From: an uncultured Akkermansia sp.
Lineage (GTDB): Bacteria; Verrucomicrobiota; Verrucomicrobiia; Verrucomicrobiales; Akkermansiaceae
DNA length: 64,000 nucleotides
Direction: 5' to 3'
NCBI GenBank assembly: GCA_947588645.1
Contig: CANPYO010000002.1
Span: 11,864-75,863, forward strand
The notes below the pieces were generated by a model. That model did not search any database. It saw only the letters and a program-made list of their open reading frames with translations, and had not been told where the DNA came from. Both the position numbers and the translations under genes were made by a program. Within the stretch, counting starts at the first letter, position 1; the number at the start of each line of letters is the position of its first letter. Below, one piece after another: positions 1-64,000 of the stretch.

Positions 1-1
1 A

Positions 2-337
2 GGGGGCGGGGAGAGCATAGCAGAACCGCTTCGGCGGGCGCACTTTTACATCGGAAAGGCCGGAGCGGCGACCGTATTTGAGGCGTACGCCACGGAGACG
101 CCGGTGCTGGTGAATTATCCACTGCCGGGACAGGAAGAGGGCAACCAGCAGCTCTTGCTTACCGATGGAGCAGGGGTGCAAATAAACAGTACGAGCGAGT
201 TGTTGGAAACTATGGCGCGTTTGCTGGAACACGGAGCCCTCGGCTGGCAAAATATGGTGTATGCCATGCGCAGGAGTGCGCGCGGCAATGGAGCTGCGCG
301 CACCGTGGACGCCTTCCAGAAACGCTTTTTCTCATGA
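2..337 (+). CDS. Partial (5'-truncated) glycosyltransferase family 28 C-terminal domain, MGDG synthase/UgtP-like
   Basis: Frame open from position 2: HFYIGKAGAATVFEAYATETPVLVNYPLPGQEEGN matches the GT28 C-terminal KxGxxTxxEA...PGQExxN pattern. Confidence 0.7.
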   Translation, partial: GGGESIAEPLRRAHFYIGKAGAATVFEAYATETPVLVNYPLPGQEEGNQQLLLTDGAGVQINSTSELLETMARLLEHGALGWQNMVYAMRRSARGNGAARTVDAFQKRFFS

Positions 338-1104
338 AAGGTGACAAACCCATACTTTTGGTGGATAATTCCAACACGTTCACTAAATGCGCACTGGCGA
401 CGGCAGATGGGGAATTAAGCGGGCAGACGCGTTGTTTGCCCACTGCGCAGATAACTCCGGAGAGCGTGAATGAGGCTCTAGCGGAATGGAAGTTCGGGCA
501 AGTCGTGCTCTGTTCAGTTGTACCGGTTGCGGCGGCTGTGCTGAGCGATATTTTTGCAGACCATCCGATGCATCGTATTAGCCACACAGATTGTCCACAG
601 ATGCTCAGGCTTTACGAAAACCCCGCATGTGTAGGAGCTGATCGGCTGGCAAACGCCGCCGCTGTGGCCCTTCACTACACTCTGCCGGCTTTGGCTGTCG
701 ATTTGGGAACGGCGTGCACATTCGACGTCGTGGTGCAGCGAGACGGCCTGTGTACTTTGCTGGGTGGAGCTATAGCCCCGGGGTTGCGAGCCCTCGCCGA
801 TGCCCCATCGCGCAGCACGCAGCTTCTGCCGCAATTAACGGATGCAGAGTTGGCGGTGCGTTTTTCTTCCCCCTTGGCACGTGATACGCACGGGGCCCTT
901 CAGGCCGGGGTGCTGGCAGGCTATGAGGGAATGCTGCGCGGCATTGTACACCAGATGCGGATGGAGGAGGGGAAGGGCGCATGTTGTGTCTTGACCGGGG
1001 GGAACGCCTTATGGGGCGGAGCACCTCCGGAATGGGCTGATTATGTAGATCGCGAGCTGACCATGAAGGGAATGCTGGCTCTCTTTTTGGGGAAAGTACG
1101 CTGA
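334..1104 (+). CDS. coaX: Type III pantothenate kinase
   Basis: LLVDNSNTFTK, VGADRLANA, AVDLGTACTFD and GGAIAPG motifs; 256 aa. Confidence 0.9.
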   Translation: MKGDKPILLVDNSNTFTKCALATADGELSGQTRCLPTAQITPESVNEALAEWKFGQVVLCSVVPVAAAVLSDIFADHPMHRISHTDCPQMLRLYENPACVGADRLANAAAVALHYTLPALAVDLGTACTFDVVVQRDGLCTLLGGAIAPGLRALADAPSRSTQLLPQLTDAELAVRFSSPLARDTHGALQAGVLAGYEGMLRGIVHQMRMEEGKGACCVLTGGNALWGGAPPEWADYVDRELTMKGMLALFLGKVR

Positions 1105-1169
1105 TTTTTGCGTGAGCATGCACCTTTTCCCAAAAAAGCAGGGCAATTCCATTTTTTTGTAGAAAGTGC

Positions 1170-1197
1170 ATTTTATGGAACAAGTGGACATATTCAA
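1170..1197 (-). promoter_or_regulatory. Candidate sigma70 promoter pointing antisense into the coaX 3' end
   Basis: Minus strand TTGAAT-16 nt-TAAAAT; no convincing gene downstream on this strand. Confidence 0.35.
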
Positions 1198-1215
1198 GCA
1201 AGGCCCTCAGGCTCG

Positions 1216-1450
1216 CAGGGCAATCGCATTAGGAAATGCGTTTGCCTATGTACGAGGTACGATGTACGATTTGTTAATAATGTGCGCGTTGCGCAGATTT
1301 TTTCGAATCATTAATGCATGCTGAAATCCCTTTGGAGCCACCATCATGATGATCTCTTGTTGCCATGATTTTTGATGCGTATAAACAGTGATATCAGTCA
1401 ATAAAGGCATTTCCTCTGTCGATTGACTTCTCTCAAACGCGTTTGCCCTG
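1216..1450 (+). mobile_element. MITE, 235 bp, ISAs1-like ends (interior type X)
   Basis: Ends CAGGGCAATCGC and GCGTTTGCCCTG; flanked by direct repeat CTCAGGCTCG at 1206-1215 and 1451-1460. Confidence 0.8.
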
Positions 1451-1553
1451 CTCAGGCTCGCTATTGCTTTTTAATGACGTCCGGCGGTCGTTATCACGAT
1501 TCACTCTCCGCGTCAGCTTTGCCAAATTCGCGTCCTCGGCGATCACTATCTCC

Positions 1554-1613
1554 AAATCGTAAATCGTAAATGAATTGCATAGTTTTGGAGAAATTTTATG
1601 GGGACAAATGTGG
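1554..1613. repeat. AAATCGT heptamers plus P-family terminal motif (TATGGGGACAAATGTGG)
   Basis: Near-identical block at 11648-11700; related block at 8372-8414. Confidence 0.7.
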
Positions 1614-1632
1614 TGAGCACGCAAAATAAGAG

Positions 1633-1661
1633 TTGCTTTTGGTCCGGAGCTGAGATACAAT
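1633..1661 (+). promoter_or_regulatory. sigma70-type promoter of acpP
   Basis: TTGCTT-17 nt-TACAAT with TG extension. Confidence 0.6.
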
Positions 1662-1694
1662 GACCCCACTTCAATTCAGTCAAACATTATCTAT

Positions 1695-1937
1695 ATGTCC
1701 GACAATATCGAATCCCAAGTAATTGATGTCATCGTCGAGCAACTCGGCGTGGATCGTGAGAAAGTGACCCCTGATGCCAAGTTCATCGATGATCTCGGCG
1801 CAGATTCTCTTGACACCGTCGAACTCGTCATGAGTTTCGAGGAAAAGTTTTCCGTGGATGTGCCCGACGAAGAAGCTGAGAAGCTGAAGTCAGTGAGCGA
1901 TGTAGTCGCCTATATCAAGGAGCACAAACAGGGCTGA
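1695..1937 (+). CDS. acpP: Acyl carrier protein
   Basis: [21 protein letters not shown] phosphopantetheine motif; 80 aa, acidic. Confidence 0.97.
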
Positions 1938-1962
1938 TCTTCTGTCAATTCATCTGAAAAGC

Positions 1963-1999
1963 CGGGCGGTTTCCACCTTGTGGGCGGAGCCGCCCGTTT
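1963..1999 (+). terminator. Probable intrinsic terminator after acpP
   Basis: CGGGCGG...CCGCCCG hairpin followed by TTT. Confidence 0.5.
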
Positions 2000-2062
2000 C
2001 ATCTGCTGAGGAAGGGTGCATGATCCGGAGACATAGACGCACACCCAGCCACCCCACACTCC

Positions 2063-2587
2063 ATGGACTCTGATTACGTAGGTTACGCCATTCGGCACAC
2101 GCGCATTCTCTACGCTCCTTACAGGAGAATAGAATCCTTTGGGGAGACGCGTTTTAATTTCCTATTGGTCACTGAGCCGATGGACAGCATCGGGGAGAGT
2201 CGCGTGCGCAGTGGTTGGGTGGAGGCCGGAAAGCCCCGCATTCTCAAACCGCACAGGATGCGGGGTCCCGAGACAGAGGGGTTCAGCGCAGAGGCCGATC
2301 GATTTTTTGATTGGATGGCGGAGCATGGCATGCAGATGCAAGCGTTCATTCAGTACGGATTTCAATTCAGCCGCTCGGAGGTGCAGGAAGAGTATTTGCA
2401 CGAGGATCTTCGCGAGGTGAGAGAACGCGTGGTGCGCGAGGTTGAGAGCAGGGGGGATGCATTGACGGCGGTGATAGAAGGGGTGGATGATGCGTGGGAG
2501 ATATCGCTGCTGCGCTTCATGATTGAAATGATTCAGCAATCGCATGAAATTAACGTCTTCGATTTTAAGCGTCACGGCTTGCTGTAG
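2063..2587 (+). CDS. Hypothetical protein (174 aa)
   Basis: Protein-like ORF with normal codon usage between acpP and the LysM gene; no family recognised. Confidence 0.65.
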   Translation: MDSDYVGYAIRHTRILYAPYRRIESFGETRFNFLLVTEPMDSIGESRVRSGWVEAGKPRILKPHRMRGPETEGFSAEADRFFDWMAEHGMQMQAFIQYGFQFSRSEVQEEYLHEDLREVRERVVREVESRGDALTAVIEGVDDAWEISLLRFMIEMIQQSHEINVFDFKRHGLL

Positions 2588-3389
2588 CGTCATATGGGTG
2601 GCGCATGCGCAGGAGAATTACTCCCTCTGGCCGCGCAGACCGGTTGAGTTGGAGCAGGCGCGGCGGCTATATGTGCATGGAAAGGATGATGCACAGGCGC
2701 TCACCTTGCTTGGTCCCTTCATCAACAAGCGTGGATTGGCTGGGCGTGAAGCTCGGCGCTTGGTCGGCCTCATTCGCATTCGGCAATACCTGAGCACATC
2801 CAATCCTCACATGCTTTCCCACATCGTGAAGCGCGGGGAAAATCTGGAGCGAATTGCTACGACGTACAACAGCACGGCCGAACTTTTGGCTCTCATTAAC
2901 CTTATGACCAACCCATCCGATTTAAAGGCAGGGCAGCGGGTGAATGTGGCGCCGGCCGATCTGCGGCTTGAGCTTCATGTAGGGGAGCGAGAGCTCACGC
3001 TGTGGGATGGACGCACTCTGGTGGCGGCTTACGATGTGCAGCCATCGGTCGATTTGAAGGGTGAAGAGAACGAGGAAACGAAGCTCTCCGACCGCGATGG
3101 GGAAATTAACGGAGCGCATGTGCCACGCGCATCGGCTCTTTTTGCTTCTTCGGATCGTATGCTCACTTTCGCGAATGGGCTTGTCCTTATCAACGACACG
3201 CGTCGTGCGCCGAAGAAGGCATACGTGCAAATGCAGCGCAAGGATCTCAATGAATTATCCTTGCTGGTGCGTGGCGGAGCACGACTCTCCGTGGTGCGCA
3301 AGGAGGAAGGTTTTGACCCCTTCGCCACCGTGAATGCAAGAAAAGTCCCACCGAAGAGAAAGCGTGAAGGGAGTTCCCGTTCGCGCTGA
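2544..3389 (+). CDS. Secreted LysM peptidoglycan-binding protein, possibly with an L,D-transpeptidase-like C-terminal fold
   Basis: Signal peptide ending AHA-Q; LysM HIVKRGENLERIATTYN...LKAGQRVNV; start uncertain (44 bp overlap). Confidence 0.75.
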   Translation: MKLTSSILSVTACCSVIWVAHAQENYSLWPRRPVELEQARRLYVHGKDDAQALTLLGPFINKRGLAGREARRLVGLIRIRQYLSTSNPHMLSHIVKRGENLERIATTYNSTAELLALINLMTNPSDLKAGQRVNVAPADLRLELHVGERELTLWDGRTLVAAYDVQPSVDLKGEENEETKLSDRDGEINGAHVPRASALFASSDRMLTFANGLVLINDTRRAPKKAYVQMQRKDLNELSLLVRGGARLSVVRKEEGFDPFATVNARKVPPKRKREGSSRSR

Positions 3390-3395
3390 TGAAAT

Positions 3396-4229
3396 TTATT
3401 TTCTCTGTCGTCCGGATGGAGCAGGATACTTCTTGCGGGGGCGGATGCCGATGTAATTGCGTACGGACTTAAATCCCTGCCGGTAGGTGTTCGCTGCGGC
3501 ATCCCAGAATGTGCAGGAACTGCCTCCATCCATATTCAATGCCGCACAAACGCGAAATGAGCCCATGCTGTTCGGGCGGCAAAGAACATTTGCGAGCTCG
3601 TGCAGGGTGAGGGGGGAAGTGATGGCGAGGCACCAGACGCCGGCTCCGTTGGTGGCGATAAACGTTCGCATGGCCTTACGGGTACGTTCCAGTCCGTGGA
3701 CCGCCCGAAATCGCTCCACGAGAAACGGACCTCCCTGGATGGCTTCTCGCATGGTCTGAGGGGGCATGTGCAGTGCGGTACTCCGTTCCAGGAAGATGGT
3801 TCCTCCCGTGTCGTACAACGTACCCGCCACAGTGAATGAACCGGTGGAGAGCGGGGCGATGCTGCGTGAGGCGTGGCGCAGCAGGCCGAGAGGCGTGCGC
3901 TCAGGGTTGGCGGCAAAATAACCTCCGTTGACGCCGGCTACACAGGAATTACTGAGCATAGCCGCTTTCAGATTACCGTAAGCTGGTTTTCCGTCCCCTT
4001 CGTCCACAATGCACAGCTCGTGTGTGTCGGCGCGAAAAAAATGCGCTTCAATGCGATATCCCTTCACTTCACCATTCAGCAGGCTGATCCAGCTATCTCC
4101 CGTGGCATAGTCTTTGCTGCGGAATTCAGCGTACTGTGCACGACAACAGTCCACCGTGGTCAGCAACGCGCCCACAAAACAACTCACAAGCGTACAACCC
4201 AAGCGTGGGAGGAGAGAAAGACGGAGCAT
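3396..4229 (-). CDS. Phosphodiester glycosidase (NAGPA/DUF2233) family protein
   Basis: GVNGGYF, AIQGGPFLV and ALNMDGGSS motifs; N-terminal signal peptide. Confidence 0.85.
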   Translation of the reverse strand: MLRLSLLPRLGCTLVSCFVGALLTTVDCCRAQYAEFRSKDYATGDSWISLLNGEVKGYRIEAHFFRADTHELCIVDEGDGKPAYGNLKAAMLSNSCVAGVNGGYFAANPERTPLGLLRHASRSIAPLSTGSFTVAGTLYDTGGTIFLERSTALHMPPQTMREAIQGGPFLVERFRAVHGLERTRKAMRTFIATNGAGVWCLAITSPLTLHELANVLCRPNSMGSFRVCAALNMDGGSSCTFWDAAANTYRQGFKSVRNYIGIRPRKKYPAPSGRQRK

Positions 4230-4241
4230 GCGGTTCGGGGC

Positions 4242-5387
4242 TTATTCCACAGAGGTGTTACGCTCAGTTTTCTTGACTTCGCGGTCACGTATGCGGCGTT
4301 TTTTGTCATCCTCTTTTTCTTTGGCTCGCCGATCGCGACGCTCATCGGATGTTTCGTTGGCGCGTTCATTGCCCCAGAGTTGAGAGAGACGCGGCATAGC
4401 GCGGCCGTAGAAGCTGTTGGGGTCGATTTTCATACTGGCGGTAATCAAGTCCTTCATGCGCCTGCTGCCGCCCTCCTCACGGCGAGCCTGACCGATGAGC
4501 AGGCAGTAAGCAGCCTGTCGATCCTCCGCGCGCAGGGCTTTGTCGTTTATCACCTTCATACTCTCGCCCATGAGGTCGTGCAGGGTCGTGTGAAAATCAG
4601 TCTTGAGGAAACCGTCTTTTGTATCCATGAGCTTGTAGAGGAATTGGAGGGCGCTGTGTGTATTGCGTCGTACCAATCCGGTGCTGTCGTTAGGGTCAGC
4701 AGCCTTGAGCAAATCCAGGAAGTTATCCGGCTTTTCGATGGACAATTCACCGATTTCTCCGAGCACCTTTGCTCTTTCCATACCGTTCAGGGAGTCAGCT
4801 TTTTTCATGAGGTCGAGCAGTTTGCGGTGCTCGGCCAGCTTACTGGCTATGTTTTTGAAAGCGGATGAACCTTTTTCATTGCCTAAAAAATCCATGCCGG
4901 GCAGGTTGGCGTACATGGAGCCGTTTTTATCCACCATCATGATGGTAGGGCACACATTGAAGGGGATGGAGGGCATTCCGGCCGAGATGCGCTGGGATTC
5001 CTCCGCCTGCTTGTCGGTAGGGTATTCGTAGATGGGCACGGCTACCAGCAGGGCTTGTCCGGTCACCTTTTCCAGCTCCGCTTGCTTCCAGAATGACTCG
5101 AGCATGCGCACACTGCGCTGGTTCCAATCTGGACCGTAGCAGAAAACAATCACACCGTCATCACCCGCTGCATCCAGGGCATCCCGGAAGGTTTCCGGAC
5201 GACGCGGATTTTTCTGTTCGCTCGGTTTGTCGGCAGCTGATTGTTGCTGTCCGGCGGAAGCTGGGTCAACCTTAGCCGATTCCGCAGGAGGTGCCGGATC
5301 TTGGGCAGTGCAGAGCGCCGCCGTCGCCGCCAACACGGCGAACGGAGCGACGAACAGAGGGAACCTATTTGCCTTTCTTGTTATCAT
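4242..5387 (-). CDS. Exported hypothetical protein with a probable thioredoxin-like N-terminal fold
   Basis: Signal peptide; IVFCYGPDWNQRS and CPTIMMVDKNG resemble a Trx-like fold without CxxC; start taken at MITRK. Confidence 0.55.
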   Translation of the reverse strand: MITRKANRFPLFVAPFAVLAATAALCTAQDPAPPAESAKVDPASAGQQQSAADKPSEQKNPRRPETFRDALDAAGDDGVIVFCYGPDWNQRSVRMLESFWKQAELEKVTGQALLVAVPIYEYPTDKQAEESQRISAGMPSIPFNVCPTIMMVDKNGSMYANLPGMDFLGNEKGSSAFKNIASKLAEHRKLLDLMKKADSLNGMERAKVLGEIGELSIEKPDNFLDLLKAADPNDSTGLVRRNTHSALQFLYKLMDTKDGFLKTDFHTTLHDLMGESMKVINDKALRAEDRQAAYCLLIGQARREEGGSRRMKDLITASMKIDPNSFYGRAMPRLSQLWGNERANETSDERRDRRAKEKEDDKKRRIRDREVKKTERNTSVE

Positions 5388-8016
5388 AGACCAGAATCGC
5401 TTTGAAGTTGATGCCTTGCAGCTGCTCTGCGCCGGAGTCAATACGGATGTAGCGGGCTTGCGGGCTGCTTCTATCCACTGTGACGACGACGCAGGGTTTT
5501 TCGGAAGATTCGGGAAGATTGGCGAGCAGTTTCCACTCTTTACCGTCTATTGAGGTTTCGACGAACCACTCGCGGTAGGCGGTGCAGTTTTTGCCACTGG
5601 GCACAATGACGATGCCGCCGATGTTCGTGCGTTTGGTCAGTTCCACAATGACCTTGTGGTGCTTACCCTTTTCGGAGACAATGGCGCCTCCCTGGGGAGT
5701 GAGTGCGGCGGCATGGGTTACGATGCTGTCCTGCTTGGGGGCGTACATATCCAGCATCACCAATCCCCCCGGGGAGACCAGTCTGCCGGGCGGCGGGGTG
5801 AAGTCGGGCATATTATTTTCCTCGGGTTTCAGGAATTCCTTGCTGTACTTGTTAGCCAGCTCCAAGTAGTACTCTCTCTCTCGTCCACTGCTGGTGCGCG
5901 AGTTTTCAAGAGAGAGCGCCGTCATTTCCTCAGCTGCGCGGATAACGGAGGCCTTTAGCAAAATCTGTGTGCTTTCGTAATTCGGATCATCTTTGGGGAG
6001 TTCGTCGAGCAGCTTATCCACCATGGCGCGCACGCGCTCGCCAACGGTACGTTGCTCCAGGTAGCCGCGTCGCACTGCCCAGCTGAGAGCCGGGCCAAAG
6101 GAGGGACGTCGCCGTACGCTGTCCGCTATCAGTTGAAAGAAGGCGAGTTTCGGCGGTATGGCTTTCCCTAGGGAGTCGAACTGCATGTTGAGCATCTTCT
6201 CCATGTCCCATTCCGCCTTTTCATTTTCGTTGAGATTCTCAAAATAGCCCTTGAATGCAACCATCTTTTGCTTAGGCGTTTTGAGAGTTGTGAGCAGGGT
6301 GGGGTAGATGGTTTCCGTGAGGTAGCGGGCACACATTTCCGGGTGTTTGGGAGCTACGGAAGAGCAGATAAAGTCATTTACCCCCAGGTATTTCGAGGGA
6401 CGCTTGCTGAGATATTTGGCAGCAGTGTCCAGGTACATGGTCCACACAGGATTGTAGAGAGGCTGCATGGTGACAGCCATTTCGTACAGGTTGAGTGCCT
6501 TGATGGGGTTTTTATTTTGAGCGAGGAGACCCGCCAGTGAGCAAATCATCTGGGCATCGCGGGTTCGCTGGCCGTCTTTGTACATATCCGTCATCATTTG
6601 CAGAGCGCTCCACCTGTGCAGTCCCCAAGTAGGGTAGTGGGGCTGGCGTTTTTCGGAGATGGTGTTGGAGGGATGCCACTCACCGTCCACATATACGGCG
6701 TAGGCGCAGTGACCGGGTTCTCCCATCGTGAAAGCCGGAACACCGTTGGAACATGCGGAGGAGGCTCCGAAGTGGGATAATCCACCGCACACGGCGCCGA
6801 TATCACGCGTCTCCTTGGCGAACAGGCCGGGATAGAGGACATCGAAGGGCTGATAGTAGTACTTCGAGAAGATGATGTCTCCGTACTTGTTGAGGGGGAG
6901 ATAGGGAACCTGACTGCACATTCCCATATAGGCGCGAGCGGGGGCGGAGCAGTTATCCCGCTGCCAGCGCATGCTGCTGGCGGTGCCGAAGGGGCTGTCA
7001 CCCTTCCAACCGCAGGGAAAGTGCATGAGCCAGTCCGGAAGGTTGCCGAAGGAGGTGTTGAGCAGCCCCTGATCCCAGCTTTCGGCAAAAAAGAGGTAAC
7101 GCTCGCGAGCCAGGCGGAAATTATCCTTCACCGGCCCCTTCTTTTTACCCGAGTCGGAGCCGATATCAGGCAGAGGGATGCCCGTATCTTTGTAATATTT
7201 GATCTGCTCCTTGGTGAGGGGCACGCCGGCGCCGTACCAACCGTTTCGGGTGAACTCCACCGCAACAGCCGCCGCAATACGGCGTTTCACGCCAGGTTTG
7301 ATCTTCACGTTGTCCAAGAGCAGGTCGCGATCCATATCCTTGTCCGCTTTCCGGAATTGCTGCACCATGGCCAGGGCGATCTCGGGCTTTTCCATCTCCC
7401 CGTCGTACACAAAGGAGCTTATCCAAGGCAGGTTGTTAAGAAGGACAGCCAGCGAGTCGGCCGTCTCCGTGTCTTTCATCAGATCGACAAAGGCATCCAT
7501 GTTGGCTCGGTGCAGCAGCTCCCACTGCGTAATTTGGAGGCGGTTTTTCGGGTCGCGGATGAAAGCGAGGACGCGCTCTCGATCCGGCGTGCCGAGGCGC
7601 GAACGAATGTGGTTGGCAAGCTTGCGTTCAAGAATTCTTGGCTTACGCCACTCATTAGGACGGATAATGCCCTTCACATCCTCTTCTTGCACGGGGCGGC
7701 GTCCCCGATCTTCCCCGAGAGATCGATTGAGCTTGGTAATTTCAGCGTTGTCGGGATCCACTTCTTCATCGTCTTCTTTGATATCCTCTACATCAACGAC
7801 AGGCTCGGGCTCAGGTTCGGGCTCTGGCTCCGTGGTGTTTTGTACCACGGGTTCAGGTTCCTTTTTGTGGATATCGATTTCAAGGATGTTGTCGCTCGAT
7901 GGCTCGGGCTGATGAACCACCTGCTTATCGCCGCCCGGGAAGAGCATCGGATCCACTACGTAACCCACCATCAGAATCACCAGGACGAGTACGACATAGG
8001 ACAGTCTCCATTTCAT
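5365..8016 (-). CDS. Large exported protein with a transglutaminase-like Cys-His core and a C-terminal discoidin/galactose-binding-like domain
   Basis: N-terminal TM helix; GAVCGGLSHF...GVPA...PGHCAYAVYVDGEW; C-terminal VETSIDGKEW...ARYIRI. Confidence 0.6.
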   Translation of the reverse strand: MKWRLSYVVLVLVILMVGYVVDPMLFPGGDKQVVHQPEPSSDNILEIDIHKKEPEPVVQNTTEPEPEPEPEPVVDVEDIKEDDEEVDPDNAEITKLNRSLGEDRGRRPVQEEDVKGIIRPNEWRKPRILERKLANHIRSRLGTPDRERVLAFIRDPKNRLQITQWELLHRANMDAFVDLMKDTETADSLAVLLNNLPWISSFVYDGEMEKPEIALAMVQQFRKADKDMDRDLLLDNVKIKPGVKRRIAAAVAVEFTRNGWYGAGVPLTKEQIKYYKDTGIPLPDIGSDSGKKKGPVKDNFRLARERYLFFAESWDQGLLNTSFGNLPDWLMHFPCGWKGDSPFGTASSMRWQRDNCSAPARAYMGMCSQVPYLPLNKYGDIIFSKYYYQPFDVLYPGLFAKETRDIGAVCGGLSHFGASSACSNGVPAFTMGEPGHCAYAVYVDGEWHPSNTISEKRQPHYPTWGLHRWSALQMMTDMYKDGQRTRDAQMICSLAGLLAQNKNPIKALNLYEMAVTMQPLYNPVWTMYLDTAAKYLSKRPSKYLGVNDFICSSVAPKHPEMCARYLTETIYPTLLTTLKTPKQKMVAFKGYFENLNENEKAEWDMEKMLNMQFDSLGKAIPPKLAFFQLIADSVRRRPSFGPALSWAVRRGYLEQRTVGERVRAMVDKLLDELPKDDPNYESTQILLKASVIRAAEEMTALSLENSRTSSGREREYYLELANKYSKEFLKPEENNMPDFTPPPGRLVSPGGLVMLDMYAPKQDSIVTHAAALTPQGGAIVSEKGKHHKVIVELTKRTNIGGIVIVPSGKNCTAYREWFVETSIDGKEWKLLANLPESSEKPCVVVTVDRSSPQARYIRIDSGAEQLQGINFKAILVYDNKKGK

Positions 8017-8022
8017 GTAGCT

Positions 8023-8051
8023 TTGATAGCAAATTTTGTCAGTTTTGTCAA
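8023..8051 (-). promoter_or_regulatory. Promoter of the 883-aa gene, probably leaderless
   Basis: TTGACA (8051-8046)-17 nt-TATCAA with TGC extension; ATG 6 nt after the -10 box. Confidence 0.55.
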
Positions 8052-8069
8052 GTGTACAACAGGGTGATC

Positions 8070-8345
8070 CAGGGCAAACGCATTAGAAAATGCGTTTGCC
8101 CATTTACGATTTACGGTTTACGATGTACAATTTATTAATAATGTGAGCATTGCGCAGATATCTTCTGGACGGAAGATGTACTCAAAAATGAGAGAGGAAC
8201 AACTTCATCTGCATCGCGGGGCGGATTGCCATTGCTGGTTTCGCGTTCGGGAACAAACGAATCATTGAACATCGTACATAGGCGGCGTTTAGCCGCCATT
8301 GTCCGTACATGGCTTTTAAAATTCCTCTCTGCATTTGCTCCGAAA
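8070..8345 (+). mobile_element. Degenerate MITE copy (left end intact, interior type Z, right end eroded)
   Basis: Begins CAGGGCAAACGCATTAGAAAATGCGTTTGCC; alignable by eye to 56447-56691 for about 180 bp; no TSD visible; right boundary approximate. Confidence 0.65.
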
Positions 8346-8371
8346 AATCCGCGCGCGAGTGCGGGGTTTTC

Positions 8372-8414
8372 GAATCGTAAATCATAAATCGTAAACGTAT
8401 TGGGATAAATGTAG
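8372..8414. repeat. AAATCGT-type heptamers plus degenerate P-family end
   Basis: GAATCGTAAATCATAAATCGTAAACGTATTGGGATAAATGTAG. Confidence 0.55.
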
Positions 8415-8538
8415 AGTGCCCCCATTTTATAGGAGGGCGATCATCAGAAAGCATCATTTTTTTCACGGCATGGGGAAAAAAATCGAGTTTGTGCTTGCAA
8501 AGCGTGCGAAAATATGCTTTACTCCCCCCGCACACGCC

Positions 8539-8610
8539 GCCGCTGTAGCTCAGTGGTAGAGCAACGCATTCGTAATGCGTGGGTCGTCAGTTCGAATCTG
8601 ACCAGCGGCT
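8539..8610 (+). tRNA. tRNA-Thr(CGT)
   Basis: Acceptor stem GCCGCTG/CAGCGGC; anticodon arm ACGCA-TTCGTAA-TGCGT; T loop GTTCGAATC. Confidence 0.95.
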
Positions 8611-8638
8611 TGCTCTCAGGAGGGCGTGCAACTCGGAT

Positions 8639-8711
8639 GCCTCCGTAGCTCAGTTGGTAGAGCAGCTGACTCTTAATCAGTTTGTCCACGGTTCGAGCCC
8701 GTGCGGGGGTA
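8639..8711 (+). tRNA. tRNA-Lys(CTT), copy 1
   Basis: D arm GCTCAGTTGGTAGAGC; anticodon loop CTCTTAA; T loop GTTCGAGCC. Confidence 0.95.
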
Positions 8712-8751
8712 GTTGCAGCGTATCGCAAGAGCGGTGAACTGCAGGAAGAAG

Positions 8752-8824
8752 GCCTCCGTAGCTCAGTTGGTAGAGCAGCTGACTCTTAATCAGTTTGTCC
8801 ACGGTTCGAGCCCGTGCGGGGGTA
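8752..8824 (+). tRNA. tRNA-Lys(CTT), copy 2
   Basis: Identical to 8639-8711. Confidence 0.95.
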
Positions 8825-8893
8825 GGAGTAGAAGGGGGAGGAGCGGCCGACAACGAGCAGCAGCCCCGCCATTTCAGACAGACTAGCGCGCGC

Positions 8894-10699
8894 ATGCCAA
8901 CGGATATACGACTCAAGCGCAACTTTTCCATCATTGCGCACATCGACCACGGCAAGACGACACTTTCGGATCGCTTGCTGGAACGCACGCACACCATAGC
9001 TGAGCGCGATAAGCAGGATCAACTGCTGGACGCGATGGATCTGGAACGTGAAAAGGGCATTACGATCAAATCCCACCCGGTGACGATGCGCTACACGGCA
9101 CAGGATGGCGAGAGTTACGAACTCAATTTGCTGGACACGCCGGGGCACGTAGATTTTTCGTATGAGGTGTCACGCTCGTTGGCGGCGTGTGATGGGGCCT
9201 TGCTCATCGTAGATGCGGCTCAGGGGGTGGAGGCGCAGACGCTTGCCAACATGCACCTGGCCATGCAGCAAAAGCTCGAGATTGTGCCAGTCATCAACAA
9301 GATCGACCTCCCGGGCGCTGATTTGCCTAAGGTGTATCGCCAGCTTGAAGAGCTTATTTGCATCCCGCGCGAGGAGGCTATCCTTTGCTCGGCAAAGGCG
9401 GGAATCGGCATCGAAGATGTGCTCGAAGCCATCGTAAATCGCATTCCCGCACCGAAACAGGCGGAAGATGACAAACTCAGGGCGTTGGTGTTCGATTCTG
9501 TGTACGATGCGTATCGGGGCGTGGTATCGTACGTGCGGGTGGTGAGCGGGAGAGTGGCGCGGGGTATGAAGGTGAAGCTTTTTGCGACGCCGGACACCTT
9601 TGAGGTGAAGGAGGTGGGCATTTTCACACCCGGCATGCAGGCGGCGGGTGAGCTGAGCACCGGCGATGTAGGTTACATCATCGCCAACATGAAGAGCGCT
9701 GCCGATGTGAAAATAGGCGACACGTACACGGATCTGCAAAACCCCTGCATTGAGCCGTTGCCGGGCTTCAAAGAGATCCACCCCATGGTCTTCTCCGGCA
9801 TTTACCCGGTAGATTCTGCCGACTACGAGAACCTGAAGACGGCCATGGCGAAGCTGCAGATTAACGATGCGGCATTCACGTACATGGCAGAGAGTTCCGT
9901 GGCTCTGGGTTTTGGCTTCCGTTGCGGATTCCTAGGCTTGCTGCACATGGAGATTATCCAGGAGCGGTTGAGACGCGAGTTCAACATGGATGTCATCTCC
10001 ACCTACCCCTCCGTCATTTATGAAGTCACAAAAACGGACGGTAGTGAACTGACGGTGGATAACCCGGGGATGCTTCCCGAGACGCAGGAGATTCAGGAAA
10101 TACGCGAGCCCATGGTGAAAGTGTTTATCATGCTGCCCAGCGAGTACATCGGTGACATGATGCGGTTGGTCATGGAAAAGCGCGGAGAGGTGATTCATAC
10201 TGAGACGATCGACGACACGCGCGTCATGCTCACTTGCCGCATCCCCATGGCAGAGATTTTGGTGGACTTCAACGACAAGCTCAAGAGCATTACCCGAGGC
10301 TACGGAAGCATGGATTATGAGTTTGACGGATACAGCCCCGCTCAGCTCGTGAAAATGGATATGCTCATTGCCGGCGAGCCTGTGGATGCCTTCTCAATGA
10401 TCGTCCACCGCCAGCGTGCTGAAGCGCAGGGGCGCGAACTTGCGCTCAAGCTTAAAGAAGTTATCCCTCGGCAACTCTTCACCGTGGCGATTCAGGCCTG
10501 TATCGGTGGTAAAATCATCGCCCGTGAGAGTATTTCTCCCATGCGTAAAAATGTGACCGCAAAATGCTACGGTGGGGACGTGACACGTAAACGCAAACTT
10601 CTCGAAAAGCAGAAAGAGGGTAAGAAGCGCATGAAAGCCATCGGTCGTGTCAATATCCCGCAGGAGGCCTTCATTAATGTTCTCAAGAGCGGCAACTAG
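8894..10699 (+). CDS. lepA: Elongation factor 4 (LepA)
   Basis: RNFSIIAHIDHGKTTLSDRL, DTPGHVDF, GFRCGFLGLLHMEI and KCYGGDVTRKRKLLEKQKEGKKRMK. Confidence 0.98.
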   Translation: MPTDIRLKRNFSIIAHIDHGKTTLSDRLLERTHTIAERDKQDQLLDAMDLEREKGITIKSHPVTMRYTAQDGESYELNLLDTPGHVDFSYEVSRSLAACDGALLIVDAAQGVEAQTLANMHLAMQQKLEIVPVINKIDLPGADLPKVYRQLEELICIPREEAILCSAKAGIGIEDVLEAIVNRIPAPKQAEDDKLRALVFDSVYDAYRGVVSYVRVVSGRVARGMKVKLFATPDTFEVKEVGIFTPGMQAAGELSTGDVGYIIANMKSAADVKIGDTYTDLQNPCIEPLPGFKEIHPMVFSGIYPVDSADYENLKTAMAKLQINDAAFTYMAESSVALGFGFRCGFLGLLHMEIIQERLRREFNMDVISTYPSVIYEVTKTDGSELTVDNPGMLPETQEIQEIREPMVKVFIMLPSEYIGDMMRLVMEKRGEVIHTETIDDTRVMLTCRIPMAEILVDFNDKLKSITRGYGSMDYEFDGYSPAQLVKMDMLIAGEPVDAFSMIVHRQRAEAQGRELALKLKEVIPRQLFTVAIQACIGGKIIARESISPMRKNVTAKCYGGDVTRKRKLLEKQKEGKKRMKAIGRVNIPQEAFINVLKSGN

Positions 10700-10702
10700 A
10701 CC

Positions 10703-11524
10703 ATGGACATACTGCAAGCCATCGTATTGGGGGTTGTGGAGGGGCTCACAGAGTACCTGCCTGTTTCCTCTACGGGGCATTTGATTATCGCGCAATACCT
10801 GCTCGGCATGCGGGAGAGTTCGGCCTTGAGTGCATTTGAAGTTTGCATTCAGGGGGGGGCGATTCTGGCGGTGCTGGGGCTGTATTTTCCACGCGTGGCG
10901 CAAATGTGGCGCGGTCTGCTGGGAAAGGCCCCGGAGGGGCGACGGCTTGCCGTGAACTTGCTCATCGGCTTTTTCCCCGCCGCTGTGGTTGGGCTGATTG
11001 GTTCGCGTTTCATCAAGACTTACCTGTTTAATGCGCCTACGGTGATGGTGAGTTGGGCGCTCGGAGGGATTGTGATCCTGCTCTACGTGCGCGCCCGCCA
11101 ACGCGCCGGGAAGGCTGATGCAGGAATCCCGCTGGAACGACTTTCTGCGCGCGGTGCGCTCGGAATCGGTCTCATGCAGTGCATTGCCATGTGCCCGGGA
11201 GTAAGTCGGAGCCTCATGACCATGCTCGGAGGACTTTGTGCAGGGCTCAGTTTGGCCGCTGCGGTGGAGTTCAGTTTCCTGCTCGGTCTCATCACCCTGG
11301 GAGCGGCTACTTGCCACGATGCCGTGGCGCACGGCGCGGACATGCTGCAGCAAATCGGCTGGCAGGCCATGCTCATCGGCACCCTTGTCGCTTGGGTGAG
11401 TTCTATTGTAGCCGTCAAGTGGATGGTCGCGTTCCTCCAGCGCCACAGCCTGTCCATCTTCGGTTGGTATCGATTGGTTGCCGCCGCATTCATGCTTCTG
11501 CTTATAACGCAAGGTCTTCGCTGA
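10703..11524 (+). CDS. uppP: Undecaprenyl-diphosphate phosphatase (BacA)
   Basis: LGVVEGLTEYLPVSSTGHL and PGVSRS motifs; multiple TM helices. Confidence 0.95.
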   Translation: MDILQAIVLGVVEGLTEYLPVSSTGHLIIAQYLLGMRESSALSAFEVCIQGGAILAVLGLYFPRVAQMWRGLLGKAPEGRRLAVNLLIGFFPAAVVGLIGSRFIKTYLFNAPTVMVSWALGGIVILLYVRARQRAGKADAGIPLERLSARGALGIGLMQCIAMCPGVSRSLMTMLGGLCAGLSLAAAVEFSFLLGLITLGAATCHDAVAHGADMLQQIGWQAMLIGTLVAWVSSIVAVKWMVAFLQRHSLSIFGWYRLVAAAFMLLLITQGLR

Positions 11525-11647
11525 CGCGATCCGACGACCTCATATTGGCAGCGCCCCCGCGACTTTGTAACGACATCCTCGCGTAGTTCCACAATTCCGC
11601 GCCCGCATTTGCTCCGCTAAACTCGCGGCGTAGCCACCGAACTCCCT

Positions 11648-11700
11648 AAATCGTAAATGAATTGCATGATTTTAGGAAAATCTTATTGGGACAAATGTGG
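11648..11700. repeat. AAATCGT heptamer plus P-family terminal motif
   Basis: AAATCGTAAATGAATTGCAT...TATTGGGACAAATGTGG, matching 1554-1613. Confidence 0.7.
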
Positions 11701-11774
11701 CGGTTGCTATGCCTTTTTCTATTGCTGCTTGGAACGGGGTGTGTTAAACTTCTCGCAGAGTTATGCACGAGGAT

Positions 11775-11951
11775 ATGGGCAAAAGCGAGGACGTTCTCAC
11801 GAATGTTCAAACCAAGAAGGTAAGATATGTTGGGCGCAATGTGCAGCGCCGTGTTGTGAGCTCCTTTTGGGTAATTTTCTGGTGTGCGCTTGCTCTTCTC
11901 TCTATGTCTCTGTGGCTGCTGCGCCTCCTAGGGCTTGTCAGCTTCCTGTGA
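11775..11951 (+). CDS. Possible small membrane protein (58 aa)
   Basis: Basic N-terminus followed by a hydrophobic C-terminal helix (FWVIFWCALALLSMSLWLLRLLGLV); fills an otherwise empty gap. Confidence 0.35.
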   Translation: MGKSEDVLTNVQTKKVRYVGRNVQRRVVSSFWVIFWCALALLSMSLWLLRLLGLVSFL

Positions 11952-11971
11952 TTTTCAGCGCATGCCGTCTC

Positions 11972-12009
11972 AAAAAAAGCAGCGCGCCGATCCGTGATCG
12001 GCACGCCGC
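11972..12009 (-). terminator. Intrinsic terminator of the TRL-like gene (possibly bidirectional)
   Basis: GCCGATC-CGT-GATCGGC extended hairpin next to A7 (U7 on the minus strand). Confidence 0.7.
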
Positions 12010-12033
12010 TACAATAACCGTAATCAGCCTCTA

Positions 12034-12351
12034 TTAGTTGCCGCGTACCACGGTGGTGTAGGAGGTGATGATGCCCAAGATATTCTTGCGCTTCACATCC
12101 ACGCTGGATACTGTGCTGATGCCACCCGCGCGCTTTGCTGCGTCAATGGAGCTGTCGCCCAGTGCAACAACGCCCAAGTAAGAGGTGGAGGTGGCTTCGC
12201 CCACGCGGCTGCCGGCATTGCCGGAAACGGCCACGGGATCTGCAACGTCGGCATACACTGCTCCAACCGGGCGAGTGCTGAGCGCGCCGGCGCAGCTGGT
12301 GAAGATGAATCCAACGGCGGTAAGAGCAACAAGTGCTATGGTCTTTTTCAT
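12034..12351 (-). CDS. TRL-like family lipoprotein
   Basis: Lipobox FTSC; GEATSTSYLGVVALGDSSIDAAKRAGGISTVSSVD is typical of the TRL family; 105 aa. Confidence 0.8.
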   Translation of the reverse strand: MKKTIALVALTAVGFIFTSCAGALSTRPVGAVYADVADPVAVSGNAGSRVGEATSTSYLGVVALGDSSIDAAKRAGGISTVSSVDVKRKNILGIITSYTTVVRGN

Positions 12352-12492
12352 TGTAATAATGATCTGTTTGGTTATCTTGCGCCACGCATGCTTTCCTTCC
12401 ACTCTCAGCGGCGATCGCCCACGCGGCGACGCCACTATATTACACGACAACTGGTGTTGTCAACAAAAAACTGTTTCCGGCACTCATAAAAT

Positions 12493-12795
12493 CCACACGT
12501 GTCCCAATAAAGTCTCCTCCGGGCTCATTCAACCCGTTCCTCCTGCGTTTCCCATGGATGAAGAAGGTAAGCCAGCAAGAAGTTCAAACCATTGATGATT
12601 GGGCATAGCGTAGCAGCAGATGCTTTCCTCCTATCAATGCATCATCGTTTCAAGAGTTCCGCTACGCACCGGCTCGGCAATCTCGCGCGTAGTGCGTAGG
12701 CGTTCAAACTGTAAATCGCAAATAACCAACAACTTATGCTTCGTGATGCGCCGTTAACTGCCTATTGGGGGTGCTCTTTCTTGGGACGGATGTGG
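12493..12795 (+). repeat. P-family interspersed element (~300 bp) with imperfect terminal inverted repeats
   Basis: Starts CCACACGTGTCCCAATA, ends TCTTGGGACGGATGTGG; shares segments with 16295-16499, 39985-40200 and 63864-63940. Confidence 0.65.
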
Positions 12796-12824
12796 AGCAC
12801 GGCTTCGAGACATCCTTTTTTGCC

Positions 12825-12853
12825 TTGCAGAGCGGGGCAAGATATGGCATACT
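12825..12853 (+). promoter_or_regulatory. Promoter of the FHA gene
   Basis: TTGCAG-17 nt-CATACT with TGG extension. Confidence 0.55.
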
Positions 12854-12867
12854 AACCGCGTCAAGTT

Positions 12868-13494
12868 ATGCCTCGTATACTTATCAGGGAGCCAAATCAT
12901 TTCTACACCTACGAACTTCCGGTGGCTCCGGGAGGGGAGGTGGTGGTGGGCAGTGCGCCCACGTGTCAGCTTGCACTGCCCGGCGTTGGGGGACTCGCTC
13001 CGACCCACGCGCGCATCGTCTGCCAACCTCCGGGGTACGTCATCGAGGATTTGCAGAGCCAATTTGGCACCTTGCAAAATGGCCGCCGTGTGCAGGCGGA
13101 GTACATGACGCCCGGCGCTGAATATATGCTCGGGGCAGCCTGCATCGTTTTGGATCCGAGGAGTGTGCCTGCCCAGCCCCAGCCCCAACAGGCCCAGCCG
13201 CAGCCGGAGGCGCCAAAGGCACAGCCTGCGCCGGACAAAGGTGCGGCGCCGCATGCGATCAAAAAGCCGCACGTGATGAAGAAGGCGGCGGCTCATGGCG
13301 GAACCGGCGCTTCGTCCGTGGGCGGCGCCGATTTGGAAAAGCTCGTCAAAAAATATGACCGCGGCGGGGGATCTAAGCTCACGTTTGTGTACGTGCTGAT
13401 TCTGCTTCTCTTCGCTTTTTATGCGGGGCTAGCTTTGCGTCACTGGCAGCGTACAGGAAATTGCCTGCCCGGTATTGTGGCGGACGGGGACTAA
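12868..13494 (+). CDS. FHA-domain protein with Pro/Gln linker and C-terminal TM helix
   Basis: VVVGSAPTCQLAL...HARI...VIEDLQSQFGTLQNG fits the FHA fold; TM FVYVLILLLFAFYAGLAL. Confidence 0.75.
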   Translation: MPRILIREPNHFYTYELPVAPGGEVVVGSAPTCQLALPGVGGLAPTHARIVCQPPGYVIEDLQSQFGTLQNGRRVQAEYMTPGAEYMLGAACIVLDPRSVPAQPQPQQAQPQPEAPKAQPAPDKGAAPHAIKKPHVMKKAAAHGGTGASSVGGADLEKLVKKYDRGGGSKLTFVYVLILLLFAFYAGLALRHWQRTGNCLPGIVADGD

Positions 13495-13548
13495 ATCCCC
13501 GATTCCCAATGCCGGCGCGTACGTGCCCGGCGGTCAACGGAAGTAAGC

Positions 13549-14955
13549 ATGAGCAGGAGCAGACAGAAGGTAACGCAGATGCTGCTGGCGGCGGCAGTGG
13601 CGCTCGTTTTGCCGACAGGGTGCAAGGACGAAAAAGAAGCGCAACAGACCGCAACTACCGGGCAAGATGTGGGCATACCGCTCCAAGCGGCAGTACCGAC
13701 GGAACCGGAGATGCAGGATGTGCGGCTCAACCTGTTGCCGCTGTTGGCAGACTTCCCGATGGTGAAGTTGGGAGATGTGCAAATGACATGCACGCAGAAG
13801 GAAGATGGAAGAGTGATGGTCACAGCGCGAGCCATGCTCAGTGTGGAAGAAGATTTGTATGCTCCGGAGGATGCCCCGGCTATCTTCAATGCCGAGCGCA
13901 AAGAAATCAATGATGCCATGAATCGTGCCATGCTGCCGGAATCTGCCTATCTGCTGCAGGTGGGCGCTGATGCCGGCAGTATCACCGAAGAAGATCGCGC
14001 CGCCAAGCCCCTCCCGGAGAATCTGCAGAAACTTGCCGACGAAATCAAGCAGCTTGCAGAGCGCCCTGTGTACCGCCTGCATACCCCTGCTCAAACAACG
14101 GTGGAAATCCCTGCTTCCATGCTGGCTTCTCGGGTCGGTGACCATTGGTCGATGAGCGATATCAGTTTCGACACCCAGCCTTTGCGCAGCCTGCTGCCCC
14201 TCATTCCGGAGCGCTCCCTGCCACAGGATGCCACGGTTGTCACAGACGGTTTTGAGGTGAAGCAACGAGCCCTGCTGCGCGAAAAGATTGAGGCCTTCAA
14301 CACTGCGGCAAAGCCTTACATTGACGGTCGTGAGTCCGCCGCACGCACGCGCATGTTGCAGGCAAAAGCGCATCGCGAAGAAGCGGAACAGGCTGCCCGG
14401 CAGGAAGCTGCTGCACGCGAGGAAAGTCGAAAGAACTGGGAAGCTGTCTGCACAAAATTTTTCTACGATTCCGCGGCCTACGCGGGTGAGTGGAAGCGAG
14501 GGAATGCTTTCGGGAAGTTCACCCTACGCATTTCGCGCGCTGAAAAATTCCCTGATTCCCTGCAATTTGTCGGTACCCTCTCCGATACTGACCTCCCGCA
14601 AGCAGAGCTTCGTATTGTGGGACGATGCGAGGCTGCCCCGAAAAATGGCGCTCCCATTCCCTGTGTGGTTCACGTGTATAACGGACGCTATGACCCGGAT
14701 GTGGCTACAGCAGAAGTTTTTGATAAGAAAGACGGCATCTTGCTCCTTTCTCTTGCGGAGGATGGCTCGCTCACCGGCAAATTGACTTGCGAATCTTGGT
14801 CCGAGCAACCGGAAAAAGACTTTGAGGTGCGGTTGAACCACGTGGCTAAAAAAGCCGTTCGTCGCACGCCGAGGCGGCGTCCTGCCGAACCTGGGGCAGC
14901 AGCACCCCCCGCTCCTCCCGCCGCCGCTCCCGCTGCACCACAACCCGAACGCTGA
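13549..14955 (+). CDS. Hypothetical lipoprotein with Pro/Ala-rich tail
   Basis: Lipobox LPTGC; 468 aa; no family recognised. Confidence 0.65.
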   Translation: MSRSRQKVTQMLLAAAVALVLPTGCKDEKEAQQTATTGQDVGIPLQAAVPTEPEMQDVRLNLLPLLADFPMVKLGDVQMTCTQKEDGRVMVTARAMLSVEEDLYAPEDAPAIFNAERKEINDAMNRAMLPESAYLLQVGADAGSITEEDRAAKPLPENLQKLADEIKQLAERPVYRLHTPAQTTVEIPASMLASRVGDHWSMSDISFDTQPLRSLLPLIPERSLPQDATVVTDGFEVKQRALLREKIEAFNTAAKPYIDGRESAARTRMLQAKAHREEAEQAARQEAAAREESRKNWEAVCTKFFYDSAAYAGEWKRGNAFGKFTLRISRAEKFPDSLQFVGTLSDTDLPQAELRIVGRCEAAPKNGAPIPCVVHVYNGRYDPDVATAEVFDKKDGILLLSLAEDGSLTGKLTCESWSEQPEKDFEVRLNHVAKKAVRRTPRRRPAEPGAAAPPAPPAAAPAAPQPER

Positions 14956-14959
14956 GCTT

Positions 14960-15928
14960 TCAGATGAGCTTGAGTCGCACGAGATCCTGCGTGTCGATCA
15001 AGCCGACCGGGCGGTTCTCCCCATCCAGCACCACCAGATCGTCAATGCGGCGGTCACGCAGCGTCCTGACTGCCGCGATAGCTAACTGATCCGCCTGCAC
15101 AAACACCGGAGAAACCGTCATAAATTGCGCTACGGGCAAACTCCCGCAGTCCGGGTGCAATTGGAAAGTTCGCGCAAAGTCTCCGTGCGTGAAAATGCCG
15201 GCCAAAGATCCATCTTCCTTGGTGAGTACACAGGCGCCGCTGCGCGCTTTCGTCATGGCAACAAGGCAATCCATGATGGTCACCCCGCTCGGCAATATCG
15301 CCAAATCTTTGCGCATGATATCCGAGATGCGGGTGAGTAAGGCCCGCCCCAGCGATCCGCCGGGGTGGCTGCGAGCAAAGTCCTCCTTGGTGAAATGTCT
15401 CGCCTCCAACAACGCCATCGCCAACGCATCCCCCATCACCAGCATTGCCGTGGAGGACGAAGTGGGCGCCAGATTCAGCGGATCTGCCTCACGCTGTACG
15501 GACGTGTCCAACACAATGTCCGAGAGCTGGGCAAGGGTGGATCCCGGCTTGCCGGTCATGCCAATGATGGGCATCTCATAGCGTTTCAAAAAGGGAAGCA
15601 GCGCAAGAAGCTCCGAGGTCTCGCCCGAGAAAGACATGGCTATGCAGGTATCACCATCCTGCACGATGCCCAAGTCTCCGTGCATCGCATTCATAGAATC
15701 CAGCACCACAGATGGCGCACCGGTGGACGTCAGCGTCGCGGCGATTTTGTTGCCTACCAACCCGCTCTTCCCCACACCGACGACGATGATTTTATGCCCG
15801 CTCTCCACAGCGTTTTTCATGGCCTCCACGGCTCGGTTAAAGGTGTCGTCCAGTTGCTCCCCGATGACACGCAATGCCTCAATCTCATCCTCGAAAACCT
15901 TTTTCCCGCGTACTGTGTGTTCTGTCAT
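14960..15928 (-). CDS. kdsD: Arabinose-5-phosphate isomerase, KpsF/GutQ family (SIS + 2 CBS)
   Basis: VVGVGKSGLVGNKIAATLTSTG, AMHGDLG, LAPTSSS and HPGGSLG motifs. Confidence 0.92.
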   Translation of the reverse strand: MTEHTVRGKKVFEDEIEALRVIGEQLDDTFNRAVEAMKNAVESGHKIIVVGVGKSGLVGNKIAATLTSTGAPSVVLDSMNAMHGDLGIVQDGDTCIAMSFSGETSELLALLPFLKRYEMPIIGMTGKPGSTLAQLSDIVLDTSVQREADPLNLAPTSSSTAMLVMGDALAMALLEARHFTKEDFARSHPGGSLGRALLTRISDIMRKDLAILPSGVTIMDCLVAMTKARSGACVLTKEDGSLAGIFTHGDFARTFQLHPDCGSLPVAQFMTVSPVFVQADQLAIAAVRTLRDRRIDDLVVLDGENRPVGLIDTQDLVRLKLI

Positions 15929-15954
15929 TGTTCAGTCTGTAAGTTGTCGCCGAC

Positions 15955-15983
15955 ATGCTAACATACGCGCCATTGCGTGTCAA
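15955..15983 (-). promoter_or_regulatory. Promoter of kdsD
   Basis: TTGACA (15983-15978)-17 nt-TAGCAT with TGT extension. Confidence 0.7.
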
Positions 15984-16001
15984 GGTACATGCTTGCCATT
16001 T

Positions 16002-16253
16002 CACGGCAAACGCATTTGGATGAAATGGAAAAGCAGAGAAAACTCTCCAAACGTTTGATCACGTGTCTGTTTCCGAATACGAAAACCGCAATGGCAGCGC
16101 ACTCTGCGATGCATATGAAGTTGTTCCTTTCTCGTTTTTGAGTACATCTGCCGTCCAGAACATATCTGCGCAACGCGCACGTTATCAATAAATCGTACAT
16201 CGTACATCGTACCTCGTACATAGGCAAACGCATTTCCTAATGCGTTTGCCCCG
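16002..16253 (-). mobile_element. MITE, 252 bp, ISAs1-like ends (interior type Z)
   Basis: Ends CACGGCAAACGC and GCGTTTGCCCCG; direct repeat CTTGCCATTT at 15992-16001 and 16254-16263; nearly identical (reverse complement) to 56447-56691. Confidence 0.85.
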
Positions 16254-16294
16254 CTTGCCATTTCACGGTTTGTAATTTGAAAATATGGCGCACC

Positions 16295-16499
16295 CCACAC
16301 GTGTCCCAATACATTGACGATTCGACATAGCGTAACAACAGATGCTTTCCACCCATCAACGTATCATCATTTCAAGAGTTCCGTTACGCACCGGTTCGGC
16401 AATCTAATCTCGCGCCAGCATTCAAATCGTAAATCGTACATAGGTGCCGTCAGGCGCCAATGGCTGCCTGTTGGGATCGCTATTTTGGACGGATGTTGG
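16295..16499 (+). repeat. P-family element, internally deleted variant
   Basis: CCACACGTGTCCCAATA joined directly to the CATAGCGTA...GGCAATCT module seen at about 12604-12690; ends TTTTGGACGGATGTTGG. Confidence 0.65.
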
Positions 16500-16576
16500 C
16501 GCACGAAATCGTCGATTGAAAATCGCATACGCAGATTTTCATTGTCAATACAGACATGATAGGATAGATTGGCGGT

Positions 16577-17008
16577 ATGAAATGTCGGATGCTAGCGTGT
16601 GTGCTGGGGCTGATCTTGGCCTCCTGTGTGGGGACCAAAAAGCTCTCCATACGAACCGAACCGGCGGGGGCGACGGTATGTATCAACGGTGTGCCGCAGG
16701 GGAGCGTGACGCCGATGGAAGTGGAAGTGAATCAAAAGAAGGATTTGGGCATTGTGGTGAGCAAACCCGGGTATGAAAGCACAGCGTACACCGTGGCTAC
16801 ACGCACGAATTGGTGGCTTTCTTTACTCTGGACAAAGAGCGATCCGCGGGCGCGGTTTATCGAAGAAGATGAGGTGACAATACCCATGAAGCGCATACCG
16901 ACGCTGAGTAACTTCCGAGCTAGCAGCATGCCGCCTTACACCGGAGGACGCGAGGCAGCTCCTGCGCCGCCGCCCCTGCGTCCCATGCCCAAAGATTTGG
17001 AGTCATGA
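16577..17008 (+). CDS. PEGA-domain lipoprotein
   Basis: Lipobox LASC; LSIRTEPAGATVCING...TP...IVVSKPGY PEGA pattern. Confidence 0.8.
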   Translation: MKCRMLACVLGLILASCVGTKKLSIRTEPAGATVCINGVPQGSVTPMEVEVNQKKDLGIVVSKPGYESTAYTVATRTNWWLSLLWTKSDPRARFIEEDEVTIPMKRIPTLSNFRASSMPPYTGGREAAPAPPPLRPMPKDLES

Positions 17009-17017
17009 TCGAGACGC

Positions 17018-18493
17018 TCAGCGCATCGTAGCGGTGAGGCAGGGGAGCAAATCGCGGGCGCATACGCACAGGGGGAAGCCCTGTCTGGCTCGGGCAATGC
17101 CTGCAGCTCGTCCGCATAGAAAAGCGCCTAACGCAGCAGCGTGAAAAGGACTGAGACCTTGCGCGGCGAGACCTGCTACGGCTCCGGCCAGCACGTCGCC
17201 CTGACCACCATTAGCCATGAACGGGCCGCCTGTGGAATTGTAGAGGATGGAGGCGCCATCAGAGATGAGTGAGCGGGCTCCTTTGAGCAGAAGCGTGCAG
17301 GGGTGGCGCAGAAGGAATTGGGCTGCAGTTTCGGCACGTGCGAGATCAGCAGCTTGCGGGAAAAGAGCGAGCATTTCTCCGGGATGAGGGGTCAGAATGG
17401 CTTGCCGCGGCCAGGGCAAGTGACCTGCCGCGAGCAGGCGTAGAGCATCAGCATCCATCACCACCGGGCATTCGGCTCGCTCGAGCAGTGCGCTGAGTGC
17501 CGCCTGATTTTCGGCGGATGGTGACCCCAACCCAGGGCCGATGAGGAAAGCTTGCGCGCCTTCGGAGGGAACATCTGCAAAATGATTGACGCGGCGCACC
17601 ATAATCTCCGGAGCCACGCGTACAGCGAGCAGGTCGTAGTACTCCGGCAGGCAGAATAGCTCCACCAGCCCGGCGCCCGAGCGTAAGGCGGCTTCTGCGC
17701 ACATCTGGGCAGCGCCAAGAAAACCGACCGAGCCGGCGATGACACGCACGCGCCCCGCCTGATTTTTGTAGCAGCTGAAATGGCGCTGCGGGAGCAAAGA
17801 AAGCAAGCTGCTGTCAGCCACTTGTGCCGTGGAATGAGGTAGAGGCACGCAGGGCAGGGGCACACCGATCAGGCGTCCCACATAATTTTCTGCGCCATCC
17901 GCGAGCATGCCTTCCTTCACACAGCCGATGGCCAGCGTAACATCAGCGCGCACGGTGTCGGCATCTGCGGCGCCGGTGTCGGCATCCAATCCGGTGGGAA
18001 TATCCACGGAGAGAAGCGCGTTGCGAGGGTTGGTTCGGCGCAGCTCATTCATCTCATGCGCAAGCTGGGCGTATTTCGGGCGCAGCCCCCCGCGCGCGCC
18101 ACTGCCCAGCAGACCATCGATGAGGAGCGTGCCCTCCGATGCCGGAGAAAGGGGGGGCGTGGCGATTTGTACATCCGCCTCTGCTGCGGTGAGTCCCAGT
18201 TGCCTGCGCGTTTCCGGCGCCATTTGTTCGACAGGGGTTGCGCAGCGCAAGGTGATGCGGGTGTATCCCAGCGAGCGGGCAAGGCCAAGGGCGTCCCCGG
18301 CGTTTTTCCCTTTGCCCGCGTACACAATGACGCGCGGTTGGTTCCGTCGCACTTCGGCGTATTCGGCATCGTTCTGCAGTTCAGCCGTTGCAGAGCTGAT
18401 GGCCGCATCCATGAGCCCATCCGGCGTGATGGTACCGGCGTCCAAGACTGCTTGCTCGGCTCGGCGCATCTGCTGACAAGAGAGCACAAACAT
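17018..18493 (-). CDS. nnr: Bifunctional NAD(P)H-hydrate epimerase/dehydratase
   Basis: AGKGKNAGDA, IDGLLGSG, VDIPTG, IGPGLG, VVMDADAL, LTPHPGEM and GGQGDVLAG motifs. Confidence 0.9.
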   Translation of the reverse strand: MFVLSCQQMRRAEQAVLDAGTITPDGLMDAAISSATAELQNDAEYAEVRRNQPRVIVYAGKGKNAGDALGLARSLGYTRITLRCATPVEQMAPETRRQLGLTAAEADVQIATPPLSPASEGTLLIDGLLGSGARGGLRPKYAQLAHEMNELRRTNPRNALLSVDIPTGLDADTGAADADTVRADVTLAIGCVKEGMLADGAENYVGRLIGVPLPCVPLPHSTAQVADSSLLSLLPQRHFSCYKNQAGRVRVIAGSVGFLGAAQMCAEAALRSGAGLVELFCLPEYYDLLAVRVAPEIMVRRVNHFADVPSEGAQAFLIGPGLGSPSAENQAALSALLERAECPVVMDADALRLLAAGHLPWPRQAILTPHPGEMLALFPQAADLARAETAAQFLLRHPCTLLLKGARSLISDGASILYNSTGGPFMANGGQGDVLAGAVAGLAAQGLSPFHAAALGAFLCGRAAGIARARQGFPLCVCARDLLPCLTATMR

Positions 18494-18507
18494 GGCGGGG
18501 TCTTGTC

Positions 18508-19722
18508 TTATTCGGAAGGAAGATCCTTGCGGTGCAAGGTGGGCCACACATAGCGCATGAAGAGCACCTTCAGCGAGGCTGTGAGGGGTACAGCCAGCAG
18601 AGCGCCAACGATACCGCCGAGGATACTTCCCCAAAACAGAACGGAGAACATGATCGTGAGGTCGTGCATATGCAGACGTTTACCGAGGATTTTGGGTTGA
18701 AGAATCCAACCGTCCAGCTGGCTTACACTCAGGAAGATGATGAGTACCGTCACCACATGCCCCACATCGTGCCAGGTGACCCAGGCGAGCAGGAGAGCAG
18801 GGATGCTCGTGGTGATCATACCGATGTAGGGAATGATACCCAGCAGGGCAGCTGCCACACCGATTGTCACCGCATAAGGCAGCCCCATAATCATGAGGGC
18901 ACAGCCTAGTATAAAACCGTCAATGAGGCTCACCAGCATTTGCCCGCGCACGAAAGAGACAATGTAGTCGTTGATTTGGCTGAGCGTCTCCACCACTTCC
19001 TTTCGAAAGCTCGAAGCCCGGATCGGTAGCACGATGTCCCAGTTTTCGCGAATTGTTTCACTTTGCAGGAGAAAATAAAAGAGAAACACCGGAATGAGTA
19101 TCAGCCCAACCACCAGCCCCACTGAGCCGTATAGCGCGCGCGTTCCCGCCGTGAGCCATCCGATGGCGATGTTTGTCAAATCCTTCGAATGATAATTCAG
19201 CGTGAACAGCAGCTTATCCTTGTAGCTTGGGGCAGCCGGTACGGCTGTTGTCGCATTCGGGTGTTGGTTGATGCGCTCTGTCACACGCTCATAAAACGAA
19301 TCAACCGCAAATTGGGCAATGGAGTTCTTATTGAGAAAATCCTCCCCGGTGGCTACAGCCTTGGGCAGTATCGTGTCGCGGTCTACAATGAGCTGCCTGG
19401 TTTGGCTGACAAGCGGCGGCACGATGATCGCTCCACCGGCTCCGACCAATACGCTAACTCCGCACATCACCAGCAGCACGGCTACCACCCGGCGTCGGCG
19501 CAGATGCCGCTCCACCCAGTCCACACACGGGTTAAGCAGATATCCCAGCACCCCGGCAATAATGGCGGGCAGCAGCACGGGCTCCAGCGCGATGAAGGCT
19601 GTCACGAACCCATATAAAAGCCCACAGGCCAATGCTGTCAAAAAAGCGACACAGGCCCATGTGAGCGCATTCCAACACGCAGCCCGTTGAAAAGCTGTGG
19701 GGTAAGTTTTCTTGTGTGCCAT
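18508..19722 (-). CDS. AI-2E family transporter
   Basis: Multiple TMs; YIVSFVRGQMLVSLI, IPYIG and LQPKILGKRL...LLAVPL patterns. Confidence 0.9.
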   Translation of the reverse strand: MAHKKTYPTAFQRAACWNALTWACVAFLTALACGLLYGFVTAFIALEPVLLPAIIAGVLGYLLNPCVDWVERHLRRRRVVAVLLVMCGVSVLVGAGGAIIVPPLVSQTRQLIVDRDTILPKAVATGEDFLNKNSIAQFAVDSFYERVTERINQHPNATTAVPAAPSYKDKLLFTLNYHSKDLTNIAIGWLTAGTRALYGSVGLVVGLILIPVFLFYFLLQSETIRENWDIVLPIRASSFRKEVVETLSQINDYIVSFVRGQMLVSLIDGFILGCALMIMGLPYAVTIGVAAALLGIIPYIGMITTSIPALLLAWVTWHDVGHVVTVLIIFLSVSQLDGWILQPKILGKRLHMHDLTIMFSVLFWGSILGGIVGALLAVPLTASLKVLFMRYVWPTLHRKDLPSE

Positions 19723-19840
19723 ACTTGCCGGATTTTATGCAGCGATTGCTGTTATGTCAATCCAATAATGCGATTTTTATTGACGATTTGCGATTTACAA
19801 TTTGCAAAGCGAGCGCGGGAGGAAAAAATCAGCACGCCTC

Positions 19841-20098
19841 CTACGCATAATCACGCGGCGGCACAAAGCAGCAATGAAACACAACCTCTCCGTTCTGATA
19901 GAGCTGCACCACAATACGCCCGGGTTCGTGCAGCACAGTGTACGCGTCGTGATCTTCCGGGGGACGGGGGCTGAAACGCTCTGCTTTGCCAGGCGCAAGC
20001 ACTGCCGCCCTCAGCACACAGACCAACCGACGATTGCTCATCACAAGCATCTCTTCAAAGTTCGGCGTTGGCAGGGTAAGTGACGGAATGCGGGGCAT
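19841..20098 (-). CDS. Possible small hypothetical protein (85 aa)
   Basis: ORF directly behind a strong TTGACA-16-TATAGT promoter; globular-looking sequence. Confidence 0.45.
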   Translation of the reverse strand: MPRIPSLTLPTPNFEEMLVMSNRRLVCVLRAAVLAPGKAERFSPRPPEDHDAYTVLHEPGRIVVQLYQNGEVVFHCCFVPPRDYA

Positions 20099-20107
20099 CT
20101 GCGCTGC

Positions 20108-20135
20108 ACTATACACCAATTTCCCCTTTTGTCAA
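20108..20135 (-). promoter_or_regulatory. sigma70 promoter (leftward)
   Basis: TTGACA (20135-20130)-16 nt-TATAGT (20113-20108). Confidence 0.6.
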
Positions 20136-20161
20136 GTTTTTGCCGTGCGGATTTTTTTTCA

Positions 20162-20189
20162 TTGATTCGCCTATGGGATGTGGTATGAT
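20162..20189 (+). promoter_or_regulatory. sigma70 promoter (rightward) of the 1275-aa gene
   Basis: TTGATT-16 nt-TATGAT with TGG extension. Confidence 0.6.
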
Positions 20190-20239
20190 GAGGATGAAGA
20201 GAGGGTCGTTTCGATGGCCCGGAACAACTTGAATCGGAC

Positions 20240-23200
20240 ATGAAATACTCCAAAAATACGCTGAAAACAGGTGGCAGGGCGCGCGCGCACGGGCGCGGGT
20301 TCGCGCTGGTGGCGAGTCTCACGCTCATGATGTTGCTCGGGCTGATTGCGGTGGGCATTTTGGCGGTGGCCTCCTCGCAGAATCGCATTGCAGCGCAGAC
20401 GATTTTGCAGGAAGAGGCTCGCCAGCAGGCTCTTATCGGATTGGATGCCGCTATCGCCAGCATGCAGATGGAGTTGGGTCCGGATCAGCGCGTTACCGCA
20501 TCCTCAGGCATTCTCTCTGCAGAGGAGTCCTCCCCTCAGCACATCCTCGGCGTATGGGAAAGCTGGAAAGCGCCCCTTTACAGCAGCAGTGACGGCGCTA
20601 CCATTGCTTCGACGTACAATGAGGGGCGCTCATCCATGTTTCGTCGTTGGCTTATTTCCTGCCGCGACCTCTCCTCTCAGCGCCAGCCCAACTCCATTTC
20701 AGATTTGGGCCGTTCCAAGCCCGGACAACGCATCTGCATGATTGGCGAGGGAACCCTCGGCACCAAAGTGAACGAGCGGGAGTACGTGTATGCCGATCTC
20801 ATCACCATGCCATCCTCCGGTCGCAATGAAACCTGTTTTGCCTGGTGGGTGGGCGGCGAAAATCAAAAGGCCAATGTGGCTATTGCTGATCGCGAGCCCA
20901 CCAGTGATCCCGTGGAGATTTTGCACCGCACTTGGGATACTCCTGCCCCGGACTTTAGCGGCAGCTCCAATTTCTCTTTCCTGCCGGAAGATATTGAAGC
21001 CCCTGAGAAAATCCTCACCATGCGCACGCTCCCGCTCGTGGATCGCGGCTCCGCGCCTGTGGGAATGCCCTATTTCTTCGATGCCACCACCTTTTCCTAC
21101 TCTCTGCTCACCAATGTACGCGACGGCGGGCTGAAGCTTGACCTGAATACTCTGCTTAGCAAGCGCTCTTTGTCCGGCACGGGACTCCAGGAGCGCAACG
21201 ACCAGGATTGCCCGATTGCTGAAGGCGATGGTCTGCCCTCCGGTACCGAGTCCAAATTCCCCATCGGCTCCTGGCAAACCTTGCACGCCTTCTACAATTT
21301 GTGGCCCGACGGTTCCGGTCAGGATAGGGATTTTACCTCCTTCCGACTTATCGGCAATCTCTTCACGGCTCACACTCGCATGGGGGGGTATCTCCAATCG
21401 GCAACCACCGATAAGGGAGATTCGATCACCTATTACGATGAGCGCGCTTCCATCGATGGTCAAAATGCCTCCGGTTACGCGCGCACTCCCATCCTCCTCG
21501 CGTTTTACGGCGCCTACGGGTTGGCTCTCTCTGCTCCGAGGTCGGGAATGGGTGGTTACAGCCATGGCACAGCCTACGCCCCTTTCATGTTGTGGTGGAA
21601 TCCCTACAATGTTCAGATGCGCGTCGGTCCTAAAAAATTGTGGACTATGAGTTTGCCGTATCGAACAACCTCGATTGTGCGTCAAGATACGTACAGAAAT
21701 CGATGGGATCGCTACTCCATGCTTCCAGCCTTGACGCCCAGAACCAACCCTGAGTTTCCCGGTAGTGTCGCACAAGGAAATGTACTGGGGTGTGACTGGG
21801 GAAATTACTTCGTGGTTTCCCAAGATGACCAAAGTAGCGACATCATTTTTGAACCCGGTGAAATCCTGATGTTTTCTATGGCAGAGGGATGGAATAATTT
21901 GACCTATGCTAATGAGCATCCGGGAGCAGAAAGCACAATATGCTTCAGCCAACCCCAGGAAATCCCCTTCGTCCAAGGAGACCAAGTAGGTTTGCTCCAT
22001 AATTACTTTCAATCGTTCTACAGTTTCGGTACACGTTTTGAGTTTGTGCACAAGTATGCGCTTGAAACAAAGGAGGCATACAGCCAGATGGTTCTTCAAC
22101 TGATAGATGACGATGATGGAAAATGCAGCGATGGTGCCTATATGTACGACACTGTCGGTGAGGTTTTAGGACCTAAGATGAGAGAAGCCTTTGCAGTGCC
22201 CCACGGGTTCAATGGAATCGATTCATCTCAAGCCAAAGGATTGGATCCGGATGCAAGTCGTAAGACGGCCAAAGTGAATTCTTTTCCGGGAGCAGAGGGT
22301 TTATCTCCCTACGTGTTTAATTTAGGCTGGTATGATTACGATACGGTATCCGCTGATGACGTCACTTTCATTAAAGATGCCCAATGGGATGAAAGCATGT
22401 ACAACAACCCGTACTACTTTGCGGCAGTCGGGGTGGCGCCCAAGTCGTACAATGCCTCGCTCAGCGAAGCTCTGCCCATGTTTGTCGACAAAAACTACCG
22501 CACGCGCAATTGGCTGCACTCCAACCCGGCGATGGGCGGTGGGGCGCTCTACAAGCCGGACGAGCAGCAGCGGCAATACCACCCTTTCCAGCTTTCGGCC
22601 ATCAAGGTGGACGGGGAGCGCGTGCTGGATACGGTGAATACCAAGAACGGCATCTATGGCATAGCGAGTGTTGGCGTTGGCGGAGGGGAGGCGGTTTCGT
22701 TTATTTCAGTGCTGGAGCTGCCCGTTCATCCTCCTTTCTCTCTGGCGGGATTTGCCGGCATGCGGTTGAAGCCGGGGTGGTATAGCTCGCGGGGCAATGA
22801 TCAGGATGCTGTGATTGCCAATATGCGGCGTATGCAGTACCAGGCAGGAGTGCCCGGGGTGGGTATCGGCAATTCGTTTGCCGACCCGACCATACCGGCG
22901 GATGCGGTGTACGCCTTTCACCAGACGAATATTAACGCATCGACAGTGAGCAACAGGCAGCTCTTCTCCGATTTTTTTGATCACGGATTCATCATCAATG
23001 ATGCGCTGTGGGATCGCTGGTTTTGCTCATCGGTTTCGGATATGCCCACCCGGAATGGGCGCGTGCGGGCGCGCGCCACACTGGAATCATTTGTGAACGG
23101 GGAAGAGCCGCTGCCGGTGTCGCGCTATAAACTGGCTCGCACTAGCGCCGATCAGGACCAGATTATCGAGCGCATCATGGCTGATGATGGATGGAAACGG

Positions 23201-24067
23201 ATCGCGAGATACCTGATGGTGGAAGGAGGATTCAACGTGAACTCGGTGTCGGAAGATGCGTGGGCTGCCACACTGATGGGGCTTGCGAAGCGTGAGCTGG
23301 TGAGTAATACGCAGGGAACCCTGCATGCCGTGGAGCATTCGCCGAGAGAAAATGTGCTTTTTTCGCGTTTCGGGGTGTCCACAGCCGACCGGAGCATGGA
23401 TCTTCGCTCTGATTACAACGTGTTGTTGGGGGCGGCGTTCCTGCGCCCGAGTATGCAGATGGCCACGGCTTGGGGAGATGTGCGTTCGCTGACGCCGGAC
23501 TCCATTCGCGAGCTGGCGCGGGAGATTGTGAAGAAAGTGCGCGAGCGCGGTCCCTTCCTGAATATGGCGGAGTTCATCAACCGTCGTCTGGATGGCGGCT
23601 CGGATGCTTCGCTTTGTGGAGCCCTGCAAGCTGCCATAGATGCCACCCGCATCAACGATAGATTCAACCTCGATGATTTTCGAGTCAGACCGCTCTCCGG
23701 CGATTTCTACAAATTCCCCCGCGCTGAGGAGGGATCCATGTACACGGCGGCGCCGGGATACCTCATTCAGAGCGACGTGTTGGCATCGCTTGGAAATATC
23801 TTGACGGTGCGTGACGATACCTTCACGGTGCGAGCCTACGGTTGCGTGCGCAATGCTCGCCACGCCATTCTCGCCCAAGCTTGGTGCGAGGCCGTGGTGC
23901 AGAGAACCATCGACTTCGTGGATCCCTCCAATTCACCGGAAGAGGGAAGCTATGATCCCTCCAGCAGAACCTCTCGTCCCATCGATTCCCTCTCGGAGAT
24001 CAATCAATGCATGGGACGCAAACTGCGCATTGTCTCCTTCAAATGGCTCGACAGCTGGGACATATGA
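20240..24067 (+). CDS. Giant pilin/PilX-like protein resembling Verru_Chthon cassette protein A
   Basis: Class III signal-like RG|FALVASLTLMMLLGLIAV; C-terminal APGYLIQSDVLASLGNILTVRDDTFTVRAYG; 1275 aa. Confidence 0.7.
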   Translation: MKYSKNTLKTGGRARAHGRGFALVASLTLMMLLGLIAVGILAVASSQNRIAAQTILQEEARQQALIGLDAAIASMQMELGPDQRVTASSGILSAEESSPQHILGVWESWKAPLYSSSDGATIASTYNEGRSSMFRRWLISCRDLSSQRQPNSISDLGRSKPGQRICMIGEGTLGTKVNEREYVYADLITMPSSGRNETCFAWWVGGENQKANVAIADREPTSDPVEILHRTWDTPAPDFSGSSNFSFLPEDIEAPEKILTMRTLPLVDRGSAPVGMPYFFDATTFSYSLLTNVRDGGLKLDLNTLLSKRSLSGTGLQERNDQDCPIAEGDGLPSGTESKFPIGSWQTLHAFYNLWPDGSGQDRDFTSFRLIGNLFTAHTRMGGYLQSATTDKGDSITYYDERASIDGQNASGYARTPILLAFYGAYGLALSAPRSGMGGYSHGTAYAPFMLWWNPYNVQMRVGPKKLWTMSLPYRTTSIVRQDTYRNRWDRYSMLPALTPRTNPEFPGSVAQGNVLGCDWGNYFVVSQDDQSSDIIFEPGEILMFSMAEGWNNLTYANEHPGAESTICFSQPQEIPFVQGDQVGLLHNYFQSFYSFGTRFEFVHKYALETKEAYSQMVLQLIDDDDGKCSDGAYMYDTVGEVLGPKMREAFAVPHGFNGIDSSQAKGLDPDASRKTAKVNSFPGAEGLSPYVFNLGWYDYDTVSADDVTFIKDAQWDESMYNNPYYFAAVGVAPKSYNASLSEALPMFVDKNYRTRNWLHSNPAMGGGALYKPDEQQRQYHPFQLSAIKVDGERVLDTVNTKNGIYGIASVGVGGGEAVSFISVLELPVHPPFSLAGFAGMRLKPGWYSSRGNDQDAVIANMRRMQYQAGVPGVGIGNSFADPTIPADAVYAFHQTNINASTVSNRQLFSDFFDHGFIINDALWDRWFCSSVSDMPTRNGRVRARATLESFVNGEEPLPVSRYKLARTSADQDQIIERIMADDGWKRIARYLMVEGGFNVNSVSEDAWAATLMGLAKRELVSNTQGTLHAVEHSPRENVLFSRFGVSTADRSMDLRSDYNVLLGAAFLRPSMQMATAWGDVRSLTPDSIRELAREIVKKVRERGPFLNMAEFINRRLDGGSDASLCGALQAAIDATRINDRFNLDDFRVRPLSGDFYKFPRAEEGSMYTAAPGYLIQSDVLASLGNILTVRDDTFTVRAYGCVRNARHAILAQAWCEAVVQRTIDFVDPSNSPEEGSYDPSSRTSRPIDSLSEINQCMGRKLRIVSFKWLDSWDI

Positions 24068-24148
24068 TGTACGATGTACGATGTACGATGTACGATGTAC
24101 GATGTACGATGTACGATGTACGATGTACGATGTACGATGTACGATGTA
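24066..24148. repeat. Heptamer microsatellite (GATGTAC)x11 plus 6 nt
   Basis: Counted directly; begins inside the TGA stop of the 1275-aa gene. Confidence 0.97.
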
Positions 24149-24214
24149 GCAAAGCCGGGGACGCGGCTCCGCATAATTCGAAACCTTTCGAACCACCCCC
24201 AGGTTTGAATGCTC

Positions 24215-24243
24215 TTGCGTTTGGCAGAAATATGTGATAACAT
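24215..24243 (+). promoter_or_regulatory. Promoter of the outer-membrane barrel gene, probably leaderless
   Basis: TTGCGT-17 nt-TAACAT with TGA extension; ATG 6 nt after the -10 box. Confidence 0.55.
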
Positions 24244-24249
24244 CCTGCT

Positions 24250-25173
24250 ATGAAACGATGGCTGCTTATCCTCCTGTTGTCAAAGAAGATCCTGTTAGTT
24301 TTGTTGCTGCTTGCTAACACAGGAGAAGGACGAGAAGATTTGTGGACGCTGCGAATGCCCGAGACGGCCATACTTCCCAGTTACGCGAAGGTTTCCTACA
24401 TCAGCCGGATGGGCGAGCGACATGGGGGATCTCACTTAGGCATGCAGGATTATACCGTGAATGTGCCCTTTGCGGATGGAAGGCGTAGCCATGTAGGCAA
24501 GTGGTACTACAATGTGCAGGCGAATATCAGTGCGACGATCATGAATGTAGGTGGTGAGCTGGATCTGCGGCGTGATGAGCTGATGGTTTTTTCGCTCCCC
24601 ATCTCCCTGATACGTCCACTGGAGAACGGAAATCGGCTGATGGTAACGGCGATGCCTCGTTATGCCGGAGATGCCGTGAGTTCTGCTCGCGCGTGGGACT
24701 TGGCTTTGGCCGCTGAGTATTCAGTGAAGGTGAACGAGAAGCTTTCCTATTCCGTCGGGCTGGCGGCTTCCCCGCGCTTTGCGGACTACGTGGTGGTGCC
24801 CTACGTTGCATTCCGCTGGCAGCCTGCTCCGGATTGGACGGTGAGGATGCGTGGGTATCAGGTAGCGGCGCTTCGCAGAGTGAATGAGCGGTTGCAGGTC
24901 GGCCCGGCGATCAGCAATGAGGGAGGGGCGTGGATGGTGGCGACCCCGCAGGGGCAGCGTATTTTCCGCGTGCGCTCCCTCGCGTTAGCCGGGTTGATGG
25001 AGTACGATTTTTCCGCCCCCGGCAAGAGTAAACGCATGCTGAATCTGGCTGTCGGCGCTACGCTGGCGACCACGGCGGAGTATTGTCGCCGCAGCTTGGG
25101 GCGCGATGCATTGGAAACCCGCCATTATCATCCCGGTTTTTACTTGGCGGGCGAGGTTGATTTTCGTTTCTGA
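24250..25173 (+). CDS. Putative outer-membrane beta-barrel protein
   Basis: Signal peptide, alternating amphipathic strands, C-terminal VDFRF signature. Confidence 0.65.
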   Translation: MKRWLLILLLSKKILLVLLLLANTGEGREDLWTLRMPETAILPSYAKVSYISRMGERHGGSHLGMQDYTVNVPFADGRRSHVGKWYYNVQANISATIMNVGGELDLRRDELMVFSLPISLIRPLENGNRLMVTAMPRYAGDAVSSARAWDLALAAEYSVKVNEKLSYSVGLAASPRFADYVVVPYVAFRWQPAPDWTVRMRGYQVAALRRVNERLQVGPAISNEGGAWMVATPQGQRIFRVRSLALAGLMEYDFSAPGKSKRMLNLAVGATLATTAEYCRRSLGRDALETRHYHPGFYLAGEVDFRF

Positions 25174-25197
25174 TGTAACGAGCGATAAAATGCAAAC

Positions 25198-25292
25198 CAT
25201 TTACGATTTTCGATTCCACCCCAGCTAAAGCTCCGCTTTTCCCGCGCCACCGGCGCGCTAGAATTCAAATCGTAAATCGTAAATCGTAAATG
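25198..25292. repeat. Inverted pair of ACGATTT/AAATCGT heptamer arrays
   Basis: CATTTACGATTTTCGATT (25198-25215) versus AATCGTAAATCGTAAATG (25275-25292), 17/18 complementary. Confidence 0.7.
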
Positions 25293-25364
25293 AATTGCGG
25301 ATGTGATGCTGTTTAGAAAAATTCCCGTATTGCTAAAATGGGTGAATTTTGGTAGGATGCGCTC

Positions 25365-26909
25365 GTGCGGAGGGGAGTTTATCCAGGAATCGTAGGTTTG
25401 CTTCTGGCGTCTGCTGCAGTCGCCCAAGAAGAGGATACTACGATCGTGGAGCAGGGGGATCCGAACATGACTCCGGAAAAATTGGAGGAGCAGCCGGAGG
25501 TGGATGCCCTGCCGGATTGGCTGATCGATATACCGCCCGCCACGCAGCAAAGCGAGTCTGCGGCGCCGTCAGACGCGACTCCGGTTGAGTACGTGGAGGA
25601 GGATAAGCATGTGGTGTCTCAGTCGCGTATGTTTTCTGTGAGTGGAGGAGATATTTTGCGCATGGGCGCCATCGCGACGCACGCGGATGATGTGCGCAAG
25701 CATTTCAACCGCTTACTCGGTATGGATGATACGTGGAAATACGGCATTTCTATCCGCCTGTGGGGAAATACGGGGGATCTGGCTCGCCCCAACCCCGTGC
25801 GAACCCGTGTGCGCATCATCGGGAGTGAGCCTAATCTGCAAATCCGCATTTACGCGGGTGGGGGCATTGACATTGAGCGCATGGATGCGGCGATTGTGAG
25901 TATGCTCCTGTACGAATACGCCTTGCGCCATATGCAGGTCAATGCCCTGCCGGATCATGTCGAGATACCTCCCTGGTTGCTCACCGGTGTGCAGCAGGCT
26001 CTTTTGTGGCGTGCCGGACGCATCGACCGGCGCTTTTACCAAAAGTTATTCAACAGGGCAGAGATGATGACGCCGGAGGACATAGTGAACACCCAGAACC
26101 CGGAGATGCTGGATGTGGCCTCGCGGCAGGTGTACGAGGTATCCTGCGGCGTGCTGATCATGGGATTGCTGCACCAGGATGACGGAGCGGAACGCATGCG
26201 CGCGCTATTGGCCGATGCGCTGCTGCAGGAAGGAAGCTCCAAGGAGGTGATAGCGACCTACTTCCACGAGCTGAATCTGAACGATACAAACTTCAGCAAA
26301 TGGTGGGCGTTGGAGCTGGCTTCCTTGGCTCAGCCCGACGCCATGGATATGCTCACGCCCATCGAGACGGAGAAACGACTCTCCGAGGCATTGATGTTTA
26401 CCGGAATGGAGGAAGAAACGCGTCTTCCCTTTTCCAAAAGTTTGGGAGAGCTTCAGGAGGTGATGAAAATCCCGAACTGGCAACAGCAGTTGCGTCCCTG
26501 CATGGCGCGCCTCACGAAATTGAGCCTAAATGCGTTTCCTGGGTACCGTGTGATCATTTCTGAGTATCAAAGAGCTGTCACGGAGTTGATGAAGGGAAGC
26601 AACGAAGAGGAAGTCAGTAAAATTCTTGCTCCGCTTCAAGACTTGCGCCGTGCGTACATGGACGCCTCCGTTCGCGGTCGCGATTACTTGGACTGGTATG
26701 AAATCACGCATCTTGGGCGGGCGCAGACCACCAATTTTGACGATTACACCGAAACGATGCGCATCCTCCGCATGAAGAGTGCCGCCCCCTCCACTCCGAT
26801 CGACCGATATTTGGATGACATTGAGGCGCTGCACGGCCTGGAATCAGGCCAGGAACTTCCGGAGCGTCTGAAATCTGCCATCAGAAAGAAGGGAAAAAAA
26901 CAACGCTGA
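25365..26909 (+). CDS. Exported hypothetical protein (514 aa)
   Basis: GTG start, signal peptide ending AVA-Q; no family recognised. Confidence 0.65.
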   Translation: MRRGVYPGIVGLLLASAAVAQEEDTTIVEQGDPNMTPEKLEEQPEVDALPDWLIDIPPATQQSESAAPSDATPVEYVEEDKHVVSQSRMFSVSGGDILRMGAIATHADDVRKHFNRLLGMDDTWKYGISIRLWGNTGDLARPNPVRTRVRIIGSEPNLQIRIYAGGGIDIERMDAAIVSMLLYEYALRHMQVNALPDHVEIPPWLLTGVQQALLWRAGRIDRRFYQKLFNRAEMMTPEDIVNTQNPEMLDVASRQVYEVSCGVLIMGLLHQDDGAERMRALLADALLQEGSSKEVIATYFHELNLNDTNFSKWWALELASLAQPDAMDMLTPIETEKRLSEALMFTGMEEETRLPFSKSLGELQEVMKIPNWQQQLRPCMARLTKLSLNAFPGYRVIISEYQRAVTELMKGSNEEEVSKILAPLQDLRRAYMDASVRGRDYLDWYEITHLGRAQTTNFDDYTETMRILRMKSAAPSTPIDRYLDDIEALHGLESGQELPERLKSAIRKKGKKQR

Positions 26910-26923
26910 CTCACTCACCGACC

Positions 26924-27553
26924 ATGCCAACGCACCCGGATATGCAGCATGAAAAAGCCGCTTGGGCGGAAGGATACAGCCGCGTGTGCGGCATCGACGA
27001 GGCAGGTCGCGGTCCACTTGCCGGACCGGTGGTCGCCGCTGCAGTCATCCTGCCGCCGGATTTTGAATTACCGGGGCTCACCGACTCCAAGCAGCTCTCC
27101 GCTCGCAAGCGTGAGCTACTTTTCGAACAGCTCATGCTGCGGTCTGATGTGCTGAAGGGTATCGCCCAAGCCTCGGTAAAGGAAATTGACCGCTTGAATA
27201 TCCTGCGAGCCACTCATTTGGCTATGGCACGCGCAGCGAAGAGCATTTGCCCTTATCCGGATTTTTGTCTTATCGACGGACTGCCGGTGCCCGGTTTTCC
27301 CCTTGCCTCCCGCTCCATCGTGAAGGGAGACGCGCACTGTTTGAGCATCGCTGCTGCAAGTGTGCTGGCCAAGGTTACGCGCGATCGGATGATGCGTGAG
27401 TTGCATGAGCAATTTCCGCAGTACGGTTGGGATCGCAATGCCGGCTATGGTACCGCACAACATTTGAGAGCCATCGACGAATATGGAATTACGCCACACC
27501 ATCGCCTCTCGTTTGCACCTGTTGCACAGGCTACGCTGCCCTTGGAGTTCTGA
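26924..27553 (+). CDS. rnhB: Ribonuclease HII
   Basis: CGIDEAGRGPLAGPVVAAAV, LTDSK, KGDA...SIAAASVLAKVTRD and GYGT motifs. Confidence 0.96.
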   Translation: MPTHPDMQHEKAAWAEGYSRVCGIDEAGRGPLAGPVVAAAVILPPDFELPGLTDSKQLSARKRELLFEQLMLRSDVLKGIAQASVKEIDRLNILRATHLAMARAAKSICPYPDFCLIDGLPVPGFPLASRSIVKGDAHCLSIAAASVLAKVTRDRMMRELHEQFPQYGWDRNAGYGTAQHLRAIDEYGITPHHRLSFAPVAQATLPLEF

Positions 27554-27950
27554 GACCGTTCCGGATACTCGTTACCGCGGAGATTATGCAGAACTGGTGG
27601 CGGCGTCCTTCCTGCGCTCTCAGGGTCTGCGTATTTTGCGACGTAATTTTCGCTGGGGAAGGCGCGGCGAGCTTGACATAGTCGCGCGTCATGGGGATTG
27701 GCTGGTCTTTTGCGAAGTGAAGAGCACCATTGCTCCCGCTTCCGGCGATCCCGCTCGAGCCATCAATTTTGGTAAGCGACGCCTGCTGCGCATCGGCGCT
27801 GCCAACTGGTTCTACCTGCTTGGGCGCCGCGTGCCCGCGCGTTTTGATGTGGTTGAAGTTTTTCTCTCCGCCGGGCAAAAGCCGGTGCTGCGTTGGAGCC
27901 GCAACGTGTTCCCCATTTCGGAAGAGGAACAAGTCAACAGCGTTTTCTAA
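27483..27950 (+). CDS. YraN/UPF0102 family predicted endonuclease
   Basis: GDYAELVAASFL...NFR...GELDIVA...LVFCEVKS; start uncertain; usual neighbour of rnhB. Confidence 0.85.
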   Translation: MELRHTIASRLHLLHRLRCPWSSETVPDTRYRGDYAELVAASFLRSQGLRILRRNFRWGRRGELDIVARHGDWLVFCEVKSTIAPASGDPARAINFGKRRLLRIGAANWFYLLGRRVPARFDVVEVFLSAGQKPVLRWSRNVFPISEEEQVNSVF

Positions 27951-28001
27951 TGCGGTTGCTCTAGGCTGAGGAGTGAGATTCTTTTAATTGCTAACTATTA
28001 G

Positions 28002-30193
<2,192 letters not shown>

Positions 30194-30197
<4 letters not shown>

Positions 30198-30430
30198 GGA
30201 TTTACCTCCTCTGCCGTGTCATCATCGGGAAGTTTTATTTCTTGAGCCGGCGGCGCTGGAGCATTTTGGGGACGGCGAGGCCTGTAGGAGCGGCGGGTGT
30301 TGATGTATTCCTCGTGAGAGTCGCGTGGCTCAAAGCGGAGTTCGGCATTGACAGAGGTATGATACACCATCGTGATCACGATGGCGCTCCCTGTAATCAT
30401 CAGGAACAATGCTCCCAAAAATGACTTCAT
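30194..30430 (-). CDS. Small membrane protein translationally coupled to pdxA
   Basis: N-terminal TM helix; ATGA overlap with the pdxA start; TTGCCA-16-TATAAT promoter at 30467-30440. Confidence 0.55.
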
Positions 30431-30477
30431 CCCTCCACCATTATACACAGCGCCTGCTAATTGGCAAGCACGCAGAC

Positions 30478-30922
30478 CAAGGCAAACGCATTAGAAAATG
30501 CGTTTGCCTATGTACGATGTACGATTTTCGATGTACGATTTGGAAATAGCGCGCGCCTGCGGCGCGGGGATGCTGAGCAGAAGCAAACGGAAATTTGAAA
30601 GCCGTGTGCGGATGTGGTTAGAAAGTGATGGGAATTGCAAAGCGGGAGCAGTCGCGGTGGAAGGTGGAGGTTTCACTTCCATCTCCCATGAAACGCATTA
30701 GAAAATGCGTTTGCCTATGTACGATGTACGATTTTCGATGTACGATTTGGAAATAGCGCGCGCCCGCGGCGCGGGGATGCTGAGCAGAAGCAAACGGAAA
30801 TTTGAAAGCCGTGTGCGGATGTGGTTAGAAAGTGATGGGAATTGCAAAGCGGGAGCAGTCGCGGTGGAAGGTGGAGATTTCACTTCCATCTCCCATGAAA
30901 CGCATTAGAAAATGCGTTTGCT
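30478..30922 (+). repeat. Tandem duplication of a 207-bp MITE-related unit (2 units plus a third hairpin)
   Basis: AAACGCATTAGAAAATGCGTTTG at 30484, 30691 and 30898 (period 207); the two units differ at two positions that I could see. Confidence 0.93.
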
Positions 30923-31028
30923 ATTTATGATTTTGAAATTTTTGCCGCGAAAAAATTGGGAGTTTTTATGCTCCTTTTTTCTGTTTCATATTTCATTTTA
31001 ATTGATTAAGAAGATCTCTGGAGTGCTC

Positions 31029-31214
31029 ATCTCTTTTTGAAAGAGATGTCAAGTGAAAAGAAAAATGTTTTTTCACGGTACGTGAGTTACGAAGATTAGA
31101 AACGACTAAAATGCCACGCGTCAGGTGTGTTTTGCGTAAGTGTGTTTTATTGTATAGAGCTTAATACAAATAGTGTATGATCGCTGAAGGTGTATATCTC
31201 TTTCAAAAAGAGAT
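31029..31214. promoter_or_regulatory. Pair of 19-bp palindromic sites in inverted orientation flanking 148 bp of AT-rich leader
   Basis: ATCTCTTTTTGAAAGAGAT (31029-31047) and ATCTCTTTCAAAAAGAGAT (31196-31214) are exact reverse complements; candidate -10 TATGAT at 31176. Confidence 0.7.
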
Positions 31215-31265
31215 ATGCTGGCGCCTGATCAGGGGATCCCTGCTTCATGATTTTCTCTGTACAAC

Positions 31266-31547
31266 ATGCCTTCTCTCAAAGAAAAGATTCATTTGGAAGT
31301 GGTTATAGACGTCGCCATGGCGGTCGTACTAATCGCGTCGCTATGGGTAGGAGCAGGCTACTATCAACGTGCGGGTCGGTTGGAGAGACGGACGGATCAA
31401 ATATGCGCCCGTATCAAGAGCGTGGAACGCGAATCTGTCAGACTCGATAACAGACGATCCGGTACCAACGCGCAGGAACTGTCGCGTGAAATCGACATGT
31501 TGGAAGACAAAGTAACCGAGCTGAATGCTCTGCTCAGGGAGGAATAA
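31266..31547 (+). CDS. Cassette ORF1-A: N-anchored coiled-coil protein (93 aa)
   Basis: TM VVIDVAMAVVLIASLWVGAGYY followed by a heptad-rich tail. Confidence 0.65.
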   Translation: MPSLKEKIHLEVVIDVAMAVVLIASLWVGAGYYQRAGRLERRTDQICARIKSVERESVRLDNRRSGTNAQELSREIDMLEDKVTELNALLREE

Positions 31548-31551
31548 GCGC

Positions 31552-32295
31552 ATGAAAGAGACAATTCGAGTGGCGTTGAAAATAGCAACCGGCCTGGCCG
31601 CCGCCTGGGTTCTCTGCATGTTCGTGTTCTGCCTGTTTTCAGAGAGAACTCTGCACAGGGCAGAACTACAGCTGCAGGACGCCGCCGCACAGTTGGCCGA
31701 GGAAAAAGACGCACATGAGGAGGATAAAGCTATGGTCAAAGAGCTGCGCAAGATGAGGCTCGATCTCAAAAACGAACTGCGTGTGCTCAAAAAACAGCTT
31801 GCTCTGAAAAAGGGACTCTCGGAGGGGACAGAAATCTCCGCGGAGGAGCTTTCGGATGCCCTCTCAGAACGCGAACGTTCCGAAGCCAAGCATGACCTTT
31901 TGCACGAGAATAGGACGCTGCTGCGCAGAATTGCCGAGTCGCGTTACGCTCTCCGCTCATACAGGACTCCGCCTTGTTTGGAAACTCTCGATGATGAATA
32001 TCAGGAGAGACTGCGGAGCATTCACGGGAAATGGAGAGCGGCCGTGCAATCTCTGCTTAACGTTGCTACCCGAGGAGAGGCGGATAAGGTACTCCGCCTG
32101 CAGGAACAAGTGCGAGAACTCGCCGACTCTGCGGACGTTCTCACAGGGAACACGCAGCTCTATTTTAACCAGGCGGGACGGATAGCCGAAGTCGCCGACG
32201 AGCTTTTGAATGCCGCCACCGCTCGCCAACTTCTGCTTCGTCGATCCGAAGAGTTGGACATCCCCGTCAATCCCGAAATTTCCCCTAACCCCTGA
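31552..32295 (+). CDS. Cassette ORF2-A: N-anchored coiled-coil protein (247 aa)
   Basis: TM IATGLAAAWVLCMFVFCLF followed by long amphipathic helices. Confidence 0.7.
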   Translation: MKETIRVALKIATGLAAAWVLCMFVFCLFSERTLHRAELQLQDAAAQLAEEKDAHEEDKAMVKELRKMRLDLKNELRVLKKQLALKKGLSEGTEISAEELSDALSERERSEAKHDLLHENRTLLRRIAESRYALRSYRTPPCLETLDDEYQERLRSIHGKWRAAVQSLLNVATRGEADKVLRLQEQVRELADSADVLTGNTQLYFNQAGRIAEVADELLNAATARQLLLRRSEELDIPVNPEISPNP

Positions 32296-32301
32296 CTCCA
32301 T

Positions 32302-32556
32302 ATGGATAAATACATTAACATAGGCCTCGTCGTCATTATCATTGCTGCAATTTTAGTCGGCAGGCATTTCTATTCCCAAAAGTCAAACACGGAAATCTCC
32401 ATTGAGAACACGCAAAAGAAGATTGAAGGTATTCGAAGGGAAATCTCCTCGATCAAATCCAAGGTGAACTCCCTTGGCACCCGTCAACTTAATGCCGAGA
32501 AATCCCGCTTGGAAAGGCAACAGGAACAGCTGAAAACGGAACTCGAAAGAATCTGA
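32302..32556 (+). CDS. Cassette ORF3-A: N-anchored coiled-coil protein (84 aa)
   Basis: TM INIGLVVIIIAAILVG followed by a coiled coil. Confidence 0.7.
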   Translation: MDKYINIGLVVIIIAAILVGRHFYSQKSNTEISIENTQKKIEGIRREISSIKSKVNSLGTRQLNAEKSRLERQQEQLKTELERI

Positions 32557-32571
32557 TAACTCATAAAACAC

Positions 32572-33408
32572 ATGGACATTCTACTTAAAATTCTGGCAGT
32601 GCTGACCCTGATCTGGGGAGGCTGGATGTATTTCATAAGTTCCGATGATGAGGCAAAGCTGAGGGGAATTCGTAACGAACTCAAAGTAGCCAAGCAAGAA
32701 TTGGGCGATGCACGAGTTGCTTACGAGGAAGAGAGCAAAAAATGCGAGACTCTCGCAGGGGAGATAGATACCCTAAAGGAGAATGCTCAGGAATTGAGAA
32801 AAGAGATCACCACGAAGAGGGAGGAAAAGAAGAAACTAGCCGCTCAGGAACGTCAAGAACGACTGGAAGCAGAGAGAAAGGCGCGAGAAGAAGCCGCAGA
32901 GGCACGGAGAGAAAAATTAAGGATTCAAAAAGAAAAGGAGCAGGAGAGCAGAATGGCCTTATTGGAACGCGAAAAACAATTTGAAAAAGAGGAAGAAGAA
33001 AAAGAAAAAGCTGAGCAAGCTAAACAGGATGCCGAGTATGAGAAGGAAGAAAGGAAGGAAAGAATTCAACAATTAAAAAGAAGGATAGAAAGTTCGACTC
33101 GTGGACTGGAGAGCTATAGTTCCTGCTCGGCTTACGCTCCTCCGGGCAAAAAAGATTTCGGACAAGTTGAAAAGATGCGGCAGAATTGGACCTCATTTGT
33201 TCGAAGTTGTATTGAAGCAGTCGATAAAGGTGATTCAAAGAGGTTTGAAAGTACCGGAAAGAAACTTCTCAATACGGCGAAAGCTCTGGATAGAATTTGT
33301 GATGGTCGCTACGTAAGTGATGCTACAAATTTCGTTGCTGAAGGCAGAAAAATACTAGGGGCAAAGAAAGAGCTGCAGGAGCTGGAAAAATTGAATAAAA
33401 GCGAGTAA
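32572..33408 (+). CDS. Cassette ORF4-A: N-anchored protein with a charged E/K/R stalk and Cys-containing C-terminal domain (278 aa)
   Basis: TM ILAVLTLIWGGWMYF, TolA-like charged helix, C-terminal domain with three Cys. Confidence 0.75.
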   Translation: MDILLKILAVLTLIWGGWMYFISSDDEAKLRGIRNELKVAKQELGDARVAYEEESKKCETLAGEIDTLKENAQELRKEITTKREEKKKLAAQERQERLEAERKAREEAAEARREKLRIQKEKEQESRMALLEREKQFEKEEEEKEKAEQAKQDAEYEKEERKERIQQLKRRIESSTRGLESYSSCSAYAPPGKKDFGQVEKMRQNWTSFVRSCIEAVDKGDSKRFESTGKKLLNTAKALDRICDGRYVSDATNFVAEGRKILGAKKELQELEKLNKSE

Positions 33409-33409
33409 A

Positions 33410-33474
33410 CGGTGATATCAGTCAATAAGAGCATTTTCTCTGCTGATTGACTTCTCTCAAACGCTTTTGCCCTG
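33410..33474 (+). repeat. Right-hand fragment of the X-type MITE
   Basis: GGTGATATCAGTCAATAAG...CTCTCAAACGCTTTTGCCCTG matches about 1388-1450. Confidence 0.75.
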
Positions 33475-33475
33475 C

Positions 33476-33838
33476 CTAGGGCGCAGGGGAAAAAAATTGC
33501 CAAGCTTGGTAGGCGAGGGTAAGCCGCAGGATGAGGGCGAAAAACATGCCCCATGTGATGGCAAAGGTGGCTTTGCCTCGTGCAGTGAGACGTCGCGAGC
33601 GCACCACGCAGTAAAAAACGATGGCCTGGAGCAGCGCGGAGCAGCAGAGCGCTGCAATGGGAGAAAAATCGAGATGGATGAGGGGCAACGCCAGGGGCCA
33701 GAGAAAGGCGATGGCGCAATCCAAAATGCCATGAATGCCGCCGAGCCACGCGACAACAGCCGATGGCGCCATGACACAAAGAAAGAGCGTAATTCGCGCT
33801 ATTTTGCTGTATCTTACTTCCTGGGTGGGGATGTACAT
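33476..33838 (-). CDS. Small multi-TM hypothetical protein (~120 aa)
   Basis: Three to four hydrophobic segments; start chosen at MYIPT to avoid overlap with uvrB. Confidence 0.5.
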   Translation of the reverse strand: MYIPTQEVRYSKIARITLFLCVMAPSAVVAWLGGIHGILDCAIAFLWPLALPLIHLDFSPIAALCCSALLQAIVFYCVVRSRRLTARGKATFAITWGMFFALILRLTLAYQAWQFFSPAP

Positions 33839-33894
33839 GGGCGTGTTCGTACTATGCCTCAAAATCCCCGTGCTGTCAATGAAGGAATGAGCAG

Positions 33895-36057
33895 ATGTCA
33901 ATCTTCCGACTAGTGACGGATTACACGCCGTCCGGTGATCAGGAGCAGGCCATCGGCAAGCTCTTGAAATCGCTGCGCGCCGGGAATCGTCACCAGTGTT
34001 TGCTGGGGGTGACGGGCAGTGGCAAAACGTTCACGATGGCTAACATCATTGCCCAACAAGACAGGCCGGTGCTGGTGCTCTCGCACAACAAGACGCTCGC
34101 TGCTCAGCTCTACTCTGAATTGAAGGCTTTTTTCCCCCAGAATGCGGTAGAGTACTTTGTATCCTACTTTGATTATTACCAGCCGGAGGCCTACATTGCC
34201 AGCACCGATACGTACATCGAAAAGGACAGCGCCATCAACGAGGAAATTGACCGACTTTGCTTGAATGCGATGCGTTCTCTGCTGCTGAGGAAAGACGTCA
34301 TTGTGGTGGCGAGTGTTTCGTGCATCTACGGACTTGGTTCGCCGGAGGATTATCGCAACCTCACGCTTTCCATCGCTACCGGGCAGGAGATGAACCGGGA
34401 TGCCTTGCTGGTGTGCCTCACGGAGCTTCTTTACGAGCGCAGCGATTATGATTTTCGGCGGGGGACGTTTCGTGTCCGCGGGGATGTGGTGGAGATTTAC
34501 CCCGGTCAGAGTGATGGGGAAGCCATACGGGTGGAGTTTTTCGGAGATGAAATTGATCGTGTTTCACTCATTGATGCCGGCACGGGTCGCGTGCGCGAGA
34601 GGTTGTCGAATTATCTCTTTTTCCCGGTGAAGCAATATGTTTCGGCCCCGGAAAAGCGGGCATCGGCGATGCAGAGCATTCGCGCAGAATTAGCGGAGCG
34701 CGTGGCCTGGCTGGAATCGCAGAACAAGCTCATCGAGGCGCAGCGGCTCAAAATGCGTACGGACTATGATCTGGAGCTTATCAACGAAATCGGCTATTGC
34801 AAGGGCATCGAGAATTACTCGCGCCACCTTGCCGGGCGCGCCCCCGGCAGCACGCCTTCGACACTTCAAGACTACTTCCCGGCAGATCACCTGACGATCA
34901 TTGATGAGTCGCACGCCACAGTGCCGCAGATCGGCGGCATGTACGAGGGAGATCGCTCTCGCAAGCAGGTGCTCATCGATTACGGCTTCCGACTGCCTTC
35001 TGCACTGGACAATCGTCCTCTGCGCTTTGATGAGTTTATGGCCCGCCAAGCGCAGATCGTTTACATGAGTGCGACCCCCGGTCCTTTTGAGTATGTGAAC
35101 TGCGTGCCGGGCAATAAGAGCTTTATCCCGATTTTGAAAGCGAAGCGAGGCAACACGCATGCGCGCAGTGAGAAAGCCAGCCGAGCCATTACGCGTGCGC
35201 CGGACGATTTCCGCGGAGTCTTCTTCCACAATCTGGCAGAACTGCGCGTGCTGCCTCATCCTTCCGGCGCTTCGGTGGAGAGTTTTGATCCCACTCGCCT
35301 GGGGCAAGCCCTCATCGTGGAACAGCTGATTCGCCCCACCGGCTTGCCGGAACCCAAAATTACCATCCTTCCGCTGGAGGGACAAATCGACAAGACGATC
35401 GAGCTGTGCCACGAGCGTGTTCAGGTGCACGAACGCGTGCTGATCACCACCCTTACCAAACGCACGGCGGAGGATCTTACCGATTATTTACGGAAAGTGG
35501 ATTTGCGTGTGGAGTATATTCATGCGGATGTGGATGCCATCGAGCGTGTGGAGATTTTGCGCAAGCTGCGCAGTGGCAAGGTTGACATCCTTGTGGGCAT
35601 CAACCTGCTGCGTGAGGGACTGGATTTGCCGGAGGTTTCGCTTGTCTGCATTTTGGATGCCGATAAAGAGGGATTTCTGCGCAACGAGACCAGCCTGGTT
35701 CAGACTGCCGGCCGCGCTGCCCGCCATGTGCACGGGGAGTGCGTGCTTTTCTGCGATGTGGTTACGGACTCGATACGGGCTCTCGTGGAGGAAAGTGACC
35801 GTCGCCGTAAAATTCAGCTTGCTTACAACAAAGAGCACGGCATTGTGCCACACAGCGTGGCCCGAGCTGACCAGAGTGCATTGCGTCTCTACACTCCGGA
35901 TGAGGAGGAGGAAGTATTGGCAGCGGCAGAGGAGGATGAGACCCCCGAGGTCACCATTGCGCGCTTGGAGAAAGAAATGCGAGAGGCCGCGGCACGTCTG
36001 GATTTCGAGGTGGCTGCTGTCTTGCGCGACCGCATCAAGTCACTTCGAGGTGAGTAA
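33895..36057 (+). CDS. uvrB: Excinuclease ABC subunit B
   Basis: GVTGSGKTFTMAN, YFDYYQPEAY, IDESHATVPQ, SATPG, LREGLDLPEV and C-terminal UVR domain. Confidence 0.97.
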   Translation: MSIFRLVTDYTPSGDQEQAIGKLLKSLRAGNRHQCLLGVTGSGKTFTMANIIAQQDRPVLVLSHNKTLAAQLYSELKAFFPQNAVEYFVSYFDYYQPEAYIASTDTYIEKDSAINEEIDRLCLNAMRSLLLRKDVIVVASVSCIYGLGSPEDYRNLTLSIATGQEMNRDALLVCLTELLYERSDYDFRRGTFRVRGDVVEIYPGQSDGEAIRVEFFGDEIDRVSLIDAGTGRVRERLSNYLFFPVKQYVSAPEKRASAMQSIRAELAERVAWLESQNKLIEAQRLKMRTDYDLELINEIGYCKGIENYSRHLAGRAPGSTPSTLQDYFPADHLTIIDESHATVPQIGGMYEGDRSRKQVLIDYGFRLPSALDNRPLRFDEFMARQAQIVYMSATPGPFEYVNCVPGNKSFIPILKAKRGNTHARSEKASRAITRAPDDFRGVFFHNLAELRVLPHPSGASVESFDPTRLGQALIVEQLIRPTGLPEPKITILPLEGQIDKTIELCHERVQVHERVLITTLTKRTAEDLTDYLRKVDLRVEYIHADVDAIERVEILRKLRSGKVDILVGINLLREGLDLPEVSLVCILDADKEGFLRNETSLVQTAGRAARHVHGECVLFCDVVTDSIRALVEESDRRRKIQLAYNKEHGIVPHSVARADQSALRLYTPDEEEEVLAAAEEDETPEVTIARLEKEMREAAARLDFEVAAVLRDRIKSLRGE

Positions 36058-36230
36058 TGCAGTTGCCATGAGTCAGCAAGACGGCAAACAATTGATGATT
36101 GAGCAAGGTAGTGGAGCCGGCATGGCGTCACTCCGGAGACTTCCCCGCGCAGCGCGCGCGAATTCCTCAAATCGTACATCGTACACCGTACATCGTACAT
36201 AGGCAGACTCCGTCTGCCCCGTGCGGGGAA

Positions 36231-37289
36231 TCAGATGATGCAACGGCTGTTCGTTCGGAAATGGCGCTGACGATCCAGGCTGTACTGCAGAATCGCTTTC
36301 ATCAGTTCACCATGCGACATCCCCCACTTTTCCGCTCCCATGACGAAAGGACCGGACTTGCCGATGTAACAGCAAATGTTCATTTCGATGAGTCGTCGTG
36401 TGCCTGTCGAGGGGGCGATGCGGTAGTCCAGACGGAAATAGTCGACGGGGCCCAGTCCCCGCCATACGGTCATCACGTCCCCGCGTATCTGCTGCTGCAC
36501 CTGCTCGGGTAAATTCGCCCACTCGTAGCCCAAGTGGTCGTGCAGCTTCAAGTCACCGGTGAGGATGCCTTCTTTTTTGTCCGATCCCGGCTTCACAAAT
36601 CCCAGAATTGTCGGTTCCTCCGGACCTCCGACCACGGGCACCGTGTAGTCCGTCCCGGGACAGAATTCTTCGATGAGAGCATCGTGCCCCTGTGCATTGA
36701 GACTGCTCGCGCAGTCAACCGCCGCTTGCCAGCTGTCGGCTATGTTGGCCTCTGTGATGCAGTCAGACGCGGCGCCGAATCGTTTTTTCACGAAGAAACG
36801 TTTGACGTGGGCGAGTTGTTGCGGCGGAGCGGAGGGCGGTTCCGAAAGCTTGCTGAGCGTCACTCCCGGAGCCACGGGGAGATTCAGTCCTGTGAACGCC
36901 AGTTTCATGAGCCACTTATCCTCCGCCACGGCGCGAATATTCGGGGAAGCTCCCAAGTAGGGAATGCGCGCAAACTCACAATATGACGAGATAAAAATTT
37001 CCGGATTTTCAATGGGGATGCGATTGAGCAGTGAGAAGACGTAATCCACGTTGCCCTTTGCTTGCAGGATGGCGTATGGTTTCGAGCTGGAGTAAACTTC
37101 GCACCCGATGTCCTGAAGGAGTCGGAAAATGCTGTGGTGGTATTGCGGGTAGCCGCCATTGCCTTTGTAAGGCTTCACGCTGAAGTCAGGACCATCCGGC
37201 GCGTATGGCGCCATATACAGCACACGCAACGGCTCTCCGTGATCATTCACCAATTTCTCCGGAATTCGTGGAAATGTTTTCGGTATCAT
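36231..37289 (-). CDS. ATP-grasp ligase, D-Ala-D-Ala ligase-like but atypical
   Basis: IPYLGAS...AEDKWLMK, ALIEEFCPGTDYTV, RLDYRI and IEMN ATP-grasp elements; Ddl signature motifs are missing. Confidence 0.7.
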   Translation of the reverse strand: MIPKTFPRIPEKLVNDHGEPLRVLYMAPYAPDGPDFSVKPYKGNGGYPQYHHSIFRLLQDIGCEVYSSSKPYAILQAKGNVDYVFSLLNRIPIENPEIFISSYCEFARIPYLGASPNIRAVAEDKWLMKLAFTGLNLPVAPGVTLSKLSEPPSAPPQQLAHVKRFFVKKRFGAASDCITEANIADSWQAAVDCASSLNAQGHDALIEEFCPGTDYTVPVVGGPEEPTILGFVKPGSDKKEGILTGDLKLHDHLGYEWANLPEQVQQQIRGDVMTVWRGLGPVDYFRLDYRIAPSTGTRRLIEMNICCYIGKSGPFVMGAEKWGMSHGELMKAILQYSLDRQRHFRTNSRCII

Positions 37290-37415
37290 GGCACCTATTC
37301 TACCGACACGTCCTCCTTGGGGCAAGCCGTTAGATTTCCTTTTTGTGTCCGCAGCACACGCGCTGATTTATCCAAGGAATCGACTCGAAGTCGTTTTCCT
37401 TGCCAGCACGCTCGC

Positions 37416-38690
37416 TCAGTGAGGCACGGCGAGAGTCTGGGTGCGGTCGGGGCCAACGCCAACAGAGCCGACAGGGCAGCCGACGATTTCTCCGAACCGT
37501 TTGACATAGGATTGGCAGCTAGCCGGGAGCTGATCCCAAGATGTGCACTTCGTTGTATCTTGCATCCAGCCGGGCAGGGTTTCGTAGATGGGCACGCACT
37601 GCTCCCAATCATCGATAAGGGCAGGGGGGTATTCCAGCGTACGTTCACCCAATTTGTAGCCGGTGCAGATTTTGATTTCCCTGCAGGCATCCAGACCATC
37701 GAGGTTGGTCATGGCCATCTCATTAAAGCCGTTGAACATGGCGGAAAAGCGTAGCACCACACCATCTGCCCAACCGCAGCGACGCGGTCGGCCGGTGGTG
37801 GCGCCGAATTCGCGACCCAGCCCATGCAAGTAATCGGCAAGCTGCGCATCTTCGGAGACGAAGGGACCGGCGCCTACACGAGTGGTGTAGGCTTTGCACA
37901 CACCGATAATTTTGTGGATGCCCGTGGGCGGTACACCGGAGCCGGTACAGCAACCGCCGGCGCTGGTGTTGGAAGAGGTGACATAGGGGTAGGTGCCGAA
38001 ATCCACATCCAGCATGGCTCCTTGCGCTCCCTCAAAAAGGATGCTCTTACCGGCTCCTGCCGCGCGATTCAGGACGGGAATCGTGTCTGTGACATGCGCG
38101 CGCAGCTCGTCCGCAGCTTGCATGACGGCACGCAGGTTTTCTTGCGGATCAGAGGCGGGGTAGCCGAGACGCACCAGCTCCTCGTTGGCGGTCGCAATTC
38201 GGTCGGTGAGAACAGATTTCAAATGATCCGGGTTGACGAGATCAGCCATGCGGATACCGACGCGGCGCACCTTGTCTGCGTAAGTGGGGCCGATGCCCTG
38301 TTTTGTGGTGCCAATTTTGTGCTCGCCAAGAGCTTCCTCCTGCGCGGCATCAATTTCTTTGTGGATGGGCAGAACGACGTGGGCGCGGTCGGAGAGCATC
38401 AGATTCTGAGGAGTGATTTCCACGCCGAGACCGCGCAAATAGACCATTTCCTCTACGAGGGAAGTCGGGTTGATGACGACGCCGTTACCGATGATATTTA
38501 ACTTGCCGGGCCAGAGGATGCCGGAAGGCACGAGATGCAGCACGTATTTCTTACCGTGGGCGATGACGGTGTGACCGGCGTTGCTGCCTCCTTGGCTGCG
38601 CACCACAATATCTGCATCTTCGGTGAGAAAATCAATCACCTTGCCTTTGCCTTCATCTCCCCACTGGGAGCCAATCACGAGTGTGTTCAT
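37416..38690 (-). CDS. purA: Adenylosuccinate synthetase
   Basis: QWGDEGKGKVID, GGSNAGHT, GIGPTYADK, FEGAQG and GATTGRPRRCGW motifs. Confidence 0.98.
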   Translation of the reverse strand: MNTLVIGSQWGDEGKGKVIDFLTEDADIVVRSQGGSNAGHTVIAHGKKYVLHLVPSGILWPGKLNIIGNGVVINPTSLVEEMVYLRGLGVEITPQNLMLSDRAHVVLPIHKEIDAAQEEALGEHKIGTTKQGIGPTYADKVRRVGIRMADLVNPDHLKSVLTDRIATANEELVRLGYPASDPQENLRAVMQAADELRAHVTDTIPVLNRAAGAGKSILFEGAQGAMLDVDFGTYPYVTSSNTSAGGCCTGSGVPPTGIHKIIGVCKAYTTRVGAGPFVSEDAQLADYLHGLGREFGATTGRPRRCGWADGVVLRFSAMFNGFNEMAMTNLDGLDACREIKICTGYKLGERTLEYPPALIDDWEQCVPIYETLPGWMQDTTKCTSWDQLPASCQSYVKRFGEIVGCPVGSVGVGPDRTQTLAVPH

Positions 38691-38695
38691 AATGT

Positions 38696-39853
38696 TTAAG
38701 CTTGATATTTGCCGGCCTTGAAGTCTTCAATCAGCCCGATGAATTCGCCAAAGAAATAGGTGGCATCTTTGGGACCGGGAGCGGCTTCGGGGTGATATTG
38801 CACGCAGAAAATAGGAAGCGTTTTGTGGCGTAGTCCTTCCACTGTACCGTCGTTGAGGTTGATGTGGGTGACTTCTGCTTCCGGCGGCAGGGACTCCGGA
38901 TCCACGGCAAAACCGTGATTTTGGGATGTAATGGCTACTTTACCGGTACGCAGATCTTTGACGGGTTGATTGCCGCCGCGATGACCGAATTTCAGCTTGA
39001 AGGTACGTCCGCCAAAGGCCAGACCGAGCAGCTGGTGCCCCAGGCAGATGCCAAAAATGGGCAGCTTCCCGATGAGTTTCTGAATTTCTGCGTAAATGTC
39101 CGGCAGAGCTGAGGGGTCGCCCGGCCCATTGGAAAGGAAGACGCCGTCCGGCTGCAGGGAGAGAACTTCTTCCGCCTTGGTGTGGGCAGGCACCACTGTC
39201 ACATCAAAACCATCGCGCCGCAGGCACCGCAAGATGTTACGCTTGATCCCGAAATCGAATGCCACGATGCGGTAGCGGATGGGTGGAAGCTCAGCGTAGT
39301 TGGAGAGGTCGCCGGTGGTTTTGTTCGGTAGTTTCCAGTCGCGGGACTCATCCTCCCAGTGGTACGCCTCCGGGGTGGATACCTCGGACACGAAGTCACT
39401 TCCTGCCATGGGGGGAGAGGCTTGAGCAGCGGCCACGGCCTGCTCAGCGGTCAGTTCCGTGGTGAGACATGCCCGCTGGGCGCCTTTTGTGCGCAACAGC
39501 TTCGTGAGCTTCCGCGTGTCAATTCCTTCGATGCCCGGGATGCCGTGGCGTGCCATCCAGTCAGGCAGGGATTCGCGGCAGCGCCAGTTAGAATGCAACT
39601 GCGCCACCTCCGCAACGGCAAAGCCTCGTACTTGGGGGGCTGCCGACTCGTTGTCCTCCTCACACACACCGTAGTTGCCGATAAGCGGGTAGGTCATTGT
39701 GACGATTTGTCCGCGGTAAGAGGGGTCTGTAAGTACCTCCTGGTAACCGGTCATCGAGGTGTTGAAGCAAGCCTCACCGGTCACGGTACCGGCAGCTCCG
39801 AAGGACTTCCCCTCGAATATCGTACCGTCTTCTAGCGCAAGTATAGCTTTCAT
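38696..39853 (-). CDS. carA: Carbamoyl-phosphate synthase small subunit
   Basis: [31 protein letters not shown] and [10 protein letters not shown] motifs. Confidence 0.98.
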
Positions 39854-39984
39854 CCCATTACGTGTAGCCGAGGGACTTTAGCAAATCGGGCGGTGAAAAG
39901 CAAGACAAATCCGCACATCGGCAAGCAATCTTATTTGAAGCGTGCGCCGACGACGATCTTGAGGATTGAATGCCACTGTTTTAC

Positions 39985-40200
39985 CACTCATGTCCCCATA
40001 AAATCATAACTGGGCTCATTCAACCCATTCCTCTTGCGTTTCCAACAGACAAAGGAAGTAAGCCCGGCAAGAATCATGATGCCCGCTTGTTGCCGTGATT
40101 TTTGATACGTACAAGCGGTGATATCAATCAATGAGAGTCTTTTCTCTGCTGATGGACTTCCCTCAAATGCGTCTGTCCCGGAGGTCTGCCTGTTGGGAAA
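39985..40200 (+). repeat. Composite P-family/X-module repeat
   Basis: First ~90 bp match 12493-12580, then module X (as in 1344-1450) with a degenerate right TIR ending at 40180, then CTGCCTGTTGGGA as in the other P elements. Confidence 0.7.
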
Positions 40201-40323
40201 ATATTCGTCATCTTTCGGAGTTAGCTTGCAAATGGGAGCGGATCGTGTATATAATGGTCGGGAGAACGTAGGGGAAGCGCTCACTTGGAATGCGACCCCG
40301 CATGGCGTCAACCCAATATCACC

Positions 40324-40662
40324 ATGAGTAACGAAGAAAAAGATCCGAATGTTGTGCCGGCTCCCGCGCCGGAGCCTGCTCCGTCCAGTGACACTCAAAA
40401 GCGTTTGAGCACGGCTCGCGAGTTTGCAAGCGAGCAGTACGAAAAGCTTCGCCGTGCAACGGCTGACCAAATGGAAAATGTGCGCCGTTACACACGAGAT
40501 GCGCGGCGTCAACTTCACGAAGGTTGGGATGCCACGCGCAATAAGGCGAAGGACCTGCACCACGCGGGAGAGGAGTACGTGAAGGCAAACCCGACCACGA
40601 GCGTGCTCGGTGCGCTGGGGGTTGGAATTGTGCTGGGGTTGCTTTTGGGCAGCCGCCGTTGA
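40324..40662 (+). CDS. DUF883/ElaB/YqjD family tail-anchored protein
   Basis: YVKANPTTSVLGALGVGIVLGLLLGSRR C-terminal anchor; promoter TTGCAA...TATAAT near 40226-40255. Confidence 0.85.
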   Translation: MSNEEKDPNVVPAPAPEPAPSSDTQKRLSTAREFASEQYEKLRRATADQMENVRRYTRDARRQLHEGWDATRNKAKDLHHAGEEYVKANPTTSVLGALGVGIVLGLLLGSRR

Positions 40663-40681
40663 TTTTTACACCGCGCATCCC

Positions 40682-41116
40682 ATGGTTGAGAGCCAACACG
40701 CTGAGAAGACGGTCACCCTGCGCGAGCAGGGGGGCGCCGTGCTGGGCGGTGTGCGCGAGAGTGTCCTGCACGCCACCCGGCATGTGGAAGCTTTGGCTGA
40801 GTTGCTGCAGGTTGAGCTCAACGAGTATGGAAGAAGACAAGCCAGGCGGCTTACTGCGGCCTTGGTGGGGGTAGCGTTACTGTTATGTGCCTACCTCATG
40901 CTATGCGTATTTGCCGTGCTGGTGCTTATGCCCGTTCTGAAGCCGATATGGGCGCCCGTACTGGCTGTGGTGATTTTTAATGCCCTGGTCGGTATGGTAG
41001 CGCTGCTGGTGAGCAAATGTGGAAAGCCCGGCGGTGTTGCTCCGGAGACTGTCAAAGAACTTAAAAACGACCTCGAATGCGTCAAACTCTACCTGAAAGG
41101 AAAAGAGAACTCCTGA
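40682..41116 (+). CDS. YqjE-like (holin superfamily III) membrane protein
   Basis: ELLQVELNE motif, two TMs, PETVKELKND; typical position after a DUF883 gene. Confidence 0.75.
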   Translation: MVESQHAEKTVTLREQGGAVLGGVRESVLHATRHVEALAELLQVELNEYGRRQARRLTAALVGVALLLCAYLMLCVFAVLVLMPVLKPIWAPVLAVVIFNALVGMVALLVSKCGKPGGVAPETVKELKNDLECVKLYLKGKENS

Positions 41117-41487
41117 TGCGCGCAGCCGAATCGCGCGTGGCGGTGGTGGAGAGCATAGAATCCACTGCCGGCACGGTTCGCAGTGTGTACGGGCGGTTCA
41201 GTGTGCCGAGCTCTTATGTGAAAATGGGGCTTGGCGTAGGTGCAGGTTTGGTGGGAGCGTGGCTGATGAGACGCGTGTTTTCCGCAGGGTCGCGTCGTGT
41301 GTCAGCTGCGTTGAATACCCCGACGCATAGCACGAGCGGGGCGCTTGTGTTGTTGCTCGTGCAGGTGGCATCGGCTCTGCTGCTTCCGTGGGTGCGCGAG
41401 CGGGTACACGGTTCAGATTGGGGAAATGTGGTCAAGCGCATGCACCCTTCTCACATATTCTTCCGTTGGTTAGGGTTGGAGAAATAG
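41116..41487 (+). CDS. YqjK-like hypothetical membrane protein
   Basis: TGATG coupling; completes a yqjD-E-K-like trio. Confidence 0.5.
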   Translation: MRAAESRVAVVESIESTAGTVRSVYGRFSVPSSYVKMGLGVGAGLVGAWLMRRVFSAGSRRVSAALNTPTHSTSGALVLLLVQVASALLLPWVRERVHGSDWGNVVKRMHPSHIFFRWLGLEK

Positions 41488-41490
41488 ACC

Positions 41491-41859
41491 ATGACTCCCA
41501 AAACGTACAAAATCGGCGATGCTGACATACGCCCGTGGGGGCGTTGGGTTGTGCTGGATTTGACTCCTCAGCTCGTCGTAAAAAAACTTTTTATCGCGCC
41601 GGGAAAACGCATTTCTTTGCAACTTCACAGATTTCGCTCGGAGCGTTGGATTATGATGCAGGGCGAGGCTGTGGTTCAGAAAAATGACGAGAAAATCGTT
41701 CTTAAACCAGGCGATGGCGTGCTCATCCCTCAAAATACCTTGCATCGCCTCTCCAACGAGAGCGAACAGGAAGTCCTTCTACTCGAGGTTCAGTTTGGCG
41801 ACTTGCTCAGCGAGGATGATATAGAACGCCTTGAGGACGATTACGGAAGAAACGACTAG
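41491..41859 (+). CDS. Cupin, mannose-6-phosphate isomerase type II C-terminal-like
   Basis: RPWG, ISLQLHRFRSERW, HRLSN and EVQFGDLLSEDDIERLEDDYGR. Confidence 0.9.
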   Translation: MTPKTYKIGDADIRPWGRWVVLDLTPQLVVKKLFIAPGKRISLQLHRFRSERWIMMQGEAVVQKNDEKIVLKPGDGVLIPQNTLHRLSNESEQEVLLLEVQFGDLLSEDDIERLEDDYGRND

Positions 41860-41891
41860 AGTTGAAAACTCCGCAGGAATTTAAAGAAATT

Positions 41892-42817
41892 ATGTTATTT
41901 ACCCCCCCCTAGTATCTGTTATTCAAGTTTGTCAAGATCTGATTGACGGCGTCGTTTGCGTTAATCGGGATTCAGATACCCAGCGGTGGGAAAAATACTG
42001 TTTGCGGGCGAAGGGAATCATCGAACCGGAGAAGTTATACCGGCTGAGCGCCGTAGAGGGAGTGCAGTTGCCGGGTTATGGGGAAAGGCCGTGGTTTACA
42101 GAACGCACCGGCGCGCGAAGAGAACATTGGGCTCATGGGGGCGGGTGTTTGCTGTCGCACCGCAATGCGATACGTCTTGCGCAGGAGAAGGAATGGCGCA
42201 ACGTACTCATCATGGAAGATGATGCTGTGCCGGAGGTAGAAGAAGGAGCTATGCGAGCGTTGGCGCGAGCCTTGAGAGAATTGCGGGGCAAATGGGTGCT
42301 CTATCTCGGGTATTCTGAGCGCCCCCGTCCTTGTGGGCGCGCACTGTGGCAGCAAGGAGGGTATTCTCTATGGCAGATCAGCGGGGCTATTGCTCTGCAC
42401 GCTTACATCGTGCCCCGGAGCATGTATGCGGCAATTCTGGCGCATCTTCCTCAGGAGGATTCTCAGGTGTGGTCTTGGATGGCTCGGCACAGAGCCATTG
42501 ACAACTGGTACAGGAATGAGGTTTCCGAGTGGCCGGGGGTGCGTGTACATACAATACTGCCGCATCTGTATTACCAGGAGGCTTTTTATGATGCGAGTGG
42601 AGTGGCAGGATCTGCCAATGAGCTGGGAAAGAGTGTCAAACTCAGTTCGCGTACGGTATATCCACGGGCGTGCTGGGGGCTATTTACGCTTGGACACTTT
42701 CTCTTTGCGCCGTTCAGAAGATTTGCCGTACGCATGAATACTCTGCGCACATATTACCTCTGCCGTTGCTTTGGCTTTCGAGGGCAGAAAAAAAGGAAAC
42801 GTGCGAAATTGCAATAA
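41892..42817 (+). CDS. Glycosyltransferase family 25, currently frameshifted at a C8 tract (phase-variable candidate)
   Basis: GCLLSHRNAI...VLIMEDDA GT25 motifs; the N-terminal motif VVCVNRDSDTQRW lies upstream of the first in-frame TTG; ATG 41892 joins the frame only with C9. Confidence 0.75.
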
Positions 42818-42880
42818 AGGACACTAATTAGACTTGAAATCCGTTCACTTTCATGTCATATTAGCGCGACCGCACAGAGC

Positions 42881-44803
42881 ATGTCAGATCATAAAGAACG
42901 CAAAACACTTGAAGAACGCAACCAGGCAAGTGAGCTGGAGAGGCTTCGTCACTCCTGCGCGCACGTCTGCGCCACGGCGATTTGTCGCATATGGCCTCAG
43001 GCGCAACTGGCGGCTGGCCCGGCTGTTGAGAACGGCTTTTATTACGATATTGAACTCGACCACAACATCTCATCGGATGAGTTTGCCCTCATCGAGGAAG
43101 AAATGAAAAAAGTGGTAAAGGAGAATGCGCCGTTTGAGAAGACCGTAGTGAGTCGCTCTGAGGCTCTGCACATGGCAGAGACCGGCGAATTAGGCAGCAT
43201 TGGGCCGCGCGGCGTGCCTTCTAAGTTCAAATTGGATCTGCTTTCCCGCATCCCGGAAGATGAGCCCATTTCCATCTATCGCAATGGTGACTTTACCGAC
43301 TTGTGCGCCGGTCCGCACGTGGCTCGTACAGGAAATTGCAAGGCTTTTAAGATTATGAGCGTGGCCTCTTCCTATTACCAAGGGGATGCCAACGGACCAC
43401 GGCTGCAGCGCGTGTACGGCACGTGCTTTCCGAACCGCACTCAGCTGGATGAGCACCTGGCTCGACTGGAGGAGGCAAAAAGGCGTGACCACCGCAAGCT
43501 CGGTCGAGAACTCGGACTCTTTGCTATTGATGAGATGGTGGGGCAGGGCTTGGTTCTCTGGAAACCAAAGGGCGCCATTATCCGCCGGGAGCTGCAGAAA
43601 TTCATCACCGAGGAGTTGGATCGCATCGGCTATTCACAGGTGTTTACCCCCCACCTTGGGAAGCTGGATTTGTACATGACCAGCGGTCACTGGGAACATT
43701 ACAAAGAAAGCCAATTCCCTCCCATTCCGGATCCGGATGACTTCAAGAAACTGCGTGACGAGCACGCCACTTGTGCCGATCTTTTCAACGCGCTTGATAC
43801 CCGCACGATCACGGGTTTCATGCTCAAACCCATGAATTGCCCGCACCACATCCGTATCTACGCAAACGAGCCGCACTCTTATCGCGACTTGCCCGTGCGT
43901 CTCGCTGAGTTCGGCACGGTGTACCGTTGGGAACAGAGCGGTGAGCTGGGTGGCATGACTCGCGTGCGCGGCTTCACCCAAGATGATGCCCATATCTTCT
44001 GCCGTCCGGATCAGATTAAGCAGGAGGTTCAGCAGTGCATCGGCATCGTCAAGCTTATTCTTGGAACCTTGCAAATGACCGATTTTCGCGTGCGTCTCTC
44101 TCTGCGCGACAGAGATTACTCCGATCCCAAGTACGTCGGGAGTCACGAAAATTGGGAGCTTGCGGAGAATGCCCTGCGCGGGGTCCTGCAGGAGGAAGGT
44201 TTTGACTTTGTGGAGGCTGAAAATGAAGCCGCTTTCTACGGACCGAAAATCGATTTCATTGTGCGCGATGTCATTGGTCGCGATTGGCAGCTTGGCACCG
44301 TCCAAGTGGATTACAACCTGCCGGAACGCTTCGAGCTCACATACACCGGTGCGGACAATAAACCTCACCGTCCCGTTATGATACATCGCGCTCCGTTTGG
44401 CTCCATGGAGCGGTTCACGGGTTTGCTCATCGAGCATTTTGCCGGCAAATTCCCCACGTGGCTTGCACCGGAGCAGGTGCGTGTGCTCCCCATTTCTGAG
44501 AAGGTACTCGACTTTGCGCACGAGGTGCGCGCTCAACTGGCCGATGCCGGCGTGCGCGTACGCATGGACGATGCTCCGGACAAGATTGGCGCTAAAATTT
44601 GCAATGCGCGCATGGATCGCGTGCCTTACATGCTCGTTGTCGGGCAGCGCGAGGCGGAACAGGGACTCGTCTCTGTGCGCCACAGGGATTTGGATGTCAT
44701 CGGAACTATGAAACTGGCTGACTTCTGCAGCGCTCTGCAGCGCGAGACAGAGCAGCGCCTTATTGCTCCCGAGCTTCAACCTTCCGCGCCACATGCGGAG
44801 TAA
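42881..44803 (+). CDS. thrS: Threonine--tRNA ligase
   Basis: LRHSCAH, DLCAGPHV, RDHRKLG, KPMNCPHH, RVRGFTQDDAH and MIHRAPFGSMERF motifs. Confidence 0.98.
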   Translation: MSDHKERKTLEERNQASELERLRHSCAHVCATAICRIWPQAQLAAGPAVENGFYYDIELDHNISSDEFALIEEEMKKVVKENAPFEKTVVSRSEALHMAETGELGSIGPRGVPSKFKLDLLSRIPEDEPISIYRNGDFTDLCAGPHVARTGNCKAFKIMSVASSYYQGDANGPRLQRVYGTCFPNRTQLDEHLARLEEAKRRDHRKLGRELGLFAIDEMVGQGLVLWKPKGAIIRRELQKFITEELDRIGYSQVFTPHLGKLDLYMTSGHWEHYKESQFPPIPDPDDFKKLRDEHATCADLFNALDTRTITGFMLKPMNCPHHIRIYANEPHSYRDLPVRLAEFGTVYRWEQSGELGGMTRVRGFTQDDAHIFCRPDQIKQEVQQCIGIVKLILGTLQMTDFRVRLSLRDRDYSDPKYVGSHENWELAENALRGVLQEEGFDFVEAENEAAFYGPKIDFIVRDVIGRDWQLGTVQVDYNLPERFELTYTGADNKPHRPVMIHRAPFGSMERFTGLLIEHFAGKFPTWLAPEQVRVLPISEKVLDFAHEVRAQLADAGVRVRMDDAPDKIGAKICNARMDRVPYMLVVGQREAEQGLVSVRHRDLDVIGTMKLADFCSALQRETEQRLIAPELQPSAPHAE

Positions 44804-44844
44804 GATCTCCTTCTATCTGTCAAAACCAACACACCACACTACAC

Positions 44845-45498
44845 GTGCCACTCCCACCAAAGAAAGCGAACAGTCCCGCGCGTAACAACCGTCGCGATCA
44901 ATCCAACAAAGTCTCCCAGACCCGAGTCAACGAACGCATCCGCGCTCCACGTGTCCGAGTTGTTACGGCAGAGGGCGTCCAGCTGGGCATAGTAGCCACG
45001 CGAGATGCCTTGGTCAAAGCGAAGGAATTGGGGCTGGATCTTGTGGAAGTGGCGCCGAACGCCGATCCTCCTGTCTGCCGCATTATCGATTATGGCAAGT
45101 ACAAATACATGCAGGCCAAGCAGCAGAAAAACAGCAAGTCGAAGGTCGTTCGCATGAAGGAGGTGAAACTCCGCATTGGTACGGATGTCAATGATTACAA
45201 CGTGAAAATGGGGCGTACCGAGCAGTTTCTTGATCATGGGCACAAAGTGCGGTTCCAACTGCGCTTCAAAGGCCGCGAAAATGCTCACCAGCAAATGGGG
45301 CTTGATGTGATGGCCAAAGTTGCGGAGGATATGAAGACTATGGCGCGTGTGGATCAACCGGCCAAGCTTGTTGGCAACACGGTGAGCATGGTTCTCTCTC
45401 CTCTCCCCAATGGACAGCGCGTCAAGAAATTCAAAAAGTACGAGGAAGACGATTTCGATACAGAATCTGCCGAGTTTGACGCCAAAGAAGAAGGCTGA
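44845..45498 (+). CDS. infC: Translation initiation factor IF-3
   Basis: VNERIRAPRVRVV, LDLVEVAP...PPVCRIIDYGKYKY and FKGRE; follows thrS. Confidence 0.95.
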   Translation: MPLPPKKANSPARNNRRDQSNKVSQTRVNERIRAPRVRVVTAEGVQLGIVATRDALVKAKELGLDLVEVAPNADPPVCRIIDYGKYKYMQAKQQKNSKSKVVRMKEVKLRIGTDVNDYNVKMGRTEQFLDHGHKVRFQLRFKGRENAHQQMGLDVMAKVAEDMKTMARVDQPAKLVGNTVSMVLSPLPNGQRVKKFKKYEEDDFDTESAEFDAKEEG

Positions 45499-45534
45499 GA
45501 GGCCAAAATCGACAACGTTTTCTCATTGTAATTC

Positions 45535-45600
45535 GTGGCGCCGTCAGGCGCCACCCTCGTACATTGTAAATGGCAAACGCATTTCCTAATGCGGCCTTTG
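45535..45600 (-). repeat. Degenerate MITE left-end fragment
   Basis: GGCAAACGCATTTCCTAATGCG hairpin plus heptamer remnants and the GCGCCGTCAGGCGCCA module also seen near 16444. Confidence 0.55.
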
Positions 45601-45694
45601 TCCGCAGAATCTGAAGAAGCACGCACGCAGCGGCGCATCAAACTCGTCTGATTCGTGCCCTCCACATCGCCACAGATTGGCAGGGTCGCTTTGT

Positions 45695-46534
45695 CTAAGA
45701 CTCGCTTTTATTCAATTTCTCCAGCTCCTGCAGCTCTTTCCATACCCCTAGTATTTTTCTGCCATCAGCAACGAAATTTGTAGCATCACTTACGTGGTGA
45801 CCATCACATATTCTATCCAGTGCTCTCGCTGTATTGAGAAGTTTCTTCCCGGTCTTTTCAAACGTATTTGAATCACCTTTATCGACTGCTTCAATACAAC
45901 TTCGAACAAATGAGGTCCAATTTTGCCGCATCTTTTCAACTTGTCCGAAATCTTTTTTGCCCGGAGGAGCGGAGGCCGAGCAGAAACTATAGTCCTCCAG
46001 TCTACGAGTCCAACTTTCTATCCTTCTTTTTAATTGTTGAATTCTTTCCTTCCTTTCTTCCTTCTCATACTCAGCAGCCTGTTCTTTTTCTTTTTGTTCT
46101 TCCTCTTTTTCAAATTGTTTTTCGCGTTCCAATAAGGCCATTCTGTTCTCCTGCTCCTGCTCCTGCTCCTTTTCTTTTTGAATCCTTAATTTTTCCCTCC
46201 GTGCCTCTGCGGCTTCTTCTCGCGCCTTTCTCTCTGCTTCTAATTGTTCTTGACGTTCCTGAGCGGCTAGTTTCTTCTTTTCCTCTCTCTTCGCGGTGAT
46301 CCCTTTTCTCAATTCCTGAGCATTCTCCTTTAGGGTATCTATCTCCCCTGCGAGAGTCTCGCATTTTTTGCTCTCTTCCTCGTAAGCAGCTCGAGCATCG
46401 CCCAATTCTTGCTTGGCTACCTTGAGCTCGTTACGAATTCCCCTCAGCTTTGCCTCATCATCGGAGCTTTTGAAGTACATCCAGCCCCCCCAGATCAGGG
46501 TCAGCATCGCCAGCATTTTAAGTAGAATGTCCAT
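45695..46534 (-). CDS. Cassette ORF4-B (279 aa), diverged paralogue of ORF4-A
   Basis: Same architecture; many substitutions and indels relative to 32572-33408. Confidence 0.75.
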   Translation of the reverse strand: MDILLKMLAMLTLIWGGWMYFKSSDDEAKLRGIRNELKVAKQELGDARAAYEEESKKCETLAGEIDTLKENAQELRKGITAKREEKKKLAAQERQEQLEAERKAREEAAEARREKLRIQKEKEQEQEQENRMALLEREKQFEKEEEQKEKEQAAEYEKEERKERIQQLKRRIESWTRRLEDYSFCSASAPPGKKDFGQVEKMRQNWTSFVRSCIEAVDKGDSNTFEKTGKKLLNTARALDRICDGHHVSDATNFVADGRKILGVWKELQELEKLNKSES

Positions 46535-46549
46535 GGCTTTTATGAGTTA

Positions 46550-46804
46550 TCAGATTCTTTCGAGTTCCGTTTTCAGTTGTTCCTGCTGCTTTTCCAAGCG
46601 GGTTTTTTCGGCATTAAGTTGACGGATGCCAAGGGAGTTCACTTTGGATTTGATCGAGGAGATTTCCCTTCGAATTCCTTCAATCTTCTTTTGCGTATTT
46701 TCAATGGAGATTTCCGTGTTTGACTTTTGGGAATAGAAATGTCTGCCGACTAAAATTGCGGCAATGATAATGACGACGAGACCGATGTTAATGTATTTAT
46801 CCAT
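46550..46804 (-). CDS. Cassette ORF3-B (84 aa)
   Basis: Three amino-acid differences from ORF3-A. Confidence 0.7.
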   Translation of the reverse strand: MDKYINIGLVVIIIAAILVGRHFYSQKSNTEISIENTQKKIEGIRREISSIKSKVNSLGIRQLNAEKTRLEKQQEQLKTELERI

Positions 46805-46817
46805 ATGGGGTCAGGGG

Positions 46818-47561
46818 TTAGGGGGTAGGTGAAGTTTCGGGATTGACGGGGATGTCCAACTCTTCGGATCGACGAAGCAGAAGTTGGCGAGCGGTAGCGG
46901 CATTCAAAAGCTCGTCGGCGACTTCGGCTATCCGCCCCGCCTGGTTAAAATAGAGCTGCGTGTTCCCTGTGAGAACGTCCGCCGAGTCGGCGAGTTCTCG
47001 CACTTGTTCCTGCAGGCGAAGTACCTTATCCGCTTCTCCTCGGGTAGCAACGTTAAGCAGAGATTGCACGGCCGCTCTCCATTTCCCGTGAATGCTCCGC
47101 AGTCTCTCCTGATATTCATCATCGAGAGTTTCCAAACAAGGCGGAGTCCTGTATGAGCGGAGAGCGTAACGCGACTCGGCAATTCTGCGCAGCAGCGTCC
47201 TATTCTCGTGCAAAAGGTCATGCTTGGCTTCGGAACGTTCGCGTTCTGAGAGGGCATCCGAAAGCTCCTCCGCGGAGATTTCTGTCCCCTCCGAGAGTCC
47301 CTTTTTCAGAGCAAGCTGTTTTTTGAGCACACGCAGTTCGTTTTTGAGATCGAGCCTCATCTTGCGCAGCTCTTTGACCATAGCTTTATCCTCCTCATGT
47401 GCGTCTTTTTCCTCGGCCAACTGTGCGGCGGCGTCCTGCAGCTGTAGTTCTGCCCTGTGCAGAGTTCTCTCTGAAAACAGGCAGAACACGAACATGCAGA
47501 GAACCCAGGCGGCGGCCAGGCCGGTTGCTATTTTCAACGCCACTCGAATTGTCTCTTTCAT
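46818..47561 (-). CDS. Cassette ORF2-B (247 aa)
   Basis: Identical to ORF2-A except two residues at the C-terminus. Confidence 0.7.
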   Translation of the reverse strand: MKETIRVALKIATGLAAAWVLCMFVFCLFSERTLHRAELQLQDAAAQLAEEKDAHEEDKAMVKELRKMRLDLKNELRVLKKQLALKKGLSEGTEISAEELSDALSERERSEAKHDLLHENRTLLRRIAESRYALRSYRTPPCLETLDDEYQERLRSIHGKWRAAVQSLLNVATRGEADKVLRLQEQVRELADSADVLTGNTQLYFNQAGRIAEVADELLNAATARQLLLRRSEELDIPVNPETSPTP

Positions 47562-47565
47562 GCGC

Positions 47566-47847
47566 TTATTCCTCCCTGAGCAGAGCATTCAGCTCGGTTA
47601 CTTTGTCTTCCAACATGTCGATTTCACGCGACAGTTCCTGCGCGTTGGTACCGGATCGTCTGTTATCGAGTCTGACAGATTCGCGTTCCACGCTCTTGAT
47701 ACGGGCGCATATTTGATCCGTCCGTCTCTCCAACCGACCCGCACGTTGATAGTAGCCTGCTCCTACCCATAGCGACGCGATTAGTACGACCGCCATGGCG
47801 ACGTCTATAACCACTTCCAAATGAATCTTTTCTTTGAGAGAAGGCAT
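47566..47847 (-). CDS. Cassette ORF1-B (93 aa)
   Basis: Protein identical to ORF1-A. Confidence 0.65.
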   Translation of the reverse strand: MPSLKEKIHLEVVIDVAMAVVLIASLWVGAGYYQRAGRLERRTDQICARIKSVERESVRLDNRRSGTNAQELSREIDMLEDKVTELNALLREE

Positions 47848-48264
47848 GTTGTACAGAGAAAATCATGAAGCAGGGATCCCCTGATCAGGCGCCAGCATAT
47901 CTCTTTTTGAAAGAGATATACACCTTCAGCGATCATACACTATTTGTATTAAGCTCTATACAATAAAACACACTTACGCAAAACACACCTGACGCGTGGC
48001 ATTTTAGTCGTTTCTAATCTTCGTAACTCACGTACCGTGAAAAAACATTTTTCTTTTCACTTGACATCTCTTTCAAAAAGAGATGAGCACTCCAGAGATC
48101 TTCTTAATCAATTAAAATGAAATATGAAACAGAAAAAAGGAGCATAAAAACTCCCAATTTTTTCGCGGCAAAAATTTCAAAATCATAAATAGCAAACGCA
48201 TTTTCTGATGCGTTTCATGGGAGATGGAAGTGAAACCTCCATCTTCCACCGCAGGCGAGCATAC

Positions 48265-48293
48265 AAAAAAAGGCGGGAACCGAAGTTCCCGCC
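48265..48293 (-). terminator. Intrinsic terminator of pgk
   Basis: GGCGGGAAC-CGAA-GTTCCCGCC hairpin with A7 (U7 on the minus strand). Confidence 0.85.
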
Positions 48294-48315
48294 GTGATAA
48301 GAAGAAGAGCAGAAA

Positions 48316-49515
48316 TTATTTTTCAGAAAGAGAGCCGATGCCCGGGAGAACCTTGCCCTCGAGCAGTTCGAGAGAAGCTCCGCCCCCGGTAGAACAGAAG
48401 GAGAGCTTGTCGGCTACCTTGAATTTCTTAGCAGCGGTCACCGAATCGCCACCTCCGACAATGGAAATGCAATCGGAAGAGGCGAGGCACTCGGCAATGG
48501 CTTTCGTGCCGGTGGAGAAGGAATCGATTTCAAAGACGCCGAGCGGCCCGTTCCAAAGAACCGTCTTGGCTCCTTTGAGAATAGAGCAGAACTCTTCAAT
48601 GGCTTTGTCGCCAATGTCAATGCCCATCCCCCCCTCCGGAACCACTCCTCCTTCAGCAAAGGGTTTGGAGACGTGAGTCTCGGCTCCCTCTTCAAATTTG
48701 AAGGTGTAGCGCACATCTGCCGGGAGAACGAAGCGAACACCCTTGGCAGCGGCATCCGCAAGGATCTGGCGAGCAAGATCGAGCTTGTCCTCTTCAATTT
48801 TTGAGTTGCCGATGTTGTGTCCCTGCGCAGCAAGGAAAGTGTTGGCCATGGCGCCACCGATGAGGAAGGTCTGACTCTTCTCCATGAGCTTGGAGAGAAC
48901 CTGAATTTTGTCGGAGACCTTGGCGCCGCCCATGATGACGACAAAGGGCTGAACCGGATTTTCGAGCTTTCCTTCCAAGTATTCCAACTCACGCTTGATG
49001 AGGAAGCCCATGGCTGATTTCTCAGCAAAGTGCGTGACGCCCTCGGTGGAGGCGTGAGCACGGTGAGCGGAGCCGAAGGCATCGTTTACGTAGAGCTTGG
49101 CCTCGCCGAGCAGGGCTTTCGCGAACTCCGGATCATTTTTCTTCTCTTTCTTGTCGAAGCGCACGTTGTCCAACAGAAGCACCTCGCCGTCTTTCAGCGC
49201 TGCGCGGGCAGCAGAGGCGGCGTCGCCGATGGTTTCCGGTACGAAAGCAACAGGTTTGCCGAGGTGTTTGGACAGGCACTCAGCGGCGGCTTTCAACGAG
49301 AACTCAGCTTGGTACCCCGTGCCCTCCGGACGTCCGAGGTGGGAGCAGAGCACCAGTCGAGCGCCGTGCTCGAGCAAGTAGTTAATGGTCGGCAGAGCCG
49401 CCACGATTCGTGCATCATTTGTGATGATGCCATCTTTCATCGGCACATTGAAGTCCACACGCATGAGAACTTCTTTGCCGGCAACGTTGAGGTCTTCTAC
49501 AGTGAGTTTTGCCAT
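48316..49515 (-). CDS. pgk: Phosphoglycerate kinase
   Basis: RVDFNVP, SHLGRP, NDAFGSAHRAHAS, GGAKVSDKI, WNGPLGVFE and STGGGASLELLEG motifs. Confidence 0.98.
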   Translation of the reverse strand: MAKLTVEDLNVAGKEVLMRVDFNVPMKDGIITNDARIVAALPTINYLLEHGARLVLCSHLGRPEGTGYQAEFSLKAAAECLSKHLGKPVAFVPETIGDAASAARAALKDGEVLLLDNVRFDKKEKKNDPEFAKALLGEAKLYVNDAFGSAHRAHASTEGVTHFAEKSAMGFLIKRELEYLEGKLENPVQPFVVIMGGAKVSDKIQVLSKLMEKSQTFLIGGAMANTFLAAQGHNIGNSKIEEDKLDLARQILADAAAKGVRFVLPADVRYTFKFEEGAETHVSKPFAEGGVVPEGGMGIDIGDKAIEEFCSILKGAKTVLWNGPLGVFEIDSFSTGTKAIAECLASSDCISIVGGGDSVTAAKKFKVADKLSFCSTGGGASLELLEGKVLPGIGSLSEK

Positions 49516-49898
49516 AGTAGTGGTTGAGTTTGTTTGAGAAAAATTTCCCTCTTGCGCGCATTATAGGCAATTTGAAGGAAAAGTCAAGGAGACCCGCGCA
49601 CGGCCTTTAAGATTCCCGCTCGTTCCTGCTTTGCACCCCGCGCCGCATGTGCGCAAACTTTGCAAATCGTAAATCGCGAGCCGTAAATAACAACCATATT
49701 TTCTAATGCGGTTAAAAAGGCGCTTGACAAGAGGTGCCGAGGTGATAGTTTGTTGGTGTCGGTTCATGTCAGAATTAGCGTGCAACTTTCCGGTCATTCT
49801 CACACCTAACCTCTCCGAATGCATCCGACCTTCTTTCATTTTCACAGAACAAATGTAAATAAGAAACCACTTTCAGAAATCCGCACATACCGTCGATC

Positions 49899-52800
49899 AT
49901 GTCTTACGAACCTGAATTAACCTTTCTTGGCTGGGATGCCCCGGCTGTTCAATTGGTAGGAGACCGTTTACTTAAGCTCAACAGGGAAAATCCTGATGCG
50001 TTTCGGCGCGCCACCGTTGTGACCCTCACGGCTCCGAGCGCCAGACGTTTACGAGAATATGTGGCAGAGCAGGTGGCAGAGCCTGTTTTAATGCCGCGCA
50101 TCGTGCAGCCCGGGCGCTTGCTTCCGGAGGAAAAAAATACGGAGGAGGAAGAGCTCATCGCGTGGGTAAAGACGTTGCAAAATTTGTCCCCTCAGGCGTA
50201 CGCAACCCTGCTTGGCGAGCGGGAAGGGACTCTGAGTGACCGCCGCGCTCTCGGTACTGCCCGCCAACTGCTTCAGTTGCGCTCCCTTCTGGAACAGGAA
50301 ATTCAAACACCGGAAGAAATCTACCGAAAGCTCGAGCCGGATTCCGGCGACACCTCCTCAGATCAGTCGCTCTTCATGGGAGAAGAAAGTGAGCGCTGGA
50401 AGGAATTCGGTGAACTCTGTGCGGAAGTGGATCGGTTGTTGCCGCCGAGCGAAACCGTACCCCGGCAGCCGCGTCCGAAAGAGGAGAGCATGATTATCCT
50501 TGCAGCCTTGCCGGAACTGTCTGCTCGTTTGCGCAAGACGCTGGAGGACGTGCTGGCGGAGCGTCCCGGGCATGTGAAGGTTTGGGTGAACGCACCGGAG
50601 GAAGAACGAGTCCATTTCGACGTCTGGGGCATGCCTGTCACCGAACACTGGTCGGAGCGTCCCATCGACATCCCGGATGAGAGCATCCTCAAGCCTGCGG
50701 ACGACGCGCAGGATTTTGGTACTCGGGCAGTCCGAGAAGCCGGAGGCTGTCCCTCGGATGAAGTGGTGCTCGGTTTGTGCGATCCCTCGTTTTCTTCCGC
50801 CCTCTGCACGGCATTCGCACACGCGAAGGGAAACCGCTGGCGATTGCAACTCAGCGCCGGGCGCAAACTTACCACGATGGATGCTGCGCAGCTTCCGGCG
50901 CGTCTGCTCCACTACGTTGAAACAGCCAAGCAACTTCCCCTCTCCAAGGAGAGTTCGAGTCCGCTGGACATCGCCGACTCGGAGTATGTTTTTGCCTTCA
51001 TCGATCTCCTGCGCACGGGTGTCCTTCTCCGCAACACCCCCGCCGAGGGAGCGATGGACGCCACGCTCGATGAAGTGATTTCGAAGAATCTCCCGGGATC
51101 GGTCCAACGATTCCTCGACCTCCTGCGCAAGAAAAATGTGGACTGCTTCCGTCGCGCCCGGCAGTTGTACGATCTTGCGCAAAAGTGTCTCGCCCCCTCC
51201 ACGCTCCCCGAAGCCTTGACTGAGTTTGCTGACATCATCGAGGGATCCTGCCCCGAGCCCTCTCCCGACACGCTTCTCATCTCGACCGCCCTGCGCGAAG
51301 CCGTGCAGGTGTGCGCCGCACCCGACATCACCCCCGAACTCACGCTCCTGATGCTCCAGCAGCGCTTCGAAAACGCCACTTGTCGTCCCGGTCAACTGGA
51401 CGAAAATGAAGAACCGACCGTGGAGACCGTTGACTGGATCGAGCTGCCGTACACGCGCGGAAAGCGACTTCTCCTGCTGGGACTGCACGAAGGCTGCGTG
51501 CCGGAGGCGGGCGGCAATGTGGGCTTCCTCACGGAAAAGCTCAAGGAGCTCGCGGGTCTGCCCTCGCAAAATTCCCGCAGCGCGCGGGACGCCTTTCTGC
51601 TCACCGCCCTTCTGAGGAGTCGAGGAGCGGTGGAAAATGTGCGCATTCTCACAGCCCGTCAGGGAACGGATGAGACACCCATTGCGCCCTCGCCCCTTCT
51701 CCTTCGCTTCCCTGAAGACCGTGCCGATGACCTCGTTAAGCGCGTGCAAAAGCTCTTCAGCGATCCCGGGGAAGCTAAGGAACCGGAAGTCTATGAGCAA
51801 TTCCGATTGCTTCGGCAAACGGCTTCCTCCCCCGTCCCGGTGCAGACGACAGAAGGGAATGAGGAAGAGTACCCCATGGAAAGCATTGAGCTGATTGCCC
51901 AAGGTAAGCCGAATCCGTTTTCGCTCGACACCCCTTTCTCCCCCACGCTCATCAAGGATTTCCTGACCTGTCCTCTGCGCTTCTGGCTGAATAAACTCCA
52001 CGGCATCTCTCCCTCCGACGCCTACAAGGACAGCACACGTGAACTCCAGGCGAACACTTACGGTACCATTCTGCACCGTATCCTCAGGCAACTGGTCGAG
52101 CGTTACCCGAAGCTCCCGCCGGGGGGCGAAACTGACAGCCTGAACCGTGAAATTAACGAGTATGCGCGGGAACTCCTGCAGCAGGAATTCAGCGCCTACG
52201 CTGCCGATCGAAGGGACTCGCTGCCCGTTTTCCTGCAGAATCAGCGCGAAACCATGGGCGAGAGCCTCAAGCTCTATGTTGACCGCCACGTGAAAGATCT
52301 GTGCGAGGGCTGGCGCTGTGAGCATCTGGAATGGACGGTGAACCCCGATCTCGATCTACCGGACGGATCGCTCGCTCACCTCAAAATGACCATCGACCGC
52401 GTGGATTACAATCCCGATAAAAACACCTACCGCATCATTGATTACAAGACAAGTGGCTCGCCGCCAAAGGATAAGCATTTGGTCTCCACTCAAGAAGATC
52501 TATTCAAAGAAAGGATGAAAAATTTCCCTCTGTATCTCGGAGGGGAAGGCGCAGTAAAACGTTGGGGAGAAGTGCAACTCCCGCTGTATGCACACGCGCT
52601 CAGGCAGCTTAAGAAGCTCGGTACCACCTTGCCGGAACTTGCTTATTATAACCTTCCGCGCGGCAAAAATGTCGAGTATAATACCTTCAAATTTACAAAG
52701 AAAGAAATACCGGAAAATGTCATTGAAGATGGAATAGAAACCGCTAGGCAGGCGATCGACCTTATTCGTCGCGGACTCTGCCTGTACTCCCGTGAAGACT

Positions 52801-52901
52801 TCGGCGAAACACCCTATGATTCAACCAGAGATTTCCTTTCCTTCGGCACTCCCGCTATCGACGATCATCTGCGCGACGTTTGCGGTCTTTCTTCCAAATA
52901 A
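49899..52901 (+). CDS. addB: AddB-like subunit with a C-terminal PD-(D/E)XK nuclease
   Basis: SPTLIKDFLTCPLRF, YGTILH, IDRVD, IIDYKT and VQLPLY; inactive helicase-like body; directly upstream of addA. Confidence 0.75.
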   Translation: MSYEPELTFLGWDAPAVQLVGDRLLKLNRENPDAFRRATVVTLTAPSARRLREYVAEQVAEPVLMPRIVQPGRLLPEEKNTEEEELIAWVKTLQNLSPQAYATLLGEREGTLSDRRALGTARQLLQLRSLLEQEIQTPEEIYRKLEPDSGDTSSDQSLFMGEESERWKEFGELCAEVDRLLPPSETVPRQPRPKEESMIILAALPELSARLRKTLEDVLAERPGHVKVWVNAPEEERVHFDVWGMPVTEHWSERPIDIPDESILKPADDAQDFGTRAVREAGGCPSDEVVLGLCDPSFSSALCTAFAHAKGNRWRLQLSAGRKLTTMDAAQLPARLLHYVETAKQLPLSKESSSPLDIADSEYVFAFIDLLRTGVLLRNTPAEGAMDATLDEVISKNLPGSVQRFLDLLRKKNVDCFRRARQLYDLAQKCLAPSTLPEALTEFADIIEGSCPEPSPDTLLISTALREAVQVCAAPDITPELTLLMLQQRFENATCRPGQLDENEEPTVETVDWIELPYTRGKRLLLLGLHEGCVPEAGGNVGFLTEKLKELAGLPSQNSRSARDAFLLTALLRSRGAVENVRILTARQGTDETPIAPSPLLLRFPEDRADDLVKRVQKLFSDPGEAKEPEVYEQFRLLRQTASSPVPVQTTEGNEEEYPMESIELIAQGKPNPFSLDTPFSPTLIKDFLTCPLRFWLNKLHGISPSDAYKDSTRELQANTYGTILHRILRQLVERYPKLPPGGETDSLNREINEYARELLQQEFSAYAADRRDSLPVFLQNQRETMGESLKLYVDRHVKDLCEGWRCEHLEWTVNPDLDLPDGSLAHLKMTIDRVDYNPDKNTYRIIDYKTSGSPPKDKHLVSTQEDLFKERMKNFPLYLGGEGAVKRWGEVQLPLYAHALRQLKKLGTTLPELAYYNLPRGKNVEYNTFKFTKKEIPENVIEDGIETARQAIDLIRRGLCLYSREDFGETPYDSTRDFLSFGTPAIDDHLRDVCGLSSK

Positions 52902-52919
52902 CCCTTCAAATTTTCAACT

Positions 52920-55900
52920 ATGTCTGCACTTGTTACAGGATGTTCCATTGCCGCCTCTGCCGGCACCGGTAAGACTTACCAGCTCACCTCGCGCTACCTC
53001 GCCCTGCTCACGCTCGGGGCGCCTATCTCCTCACTCGTTGCCCTCACCTTCACCCGAAAAGCGGCCGGAGAATTCCGTCGGCGCATTTTTCAAGCCTTGG
53101 CGGAGGGCGCCGAAGATAAACGGGAGGGAGGACGCAATGTCCTCACCGCCCGCATTTGGGCTACCTGGACGGATGAGGAAGCCCCCCTCTACCCAGCGGC
53201 TATTCCTTACGTCCTGAGGGCGGAAAAGGAAAACTGCTTCCCGGAGGAGCTCCCCGACTTGCCCGAAATTCTGCACCTGAATCAGGAAAAGTACCGAAGC
53301 CTCCTGCGGGAACTCGTTACCGCCGGTTCCAAGCTCCGACTTTCCACCCTCGATAGTTTCTTCAACACCCTGCTGCGTACGCAAGCCTTGTCACTTGGCG
53401 TTGCTGGAATGACGACCATTTCGGACGAGGATCTCAAGCAGGCGCAAGAGAGAGCGCTCCTCGCCACCATTTCCCGACTCGACAGCGAAACCGTCGTCAA
53501 ATTCCTCCGAAGCTTCCGATGCAAAGGTAAAGACATCCTGCAGACTCTTGATGACTTGATCTATAAATACGGGGATAAGCTGCGTGAACGTCATGCCGAC
53601 GGCAGCACCTACGCAGCTCCTTTTAATCTGGAGGATTTGTCAGAGGAATCTGAGCTGGATCCCGTGGAGTTTAGGCGTGAGATTCAAGAAATGCGGGATT
53701 TGTTCCAAGCCCTTACCGGTGGTGATAATAAGCCTTTCATCAATGGGAGTTGTAAAATCAAGGCGGCTCTTGCCAACTTGGAGAAAGGCAAACATCACGA
53801 TCTTATGGACAAGGGGGAGCTATGGAAAGACAGCCCCGAAGCGCAGGCATACCGCGCCAAATTCATGGAATTGGTAAGAAAATGGAAAACGGAGATCCTG
53901 CGTGACGTCCAGGTCAAAACGCGCGACTTCATCATTTTCCTGCACTTGTACCTTGAAAACTACCAGAAAATCATCTCCGAGTCCGGACAGTTCAGTTTTG
54001 CGGATATCACGCATCTTGCGATGCAAATCCTGGGAGATGAAAAAACGCCTAGTCGTCTGGCGTACCTGCTGGATGGTCGGGTCGACCACTGGTTGCTGGA
54101 CGAATTCCAGGACACCTCCCCCATCCAGTGGAAAACGCTCTTCCCCCTGCTTAACGAGATAGCCTGCGACCACGAAGAGTTCGAGGACACGCAGCGGGAC
54201 ACCCCTCGTATGTTGCCCATCTCAGAGCGCAGCCTTTTCGTTGTGGGTGATGAAAAGCAGAGCATCTACGGTTTCCGAGGCACGACGCCCGAATTCTTCC
54301 GGGAAATCCGCAACGAAACACCGTGGAAGGAATCGATGCTCCCTCGCCGACTCACACAAAGCCGCAGGTCCGCTCCCTGCATCATGGATTTTGTCAACGA
54401 ACTCTTTGCTGCCATACCCCCCTTGTCCGAGGAAGAAAAGGAGCAATACGGGGGCCACAGCAGCGCCCCCAACCTGAGGGAGAAAAAAGGCTACGTGAAG
54501 ATTTCCCATTTTTCCGAAGGAGTTAACGCCATGGTGCACGAGCACATCGTCCCTATCCTCAATAAGCTCACTGTCAATGGTGCTCCTCTTCCGGGAAGAA
54601 GCATCGCCATTATCACACGGGATAATAAAAGCTGCGTGCAAATTGCCACGGCCTTGGAGGAACTCCATTTCCGCTTGCAGGTCATGTCGGATACCAGTCT
54701 CGCCGTTACTTCGACGTTTGGGCAATTGCTTCTTGCCTTTTTCCGCTGGATGCTTCATCCCGGCAGCGAACACGAGAAGTCCATGCTGAAGGTTTCCCCT
54801 CTGCACATGCTCCTCGAGGAATCCCCCTTCCCCGACAGTGCCCCATCAGCGGAAGGAACTTTCCTGGCATGGCGACGGCTGATTGACGAGGAAGGCTATG
54901 CCGCCGCCATTCGAGCGATCCTCCGACTGGTCGGTACGATAGCGGAAATGGAGAAGATGCAGGATTCCCAGATAATTCGGGAGTGGGAGACTTTGGCTCT
55001 CGAGTTCGACAAGCGAGGGGGTAGTCTCAAAGACTGGATTTCTTTCGTCAGCAATTTTAAGCCGAGCTCCTCCGATGTCCCGAGTTCCATCCAGCTCCTC
55101 ACCATACACAAGAGCAAGGGCATGGAGTTTGATGCCGTTATCTTACCCTTTGCCGGATCAAAGAAGATAGATGATACAAGCCACATGGATCACTTCGCCA
55201 CGGAGGATTCCAAGGGCTTTCTCTTCTCGGTGAGCAACGGGGAAAAACGAAAAGCCTGGCCCACCATCGAGAGACTGACGAAGGATTGGCAAGACAAGCA
55301 AATCAGCGAATCAATGCGGTTGCTCTACGTGGCTATCACACGTGCTCGCTTCGCCGTGTACCTCTTGCTGAATGGGGACGCCGCTTCCAATTCATTCTCA
55401 GAAATCATTGATGCTGCTAAACCGTACAATGAGATCGGCGATCCCGAGTGGTACCTTCAGCCCACCAAGGACAGCAGCGGTGGCGCCGGCAACAAGGCGT
55501 CCCAAGAAGCGGATGACAAATCTCCCAAACCGCTGGAGAAGCCCACGGCTCGTCGGCGCGTCATACGTCCCTCGCAGCTGGAACCGCAGGGACAGGTCGC
55601 CGCAGACGCCCAAGCAACTGTCGGCGATGCCTCCTCCACCGTGCGCATGATACAGAGCGGAAGAGAAGCCGCCGCCTACGGTACGGCCGTCCATGCCCTG
55701 TGGGAGCAAATCGGTTGGACCTCCTCCCCGCAGGATTTCCCCGCATGGGTTCATTCTCCGCAGGGGGAGGAGCAGCAGGTCGTTGCCCGCGCCTTGCAGC
55801 GGGATGATATTCGCGCCATCCTCAGCTGTCCCGACGGAGAGCGCTGGCAGCTCTACCGCGAGCAATCCTTTGTTTTTGCGGTGCAAGGTAAGGCGGAGCT

Positions 55901-56183
55901 GGTCTCCGGCACATTCGACCGCGTGCATGTGCGGACCGATGACGCCGGGAAGCCGCAGGAAGCCCTCATTATCGACTACAAGACTGACCGCGTCACCGCC
56001 GGCGACGATGCAGAATACGCCGCCCTGCGCGCGCGCCATGCTCCGCAGATGCGCGCCTACCGTCGCTATCTTGCGGAATCATTGCATCTGGATGAGGCCG
56101 CCGTGCGTGTGGCGCTGATCTCAGTGCCGCGTGGCGGAGGTGAGGCAAGCGTGCAGCTCTACTCCGCAACGGAGTTAAAATGA
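52920..56183 (+). CDS. addA: AddA-like UvrD helicase with a C-terminal nuclease
   Basis: ASAGTGKT, LTFTRKAAGE, LDEFQDT, VGDEKQSIYGFRG, TIHKSKGMEF, YVAITRA, FDRV and IIDYKT. Confidence 0.85.
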   Translation: MSALVTGCSIAASAGTGKTYQLTSRYLALLTLGAPISSLVALTFTRKAAGEFRRRIFQALAEGAEDKREGGRNVLTARIWATWTDEEAPLYPAAIPYVLRAEKENCFPEELPDLPEILHLNQEKYRSLLRELVTAGSKLRLSTLDSFFNTLLRTQALSLGVAGMTTISDEDLKQAQERALLATISRLDSETVVKFLRSFRCKGKDILQTLDDLIYKYGDKLRERHADGSTYAAPFNLEDLSEESELDPVEFRREIQEMRDLFQALTGGDNKPFINGSCKIKAALANLEKGKHHDLMDKGELWKDSPEAQAYRAKFMELVRKWKTEILRDVQVKTRDFIIFLHLYLENYQKIISESGQFSFADITHLAMQILGDEKTPSRLAYLLDGRVDHWLLDEFQDTSPIQWKTLFPLLNEIACDHEEFEDTQRDTPRMLPISERSLFVVGDEKQSIYGFRGTTPEFFREIRNETPWKESMLPRRLTQSRRSAPCIMDFVNELFAAIPPLSEEEKEQYGGHSSAPNLREKKGYVKISHFSEGVNAMVHEHIVPILNKLTVNGAPLPGRSIAIITRDNKSCVQIATALEELHFRLQVMSDTSLAVTSTFGQLLLAFFRWMLHPGSEHEKSMLKVSPLHMLLEESPFPDSAPSAEGTFLAWRRLIDEEGYAAAIRAILRLVGTIAEMEKMQDSQIIREWETLALEFDKRGGSLKDWISFVSNFKPSSSDVPSSIQLLTIHKSKGMEFDAVILPFAGSKKIDDTSHMDHFATEDSKGFLFSVSNGEKRKAWPTIERLTKDWQDKQISESMRLLYVAITRARFAVYLLLNGDAASNSFSEIIDAAKPYNEIGDPEWYLQPTKDSSGGAGNKASQEADDKSPKPLEKPTARRRVIRPSQLEPQGQVAADAQATVGDASSTVRMIQSGREAAAYGTAVHALWEQIGWTSSPQDFPAWVHSPQGEEQQVVARALQRDDIRAILSCPDGERWQLYREQSFVFAVQGKAELVSGTFDRVHVRTDDAGKPQEALIIDYKTDRVTAGDDAEYAALRARHAPQMRAYRRYLAESLHLDEAAVRVALISVPRGGGEASVQLYSATELK

Positions 56184-56446
56184 GGACGATTTCGCTTCAT
56201 TTCCTCGGGAGCTGAGTTCAGTTTACCCCTTGGGCAAACTGCATGCGAATGAAGTGGGGAAGAAAACTCTCCAGGCAGTTGATTTCGTCTATTTCTGGAC
56301 ACGAATTTTCAAAATCGTAAGTGGGTGCCGACAGGCGTTACCGCCGCTTTGTAAATATGTCCGATGGTCGCGTTCTCGATTCAGTTTCCGCGTCTGCTTT
56401 GCGAAATTCGCGCGCAAGCGCGGGAGCTTCCCAAATCATAAATGGG

Positions 56447-56691
56447 CAGGGCAAACGCATTAGAAAATGCGTTTGCCTATGTACGATTTACGATGTACGA
56501 TTTATTGATAACGTGCGCGTTGCGCAGATATGTTCTGGACGGCAGATGTACTCAAAAACAAGAAAGGAACAACTTCATTTGCATCGCAGAGTGCGCTGCC
56601 ATTGCGGTTTTCGTATTCGAAAACAGACACGTGATCAAACGTTTGGAGAGTTTTCTCTGCTTTTCCATTTCATACAAATGCGTTTGCCCCG
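56447..56691 (+). mobile_element. MITE, 245 bp, ISAs1-like ends (interior type Z)
   Basis: Ends CAGGGCAAACGCATT and AATGCGTTTGCCCCG; direct repeat CATAAATGGG at 56437-56446 and 56692-56701. Confidence 0.88.
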
Positions 56692-56709
56692 CATAAATGG
56701 GCAATCTCC

Positions 56710-56738
56710 TTGACAAGGAAGAGGGGGAATGGTAGGCT
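56710..56738 (+). promoter_or_regulatory. Promoter of the aas-like gene, probably leaderless
   Basis: TTGACA-17 nt-TAGGCT with TGG extension; ATG 6 nt after the -10 box. Confidence 0.7.
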
Positions 56739-56744
56739 TGCAGC

Positions 56745-58925
56745 ATGTCACAGGTTCGCGTGTATGGCAGAGAAAATCTGCCGAGGCAAGCTTCGCTTTT
56801 TTTGCCCAATCGGATTGATGAGGCGACGCGCGAGGCGTTGGAGGCGGAGCTGGGCGGGGCGGCAAAGGTGATGTATGTTGTGGAGGAAGAATTGCAGCCG
56901 GATCCGGGCATCATGGAGAAGGTGGGTGCGGAGCGAATCGTGAAATTCCGCTTTAGGACGAGTAAAAGCCGCGAATTGCGCGAGCTGTTGATGGAACATT
57001 TGGCTGCCGGACGACATATCGTGTTTATGCCGGGGAGACCTGCGCAGGTCATGGGGTGTCTGTCGGATGTTCCCAAGCCATTTTTGATGCAACTGGGAGC
57101 GCTGCATATTTCACCGGTGCCGGTATTTACGGGATTTTACCGCAAGAGCATATGGTCGGCCTGCACCACAGATCCTCTTCACGATTGGGGAGTCCTGCAC
57201 ATCATGCCAAAATTGACTCCTGGACCGCAGAGTGGGGAACGCACGCTGGAGGCGTGGTTAAAGGCATCGGCAGAGGCGTTTGAACGGCACCCCATGCTGG
57301 AGGTCTCTCTTGGTCGTTTACTGGTTGAGGGATTTAAGCGCAACTCGCATTCTGAACTCATAGATGGAATGGATGGATCGAAGCTTGGGTACGTGAAGTT
57401 GCTTGGGGTTGCTTTGGCGTTGGCCAAAGAGCTGAAGAGGCGAGTGAAGGAACCCCGTCTCGGTATCATTTTGCCGCCGGGCAAGGGGGGAATGATTGCT
57501 AACTTTGCCTGTATTTTTGCCGGTATTGTTCCGGTGAATATCAACTACACGTCGTCGGAGTCAGCTATGCACAGCATTGTGCAACAGAGCGGGATACAAC
57601 ATTTTATCACCGCGCGCGCTTTCATCAACAAACTGCCGCACTTTCCCTGGCCGGCGGAGGAGACACTGCTGCATCTTGATGCATTGCTCAAGGGAATCGG
57701 GCTCACACGCATAGCGGCATGGGTAGCTTTTGCGAGGGTGACCCCGGCATCGCTTATCGTGCGCGCCTTCAAGTTGGATGCGCGCCATGGCGATGATGAG
57801 GCCGCACTCATTTTCACGTCCGGATCCTCTGGTGAACCGAAAGGCGTACCCTTTACGCACCGCATGATCATCGCTAACATGTGTCAGCTGCTCAGCAAGG
57901 TGTACCTGCCGCCGGGCAGTCGTTTTTTGTGCAGCTTGCCCATCTTCCACAGCTTCGGACTCACAGTGTGCACCATGTTGCCTGCGGTGTACGGCTTCAG
58001 TATGGTGACATATCCCTCGCCGCTGGAAGCGAAGACGCTCAACGAGCTCATCGAAAACTACAAATGCGTACTTGTGCTGACCACTCCCACTTTTGCGAGA
58101 GCCATGCTGCGCCGCGCCAATCCAGACTGTTACCGCAGCGTACGCTATTTTATCGTGGGGGCAGAAAAGTTGCCGCGGGATTTAGCGGGAGAATTCGAAG
58201 CTCGCTGCAGGGTGCACTTGTTGGAGGGGTATGGGCTGACTGAGACCGCGCCGGTATGCTGCGTGAATTTGCCGGATGCGCCTCCATCTCCTACCAGTCC
58301 TTATTACGTGCCGGCGGATTGCGAAGGCTCCGTGGGGCAGGTGCTGCCGGGACTCGCCGTACGCATCACGGATCCTGATGACGACAGCCGCGTGCTCCCG
58401 CTTACCGAACAGGGGATGATCTGGCTGAAGGGGGCGAATGTCTTTCAGGGCTACATTGGTTCCGAAAAGCTTAACGAGGGGCTTTTCCGCGATGGATGGT
58501 TCAAGACGGGTGACTTGGGCAGTGTGGATCTTAACGCCTTCTTGAGCTTGGGTGGACGTCGCTCGAGGTTTTCCAAAATCGGAGGTGAAATGGTGCCGCA
58601 CGAATTGGTGGAGGCCGCTATTGAACAATTTGTGCAGCGTCCGGGCGACTTTCCTCAGGATGAACGGATTGTGTGCATTGTTGGTGTACCGGATGCCCAG
58701 AAGGGGGAGGCCTTGGTTTTGCTTTCCTGCATACATGGTGGAAATTTGGTGCAAGCGCTGGATGCCATCCGCACGCACCTCGTCTCGGCGGGGATACCTC
58801 GGCTATGGTGCCCTCGCGAAATTATTCCGGTTGAGGTTATCCCGATGCTCCCCACCGGAAAGTTGGATTTACGCGGGTGTAATATGCTGGCGCAGGAAGC
58901 TCTGGGCATGACAAGCCCCGGTTAA
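56745..58925 (+). CDS. Aas-like protein: degenerate acyltransferase domain plus acyl-ACP synthetase (AMP-binding)
   Basis: IFTSGSSGEPKG, EGYGLTE, WFKTGDLG and RFSKIGGEMV motifs. Confidence 0.85.
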   Translation: MSQVRVYGRENLPRQASLFLPNRIDEATREALEAELGGAAKVMYVVEEELQPDPGIMEKVGAERIVKFRFRTSKSRELRELLMEHLAAGRHIVFMPGRPAQVMGCLSDVPKPFLMQLGALHISPVPVFTGFYRKSIWSACTTDPLHDWGVLHIMPKLTPGPQSGERTLEAWLKASAEAFERHPMLEVSLGRLLVEGFKRNSHSELIDGMDGSKLGYVKLLGVALALAKELKRRVKEPRLGIILPPGKGGMIANFACIFAGIVPVNINYTSSESAMHSIVQQSGIQHFITARAFINKLPHFPWPAEETLLHLDALLKGIGLTRIAAWVAFARVTPASLIVRAFKLDARHGDDEAALIFTSGSSGEPKGVPFTHRMIIANMCQLLSKVYLPPGSRFLCSLPIFHSFGLTVCTMLPAVYGFSMVTYPSPLEAKTLNELIENYKCVLVLTTPTFARAMLRRANPDCYRSVRYFIVGAEKLPRDLAGEFEARCRVHLLEGYGLTETAPVCCVNLPDAPPSPTSPYYVPADCEGSVGQVLPGLAVRITDPDDDSRVLPLTEQGMIWLKGANVFQGYIGSEKLNEGLFRDGWFKTGDLGSVDLNAFLSLGGRRSRFSKIGGEMVPHELVEAAIEQFVQRPGDFPQDERIVCIVGVPDAQKGEALVLLSCIHGGNLVQALDAIRTHLVSAGIPRLWCPREIIPVEVIPMLPTGKLDLRGCNMLAQEALGMTSPG

Positions 58926-58939
58926 GCTCGTGCGCAAGC

Positions 58940-60313
58940 TCAAAGCTGCATTTTCCCCGGGTTAAGGATATTTTGGGGGTCAAGGGCATGCTTGAGAGCA
59001 TGGTGAAGTTCCATGGCGACGGAACCGATGGCGCTGGGGAACCAGGTCGCCTTTGCCAGACCAATACCGTGCTCACCCGTGATGCTGCCACCATGGGAAA
59101 GAACCCAGGCGAAGAGCAGATGCAACAAGGCGTCTGCTTGGGAACGCATTTCCTCCCCCTGTGCGTCACGTGGCACCATGATGTTGGTATGAATGTTGCC
59201 ATCTCCTGCGTGGCCAAAGCAGGCAATAGGGATGGAATTTTCCTGTTGCAAGTCGGAGCAGTACTGCACAAAGTCCGCAAGTTGAGAACGAGGGATGACG
59301 ACATCCTCGTTTAGTTTGGTAAGTCCGGTTGCTTTCAGACTCTCCGAGAAACCGCGGCGCAGCTGCCAGAGAGCCTCTACATCATCCTTGTTGAGCGCTG
59401 CTTGCGTATGAGTGGCCCCTAAATCGGACAGCAACAGGGAGAGCTGCTTCACTTCCGCAACGACTGCGTCAGCGGAGCCATCTACCTCCAGTAGCATGTG
59501 CCCGCGAGCATCTGACGGGATGGCATCGCCCATGTGTTTTCGCGCCGCCTGCAGAGTGAAAGCGTCGGCAATTTCAAGTGCGCACGGGAGATGTCCCGCC
59601 TGTAACACGGCCTGCACCGCTTCAGCTGCCGCAGAAAATTCCGGGAAGGTAGCCTGCAACGCCGCCCGCGCAGGGGGATCGGGAATAATACGTAAAATCG
59701 CCTGTGTGATCACGCCGAGCATACCCTCGCTTCCGCAGAAGAGTCCGACGAGGTCGAACCCCTGCTTATTTTTATGGGTGCGTCCGCCGCAGGTGAGAAC
59801 CCGTCCGTCCGGCAGGACGACCGTGAGCCCCAGCACATAGGCGCGTGTGACGCCGTATTTCAGGCAGCGCGGACCTCCTGCATTCGTAGAGATATTGCCG
59901 CCGATGGTGGAGTCCTTGCGCGAAGCAGGATCCGGCGGGTAGAACCAACCGAGTCGGGCACAGGCATCTTGCAACTCCGCGGTGTGCACCCCAGGCTGTA
60001 CAACGGCCACTCCATCCTGCGGGTTCACTTCAAGGATCCGATTCATGCGATCGGTAGAGATGACGATACCTCCGCGGACAGGTACACAGCCCCCCACATA
60101 GCCCACACCTCCGCCTCGGGCGGTGACAGGTATGGCGTGCTGCGAGGCAAACCGCATGATACGTGCCACCTCTTCCGTACTCGTTGGAAAGGCCACGGCA
60201 TCCGGTGTGGCGCTGGCGAACCATTTGTCGCCGGAATTGGCACGGCGAGTGGTTTCATCTGTGCAGATCAATTGACCGAGTACGTTCTGAATATCGGGAG
60301 GTAAATTGCTCAT
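58940..60313 (-). CDS. FAD-linked oxidase, GlcD/D-lactate dehydrogenase family
   Basis: ARGGGVGYVGG, YPPDPAS...TIGGNISTNAGG, GSEGMLGVIT, GHAGDGNIH and GEHGIG motifs. Confidence 0.9.
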   Translation of the reverse strand: MSNLPPDIQNVLGQLICTDETTRRANSGDKWFASATPDAVAFPTSTEEVARIMRFASQHAIPVTARGGGVGYVGGCVPVRGGIVISTDRMNRILEVNPQDGVAVVQPGVHTAELQDACARLGWFYPPDPASRKDSTIGGNISTNAGGPRCLKYGVTRAYVLGLTVVLPDGRVLTCGGRTHKNKQGFDLVGLFCGSEGMLGVITQAILRIIPDPPARAALQATFPEFSAAAEAVQAVLQAGHLPCALEIADAFTLQAARKHMGDAIPSDARGHMLLEVDGSADAVVAEVKQLSLLLSDLGATHTQAALNKDDVEALWQLRRGFSESLKATGLTKLNEDVVIPRSQLADFVQYCSDLQQENSIPIACFGHAGDGNIHTNIMVPRDAQGEEMRSQADALLHLLFAWVLSHGGSITGEHGIGLAKATWFPSAIGSVAMELHHALKHALDPQNILNPGKMQL

Positions 60314-60333
60314 CGTGTAAAGTAGACTGTTGT

Positions 60334-61134
60334 TTAGTCTTTTGCCGTGCCCCAGCGGCGGTGTAACCACATTTCTGCCGGGGAGAAAATAAGTTTATCC
60401 GCGAGCAGACCGACCAGAATGATGATGAACATGACACCTACAACCTGGTGCATGCGTTGCAGTTCACGTCCGTAGTGCAGGTATTGCCCGATGCCGAAAC
60501 CGGAGATGACCGACACGTAGATTTCTGCCGCCATGAGCGAACGCCATGCGAAGGCCCAGCCCTGTTTCATGCCACTCACCACAAAAGGAGCAGATGCCGG
60601 CAGTGTGACAAAAAGCAGGGTATGCAGCGGAGAAGAGCCCATCGTGCTTGCGGCCCGAGCGTAGATGGGCGGCACATTGCGAATGCCGTTTTCGGTGGAG
60701 AGCAGCACACTCCACAGCGTTCCCATGATCACAACAAAGAGGAGCGCGGATTCCGTCTGTCCAAACCAGATACAGGCCAGAGGCACCCAGCACACGCTCG
60801 GCAGACCTTGAAAACCGAGGCCGAGTACGCCCACGGTATTGCGCATCATTCGAAACCGCGCCGCAAGCATGCCGAGAGGCACCCCAATGAGCAGACCGAT
60901 GGCGTAGCCAATGAGGAGACGCCGCAGCGTGATAAGCATGGAGAGCGGCAGTTTGCCATTCATGGTGTTGTCCCATAGATACTGAGCCACCAAACTGGGA
61001 GAGGGCAACACGTAGGGCGACCACAATGTGCAGTGGATGCCCAGAAAATCGAGATCCCCCGTGATTCCTGCCCAGATGAGAACGAGCAGGAGGAAGAAGA
61101 TGAGCGTTTGTACGATGTTTTTCATTTGTACCAT
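60334..61134 (-). CDS. ABC transporter permease, nitrate/sulfonate (SsuC/TauC) family
   Basis: LPSP, YARAASTMGSS EAA-like loop and WRSLMAAE. Confidence 0.9.
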   Translation of the reverse strand: MVQMKNIVQTLIFFLLLVLIWAGITGDLDFLGIHCTLWSPYVLPSPSLVAQYLWDNTMNGKLPLSMLITLRRLLIGYAIGLLIGVPLGMLAARFRMMRNTVGVLGLGFQGLPSVCWVPLACIWFGQTESALLFVVIMGTLWSVLLSTENGIRNVPPIYARAASTMGSSPLHTLLFVTLPASAPFVVSGMKQGWAFAWRSLMAAEIYVSVISGFGIGQYLHYGRELQRMHQVVGVMFIIILVGLLADKLIFSPAEMWLHRRWGTAKD

Positions 61135-61137
61135 GGG

Positions 61138-61950
61138 TTAGTCACATTCGCCGGCTTCGTTGTACCCCTTCAGAGCCGCAGTGATGCGCTGCGAGAGGTC
61201 AGCCAGGTCGTGATCGTTGATGTTGCGTAAGCGGGGTAGGGATACTTTAAACTCCTCGCGAATGCGTCCCGGATGGGGAGTGAAGAGGAGCACACGATCA
61301 CCGAGACACACGGCTTCGCGCACGTTATGCGTCACAAAAATGATAGTTTTTTTGCGTTTCTGCCAAATATCCTGAATATCGCCGTAGAGTTGCTCACGGG
61401 TCATAGCATCAAAGGCGGAAAACGGTTCGTCCATCAGTAAAATTTTTGGATTGGGAGCGAGAGACCGAGCTAAGGCCACACGTTGCTTCATGCCGCCGGA
61501 CAGTTCGTGAATGTTAGCATGTGCAAAATTGTCCATCTTGACGAGATAGAGGTAGTATTTAGCTACTTCGAGCCTCTCGTGATTGTTCAGATTCGGCTTT
61601 TGCTTGAGTCCGAACATCACGTTGCCGATGACATCCAGCCACGGGAAGAGGGCATGTTCTTGGAACATGACGAGCCTGTCGCGTCCCGGCGCAGTGATCG
61701 GAGCCCCGTTGATGAGAGCTTTTCCTCTGTCGGGTTTCTCGAGTCCGGCGATGATATTCAGCAAAGTAGATTTTCCGCAGCCACTTGGTCCCACAAAGCA
61801 GACGAACTCGCCCTCGCGGATGCTGATGGAGACATCCTGCAGTGCGACAACCGAGCCGCTCTGTGTTTCGAAGGTTTTGGTGACATTTTCTACGCTGAGT
61901 CGAGCGGTGGGGTAGTCGTGCAGCTCGGGGTGTGTGGCGTTATCAGTCAT
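61138..61950 (-). CDS. ABC transporter ATPase, nitrate/sulfonate (SsuB/TauB) family
   Basis: GPSGCGKST, LSGGMKQR, LLMDEPF and FVTH motifs. Confidence 0.93.
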   Translation of the reverse strand: MTDNATHPELHDYPTARLSVENVTKTFETQSGSVVALQDVSISIREGEFVCFVGPSGCGKSTLLNIIAGLEKPDRGKALINGAPITAPGRDRLVMFQEHALFPWLDVIGNVMFGLKQKPNLNNHERLEVAKYYLYLVKMDNFAHANIHELSGGMKQRVALARSLAPNPKILLMDEPFSAFDAMTREQLYGDIQDIWQKRKKTIIFVTHNVREAVCLGDRVLLFTPHPGRIREEFKVSLPRLRNINDHDLADLSQRITAALKGYNEAGECD

Positions 61951-62926
61951 GGCTTTTCAAGGGGGAGTATAGTATGCCTTCCAGAGGGGGCACGCGATCC
62001 AGCAAATCCGCAGCTTGTGCGTCTTTGACAAATTGACGCAATCCTGCCAGATCAATTTCATTAGTGAGGGTGAGCCGTTGCCAAGCAGTGCGTACCAGCT
62101 CGAAATCCACGGGAGACTGGGTAAGTTCGCTGAGCTCCGTCGCCACACGCTGTTGGGCTTCCTGGGGGTGGGCAAGAATCCATTTTGTGAGGTCGGTGTG
62201 CGCACGAATGACGGCGGCAGCTTCTTTCTGGTGCGCTTGCAGCCAGGCCAAACGTCCGGCCAGAACGGTAGTCACAACGTTCGGCTCTTGAACCAGCAGA
62301 TGGGCTCCGGCAAGCTCTTCCATGAGCGATACCCATGGTTCTACTGTCCACGAGGCATCTAACTTGCCCTGCTTCATGAGTTGGAGTTGGAGCGAGGATG
62401 TGGTGGGGCTCACGCGTACGTCTCCGCCACCCTCCAGCGTGCAGGTGAGTCCGTTTTTTGCAAGCCAAGCGCGGCAGGATACATCCTGCGTGTTGCCGAG
62501 CTGGGGGGTGGCGATACTTTTTCCACGAAAGTCCGAGGGTCGAAGGATGCCGCTATCGGGGGCAACCAGCAACGCTGCTCCGCCATTCACAGCTCCTGTG
62601 AGCAGCCGCATTTCACGTCCGGATGATACGGCGTAGGCGTTGATAGCCGGACTCGGACCAATGTAGGTAAGATCCGCCGTGCGTCCAAAGATCGCCTCTG
62701 CCGCAGAGGGGCCGGCATTGTAAGTCTGCCACTGCACGGTGTAACCCGGCAGGTAACGCTCAAACCAGCCATTGCCTTCGCGACTCATATTCCGAGCCAC
62801 AAGAGCTTGCACATGCGTGATGTTCGGGAAAGAGCCGATGCGAATGACCTTCTCTGTGGCATCCTCACGCTGGCATGCAGGAAGCCCCAGCAGCATTGCG
62901 CCGAGTGCAATCACCCATATTCTCAT
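61943..62926 (-). CDS. ABC substrate-binding lipoprotein, SsuA/aliphatic sulfonate-like
   Basis: Lipobox LPAC; YNAGPSAAEAI, YIGPSPAINA and IATPQLGNTQD. Confidence 0.88.
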   Translation of the reverse strand: MRIWVIALGAMLLGLPACQREDATEKVIRIGSFPNITHVQALVARNMSREGNGWFERYLPGYTVQWQTYNAGPSAAEAIFGRTADLTYIGPSPAINAYAVSSGREMRLLTGAVNGGAALLVAPDSGILRPSDFRGKSIATPQLGNTQDVSCRAWLAKNGLTCTLEGGGDVRVSPTTSSLQLQLMKQGKLDASWTVEPWVSLMEELAGAHLLVQEPNVVTTVLAGRLAWLQAHQKEAAAVIRAHTDLTKWILAHPQEAQQRVATELSELTQSPVDFELVRTAWQRLTLTNEIDLAGLRQFVKDAQAADLLDRVPPLEGILYSPLKSHD

Positions 62927-63001
62927 CCTTTTCACCCTCGCAAGCATAGCAAAATTTGCACCTCGCGTCTAGTTCAGATTGTGACAAAATCTCTCCGCTC
63001 T

Positions 63002-63811
63002 TCATAAGGTGAGAGCCATGATGAACATGCCCACTGCCACACCGCAGATGGAGAGATGATGGTGTCCCCAGCGCTCAGCCATGGGCAACAATTCATCGAA
63101 AGATATGTAGACCATGATACCGGACACGACGCAGAACAGGCACGCCAGCAGCAGCCCGTTCATGTAGGGCAGCAAAATGAGCATGCAGATGACAGCTCCC
63201 AAGGGTTCGGCCATGCCGGTGAGTGTGGCTAGGCGAAATGCTTTGCCGGGCTTGCCCGTGGCGTACATGAGCGGGAGCGCAACCGCGATGCCCTCCGGTA
63301 TGTTGTGAATAGCCACTGCAAGTGCTACGGAAAAGGCTGTGTCTGTATTGTCGAAAGCAGCTGCTACGGTGGCCATACCCTCCGGAAAATTGTGGAGAGC
63401 CATGGCGAGTGCAAAGAGCAGGGCCCCGCGGCGCACATCTTCTCGCCCTGAAAATTGCCCGGTCGTGCGTACGCGTTCAAGTTCGGCAGCGTCATGAACC
63501 TCGTGGGGGTTTTCGTCCTCCGGGATCATAAAATCGATGAGCCAGGCCAGTCCCATCCCTCCGAAAAATGCTGCCATCGCAATCCACTTTTCCCCCGCCA
63601 GACCGGTAAGATTTTTCAGAGCTGTGGGCATCAGTTCCATGAATGAAATATACACCATCACCCCCGCACTTGCTCCTAGGGCAAAGGTAAGGACACGCGT
63701 GTTCGTGCGTTTCATAAAGAGGGCAACCGCTGCACCTATGCCTGTGCACAGGCCGGCCAGTAGCGATAAAATGCCACCAAGCATCAAAGGATGTAGAACA
63801 CTTGTCTCCAT
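63002..63811 (-). CDS. zupT: ZIP family zinc transporter
   Basis: SAGVMVYISF, ALHNFPEG, IHNIPEGIAVA, GMAEPLGA and GIMVYISFDELLP. Confidence 0.92.
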   Translation of the reverse strand: METSVLHPLMLGGILSLLAGLCTGIGAAVALFMKRTNTRVLTFALGASAGVMVYISFMELMPTALKNLTGLAGEKWIAMAAFFGGMGLAWLIDFMIPEDENPHEVHDAAELERVRTTGQFSGREDVRRGALLFALAMALHNFPEGMATVAAAFDNTDTAFSVALAVAIHNIPEGIAVALPLMYATGKPGKAFRLATLTGMAEPLGAVICMLILLPYMNGLLLACLFCVVSGIMVYISFDELLPMAERWGHHHLSICGVAVGMFIMALTL

Positions 63812-63863
63812 ACCAGACACCATCTTTATATCACGCAGTTAATCATCTGTCAATGTGTCGTTA

Positions 63864-64000
63864 GCACACGTGCCCCAATATAATTTTCTCCGGACCCATT
63901 CAACCCATTTCCCATGCGTTTCCTGCGGACGAAAGAAGTAGGCTTTGCAGTCGTACATCCGACATCGTACATCGTTAATGGCAACCGCATTTTTCAATTT
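63864..64000. repeat. P-family element start followed by an inverted MITE left-end remnant (runs off the window)
   Basis: GCACACGTGCCCCAATA...CATTCAACCC...GCGTTTCC...GAAGTA matches 12493 and 39985; then GTACATC heptamers and GGCAACCGCATT. Confidence 0.6.

Follow-up and report, generated by a model that had tools for sequence, protein, structure and literature searches.

A candidate poly-C switch at the start of a GT25-type glycosyltransferase gene in an uncultured Akkermansia species

The cupin-thrS locus and its poly-C tract

The window, the whole stretch of 64,000 nucleotides that was analysed, corresponds to positions 11864 to 75863 of contig C2 in a metagenome-assembled genome (MAG) of an uncultured Akkermansia species. 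The MAG consists of 158 contigs that add up to 2.49 Mb, with a G+C content of 54.9%. Its ThrS shares 84-86% identity with proteins listed by NCBI under Akkermansia sp. or Candidatus Akkermansia spp. At the locus of interest the window encodes, in this order, a holin-like protein, a small ORF, a cupin of 122 amino acids, a glycosyltransferase (GT), ThrS and InfC. The succession of cupin, GT, thrS and infC recurs among relatives. The features at the start of the GT gene are the following:

41491 to 41859, plus strand: gene of a stand-alone cupin of 122 amino acids (PF01050, E = 4e-28), akin to the C-terminal domain of mannose-6-phosphate isomerase/ManC
41875 to 41879, plus strand: AGGAA, read off the sequence 12 nt upstream of the ATG; a weak and uncertain candidate for a ribosome-binding site
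41892 to 41894, plus strand: ATG, start codon of the ON state; ATGTTAT is kept directly 5' of the tract in four species, and a natural protein of 308 amino acids begins here
41902 to 41909, plus strand: poly-C tract, read off the sequence as C8, the OFF length; C7, C8, C9 and C10 occur elsewhere on near-identical flanks
41910 to 41912, plus strand: TAG, which at C8 ends the ATG frame after 6 codons (sequence and translation)
41909 to 42817, plus strand: coding body of the GT25-like glycosyltransferase (302 codons and a TAA), in the frame that trails the ATG frame by one base
42002 to 42004, plus strand: TTG, first canonical start in the enzyme frame, chosen by gene callers in OFF assemblies

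From the ATG the window reads TTA TTT A, eight C and TAG. Its translation, MLFTPP*, agrees with the claim of the first-pass annotation that the ATG frame stops after six codons at C8. The enzyme frame is open from 41885, directly after a TAA at 41882-41884, to the TAA at 42815-42817. A scan of this frame for ATG, GTG or TTG between 41885 and TTG 42002 found none, as had been noted from the sequence before. A ninth C, introduced in silico, joins the ATG to the enzyme frame and yields MLFTPPLVSVIQ... (also written MLFTPPLVSVIQVCQDLIDGVV...), a product that is also found in nature (see below). Lengths of 6, 9 and 12 set the ATG of the window allele in frame with the enzyme; at C7 or C10 translation meets a third-frame TGA 18 codons in. 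The gene has the anatomy of a contingency locus: a homopolymer of at least 7 nt lies just after the start of the coding sequence and by its length determines the reading frame.

Eight C in a row are in themselves nothing unusual. The genome contains 29 G/C runs of exactly 8, fewer than the 46 that a first-order Markov model predicts or the 85 of an i.i.d. model, and the notion that the C8 run is statistically exceptional per se was rejected. G/C runs of 6-8 are depleted throughout the genome; those of 9 or more reach or exceed the Markov expectation. Runs of at least 8 number 52 in all. What goes beyond chance is the conjunction of three features: the placement of the tract, 10 nt past an ATG whose frame is not that of a conserved 300-codon ORF without a start of its own, its presence at the same site in four species, and its variable length in otherwise identical alleles.

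The cupin stop codon and the GT ATG are 32 nt apart. A search of this interval for a sigma-70-like promoter gave none; the nearest match on the plus strand lies at 40226-40255. Because of the short gap and the lack of a promoter-like site within it, the GT gene is likely co-transcribed with the upstream genes. The distance from AGGAA to the ATG is long for a Shine-Dalgarno site.

The GT gene also lies between two long inverted repeats:

30861 to 33406 and 45700 to 48252: inverted repeats of 2.5 kb, 93-99% complementary

The repeats enclose 12.3 kb containing uvrB, purA, carA, the GT gene, thrS and infC. Inversion of this segment would leave the leader of the GT gene unchanged, and for this reason the position of the gene between the repeats looks incidental to the poly-C switch. 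At the outer edge of the left repeat arm there are two tandem copies of 207 bp (30484-30897), and the ORFs within the arms have no Pfam match and a coiled-coil appearance. A direct repeat of 66 nt, 83% identical between its copies at 33407-33472 and 40113-40178, carries an internal inverted repeat (AGTCAAT...ATTGACT). The first copy abuts the inner end of the left arm, and the second is situated about 50 nt 5' of the promoter-like site at 40226, at the head of the gene cluster whose last member is the GT gene.

The encoded enzyme and its N-terminal end

The assignment of the protein to family GT25, made in the first-pass annotation, is borne out by its relatives, by profile comparison and by the predicted fold, but not by the score of the protein itself. 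Against PF01755 the window protein scores 13.8 bits (E = 0.055), which does not reach the gathering cut-off of 24 bits, and scans of Pfam and NCBIfam with this protein gave no significant match, none in Pfam at E<=0.01. A database search retrieved 26 relatives, 23 of which were aligned with the window protein to form alignment A1 of 24 sequences. A PF01755 match at E<=0.01 is present in 20 of the 24 (best 1.2e-8), and several relatives bear a precomputed PF01755 label. The A1 profile matches the GT25 catalytic domain of human procollagen galactosyltransferase 1 (COLGALT1) with E = 2.6e-4 and mimivirus R655 with E = 1.7e-3; these profile alignments span the N-terminal strand and the G-C-x-L-S-H and E-D-D motifs. 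All three elements are found in the Akkermansia protein, aligned to COLGALT1 residues. The invariant residues of A1 are D13, N19, G79, C80, S83, H84, E103, D104 and D105. The sites in the window that correspond to the main elements are:

41942 to 41989, plus strand: first beta-strand and the motif I-D-x-V-x-x-I-N-x-D ... R-W, from A1, aligned to FDEVFMINLRRRQDRRER of COLGALT1
42215 to 42223, plus strand: E103-D104-D105, a DxD-type metal/nucleotide-sugar motif, invariant in A1 and aligned to FEDD of COLGALT1
42707 to 42814, plus strand: long C-terminal helix and basic tail (…GFRGQKKRKRAKLQ); helix 267-288 in the model, basic tail conserved in A1

An AlphaFold model computed from the alignment has a pLDDT of 89.9 and a pTM of 0.88. 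E103-D104-D105 is placed at the end of a beta-strand (98-103). In a Foldseek comparison with the PDB, ranks 1 to 18 were all occupied by GT25 enzymes (E 8.6e-10 to 1.9e-6, probability 1.0), among them human COLGALT1 (9evj/9evk, 8zgc), a bacterial beta-1,4-galactosyltransferase (8xc8/8xkd) and mimivirus R655 (9crz), so that the GT-A fold of the model has its nearest solved counterparts in GT25. These structures are the best matches by profile and by fold, and the N-terminal strand and the EDD motif align with them; identity, however, is 14-20% and the TM-score on the query 0.44-0.49. Unlike the solved GT25 structures, the Akkermansia family possesses about 90 additional C-terminal residues that include the long helix and the basic tail, probably a peripheral membrane anchor. 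Since the filing under GT25 derives from the PF01755 matches of the relatives, the profile search and the predicted fold, the window protein is best described as a predicted, divergent GT25-type glycosyltransferase of the GT-A fold, at the level of remote homology. Lipo-oligosaccharide (LOS) as the target glycan would be a guess by analogy.

Where translation of the enzyme begins is indicated by the residues ahead of TTG 42002. D13 and N19 are the same in all 24 sequences, and D21 and R26 in nearly all; these four residues are encoded at 41945-41986, entirely 5' of the TTG, and the stretch from D13 to R26 makes up the first beta-strand of the fold together with the motif that comes after it. 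The alignments with A1 and COLGALT1 thus place the GT25 N-terminal motif upstream of TTG 42002, where it had been seen in the sequence at the outset. The product of 271 amino acids that starts at the TTG, called on 13 contigs as protein P0028, would have neither the N-terminal helix nor strand 1. Over the 32 codons 5' of the TTG, dN/dS between the window and three sister species is 0.06-0.32. As this resembles the value of the whole gene, the comparison argues that these codons are translated.

Natural alleles and selection

Among contigs from other samples, those that match the window at 99.8-100% identity along 1.07-1.39 kb, with at most two substitutions each, differ in the length of the tract. 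C8 was found in L047, L048, L050-L052 and L054, which like L049 and L053 below encode the same truncated product of 271 amino acids, and C9 in L061-L063, which come from three samples and carry 0, 0 and 2 substitutions relative to the window. Samples with lengths other than C8 include DRR848734 (C9), DRR848998 (C7) and DRR849000 (C10). C7 (L049) and C10 (L053) were each found on a single contig, for which an error of +/-1 is possible given that these are low-coverage metagenome assemblies (2-7x where given). Across the near-identical contigs at least three independent length changes occurred versus five substitutions in total, indicative of a hypermutable tract. Near-identical alleles of different tract length are also found in the G058 and G126 types, introduced below.

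The first-pass annotation had named two findings that would speak against a switch: that all reads are C9, C8 being a sequencing error, or that translation starts at CTG 41939 and orthologues lack the tract. C8, however, recurs in at least eight independent samples in addition to the MAG, and the closest orthologues do have the tract, at other lengths. The C9 ON allele that had been predicted exists: an exact look-up in a public protein collection returned the product of 308 amino acids (P0057), which is encoded on 4 contigs. The same exact look-up with nine other predicted ON proteins (C6 and C12 of the window allele; C7 and C10 of the L003 type; C7, C10 and C13 of the G111 type; C7 and C10 of the G058 type) returned none, and no match to the ATG-tract-flank motif turned up when JGI metagenome contigs were scanned for the pattern. 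In a strain 99.4% identical to the window (L003, L004) the tract reads C9 followed by AG, not C8 followed by TAG, owing to a T-to-C change at the end of the tract, and the gene is out of frame.

A protein search of 121 genomes, a sample of the same GTDB genus, detected a relative of the GT in 84; a blastn-type DNA search of 40 relatives gave short flank matches and nothing more. The tract occupies the same site in three sister species, with differing lengths and flanking bases:

G111 type, 88% protein identity to the window: C8, OFF
G058 type, 86% protein identity: C8 and C9, OFF
G126 type, 76% protein identity: C12, ON, 320 amino acids
G126 type, 76% protein identity: C8, OFF
G126 type, 76% protein identity: C14 following an A-to-C change; the enzyme is in frame with an ATG farther upstream, which overlaps the cupin gene at its 3' end; 337 amino acids

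Tract-bearing copies of the GT form a clade that was encountered in just four uncultured species, all closely related. L064, a relative with 73% identity, has CACCCC at the site of the tract and a plain in-frame ATG, and the orthologues with 35-45% identity that were examined elsewhere in the genus have an ordinary ATG without a tract. From this distribution the tract appears to be a derived feature of one small clade.

Several further observations concern the relatives. The C14 variant of the G126 type (L065, contig ERZ27249413, locus 601-760) has its A-to-C change at the 5' edge of the tract, and in this lineage two of the three frames may yield a product. The 12 nt TATCTGTTATTC that follow the tract (window 41913-41924) are identical in the window, L018, L019, L020 and L064; at a dS of 0.5-0.9 elsewhere in the gene this identity could reflect a constraint at the nucleotide level, although the sites are few. 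In L019 (G058:C1:18744-22655; locus coordinates 347-1324 and 1379-1500) two GT25-like genes stand in tandem, the second being the one with the tract. Ahead of the latter lies a stretch in which 87 nt copied from the 5' end of thrS are joined to the final codons of the cupin gene. The unit of cupin end, tract-bearing GT and thrS start looks as if it had recombined as a cassette into the place beside a resident GT of 42% identity. L031 (G005:C178), from a distant species, has a run of eight G directly after the cupin stop codon (TAGGGGGGGGAATATCATTATG), about 35 nt 5' of the start of a GT gene without the tract, and this run possibly represents an independent homopolymer within the ribosome-binding region of that gene. 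Across the genus ThrS proteins share 84-96% identity; for the adjacent GT the figure is 35-45% in most species and 73-88% in the nearest relatives. By these identities the GT changes at a much higher rate than ThrS next to it, and the cupin-thrS slot seems to behave like a variable glycan locus.

The reading frame of the enzyme is maintained by selection. Among three distinct lineages dN/dS is 0.11-0.18 at a dS of 0.5-0.9, and between the near-identical G111 and G058 types it is 0.32. A search of about 45 GT copies, each of about 300 codons, for a further frameshift or stop found none. Natural tract lengths in frame (C9, C12) and out of frame exist side by side with an ORF that is intact and under purifying selection. 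OFF alleles prevail: in the window species 4 contigs are ON versus about 20 OFF, and the ON alleles found belong to the window species and the G126 type, none having been found for the G111 or G058 type. The excess of OFF is in part a matter of ascertainment, since most contigs were obtained via truncated gene calls, but full-length proteins, had they been common, would have appeared in the homology search and the cluster list. Contingency genes that are mostly OFF are familiar.

The proposed switch, its alternatives and related systems

We propose, with a probability of about 0.8, that the locus is a slipped-strand (simple-sequence) contingency gene for a GT25-type glycosyltransferase which is OFF in the window. 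This is the view of the first-pass annotation, and it has gained from the natural ON and OFF lengths on near-identical flanks and from the intact ORF under purifying selection. The anatomy of the tract, its length polymorphism on identical flanks, the natural ON and OFF alleles, the selection on the ORF and the GT25-like fold are the observations on which the proposal is built; switching itself is deduced from variation between samples. According to this scheme the gene would start at ATG 41892 and meet the poly-C tract after three codons. Slipped-strand mispairing during replication would add or remove C's, presumably in a reversible manner within a lineage. At C6, C9 and C12 the gene would be ON and give rise to an enzyme of 307-309 amino acids, MLFTP(n)LVSVIQ..., and at the other lengths, including C8, translation would end within 6-18 codons and the gene would be OFF. 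The enzyme would probably reside at the cytoplasmic face of the inner membrane, held by the basic C-terminal helix, and is predicted to add one sugar to the precursor of a surface glycan, such as the lipo-oligosaccharide core, a capsule or something similar. Cells would then differ heritably and reversibly in one sugar epitope of their surface.

Two alternatives are very improbable. Homopolymers are prone to error and many of the contigs have low coverage, which might suggest that the true length is C9 everywhere and that the other lengths arose in sequencing or assembly. Against this stand the occurrence of C8 in at least eight independent samples and the MAG, the recovery of longer tracts (C12, C14) intact elsewhere, and two sister species that are off by the opposite amount. 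A frameshift fixed within the homopolymer of a dead gene would agree with the out-of-frame state of the window and most related assemblies. Yet the dN/dS of 0.11-0.18 between distinct lineages, the lack of a second lesion in about 45 copies and the presence of intact alleles in the same species are at odds with a pseudogene, and gene decay is largely refuted by purifying selection and the absence of other lesions.

The predominance of OFF alleles keeps leaky expression and non-canonical initiation in contention as rivals. RNA polymerase slippage or ribosomal -1/+1 frameshifting might restore the frame in a fraction of the products, such that OFF templates give a constitutive low level of enzyme and the length of the tract tunes this level, which would be compatible with phase variation. 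In favour of such recoding, most natural alleles are out of frame despite strong purifying selection, and C CCC CCC formally is an X XXY YYZ slippery heptamer with a stop codon immediately after it. The shift required, however, differs by lineage, being +1 nt for the window and the G058-type copies with C9+AAT and -1 or +2 nt for the G111 type and the other (C8) G058-type copies; a search for a frameshift-stimulating RNA structure downstream of the window tract found no stable structure (z = -0.59); alleles that are in frame exist as simple length variants; and transcriptional slippage is known mainly on long A/T runs. Recoding as the explanation of the locus is thus improbable. Still somewhat less probable is that the tract belongs to a 5' leader and that translation starts at a downstream non-canonical codon, CTG 41939 or ATT, so that the enzyme is made at any tract length. 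Codon 11 is CTG in the window and the G111 and G058 types and TTG in the G126 type, and a start there would retain D13 and N19. But CTG is a very weak start in bacteria, the ATG and the tract are kept at the same spot in four species, the model places residues 2-11 in the N-terminal helix, and L064, which lacks the tract, reads from its ATG through HPVSVIQSCWD, so that the residues before codon 11 belong to the protein. A more elaborate version of the contingency switch, in which the tract acts as a multi-level rheostat through starts in several frames and leaky slippage, perhaps within a large set of poly-G/C switches, is suggested by the dominance of OFF under purifying selection and by the C14 allele, which joins the enzyme to an upstream start; we consider it unlikely. 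Were it true, the poly-G/C switches of animal-gut Akkermansia would comprise outer-membrane beta-barrel proteins, ankyrin-repeat exported proteins, O-acyltransferases and a restriction enzyme.

A slipped-strand switch at this locus has parallels in well-known systems. The repeat-controlled GT25 genes for LOS synthesis in Haemophilus and Neisseria are textbook cases. lic2A, lex2B and lgtB/E are members of GT25; the repeats of lic2A and lex2A are tetranucleotides, and the poly-G genes lgtA/C/D of Neisseria are not GT25; jhp0563 of Helicobacter pylori is assigned to CAZy family GT25. Like the Akkermansia gene, lic2A/lex2 of H. influenzae and lgt of Neisseria have a 5'-proximal simple repeat just after the start that switches an LOS glycosyltransferase, but the bacteria that carry them are pathogens or commensals of the airways whereas the window organism is a verrucomicrobial commensal of the gut. 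In H. pylori a poly-C tract controls the reading frame of the LPS beta-(1,3)-galactosyltransferase jhp0563 and thereby the Lewis b epitope at the surface (PMC2806470). In jhp0563, too, poly-C sets the frame of a glycan enzyme, and the tract varies in length within H. pylori populations; the likeness to the GT gene of the window concerns the organization of the tract, not a sequence comparison. The jhp0563 tract, in contrast, comprises C11-C16 and lies several hundred nt into the gene instead of 10 nt after the ATG, and its phenotype was proven by knock-out and complementation.

Homopolymer switching is already known in Akkermansia. The genome paper of A. muciniphila from 2011 named 17 genes carrying tracts of more than 8 bp and suggested slippage (PMC3048395). 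In 2026 a change from G9 to G10 in Amuc_1413 was reported to have arisen repeatedly in culture, where it accounted for 87-91% of the reads, and 8G, 9G and 10G variants were found among public genomes (PMC13055324). Phase variation of the capsule by means of an inverton has been described as well (PMC13343947). Amuc_1413 (G9) and Amuc_2098 (C10) resemble the window gene in that they belong to the same genus, are surface polysaccharide genes and have had the same mechanism proposed for them (PMC13055324, PMC3048395); they differ in species and in function, encoding an EPS export protein and an acyltransferase and not the glycosyltransferase of the cupin-thrS slot. What appears to be new here is a different gene, in uncultured species, and comparative evidence of unusual directness.

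Akkermansia is a much-studied gut commensal and probiotic candidate whose surface glycans shape immune signalling and the association with mucus. To date the genus was known for phase variation through invertible promoters (cps1 capsule) and a single G9 tract (Amuc_1413); the locus adds a glycosyltransferase with natural ON and OFF alleles that can be read directly from metagenomes. Gene callers truncate the GT to 201-271 amino acids, and a GT that is missing or short in a MAG may be switched off and not lost.

The locus also suggests a wider set of homopolymer switches in the Akkermansia species of animal guts. In the MAG at least eight further G/C tracts are situated in long ORFs, 16-80 nt past the start codon, and several are out of frame as assembled. 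The other tracts, of 8-14 nt, are located at:

C40:14910-14917, C102:4163-4170, C34:14339-14352, C66:2897-2904 and C68:2669-2677
C97:6646-6653, C99:6041-6049, C9:3295-3303, C15:15267-15275 and C57:15588-15596

To judge from their positions and gene products, these tracts likely form a genome-wide set of phase-variable surface genes, into which the GT locus as a contingency gene would fit. The C8 tract at C40:14910 belongs to a gene for an outer-membrane beta-barrel protein. The tracts on C102, C66, C68 and C97 are found in genes of paralogous large ankyrin-repeat proteins with N-termini such as MKSVVTPPYLLLAYCK (...TPP(P)YLLLxYCK), and the tract on C99 in the gene of an AT3-SGNH O-acyltransferase. 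Further tract-bearing genes encode AT3 acyltransferases, UbiA prenyltransferases and a fragment of an Mrr-type nuclease.
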